From Myxococcota bacterium (GTDB lineage Bacteria; Myxococcota; JACRCW01): DNA of 13,408 bases. The position numbers and the translations under genes are program-made. A model generated the notes under the pieces. The model ran no database searches. It was not told the DNA's origin and was given only the letters and a program-made list of their open reading frames with translations. This document shows positions 1 through 13,408 of the stretch, in pieces. The first letter of the stretch is position 1, and every line of letters starts with the position of its first letter. Location: assembly GCA_040752415.1 (NCBI GenBank), contig JBFMGU010000286.1, positions 1 to 13,408 of the forward strand, read 5' to 3'.

Positions 1-99
1 GGCACGCTTGGGCTCAACTCGCCGGTGACGACGACGCTTCTTCAACTCCAGCCGGGACAGCCGGATACGCCAGATTTTGTCGATGCTGTCCAAAGCGGC

Positions 100-253
100 T
101 CGCCGCCCTGGCCAGCGCCGAGCGGGTAGCGCTCTCGTCAATGGTCGCGGGTTGTGGCGACGTCGGCGACCGTCGCCACCATGTCAGGGCCGTTCGACAC
201 ATTGAGAACGCACACGGCGCTGGCCAGGGCGGCGACAGGCCGCCGCACTCCAG
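100..253. repeat. REP/REPIN-like long inverted-repeat element
   Basis: Perfect 21-bp inverted repeat: TCGCCGCCCTGGCCAGCGCCG (100-120) and CGGCGCTGGCCAGGGCGGCGA (215-235). Inner 9-bp stem GTGGCGACG (154-162)/CGTCGCCAC (171-179). The right arm continues as GCGGCG-ACAGGC-CGCCGC-ACTCCA (229-252), resembling the GGAGTGCGGCG..CGCCGC type of REP palindrome. Confidence 0.6.
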
Positions 254-376
254 GTTGTGGTCCGGTGAGGCTGTCACGGACCCATGGGCAACCAACTCTG
301 GCGCAACCCCCTAAACGTGAACGGGAGCCGCTTCGCGGTGACATCCATCCCGATTGGAGCTCCCGAAGAACGACAC

Positions 377-2338
377 TCACGCCGTGGGCGCCAACGTCCC
401 TTCCGCCTTGGTGCGACACGAGATGCCGCCGCCGGCGCGCAGCGTGGTGCCCGTCATCTCCGGATCCAGCAGGTGCACGCGCGCAATCCCGGGATCCAGC
501 GCCTTGAGCGCGTCGACAAAGACGCGTTCCGCGCGCGGATCACCACCCAGCGCAATGTAGAAACGCTCACCCCTGGGATTGGTGCCCTGCTCGGCGTTGA
601 GGAAGTTCGCTACAGCCGCGTGCCCCTGCCCGAACACCGCCGGCGCGAGATGCACCTTGAGCCCCGCCGCTTCGAGGTCCTTCGCCACCAGCTTCTCGAA
701 TTTCGCGGAGCGTTCGGCGTGCTTCAGGTCGTCGGCGTGGCGCTGCACCATGTCCTTGCCGATGTCGCGCCAGAACTCCAGGTCGCTCTGGTACATCTCC
801 AGCTTGTCAGAGCTGGCGCCGGGCGGGGGCGGCCTGGGCTCCTTCTGGGCGTGGTCCTCGCGCTCCCATTGTGCCTGCAGCTTCGCGGCGGCCACGGCGT
901 CGTTGAGCAGGATCTCGCCGGGCTTGATGGGGACCATGTGCATGTCCAGGTGGAAGTCGCGGGGTTGCTCCACCGCGTGCACGTGTTCCGGCTTCACGCC
1001 CAGGTCATGCGCCACCGCGGCCTTCAGCTCGTCGTCGGTGACCTTGCGGCCCCGGTCCTTCTCGAGAATCCGTCGTGACACCGCCAGGGAGTCCCTCCCC
1101 ACCAGCGCGTAGCCCTCCCCGGAAGGAAGCGTGCCCACCAGCAGGTTCCCGCCCTCGATGTGCGTCAGCGACGCGCGGATGGTCGTACCCTTGGCCAGCG
1201 CCACCCCCGCCAGCACCTCGTGCGACTTGCGGTCCGACACCGCGCCCACCATCGAGAACACCGCGTCGGGGAACTTCTCGGCGATGGTCTCCCGCAGCTT
1301 GCTCCACGGCGTCTTGGCAATCTTCGCCGCCTGCTCGGGATACAGGCGCCCCACGCGGTCGCGGTAGGCGGCTTCCTGCAGCTCGTCGAGCTGGGGCGCG
1401 GGTGCAGGAACACGCACGTTGCCATCCACGTCCAGCTCACCCTGGTCCTCGCTCCAGAAGTCCCCCTCGCCGGCCACGCCCACGACGTGGATGTTGCGGA
1501 GGCCCTCCTCCTTGAACTGCTTGCGCAGCTCGTCCACGTATTCCACCGGCACCCGCAGCACCACGGTGAAACCTTCACGCTTCCCAATCTGCGCCATCTG
1601 TCGCGGATAGGTCAGCCCGGTCTGGTCCGCGCCGATCATCGCCATGTGGAACGCACGCACCTGGAGCGTTCCGTCCTCCGGAACCACGCGCGAGGTGGCC
1701 GGCGTCTCTCCGCTGCGCAGGAGCTTCTCCCGTTCCCGGGCCGCCTGCCCCAGCGCCTTCTCCAGGTCCGCGGCTTTCACGTCGTGGAGCGGAGCCATCT
1801 GGGGCGGGGCCACGGTGGCCAGGCCCGTGCGCGGCACCAGCACCCCACCCGCGCGACCCTCCAGCGCATAGGTGCGCAGCGGCTCCTTGGCGAGACGGGA
1901 TTGTCGCGCAGCGTCGGGGGCGCCCACCTCCGCGGTCAGGTGGCGCTCCGCCCCCGCGGTCATCTTCACGCCCACCATCAGCGCGCGCAGCGACGTCACC
2001 GTCTTCTTCCCATGGCCACCGTCGAGCAGCGCGGTGAGCTGGCGCGCGTCCTTGAGGTCGATGACGCCGTCCTTCCGCGTCAGCGCGTGCGCCAGCGCCG
2101 CCAGGCGGTCCTCCGGGATGGCCAGCAGGGTCTCCAGGCGCTTCCGCGTGCTGACCTCGTCAAACGCATCCGACTTCTGGTGCAGCAGGTGGTGCAGCGC
2201 GGTGCGCTCGGCGGGTGCCAGCTTCCCGTCGGCCAGCGCGGCGTCCAGCGCGCGGGTCACCGCCACGTCGTCAATGCGCGCGGCCGACTGCAGGCGCGAG
2301 AGCACGGCGTGGAGCGCGGGGCGCTGGAGGGTGGTCAT
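377..2338 (-). CDS. Pentein (amidinotransferase/deiminase) superfamily enzyme, protein-arginine-deiminase-like, with a helical N-terminal extension
   Basis: 653-aa ORF with GC3-biased codons. Ordered motifs FWSED (D298), HIEGGN, FHLD (H463/D465), NFLN and C-terminal GGGISCRT (C641) match the D/H/D/C catalytic set of penteins. No signal peptide. Confidence 0.8.
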   Translation of the reverse strand: MTTLQRPALHAVLSRLQSAARIDDVAVTRALDAALADGKLAPAERTALHHLLHQKSDAFDEVSTRKRLETLLAIPEDRLAALAHALTRKDGVIDLKDARQLTALLDGGHGKKTVTSLRALMVGVKMTAGAERHLTAEVGAPDAARQSRLAKEPLRTYALEGRAGGVLVPRTGLATVAPPQMAPLHDVKAADLEKALGQAAREREKLLRSGETPATSRVVPEDGTLQVRAFHMAMIGADQTGLTYPRQMAQIGKREGFTVVLRVPVEYVDELRKQFKEEGLRNIHVVGVAGEGDFWSEDQGELDVDGNVRVPAPAPQLDELQEAAYRDRVGRLYPEQAAKIAKTPWSKLRETIAEKFPDAVFSMVGAVSDRKSHEVLAGVALAKGTTIRASLTHIEGGNLLVGTLPSGEGYALVGRDSLAVSRRILEKDRGRKVTDDELKAAVAHDLGVKPEHVHAVEQPRDFHLDMHMVPIKPGEILLNDAVAAAKLQAQWEREDHAQKEPRPPPPGASSDKLEMYQSDLEFWRDIGKDMVQRHADDLKHAERSAKFEKLVAKDLEAAGLKVHLAPAVFGQGHAAVANFLNAEQGTNPRGERFYIALGGDPRAERVFVDALKALDPGIARVHLLDPEMTGTTLRAGGGISCRTKAEGTLAPTA

Positions 2339-2349
2339 GACGTCGCGCG

Positions 2350-2378
2350 ACGTTAGTGGCGTGGGCGTGAGCTGTCAC
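2350..2378 (-). promoter_or_regulatory. Putative sigma70-type promoter of the pentein gene
   Basis: Minus strand GTGACA (2378-2373)-N17-TAACGT (2355-2350), 11 nt before ATG 2338. It overlaps the perfect 14-bp palindrome ACGTCGCGCGACGT (2340-2353). Confidence 0.45.
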
Positions 2379-2449
2379 CGTCCCCACCCGGGTTGCGAGC
2401 CCAGGTCCGCGTTGCCGCACGGGGGCACACGCCCGCCCGCACCATCCCG

Positions 2450-2478
2450 GTGACGCCGCGCGCTGCTTCGCCTACGCT
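2450..2478 (+). promoter_or_regulatory. Putative sigma70-type promoter (leaderless) of the TPR gene
   Basis: GTGACG (2450-2455)-N17-TACGCT (2473-2478)-N7-GTG (2486). Confidence 0.5.
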
Positions 2479-2485
2479 ATGGCGC

Positions 2486-3202
2486 GTGAAGCTGGTGTGG
2501 CGGCAACCGGGGATTTCCCGTGCGCTCGTGGTGATGGCGCTCGTCGTGGACGGCGCGTCCGTTGTCAGCGCGCAGATCCCGCCGGGGAGCACCAACGGCA
2601 CCACCACACCGTCCGCCGGACCGCCCGCCGCCGCGGCGATGAACCGTTGCCTGCAGGCCTTCCACGTCGGGGACATGGCCGGTGCGCGTGCGGCGTGTGA
2701 GGAGGCGGCGCGGCTGGATCCCACCATGGTGGAGGCGCGTTACATGGCCGGGGTGGCCGCCGCCGCGCAGGGCGACACGTGCGCCGCGCGCGCCCACTAC
2801 GAGCTCGTGCTCCTGGCGCCCCTGTTGCACCCGCAGGTGGTGGCCATCCAGCAGGCCCTGGCCAGCGACGCGTTCCAGAACTGCGTGCGTGGCGTCGTGG
2901 CCGCGGCGCCGAGCCAGCCGGTGCTGCCGGCCCGGTCGACCCGGGACCTCGTGGCGCAGGCCACCGTGGCCTTCCGCAATGGTGACCTGGACCTGGCCGA
3001 GCGGCTGGCCACGCAGGCGGTTGTCGACGAGCCCAACGACGCGGGCGCCCACAAGCTGCTGGCCATCATCTACGTGCAGCGCGGCCTGAGCTGCGACGCC
3101 AAGGCGCATTACGTGGCGTTCCTGCGCCTGGACCCCGGCTCACCGCTGGTCCCGCGGGTGCGCCAGATCATTGCCCACCCGGACTTTGCCCACTGCCGAT
3201 GA
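2486..3202 (+). CDS. Secreted tetratricopeptide-repeat protein with two duplicated TPR modules
   Basis: Within ORF 2393-3202. Start reassigned to GTG 2486, which gives a signal-peptide-like N-terminus (KLVWRQ..RALVVMALVV..VVSA-Q). TPR-like helix pairs: AFHVGDMAGARAACEEAARLDP and AFRNGDLDLAERLATQAVVDEPNDAGAHKLLA. Confidence 0.75.
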   Translation: MKLVWRQPGISRALVVMALVVDGASVVSAQIPPGSTNGTTTPSAGPPAAAAMNRCLQAFHVGDMAGARAACEEAARLDPTMVEARYMAGVAAAAQGDTCAARAHYELVLLAPLLHPQVVAIQQALASDAFQNCVRGVVAAAPSQPVLPARSTRDLVAQATVAFRNGDLDLAERLATQAVVDEPNDAGAHKLLAIIYVQRGLSCDAKAHYVAFLRLDPGSPLVPRVRQIIAHPDFAHCR

Positions 3203-3331
3203 CCCACGGGACGCCGCAAATTCCGCGTTCCACCGCTCCGTTCTTCATCGGCATCCGCACCTTGACGGAGCGTTGTTGACCGGACGGAAGCCGATACCGC
3301 AGACGAACCCGCGTTTCAGGAAGGCACCAGC

Positions 3332-5206
3332 GTGACGAGCATCAGCCGGGCCCAGCGCCCCACCACCGCCCGCTCCCAGCTCCCCGACGAGGGCAACGTC
3401 CACACCGTGCAGGCGGGGGACACGCTCTGGGACATTGCCAGGAAGAACGGGGTGAGCCTGCCGGACCTCATTGCGGCCAACCCGCAGATTGCCAACCCGG
3501 ACCGCATCTATCCCGGCCAGACGGTGAACATCCCGGGCGGCAGTCCCAGCGCGCCCACGGCGCAGGCTCCGGCCGCGGAGGCCCCGGCCGCGGACCGCAC
3601 GCCCACGCGCATCCAGCCCAACGCCGACGGAACCTATCCGCGCGGTGGCACCGCCAAGCCCGCGCCGCAGGGTGGCGTGGACCCCGGGACCCTGCGCGTG
3701 CCGGGGGAGGAGAACGCGCCGCGCAACAGCGGTGGGCTCTCCGGCGTGGACCGCATCATCGACTACACCGCGCGCACGGAGGGTGGCGGCCGCTACGACG
3801 CGTGGAATCCCAACGACAACGGGCACGGCGTCTCCTACGGCCTCATCCAGTTCAACCAGAAGAGCGGATCGTTGCCCTCGCTGATGAACCGGATGGCGCA
3901 GGCCAACCCGGAGAAGTTCAACCAGATCATGGGGCCCTACGCGGACAACATGCGCAATGAGAGCTGGGTCCGCAGCGCCAACCTCAATGACCCGGACATC
4001 AAGGCCCGCATGCAGCAGGCGGCGCGCGACCCGGAGTTCCAGCAGGTGCAGCGCGACCTGGCGCGTGAGGGTTACTACGAGCCCGCGGCGCGCATGGCGC
4101 AGCAGCACGGCCTGACCAGCGAGCGCGCGCACGCGATGTTGTTCGACTCCTCGGTGCAGAACGGCGTGGGCGGGACGGAGCGCATGTTGCGCCAGGCCGC
4201 GGCCGGCGGCGGGAGCGAGCGTGAGATCCTGGATCGGTTTGCGCACCTGGCGGATGCCAACCGCTACAGCGGGAACCGTCGCACGCGCATCCTCAATGAC
4301 CCCAACCTCTCCGACGGGCCGGTGGGCAGCGCGCCGCCGCAGAACGGTGGCAACGCGGGCGGCACCACGGCGGCGGGAGGCACCACGGCACCGGGTGGCT
4401 CGACGGAGAACAGCAGATACGTGGTGCAGCCGGGAGACACGCTGAGCGGGATTGCCGCGCGTCACGGCACCACCTGGCAGGAGCTGCAGCAGCTCAACAA
4501 CATCCGCAATCCCAACCTCATCCACGCGGGCCAGGTGCTGCGGTTGCCGGGCGGGAGCAGCGCGTCGCCACCCGCGGGGAATGACCCACCGGCCGCGCCT
4601 CCGTCGGGGACGGGCAACGCGCCGCAGATCCAGCCGGGTCAGTTCGACGGGAGGACGCCCGCCAGCGGCACCACCGACCAGCGCGCGTGGCTGCCCGCGA
4701 ACCCCGCCGTCACCAACGGCGCGGACAACCGCAGCGCCAGCAACTACGCGGAGACCATCAACCAGTTCGCTGCGGGCAACAACCCGCGCTACACCCCGCG
4801 CGAGGGCAACACCTACTGCAACATCTTCACGTGGGACGTCACGCGGGCCATGGGCGCGGAGATTCCGCACTGGGTGGACCGCGCGGGCAACGCGGCCTCT
4901 CCGGGCGCGCCGGGCGCGCGCGAGCTCGACGCCAACGCCACCAACCACTGGCTGCACAACCACGGTGAGCGCAACGGGTGGCGTCGGGTGAGCGCGGAGG
5001 AGGCGCAGCAGATGGCCAACAGCGGTCACCCGGCCATTGCCAGCTGGAACAACCCCGGTGGCATCGGGCACATCGCCGTGGTGCGCCCGGGGGAGAACAC
5101 CGCCGCGGGCCCGGCGATTGCGAACGTGGGCGCGCGGAATTTCAATGAGGGCCACGTGCGCAACGGGTTTGGCAGCGCGCAGCCGGAGTACTGGGTGCAC
5201 GAATAG
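3332..5206 (+). CDS. LysM-containing peptidoglycan hydrolase: LysM - lysozyme-like glycosidase - LysM - CHAP/NlpC-P60-like cysteine hydrolase
   Basis: LysM1 [30 protein letters not shown] (~3401-3535). Lysozyme-fold motifs [14 protein letters not shown] (E150) and FDSSVQNG. LysM2 [27 protein letters not shown] (~4418-4549). C-terminal TYCNIF (C496) and GHIAVV (H580). Purine-rich AGGAAGG RBS before GTG 3332. Confidence 0.88.
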
Positions 5207-5242
5207 CAACGTGGCTCCGCCCACGCCCCGAGCACCCTTGCG

Positions 5243-5752
5243 TCACCGGCACAGCCCGCGATTGAGCACCGGCGTGCAGGCGCCGCTGGAGCAGCGGTTG
5301 TCGTCGTTGGAGCACAGCTCGTCGTCGGTGCACGCGGCGGGCTCGGCGCACTGGGCGGTCAGCCCGTCAAAGCAGCAGATGGTGGTGCCGGGGCAGTCGG
5401 CCTTGTCGTCGCAGAAGTAGCGGCTGTTGAAGCAGCTGCCCGCGTTGGTCATGCACTGGCCATCTTCCGCGCCCAGGGGTGCGCAGCAGAAGCTCGGCGC
5501 GTCGCAGTACCCGTTCGGGTTGGTCTGGCAGAGCACGTGCGCGCCCCCGCCCGACGAGCTGCTGCTGGACGACGAAGACGACGACCCGCTGGAGCCCTCT
5601 CCCCGCGCCACGCACACCTGCTGCTCACAGCGGTTCTGCGCCATGCAGTCGGCATCCGTGCGACACGCCGCGCCGGGCACCGGTGGCAGGCACGCCCCGA
5701 CGAGCAGCGCGGTCACCAGCACGGAGAAGAGCGGCGGAGTTCCAGCGGACAT
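5243..5752 (-). CDS. Cysteine-rich lipoprotein
   Basis: Hydrophobic N-terminus ending in lipobox LLVGA-C, then a 4-Cys module, a poly-Ser/Gly linker and 16 further Cys in repeated C-C-CC-C-C spacing. Confidence 0.8.
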   Translation of the reverse strand: MSAGTPPLFSVLVTALLVGACLPPVPGAACRTDADCMAQNRCEQQVCVARGEGSSGSSSSSSSSSSSGGGAHVLCQTNPNGYCDAPSFCCAPLGAEDGQCMTNAGSCFNSRYFCDDKADCPGTTICCFDGLTAQCAEPAACTDDELCSNDDNRCSSGACTPVLNRGLCR

Positions 5753-5759
5753 GTGGCGC

Positions 5760-5789
5760 AGGATGCGGCGCGGCTCGCCGGGACGTCAA
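5760..5789 (-). promoter_or_regulatory. Putative sigma70-type promoter (leaderless) of the Cys-rich lipoprotein gene
   Basis: Minus strand TTGACG (5789-5784)-N18-CATCCT (5765-5760)-N7-ATG (5752). No SD sequence. Confidence 0.5.
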
Positions 5790-5864
5790 CATGCTGCCCT
5801 CGGCCCGCGCACGGTCCGGCGTCCTCGACGAAAACCTGCCCGTTCCTCCTCGTCACCGGGATGG

Positions 5865-6479
5865 TCACGCCAGGTGACGCCCCGTGAGCGCGCGCGCCAG
5901 GGTCACCTTGTCGGCGTACTCCAGCTCTCCGCCCATGGGGATGCCGCTGGCAATGCGGGTCACCTTGGCCACCAGCGGGGAGAGCAGGCGCTTGAGATAG
6001 AAGGAGGTGCTCTCCCCCTCGACGCTGGGCCGCAGCGCCAGGATCACTTCCTTGACCTCCATGCGCGAGAGGCGGGTGATGAGCGGCTGGATGTTGAGCC
6101 CCTCCGGTCCCACGCCCTCCAGCGGGCTCAGGAGGCCTCCCAGCACGTGGTAGTGCCCGCGGTACTCACCGCACGCCTCCACCGCCATGAGGTCCTGCGG
6201 CGTGGCCACCACGCACAACACCGCGGGATCCCGCCGCTGGTCCCGACACAACGCACACGGGTTCTGGTGCGTCAGGTTGTGGCACTCACTGCAGGCCTGC
6301 ACGTCCCGACCCAACCGCGTCAGCGCATCCGCCAACGCCGCGGCATACGCGCGGTCCTGGCGCAGGATGTGGAAGGTCATGCGCTGCGCGCTCTTCTCGC
6401 CAATGCCGGGCAGGCGCGAGAGCAGGTCCACCAGCGTGGAGATGGGGTCGTCGGAGTTGGTGCGCTTCACGGGGGGCAT
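5865..6479 (-). CDS. recR: Recombination mediator RecR
   Basis: HhH motif LSRLPGIGEKSAQRM, C4 zinc finger CSEC..PCALC, TOPRIM region YHVLGGLLSPLEG..EVILAL..EGEST, and C-terminal TRIASGIPMGGELEYAD..TL..AL. Start is ATG 6479 or GTG 6470. Confidence 0.97.
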   Translation of the reverse strand: MPPVKRTNSDDPISTLVDLLSRLPGIGEKSAQRMTFHILRQDRAYAAALADALTRLGRDVQACSECHNLTHQNPCALCRDQRRDPAVLCVVATPQDLMAVEACGEYRGHYHVLGGLLSPLEGVGPEGLNIQPLITRLSRMEVKEVILALRPSVEGESTSFYLKRLLSPLVAKVTRIASGIPMGGELEYADKVTLARALTGRHLA

Positions 6480-6535
6480 GGTGCTGGGGCGCGGGGGCGT
6501 GTGCAAGTGACCGGTCCGCGCGCCACCGCGCAATC

Positions 6536-7297
6536 TCAGGCGGTGCGCTCCTTCTCGAACCGCCCGTGCAGCTCCACCGGCCGCTGCGCCGCCTTGCGTA
6601 CCCGCATGTTGATGAGCTCCACCATCAGCGAGAACGCCATGGCGGAGTAGATGTAGCCCTTCTCCACGTGCTTCCCCATGCCCTCCAGCGTCAGCGTGAA
6701 GCCGATGAGCAGAAGGAAGCTCAAGGCGAGGATCTTCATGCTGGGATGCCGGTTCACGAAGTCGGAGACCGGCGCGGCGAAGATCAACATCACCACCACC
6801 GAGATCACCATCGCCGCCACCATCACCGGGATGTGGCTGGCCATCCCCACCGCCGTGATGACGCTGTCCAACGAGAACACGATGTCCAGGAGCATGATCT
6901 GGACCAGGATGACGCCAAAGGCGTGCGTGGACGGGCGGGGCGCCTCCTCGTCGTGCTGGACCTCCAGCTTGTCATGGATCTCGTGCGTGGCCTTGCCCAT
7001 GAGGAACAGGCCGCCCAGCAGGAGGATGAGGTCGCGGCCGGAGACGCCCCGGTCCAGGACGGTGAACAGCGGCCGCGTGAGGCCCATGACCCAGCTGATG
7101 GTGAACAGCAGGCCCAGCCGGGTGATGAGCGCCAGCGCCAGGCCAATGTTGCGCGCGCGCGGCTGCTGCGCCGCCGGGAGCTTGGAGGTCAGGATGGAGA
7201 TGAAGACGATGTTGTCGATGCCGAGGATGATCTCCATCCCGGTCAACGTCAGCAGGCTCACCCACACGTCGGAGGAGAGGAGCAGTTGGGAATCCAT
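6536..7297 (-). CDS. TerC family integral membrane protein
   Basis: Family motifs LEIILGIDNIVFI-like (MEIILGIDNIVFISIL), GGLFL..KAT.EI and DIVFSLDSVITAVG. Multiple hydrophobic helices. Strong SD AGGAGG upstream of ATG 7297. Confidence 0.95.
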   Translation of the reverse strand: MDSQLLLSSDVWVSLLTLTGMEIILGIDNIVFISILTSKLPAAQQPRARNIGLALALITRLGLLFTISWVMGLTRPLFTVLDRGVSGRDLILLLGGLFLMGKATHEIHDKLEVQHDEEAPRPSTHAFGVILVQIMLLDIVFSLDSVITAVGMASHIPVMVAAMVISVVVMLIFAAPVSDFVNRHPSMKILALSFLLLIGFTLTLEGMGKHVEKGYIYSAMAFSLMVELINMRVRKAAQRPVELHGRFEKERTA

Positions 7298-7342
7298 GTG
7301 GCGCCCTCCTAACCGTGGGCGTCGCCTGCGGCAACAGGGACG

Positions 7343-10312
7343 CTAACGCGCCTCCTCCGCGCCCAGCACCGTCGTGGGCTCCGGCTCGACGTACGGCCGC
7401 AGATACACCCAGCCGCTGGTCATGGTGGCCGAGTAGTAGTCCGTGTAGACCTCGCCGAAATACAGGTAGAGATCGTCGCCACTGGCCGGCGCCTTCACGC
7501 TGCTCCAGGGCACGGGCGTGGTGCGGGTGAGCTCCGCGCCGTTGGCGTCGGTCACCACCACCTGCCAGCTGGTGCCGGTGCTGTAGAGCTCCCAGACGTG
7601 GTCCTGGCCCAGCGGCAGCGTGGCAAACGAGGCGGAAGCACCCCAGGCGGAGCCGCTCCAGTAAATCGCCGCGTTGCTGGTGTTGACATAGAAGATGAAC
7701 GCGCGCCCGTCGTGGCGGTGGTAGGCCACCAGGCGTCGCCGCGGGTTCTCCGTCGACTGATTCGCCGTCTGCGGTGCCTGGTCCTCGCTCACCACGCCCA
7801 TCAGCTTGGCCTCCGGGCTCGCGGCGCCGGAGAGCGTCTGCACCCGCGCCTTGTGGCGGAAGTGGAATCCGCTCGTCGGCAGCGGGTCGGCCAATGCCAC
7901 CGTGAACGCGGCGCTGGTGGAGCCGTCCCCGGTCTGCACCAGCTCACCATTCACCACCTCGACGTTGGCGTTGTTGTCGTCGGTGACCAGGGTGCTGGAG
8001 AGGTTTGTGTCGGAGAAGTGGTCGCCGGCCAGGTAGAGGTTGTCCCAGGCCGCCGGTGGCGAGGTGGCGGTCGGGTTGCCGTAGTACACCCAGTACTCCA
8101 GCGCGGATTCGAACGGGTCGGGGTGGCTGCCCTGCAGGCGGAACTCCAGCCTCACGTCCGCGGTGTTCCACGCTTGCAGGCGCGAGCGGTCGCGGTCCAA
8201 CTCCTGCCAGCTGTTGCCGTCCCAGCGCACCACACGCACGTCGTCGCCGCTGGCCAGCGACTTCCCCGCCGTGACCAGGGCGGCATGGTCGAGGTCCACG
8301 GTGATCACGTACCGGTTGGGCAGGCCCACGGTGCTGGTGATGGTGACCGGCGCGCGGAAGGCGTAGGCCGGGTTCCACCAGTCCATGGCCGCTTCGTTCT
8401 CGGCGAACTCGGAGGTCTGCTCGCCCAGCGTGGCGGTGGCGGTCACCAGCGTGGGGATCTCCTCCTGCAACGCGAAGCTGCGCGTGAAGGTGAACAGCCC
8501 GGTGGTGTGCTGCAGCTGGCCCAGGTACGCGGCCGCTTCGCCGTGGTTGGTGCTGCCGTCGCCGGTGGCGGAGAAGAATTCCAGCAGCGCTCCGTCGGGC
8601 GCGGTGCCGTTCACGGTGATGGTGCGGTCCTCCACGAGGTAGCGCAGCAGCACCGGGTAGTCCGTCCATTCGTCGGTGGGGTTGTTGGGGGTGATGCCGT
8701 TGTTGTCCACGTCAATGCCGCGTGCGTAGTTGCCGGTGATGACGTTGCGACGCAGCATCACCGTGGCGCCGCCCAGCACCGAGACGCCATCCAGCCCATT
8801 GCTCTCCAGCGTGCTCTCCACGGCGGAATGTCCGGTCCCCGCGCCCACCAGCACGCCGTGGTGGCCGTTGAAGACCACCACGCAGTCCTCCAGGCGGTTC
8901 CGGCTCCCGCGCACGTGCACGCCGCTGCCGTTCACCGTCTCCGTCACGCTGACGCCGGAGAGCGTGCCGCGGTCACCCTCCAGCAGCACCGCGCCGTTGC
9001 CCTGCGGGCTCACCTGGCGCAACAGCAGGCTCAGGACGGCCACGCGTGCGCCGGTGACGTGCAGCAGGGGCCCGACGCTGGCGGAGCCACCCTGGATCTG
9101 CACCTCCAGGCCCCCGCTGGTGTCGCCCACGGTGAGCGTCTGGGTCTGACCGTCCAGCGTGGTGTCGTCGTCGCTGAGGGTGGGCAGCGGGCTCAGCGGG
9201 TAGAACGCGGCGTGGTCGCCGTTGAGGAACGCGGGGTCCGGGCTCAGGCCCAGGAAGGCGTTGTTGGGAACCTGGAACAGCGCGGCGTTGGGACCTGGGA
9301 GCGCGTTGGCGTTGAGGATGAACTGGCGCAGCGAGCCCTGGCCGCTGTCGGCGGTGTTCATGATCAGGTTGTAGGAGAACCCGAAGTCCACGCCAGACAC
9401 CGTCCCGCCCCCGACGACAACCTCCACGAACGTGTCTCCCCGGCCCAGCCCCGCCGGCGTGCTGTCGTCGGGATTCTGGGGATCCTCACCACCCAGCGCG
9501 CCGGCGGCGCCATTCCCGGTCACGCCGTCGTGCTCGTAGGTCTGCTCGGGGATGACGCCGGAGAGGCCGCGGTTGGCGGAAGCGGAGACCACACGCACCG
9601 AGTACGTGCCCGCCCCCTCCACCAGCAGCGCGTAACGACCGGCGCTGTCGGTCACGGTGCTGCCCCGGAGCGCGTTGGTGTCGTCGTAGAGCTCCACCGT
9701 GACGTCGGGAATGCCGGGATCCTGCGCGTCCTGCGCCGTGCCCGCGCCGCCCGTGTAGCCCACGTCCTCGAAGACCGTGCCGCTGATGGCGGTGCCGCCC
9801 GCGTCGGGAGGAGCGCCGGCGTCGGGGCGCGTGGCGTCGGGGCGGGCTGCGTCGGGGAGGGTGCCCGCGTCGGGGGACGGGCCCGCGTCCGGGGGAGCGG
9901 TGGCGTCGGGAAGCGCGGCGTCGGGGCGGGGCGGGGTGGCGTCGGGATGGGGGGCCGCGTCGGTGGGGAGGGCCGCGTCGGGGCGGGGAGTCACGCCCGC
10001 GTCCGACGGAACGGCGGCGTCGGGAGCAACGCTGGCGTCGGATCTGACCGTGGCGTCGGGCGGCAGCGCCGCGTCGCGCGGGGAGGCGGCGTCAGGGGGC
10101 CCGTTCTCGTCGATGATGACGGCCGCGTCCGGCGGAACGGTGCCTTCCTCCACGCACGTGCCGAACTGGTCGTCGGGAGAGACGCGGACGCACTGGTAGC
10201 CGCCGGAGCAGTCGTCCGGGGTCTCGCAGCGGTAGGACACGGCGTTGCACGCGGAACAGGCCGCTGCCGTCAGCAGCAACACGGTGGACCACGCTGCGCG
10301 CCGGGGGGCCAT
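7343..10312 (-). CDS. Large multidomain surface lipoprotein (Cys module, PD(A)x linker, SdrD-B-like Ig domain, right-handed beta-helix, DUF2341-like domain)
   Basis: Start reassigned to ATG 10312 (MAPRRAAWSTVLLLTAAAC lipoprotein-type signal). ISGTVFED..GIPDVTVELYD..TDSAGRY is SdrD-B/Cna-B-like. NTADSGQGSLRQFILNAN plus N..HGV/N..DGV repeats suggest a beta-helix. WWNPAYAFRAPVTI..GDDVRVV..YWVYYGNP is DUF2341-like. Confidence 0.8.
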   Translation of the reverse strand: MAPRRAAWSTVLLLTAAACSACNAVSYRCETPDDCSGGYQCVRVSPDDQFGTCVEEGTVPPDAAVIIDENGPPDAASPRDAALPPDATVRSDASVAPDAAVPSDAGVTPRPDAALPTDAAPHPDATPPRPDAALPDATAPPDAGPSPDAGTLPDAARPDATRPDAGAPPDAGGTAISGTVFEDVGYTGGAGTAQDAQDPGIPDVTVELYDDTNALRGSTVTDSAGRYALLVEGAGTYSVRVVSASANRGLSGVIPEQTYEHDGVTGNGAAGALGGEDPQNPDDSTPAGLGRGDTFVEVVVGGGTVSGVDFGFSYNLIMNTADSGQGSLRQFILNANALPGPNAALFQVPNNAFLGLSPDPAFLNGDHAAFYPLSPLPTLSDDDTTLDGQTQTLTVGDTSGGLEVQIQGGSASVGPLLHVTGARVAVLSLLLRQVSPQGNGAVLLEGDRGTLSGVSVTETVNGSGVHVRGSRNRLEDCVVVFNGHHGVLVGAGTGHSAVESTLESNGLDGVSVLGGATVMLRRNVITGNYARGIDVDNNGITPNNPTDEWTDYPVLLRYLVEDRTITVNGTAPDGALLEFFSATGDGSTNHGEAAAYLGQLQHTTGLFTFTRSFALQEEIPTLVTATATLGEQTSEFAENEAAMDWWNPAYAFRAPVTITSTVGLPNRYVITVDLDHAALVTAGKSLASGDDVRVVRWDGNSWQELDRDRSRLQAWNTADVRLEFRLQGSHPDPFESALEYWVYYGNPTATSPPAAWDNLYLAGDHFSDTNLSSTLVTDDNNANVEVVNGELVQTGDGSTSAAFTVALADPLPTSGFHFRHKARVQTLSGAASPEAKLMGVVSEDQAPQTANQSTENPRRRLVAYHRHDGRAFIFYVNTSNAAIYWSGSAWGASASFATLPLGQDHVWELYSTGTSWQVVVTDANGAELTRTTPVPWSSVKAPASGDDLYLYFGEVYTDYYSATMTSGWVYLRPYVEPEPTTVLGAEEAR
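9800..10132 (-). repeat. Coding low-complexity PD(A)x repeat linker
   Basis: Many GCGTC-containing units encoding PDAA/PDAT/PDAG-type repeats between the Cys module and the Ig-like domain. Confidence 0.8.
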
Positions 10313-10319
10313 GCGGCAG

Positions 10320-10348
10320 AGTCTAACACGCGAGCCGCGGGGTGACGA
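10320..10348 (-). promoter_or_regulatory. Putative extended -10 promoter (leaderless) of the large lipoprotein gene
   Basis: Minus strand TCGTCA (10348-10343)-N17-TAGACT (10325-10320), with TG at 10328-10327, then N7-ATG (10312). Confidence 0.55.
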
Positions 10349-10380
10349 CGACGAGGCGGGGCCGGCGCGTGGGGCGCGGC

Positions 10381-10410
10381 CTGACGCTGATAGTATCATG
10401 TGATACTATC
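10381..10410 (+). promoter_or_regulatory. fic promoter overlapped by a perfect palindromic operator
   Basis: CTGACG (10381-10386)-N17-TACTAT (10404-10409) with extended TG, then N7-GTG 10417. Inverted repeat GATAGTATCA-tg-TGATACTATC (10389-10410) is strikingly AT-rich for this window. Confidence 0.7.
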
Positions 10411-10416
10411 GGGATC

Positions 10417-11388
10417 GTGCGTCCCCCCTTCGAGGTCACGGAACGTTCGCGTGGGCTTCTCCTGGTCCTGGAGCGACTCCTCGGGCGGTACGAGGGCATG
10501 CACCAACCGCGCCCCGCGCCCAGGTTGCGGCGCTCGCTCCGGGTGAAGACCGTCCACGGCAGCGTGGCCATCGAGGGCAACACGCTGACCGAAGACCAGG
10601 TGACGGCGGTGCTGGAAGGCAGGCGTGTCGTGGCTCCCCGACGGGACATCGTCGAGGTCCAGAACGCGCTCAAGGCGTACGAGCGACTTCCGGAATGGGC
10701 GCCCACTTCCACCGACCATCTGCTCGCCGCCCATTCAGCACTCATGACGGGATTGCTGGAGAGCGCCGGGCATTGGCGGCGCGGCGGCGTCGGCGTGATG
10801 AAGGGAAAGCAGATTGCTCACATTGCGCCGCCCGCAAAGCGGGTTCCGGGACTGGTGGCGGAGCTCCTGGCATACCTGGAGCGCGACATCGCCAACCATC
10901 CCGCCGTGCTGGCCGCGGTGATTCACCACGAGTTGGAGTTCATCCATCCCTTTGACGACGGCAACGGACGCATCGGCCGCCTGTGGCACACGTTGATCCT
11001 GAGCCGCTACCACCCGCTGTTCGCGTTCGTGCCGGTGGAGTCGGTGATCCGTGAGCGTCAATCCGCGTATTACGACGCCCTCGAGGCGAGTGACCGCGCA
11101 GGAAGCTCCACCGTCTTCATCGAGTTCGCCCTGGAGGCAACGTGCGACGCCGTGGAGAAGACGCTGGGCGCGGTGTCCCGTGGACCGGTGACGCCGGAGC
11201 AGCGCCTCGACGTCGCGGCCGAGCAACTGGGAACCCGACTGTTCTCGCGCAAGGAGTACCAGGCGCTGTTTCCCGGCCTGTCAACCGCCACGGCAAGTCG
11301 CGACCTGCGCCAGGGTGTGGACGCACAGCGCCTGCGGCGGACCGGGGACAAGGCCTTGGCGCGTTATGCCTTCGTGAAACGCCGCTAA
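10417..11388 (+). CDS. Fic family protein (class II) with C-terminal winged HTH
   Basis: Canonical Fic motif HPFDDGNGRIGR and N-terminal inhibitory motif SVAIEGN. C-terminal FSRKEYQALFPGLSTATASRDLRQGV..L.RTGD is wHTH-like. Start reassigned to GTG 10417 (RPPFEVT). Confidence 0.93.
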   Translation: MRPPFEVTERSRGLLLVLERLLGRYEGMHQPRPAPRLRRSLRVKTVHGSVAIEGNTLTEDQVTAVLEGRRVVAPRRDIVEVQNALKAYERLPEWAPTSTDHLLAAHSALMTGLLESAGHWRRGGVGVMKGKQIAHIAPPAKRVPGLVAELLAYLERDIANHPAVLAAVIHHELEFIHPFDDGNGRIGRLWHTLILSRYHPLFAFVPVESVIRERQSAYYDALEASDRAGSSTVFIEFALEATCDAVEKTLGAVSRGPVTPEQRLDVAAEQLGTRLFSRKEYQALFPGLSTATASRDLRQGVDAQRLRRTGDKALARYAFVKRR

Positions 11389-11395
11389 GCTGGTC

Positions 11396-13408
11396 TCACT
11401 CCTCCGGCGGGCGGACGTAGACCTCGCGCGGCTTGTTGGCGCCGGGGTTGGGACCAATCAGGCCGTCCTTCTCCATGCGCTCCACCATCTTGGCGGCGCG
11501 GTTGTAACCCACGCCCAGCTTGCGCTGGATCTCGCTGATGGACACCTTGCGGCTGCGCGCCACGATGTCCACCGCCTGATCGAAGAACTCATCATAGGGC
11601 TCGTCGTCACCACCGCCGCCGCCGCCGCCCTCACCCTCGGCCTCGGGAGCGCGCAGGATGGCCTCGTTGTACTGGGGCTTGCCCTGCGCCTTCCAGAAGT
11701 TCACCACCCGCGCAATCTCCGTCTCCGTCACGAAGCCGCCGTGCAGGCGCATCAGGTCGGAGGTGCCGGGCGGGATCATCAGCATGTCGCCGTTGCCCAG
11801 CAGGCGGTTGGCGCCCACGCTGTTGATGATGGTCTTGCTGTCATGCGCGCTGGCCACCTTGAAGCTGATGCGCGTGGGGAAGTTGGCCTTGATGACGCCG
11901 GTGATGACGTCCACGCTGGGACGCTGCGTGGCCAGCATGACGTGGATGCCGCACGCGCGGGCCTTCTGCGCCAGGCGCGCCACGTAGGTCTCCACGTCCT
12001 TGCCCGCCACCATCATGAGGTCGGCAAACTCATCCACGATCACCACGATGTACGGCAGCTTGTCCGGCACCTGCCCGCCGTTCTTCTCCAGCGCGCGCAT
12101 GTCGGACTCGTGCGTGTCGCTCTCCTCCTCCACGGTGGCGCCGGCCTCCTCCGGGCTCTGCACCGGCGTGGTGGAGGCGTTCTCGCCCTCGGGCGGAGCG
12201 GCCTCCGCGGCGGCCTTCTCCGCGGCGGCGCGTTTCCTCTCCGCGCTCTCCTTGAGGGTGTCCATCTTCTTGTTGAACGTGAGGATGTCGCGCACGGAGA
12301 AGTCGGCCAGCAGCTGGTAGCGACGCTCCATCTCCTCCACCGCCCAGCGCAGCGCCAACGCGGCCTTCTTGGGGTCGGTCACCGGCGGGAGCAGCAGGTG
12401 CGGGATGCCGTCGTACAGCTTCAACTCCAGCATCTTGGGGTCGATCATCAGGAAGCGCACGTCGTCGGGCGTGGCCTTGTAGAGCAGGCTGAGGATCATG
12501 CCGTTGACGCTCACCGACTTGCCGCTGCCGGTGGTGCCGGCAATCAGCACGTGCGGCATCTTGGCCAGGTCCGCGCTGAAGGGCTTGCCCTCGATGTCCT
12601 TGCCCAGCGCCAATGCCAGCTTGCTGCGGGAGCGCTGGAAGTCCGCGTGGGCCACGAGCTCCTTGAGATAGACCGGCTGGCGCTTGACGTTGGGGATCTC
12701 GATGCCCACCGCGCTCTTGCCGGGGATGGGCGCCACAATGCGCACGCTCATGGCCTCCAGAGCCATGGCCAGGTCATCCGCCATGCCGGCGATCTTGCCC
12801 ACGCGCACGCCCGCGGCCGGCGTGAACTCGTAGGTGGTGACCACGGGGCCGGGACGGATCTCCCGCACGTAGCCCTCGATGCCGAAGTCCTTGAAGGTCT
12901 TGGTGAGCACGCGTGCGTTCTCGTTGAGTGCTTCGCGGTCGATCGCCACCTCCTCCCCGGCCTGGTAGTCCAGCAGGTTGAGCGGGGGCAGCTCGAACTT
13001 CTGGCCAAAGGGCTTGGGCCGCTCGTCCTTGTTCTCGTTGATCTTCTGCAGGTCCTTCTTGGCGCGCGGCACGAACTCGACAATGCGCGGCTCGGGCACC
13101 GCCTGCGCGGTGGCGGGGGCCTGCTCCGGCGGGATGACAATGGTGACCGGCGCGGCGTCGGGAGCGGCCGGGGTCTCCACCGGGAGCGCAATGACCGGCG
13201 CGGGCGCCACCACCGCGGGCGTCTCGGCGGTGACGACGGGCGCGGCCACCACCGGTGCCACGGCCGGCCCCTCGATGATGGTGGGACCCGCGCCCAGGAG
13301 CTTCGCCTCCGCTTCGCGGATCTTAGCCTGTGCTTCGGACTCCTGGCGGGCCTGCTCCTCGGCCTCCCGCTGCTCGCGGGCCTTCTGCTCCGCCTCGCGC
13401 TGCTCGCG
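11396..13408 (-). CDS. ftsK: DNA translocase FtsK (5' part lies outside the window)
   Basis: Walker A GTTGSGKS, MIDPKMLEL, Walker B IVVIVDEFADLM, LATQRPSVDVITGVIKANFPTRISF and gamma domain SISEIQRKLGVGYNRAAKMVERME. The frame stays open to the window edge (EQREAE coiled-coil/linker). Confidence 0.97.
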   Translation of the reverse strand, partial: REQREAEQKAREQREAEEQARQESEAQAKIREAEAKLLGAGPTIIEGPAVAPVVAAPVVTAETPAVVAPAPVIALPVETPAAPDAAPVTIVIPPEQAPATAQAVPEPRIVEFVPRAKKDLQKINENKDERPKPFGQKFELPPLNLLDYQAGEEVAIDREALNENARVLTKTFKDFGIEGYVREIRPGPVVTTYEFTPAAGVRVGKIAGMADDLAMALEAMSVRIVAPIPGKSAVGIEIPNVKRQPVYLKELVAHADFQRSRSKLALALGKDIEGKPFSADLAKMPHVLIAGTTGSGKSVSVNGMILSLLYKATPDDVRFLMIDPKMLELKLYDGIPHLLLPPVTDPKKAALALRWAVEEMERRYQLLADFSVRDILTFNKKMDTLKESAERKRAAAEKAAAEAAPPEGENASTTPVQSPEEAGATVEEESDTHESDMRALEKNGGQVPDKLPYIVVIVDEFADLMMVAGKDVETYVARLAQKARACGIHVMLATQRPSVDVITGVIKANFPTRISFKVASAHDSKTIINSVGANRLLGNGDMLMIPPGTSDLMRLHGGFVTETEIARVVNFWKAQGKPQYNEAILRAPEAEGEGGGGGGGDDEPYDEFFDQAVDIVARSRKVSISEIQRKLGVGYNRAAKMVERMEKDGLIGPNPGANKPREVYVRPPEE

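Follow-up and report, generated by a model that had tools for sequence, protein, structure and literature searches.

A two-module pentein-fold protein from Myxococcota as a candidate protein-arginine deiminase with effector-type relatives

Our analysis indicates that the gene studied here, part of a 13,408-nucleotide stretch of Myxococcota DNA (the window), encodes a two-module protein, and we give roughly even credence to the view that its helical N-terminal module (NTD, about 135 aa) and pentein domain (about 440 aa) together make up a protein-arginine deiminase serving as an effector or toxin warhead. As one part of that explanation, and with the same evenly balanced confidence, the family would branch nearest to the agmatine deiminase/Porphyromonas-PPAD type and was previously unannotated. 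By predicted fold and aligned catalytic residues, the window protein is a member of the pentein, or guanidino-group-modifying, superfamily, and the domain partners found in its relatives point to a role directed at other cells and not to metabolism. The family is of note for its size and lack of annotation, for its preserved catalytic residues and for domain partners of the toxin type.

The gene product of 653 aa is encoded with a GC3 of 0.90, similar to that of the adjoining genes, and alignments place the start codon at the same position in orthologues (Table 1). No Sec-type signal peptide is evident in the window protein, and a promoter and terminator scan of window positions 1-2800 returned no sites. 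The range 377-1700, which the first-pass annotation had described as a PAD-like domain, corresponds to the C-terminal domain (residues ~213-653), and the N-terminal extension of about 220 aa that it reported is real, with 221 residues preceding D222. The C-terminal half of the connecting region ('LRTY...') is semi-conserved in many family members, where it precedes the catalytic domain, and the catalytic domain itself carries two family-specific helical insertions (residues ~317-383 and ~481-557).

Table 1. Features of the gene and its product, in window coordinates
Feature	Residues	Position	Strand	Basis or assignment
Whole gene, 653 codons + stop	1-653	377..2338	(-)	ORF list and translation; ATG at 2338
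NTD, N-terminal helical module	1-135	1934..2338	(-)	alignment; two 'DG-x-(I/L)...E/D' motifs
Connecting region	136-212	1703..1933	(-)	alignments
Pentein-fold catalytic domain	213-653	380..1702	(-)	
DFWSEDQGE	293-301	1436..1462	(-)	script-located; conservation; profile-aligned to agmatine deiminase 'DIWLRD'
D298	298	1445-1447	(-)	candidate guanidinium-binding Asp; counterpart is the Asp of agmatine deiminase 'W-x-R-D'
Arg pair R328 + R331	328, 331	1346..1357	(-)	nearly invariant; 30-33 residues past D298
EGGN	395-398	1145..1156	(-)	E395 invariant; profile-aligned to agmatine deiminase 'EGGS'
FHLD	462-465	944..955	(-)	conservation; profile-aligned to agmatine deiminase 'GHID'; H463 candidate general base, D465 candidate second guanidinium-binding Asp
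NFLN	578-581	596..607	(-)	N578 and N581 nearly invariant; profile-aligned to agmatine deiminase 'SYVN'
GGISC	637-641	416..430	(-)	conservation; profile-aligned to agmatine deiminase 'GGAFHC'
C641	641	416-418		candidate nucleophile

The five motifs listed by the first-pass annotation were all located, in order, by script, which also returned the same His-Cys spacing of 178 and placed C641 12 residues short of the C-terminus. In the profile alignment, C641, H463, D465 and D298 match the catalytic motifs of agmatine deiminase. Across a 131-sequence alignment no substitution occurs at D298, E395, G397, G414 or H463, and conservation is 90% or higher at D465, D416, D480, N581 and C641, so the motif set is not a product of chance. 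The full D/E/D/H/D/D/N/C set occurs in 126 of the 131 rows, the position of C641 is a Cys in 130 (the sole exception being a truncated sequence), and the catalytic Cys lies no more than 43 residues from the C-terminus in 128. As far as sequence can suggest, R328 and R331 might touch the backbone or the carboxylate of the substrate, and they could conceivably correspond to the Arg pairs seen in PPAD and PAD4.

The predicted structure contains the five-fold beta-beta-alpha-beta propeller of the pentein fold, as the first reading of the sequence had anticipated. Its top structural matches were agmatine deiminases, tied with PPAD (5ak7, 4yt9 and 6i0x), and structure-based identity to the agmatine deiminases (1xkn, 2ewo, 3hvm, 3h7k) was 14-19%. 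That the best matches include small-molecule enzymes is an observation that runs against our preferred explanation. The agmatine deiminase HMM PF04371 did not match the window protein at E<=1, and the best of the 74 relatives scanned, a single sequence at 24.4 bits, fell below the Pfam gathering cut-off of 25 bits; a profile-profile comparison of PF04371 with the family (hhalign, built from BLAST-verified ORFs) gave an E of 2.5e-5 and a probability of 75%. On these results we regard the family as a distant sister of PF04371 and not a member by the Pfam criterion. Searches of Pfam, NCBIfam and PDB (phmmer and profile) assigned no family to the window protein, and neither PADLOC nor tblastn against plasmids and phages returned a match to it.

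The family comprises 402 representatives at 50% identity, which are annotated only as 'hypothetical protein' and go undetected by Pfam and NCBIfam. It is found in Myxococcota, Vulcanimicrobiota/Xenobia, Bdellovibrionota and Chlamydiota, lineages that include predators and intracellular symbionts. Among the named records with a member are Lentzea pudingi, Lentzea sp. HUAS TT2, Leptolyngbya cf. ectocarpi and the Winogradskyella genome described below. As judged by record prefixes, some members occur as three to five paralogues in a single genome; the pentein domain is single-copy in the genome that contains the window, and the family is absent from the sole other genome of the same taxonomic family. 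The length of the N-terminal extension varies from 0 to 1294 aa across the 131 rows. Using Pfam on 74 of these rows (subsets of 30 and 44 selected on overall length or on the length of the N-terminal extension), we found eCIS_core (DUF4157) fused in six members and PAAR in one. In a quick LG+G4 tree, which excluded loci with a family ORF of <400 aa as well as L003, L004, L014, L027, L040, L043 and L054, where the GC3-based picker called no matching ORF, all six eCIS_core-fused members belong to a clade of 16 rows (SH-aLRT 99). The window protein lies in a separate clade of 62 rows, an arrangement that counts against the preferred explanation, and the sole fused member on its side of the tree is the PAAR-fused one.

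The Winogradskyella homologue (L036) lies directly 3' of three eCIS_core genes at the end of an eCIS toxin array, with a sheath gene about 30 kb away on the same strand. The published survey of such systems describes eCIS toxins as typically having DUF4157 at the N-terminal end and a toxin domain at the other (PMC8213781), and in its supplementary file 4 PAD_porph appears among the entries enriched in eCIS operons (odds ratio 6.4, FDR 4.6e-5, 12 genes). Neither eCIS_core nor Phage_sheath_1 matched in the window's own genome (against 3 and 1 matches in the positive control, G081), nor was TssC/VipB found there. Type-VI delivery was rejected as a candidate, VipB/TssC being found in 0 of 5 genomes. 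FHIPEP was present in all five genomes tested, with two copies in the window's own; type-III delivery is unsupported, one copy lying beside flagellin on the flagellin contig and the other being an orphan beside ParE, a kinase and a TPR protein, with no type-III neighbours. Since the genome gave no match to eCIS_core, sheath or TssC, and its FHIPEP copies lie beside flagellin or stand as an orphan, no delivery route was identified. The earlier proposal of a protein-modifying deiminase or effector is supported in part.

The neighbours in the window encode TPR, LysM/GH46-like, Cys-rich, RecR, TerC, beta-helix, Fic and FtsK proteins, a list that agrees with the earlier observation that no arcB-, arcC- or aguB-like gene is present. 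Synteny is absent even with the closest homologue (62% identical), and no conserved operon was found across 75 loci. GGDEF/EAL neighbours in Vulcanimicrobiota, considered as a possible operon, seem to be synteny inherited by closely related genomes. Nothing resembling an immunity gene can be seen next to the window gene, with just 376 bases downstream before the contig ends, and no small neighbour is conserved across the Myxococcota and Vulcanimicrobiota loci; a conserved neighbour of about 105 aa is restricted to a Chlamydiota/Verrucomicrobiota clade.

The NTD is re-used extensively, with eight matches in the window's own genome and seven in that of its closest relative. P0163 resembles the window protein in the NTD only (38% identity, E 1e-16), and the paralogue types are likewise alike within this module alone, which is common to at least six other architectures whose remaining parts are unrelated. 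TGase_elicitor and DUF6209 are among its partner domains in the genome. A word-based search with residues 1-200 returned P0002 as the sole match. Against Pfam the NTD gave only weak, sub-threshold matches (Mu-like_Pro, YmfL, DUF533, SHOCT), and a part-search of the Atlas found no usable feature match and only structure rows with TM<0.5, TerB among these.

If our preferred explanation is right, C641 would attack the guanidino carbon to form a covalent S-alkylthiouronium intermediate with subsequent release of ammonia, and hydrolysis would then yield the ureido product, completing deimination. The substrate would be arginine in a protein or peptide, not free agmatine or arginine, and the protein would act as one 'warhead' of a modular effector/toxin repertoire, either in another cell or in a compartment beyond the producer's cytoplasm. 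This view draws on the eCIS_core and PAAR fusions, the eCIS array at L036, the position of the catalytic Cys near the C-terminus behind N-terminal regions of varied length, the multiple paralogues, the patchy spread, the missing synteny and conserved operon, the re-use of the NTD and the lack of a metabolic partner. The genome's lack of matches to delivery systems, the lack of a visible immunity-like neighbour and the housekeeping neighbourhoods of a cyanobacterial sub-clade weigh against it. More tentatively, and as something we consider possible rather than probable, the window protein could be the founding member of a family of injected or delivered protein-citrullinating toxins whose warhead is swapped among eCIS (DUF4157), PAAR-spike and other carriers, with the NTD as a marker or activation module. 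In such toxins the NTD would be a new, lineage-specific module shared with transglutaminase-like and other protein-modifying warheads, and arginine charges would be erased on an essential protein; because no enzyme is known to reverse arginine deimination, the target cell would be killed or reprogrammed. The missing immunity gene could be accounted for in this toxin proposal if the enzyme is inactive inside the producer and is switched on only by a trigger such as Ca2+ or a target factor.

The similarity to agmatine deiminases, which top the structural matches, also fits a cytoplasmic enzyme that hydrolyses small guanidino compounds, whether agmatine, free arginine or some other guanidino metabolite, in nitrogen or polyamine metabolism, a non-orthologous stand-in for the canonical agmatine deiminase. 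PF04371 has no match in the window's own genome, whereas 36 of the 81 genomes sampled from the phylum have one; a signal-peptide-like N-terminus occurs in just 5 of 116 complete members; and the cyanobacterial sub-clade is without extensions and set in stable, conserved housekeeping neighbourhoods. We nevertheless judge such an enzyme unlikely, as there are no arc or agu genes nearby and the best aguB (TIGR03381) hit in the genome, which is 96.8% complete, reaches 244 bits against a cut-off of 410. The patchy spread of the family (13 of the 151 genomes sampled from the phylum), its multiple paralogues in some genomes, the eCIS_core and PAAR fusions, the helical insertions of about 130 residues missing in agmatine deiminases, and an NTD that also occurs on a transglutaminase-like protein and in further non-metabolic architectures all speak against it as well.

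In some paralogues the NTD sits internally or at the C-terminus, a placement as compatible with regulation or an adaptor function as with delivery, and one reason to consider an endogenous protein-arginine deiminase that regulates the producer's own proteins, with the NTD as a regulatory or partner-binding module, possibly Ca2+-responsive. No secretion system or immunity gene is tied to the window gene, a transglutaminase-type domain is among the NTD partners, and true PAD homologues are common in the phylum (34 of 151 genomes), all of which favour this idea. EF-hand matches in the P0163-type paralogues would also do so, yet at E 0.05-5 they are below any threshold and not significant. Patchy occurrence without synteny would be unusual for a core regulator, and fusion of the catalytic domain to eCIS_core or PAAR in relatives, with one homologue in an eCIS toxin array, further leads us to consider endogenous regulation improbable. 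A different chemistry, that of an amidinotransferase or a dihydrolase, or a catalytically dead binding module is very improbable: the closest proteins by structure and by profile are deiminases, and the near-universal Cys, His and both Asp over the 131 sequences argue for an active enzyme.

So far, protein citrullination in bacteria has been linked chiefly to PPAD, which Porphyromonas secretes. It is also reported for PF03068 homologues (PMC8826395). An injected or polymorphic-toxin deiminase was not described in the papers searched, full-text searches included, and the word 'deiminase' occurs 0 times in the main texts of PMC8213781, PMC11297309 and PMC3482391. If the substrate is protein arginine, an irreversible, charge-erasing modification would be added to the known inter-cellular effector repertoire and new deiminases would become available as tools; if it is a small molecule, the family would still be a new pentein sub-family deserving a Pfam entry.

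Compared with known systems, the window protein shares the pentein fold and a predicted Cys-His-Asp chemistry with ADI (of the arc operon), DDAH and the amidinotransferases, with neither arcB/arcC linkage nor closest similarity to ADI being found. With eukaryote-type PAD (PF03068; PAD4, PADI6 and bacterial homologues) it shares the superfamily and the order of catalytic residues, and its His-Cys spacing is close to the 174 of PAD4. The PF03068 catalytic HMM with PAD_N/PAD_M did not identify the window protein. PPAD-like proteins in the Atlas clusters combine a Sec signal with an Ig-like domain and with a T9SS C-terminal domain (Por_Secre_tail), whereas the window protein has none of these. It differs from agmatine deiminase (PF04371) in about 130 extra residues in its family, present as the two helical insertions, in having W-S-E-D where agmatine deiminase has W-x-R-D and S-C in place of H-C, in its 212-aa N-terminal extension, in being without an aguB partner, and in having relatives fused to eCIS_core or PAAR. 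The window protein itself, unlike the eCIS toxins treated in Geller et al. 2021 (PMC8213781), is without eCIS_core, and on the matches in its genome it does not qualify as an eCIS-associated toxin, a class to which 6 of the 74 scanned relatives and L036 do belong; like those toxins, the six relatives have eCIS_core N-terminally and the deiminase-fold domain C-terminally. The arrangement that marks polymorphic toxins (sensu Zhang et al. 2012), a C-terminal toxin domain on variable or shared N-termini, was found.

The 653 amino acids of the window protein are encoded by the minus-strand ORF 377-2338 in GC-rich DNA (about 0.67-0.74 in 1-kb windows), and the range 377-1700, which the first-pass annotation had described as a PAD-like deiminase, corresponds to its C-terminal domain. 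A script run on the translation recovered every motif and residue number given there (see the table), together with the His-Cys spacing of 178 and the 12 residues that follow the Cys. The reported absence of arc and agu neighbours also holds, as none occurs among the window's other genes, which encode TPR, LysM/GH46-like, Cys-rich, RecR, TerC, 1018-aa beta-helix, Fic and FtsK proteins. The LysM/GH46-like product (3332-5206, plus strand; 624 aa) has two LysM domains and one GH46-like (chitosanase/lysozyme-like) domain, is weakly similar to the VgrG3 (T6SS spike) C-terminal domain (E 2.8e-5) and may be a cell-wall-degrading enzyme. The 1018-aa protein (7343-10399, minus strand), with long Pro/Asp/Ala-rich repeats ('PDA...'), an SdrD_B-like domain and a right-handed beta-helix, is probably secreted or surface-exposed. 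Between its gene and that of FtsK sits the Fic gene (10342-11388, plus strand), whose product matches the PADLOC model SoFic (E 3.7e-43) and is a candidate anti-phage defence protein.

Active-site motifs of the window protein
Motif	Residues	Strand	Basis
DFWSEDQGE	293-301 (D298)	-	script location
EGGN	395-398	-	script location
FHLD	462-465 (H463, D465)	-	script location
NFLN	578-581	-	script location
GGISC	637-641 (C641)	-	script location

The window protein belongs to a new family that lacks annotation, and its pentein active site is complete. Its only Pfam and NCBIfam matches are insignificant ones in the N-terminus. Neither the protein itself nor a 76-sequence profile retrieved a PDB sequence below E 0.4, and the public names of homologues are 'hypothetical protein' throughout. 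A word-indexed search yielded 18 relatives, and an HMMER search of all 1.84 billion cluster representatives yielded 402 at E<=1e-3, of which 123 reach E<=1e-30; almost all cover query residues ~210-650. In a 131-sequence alignment D298, E395, G397, G414 and H463 are invariant, and D465, D416, D480, N581 and C641, among others, are at least 90% conserved. The whole D/E/D/H/D/D/N/C set is kept in 126 of the 131 rows, the exceptions being four rows with one or two substitutions each and one truncated sequence that lacks the Cys column; conservation at this level across the family excludes chance.

AlphaFold2 modelled residues 213-653 with the 76-sequence alignment at a mean pLDDT of 95.9 and a pTM of 0.93. 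Foldseek found 163 PDB matches to this model at E<=1e-3, led by agmatine deiminases (3h7k at 5.7e-11; also 2ewo, 6nib, 1xkn, 6b10 and 2jer) and followed by PPAD (6i0x, 6.3e-8) and then mammalian PAD3, PAD1 and PAD4 (1e-7 to 1e-6). In structural comparison the top four scores (1xkn, 27.4; 2ewo, 27.3; the PPAD structure 5ak7, 26.8; 3hvm, 26.1) count as tied under the tool's criterion, which leaves agmatine deiminase and PPAD indistinguishable as nearest fold; PADI6 (21.0), DDAH-1 (20.7), ArgZ (18.3), ADI (1s9r, 17.9), AGAT (17.8) and AstB (16.2) come next, and no unrelated fold reaches 8.5. Of the 441 catalytic-domain residues, about 130 fall outside the structural alignment, in helical insertions that the model's secondary structure puts at ~317-383 and ~481-557, the second containing a 48-residue helix.

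Sequence profiles were compared by hhalign with 20 PF04371-type genes from genomes of the window's phylum, their ORFs chosen by BLAST. The family aligned with these at a probability of 75% and E 2.5e-5 (304 columns in greedy mode, 162 in default mode), pairing DFWSED with DIWLRD, EGGN with EGGS, FHLD with GHID, NFLN with SYVN and GGISC with GGAFHC of the agmatine deiminase type. Against 15 eukaryote-type PAD (PF03068) genes gathered by the same procedure the values were 1.8% and E 0.028, and as a yardstick the agmatine deiminase and PAD profiles matched each other at E 0.044. These results, together with the 24.4 bits that the family member P0053 scores on PF04371 (cut-off 25), indicate at the level of sequence that the family is a distant sister of the agmatine deiminase/PPAD type and not of eukaryote-type PADs. 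The PAD-like domain seen in the first-pass annotation is confirmed as a complete pentein active site, nearest to agmatine deiminase/PPAD and not to PAD4, and the interpretation given there finds partial support.

The catalytic Cys is at most 43 residues from the C-terminus in 128 of the 131 rows, and N-terminal extensions span 0 to 1294 aa. A Pfam scan of 74 members, 30 picked for total length and 44 for extensions of at least ~120 aa, revealed an N-terminal eCIS_core domain (PF13699, formerly DUF4157) in six and a PAAR motif in one, with no significant partner domain in the others scanned. As described in PMC8213781, DUF4157 at the N-terminus and a toxin domain at the C-terminus is the typical layout of eCIS-associated toxins, which tend to occupy the 3' end of an eCIS operon. 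At locus L036 in Winogradskyella, three genes that each have eCIS_core precede the homologue, and a Phage_sheath_1 gene lies ~30 kb upstream on the same strand. Supplementary file 4 of the same study records an enrichment of PAD_porph among eCIS operons (odds ratio 6.4, FDR 4.6e-5, 12 genes, 2 phyla) and gives Amidinotransf an odds ratio of 3.3.

The N-terminal module of the window protein has carriers of its own. A profile of residues 1-135 from six orthologues gave eight matches in the window's genome, where the catalytic domain is single-copy, and seven in the closest relative's. It also matched P0163 (748 aa), which has the module alone in common with the window protein (38% identity, E 1e-16); beyond the module lie a proline-rich linker and ~580 unrelated residues. 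Elsewhere in the window's genome the module is joined to DUF6209 (PF19714, E 8.3e-13; L114:887-2647:+) and to TGase_elicitor (PF16683, transglutaminase-elicitor, E 5.6e-14; L117:1601-3691:+); other carriers are two P0163-like proteins, two with no Pfam match elsewhere and one contig-end fragment. Since pairwise similarity between carrier types is limited to the module, and the module can lie away from the N-terminus (~160-295 in one open frame, 682-770 in another), it is a mobile adaptor, targeting or regulatory module common to several putative protein-modifying enzymes. The P0163-type paralogues in the window's genome (L112:2098-4545:- and L113:1087-3624:+) share the module and have sub-threshold EF-hand matches (E 0.05-5). 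The ~580-aa C-terminal part of this type has no Pfam or PDB sequence match and shows a 'GHS ... hydrophobic strand ... C' pattern, which we take to resemble the His/Cys dyad of caspase-fold peptidases.

We give an even chance to the window protein being a modular-effector deiminase. Judged by its conserved residues and by the established chemistry of the superfamily, it would deiminate through a Cys thiouronium intermediate; it is domain context that suggests a protein substrate and delivery to another cell. A small-molecule hydrolase seems improbable to us: PF04371, matched in 36 of 81 sampled genomes of the phylum, has no match in the window's own, so the window protein could in principle replace agmatine deiminase, but the highest-scoring aguB candidate there reaches 244 bits where the cut-off is 410, and the patchy, paralogue-rich, fusion-prone pattern is unlike that of a pathway enzyme. 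We also doubt that it is an endogenous regulatory deiminase. A one-genome-per-species scan found 132 relatives, and the best 80 of these 132 loci carry the labels Myxococcota, Vulcanimicrobiota/Eremiobacterota/Xenobia, Burkholderiales MAGs, Chlamydiota, Verrucomicrobiota, Bdellovibrionota, Cyanobacteria, Lentzea and Winogradskyella, with three to five copies in single assemblies by record prefix. Within the window's phylum the family occurs at E<=1e-10 in 13 of 151 sampled genomes, the window's own included, and is absent from the sole other sampled genome of its taxonomic family. Neighbour clustering of 75 loci plus the window revealed no conserved operon, and the genes flanking the closest homologue (L002, 62% identity) are unrelated to the window's.

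The effector reading has to be set against the tree (quick LG+G4, 78 rows, with a tool warning of long branches). A 16-row clade (SH-aLRT 99) unites the six eCIS_core-fused members with sequences from Winogradskyella, cyanobacteria and Lentzea. The window protein falls in the other, 62-row clade, within an 11-row Myxococcota-labelled group (98); of the fusions, only the PAAR-bearing member is in the 62-row clade. Members of the cyanobacterial sub-clade are surrounded by housekeeping genes, and a crude hydrophobicity test found a signal-peptide-like N-terminus in only 5 of 116 complete members. In the window's genome (11.0 Mb in 520 contigs, completeness 96.8%) there was no match to eCIS_core, Phage_sheath_1 or VipB, and its two FHIPEP genes are one flagellar, with flagellin on the same contig, and one orphan, so no delivery route can be named for the window protein. 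The orphan (G000:C138:1936-4110, locus L119) is full-length and FlhA/SctV-type, with no other export-apparatus genes within 16 kb, and adjoins ParE toxin, Ser/Thr kinase and TPR genes. No immunity-like gene was seen near the window gene, which has 376 bases downstream to the contig end. In the Chlamydiota/Verrucomicrobiota clade (L055-L064, L067 and L069) the deiminase-fold gene always lies beside a conserved, mostly basic protein of ~100-120 aa without a Pfam match (10 sequences aligned; for example L059:11203-11523:+), encoded downstream on the same strand or upstream and divergent. This neighbour, which could be an inhibitor, immunity protein or chaperone, was found once in the verrucomicrobial genome tested and not in the window's genome or three relatives.

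What is new here is a diverged pentein deiminase domain that eCIS, PAAR and other carriers bear as a putative C-terminal warhead. Such a toxin is undescribed in our full-text literature searches and in the covered parts of PMC8213781 (its supplement in part), PMC11297309 and PMC3482391, its sole trace being the statistical PAD_porph listing in the PMC8213781 supplementary table; deiminases go unmentioned in the main text of PMC8213781, in that of PMC11297309 and in the first 300,000 characters of the polymorphic-toxin survey PMC3482391. A true PF03068 homologue is also present in the window's genome (G000:C68:15748-16923, plus strand, locus L126; 276 bits, 623-aa open frame), with a lipoprotein-like N-terminus and the motifs WAQD, GHVDE and GEVHC, and 34 of the phylum's 151 sampled genomes match PF03068. 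The catalytic logic of the new family is common to both the agmatine deiminase/PPAD type and the eukaryote-type PADs.
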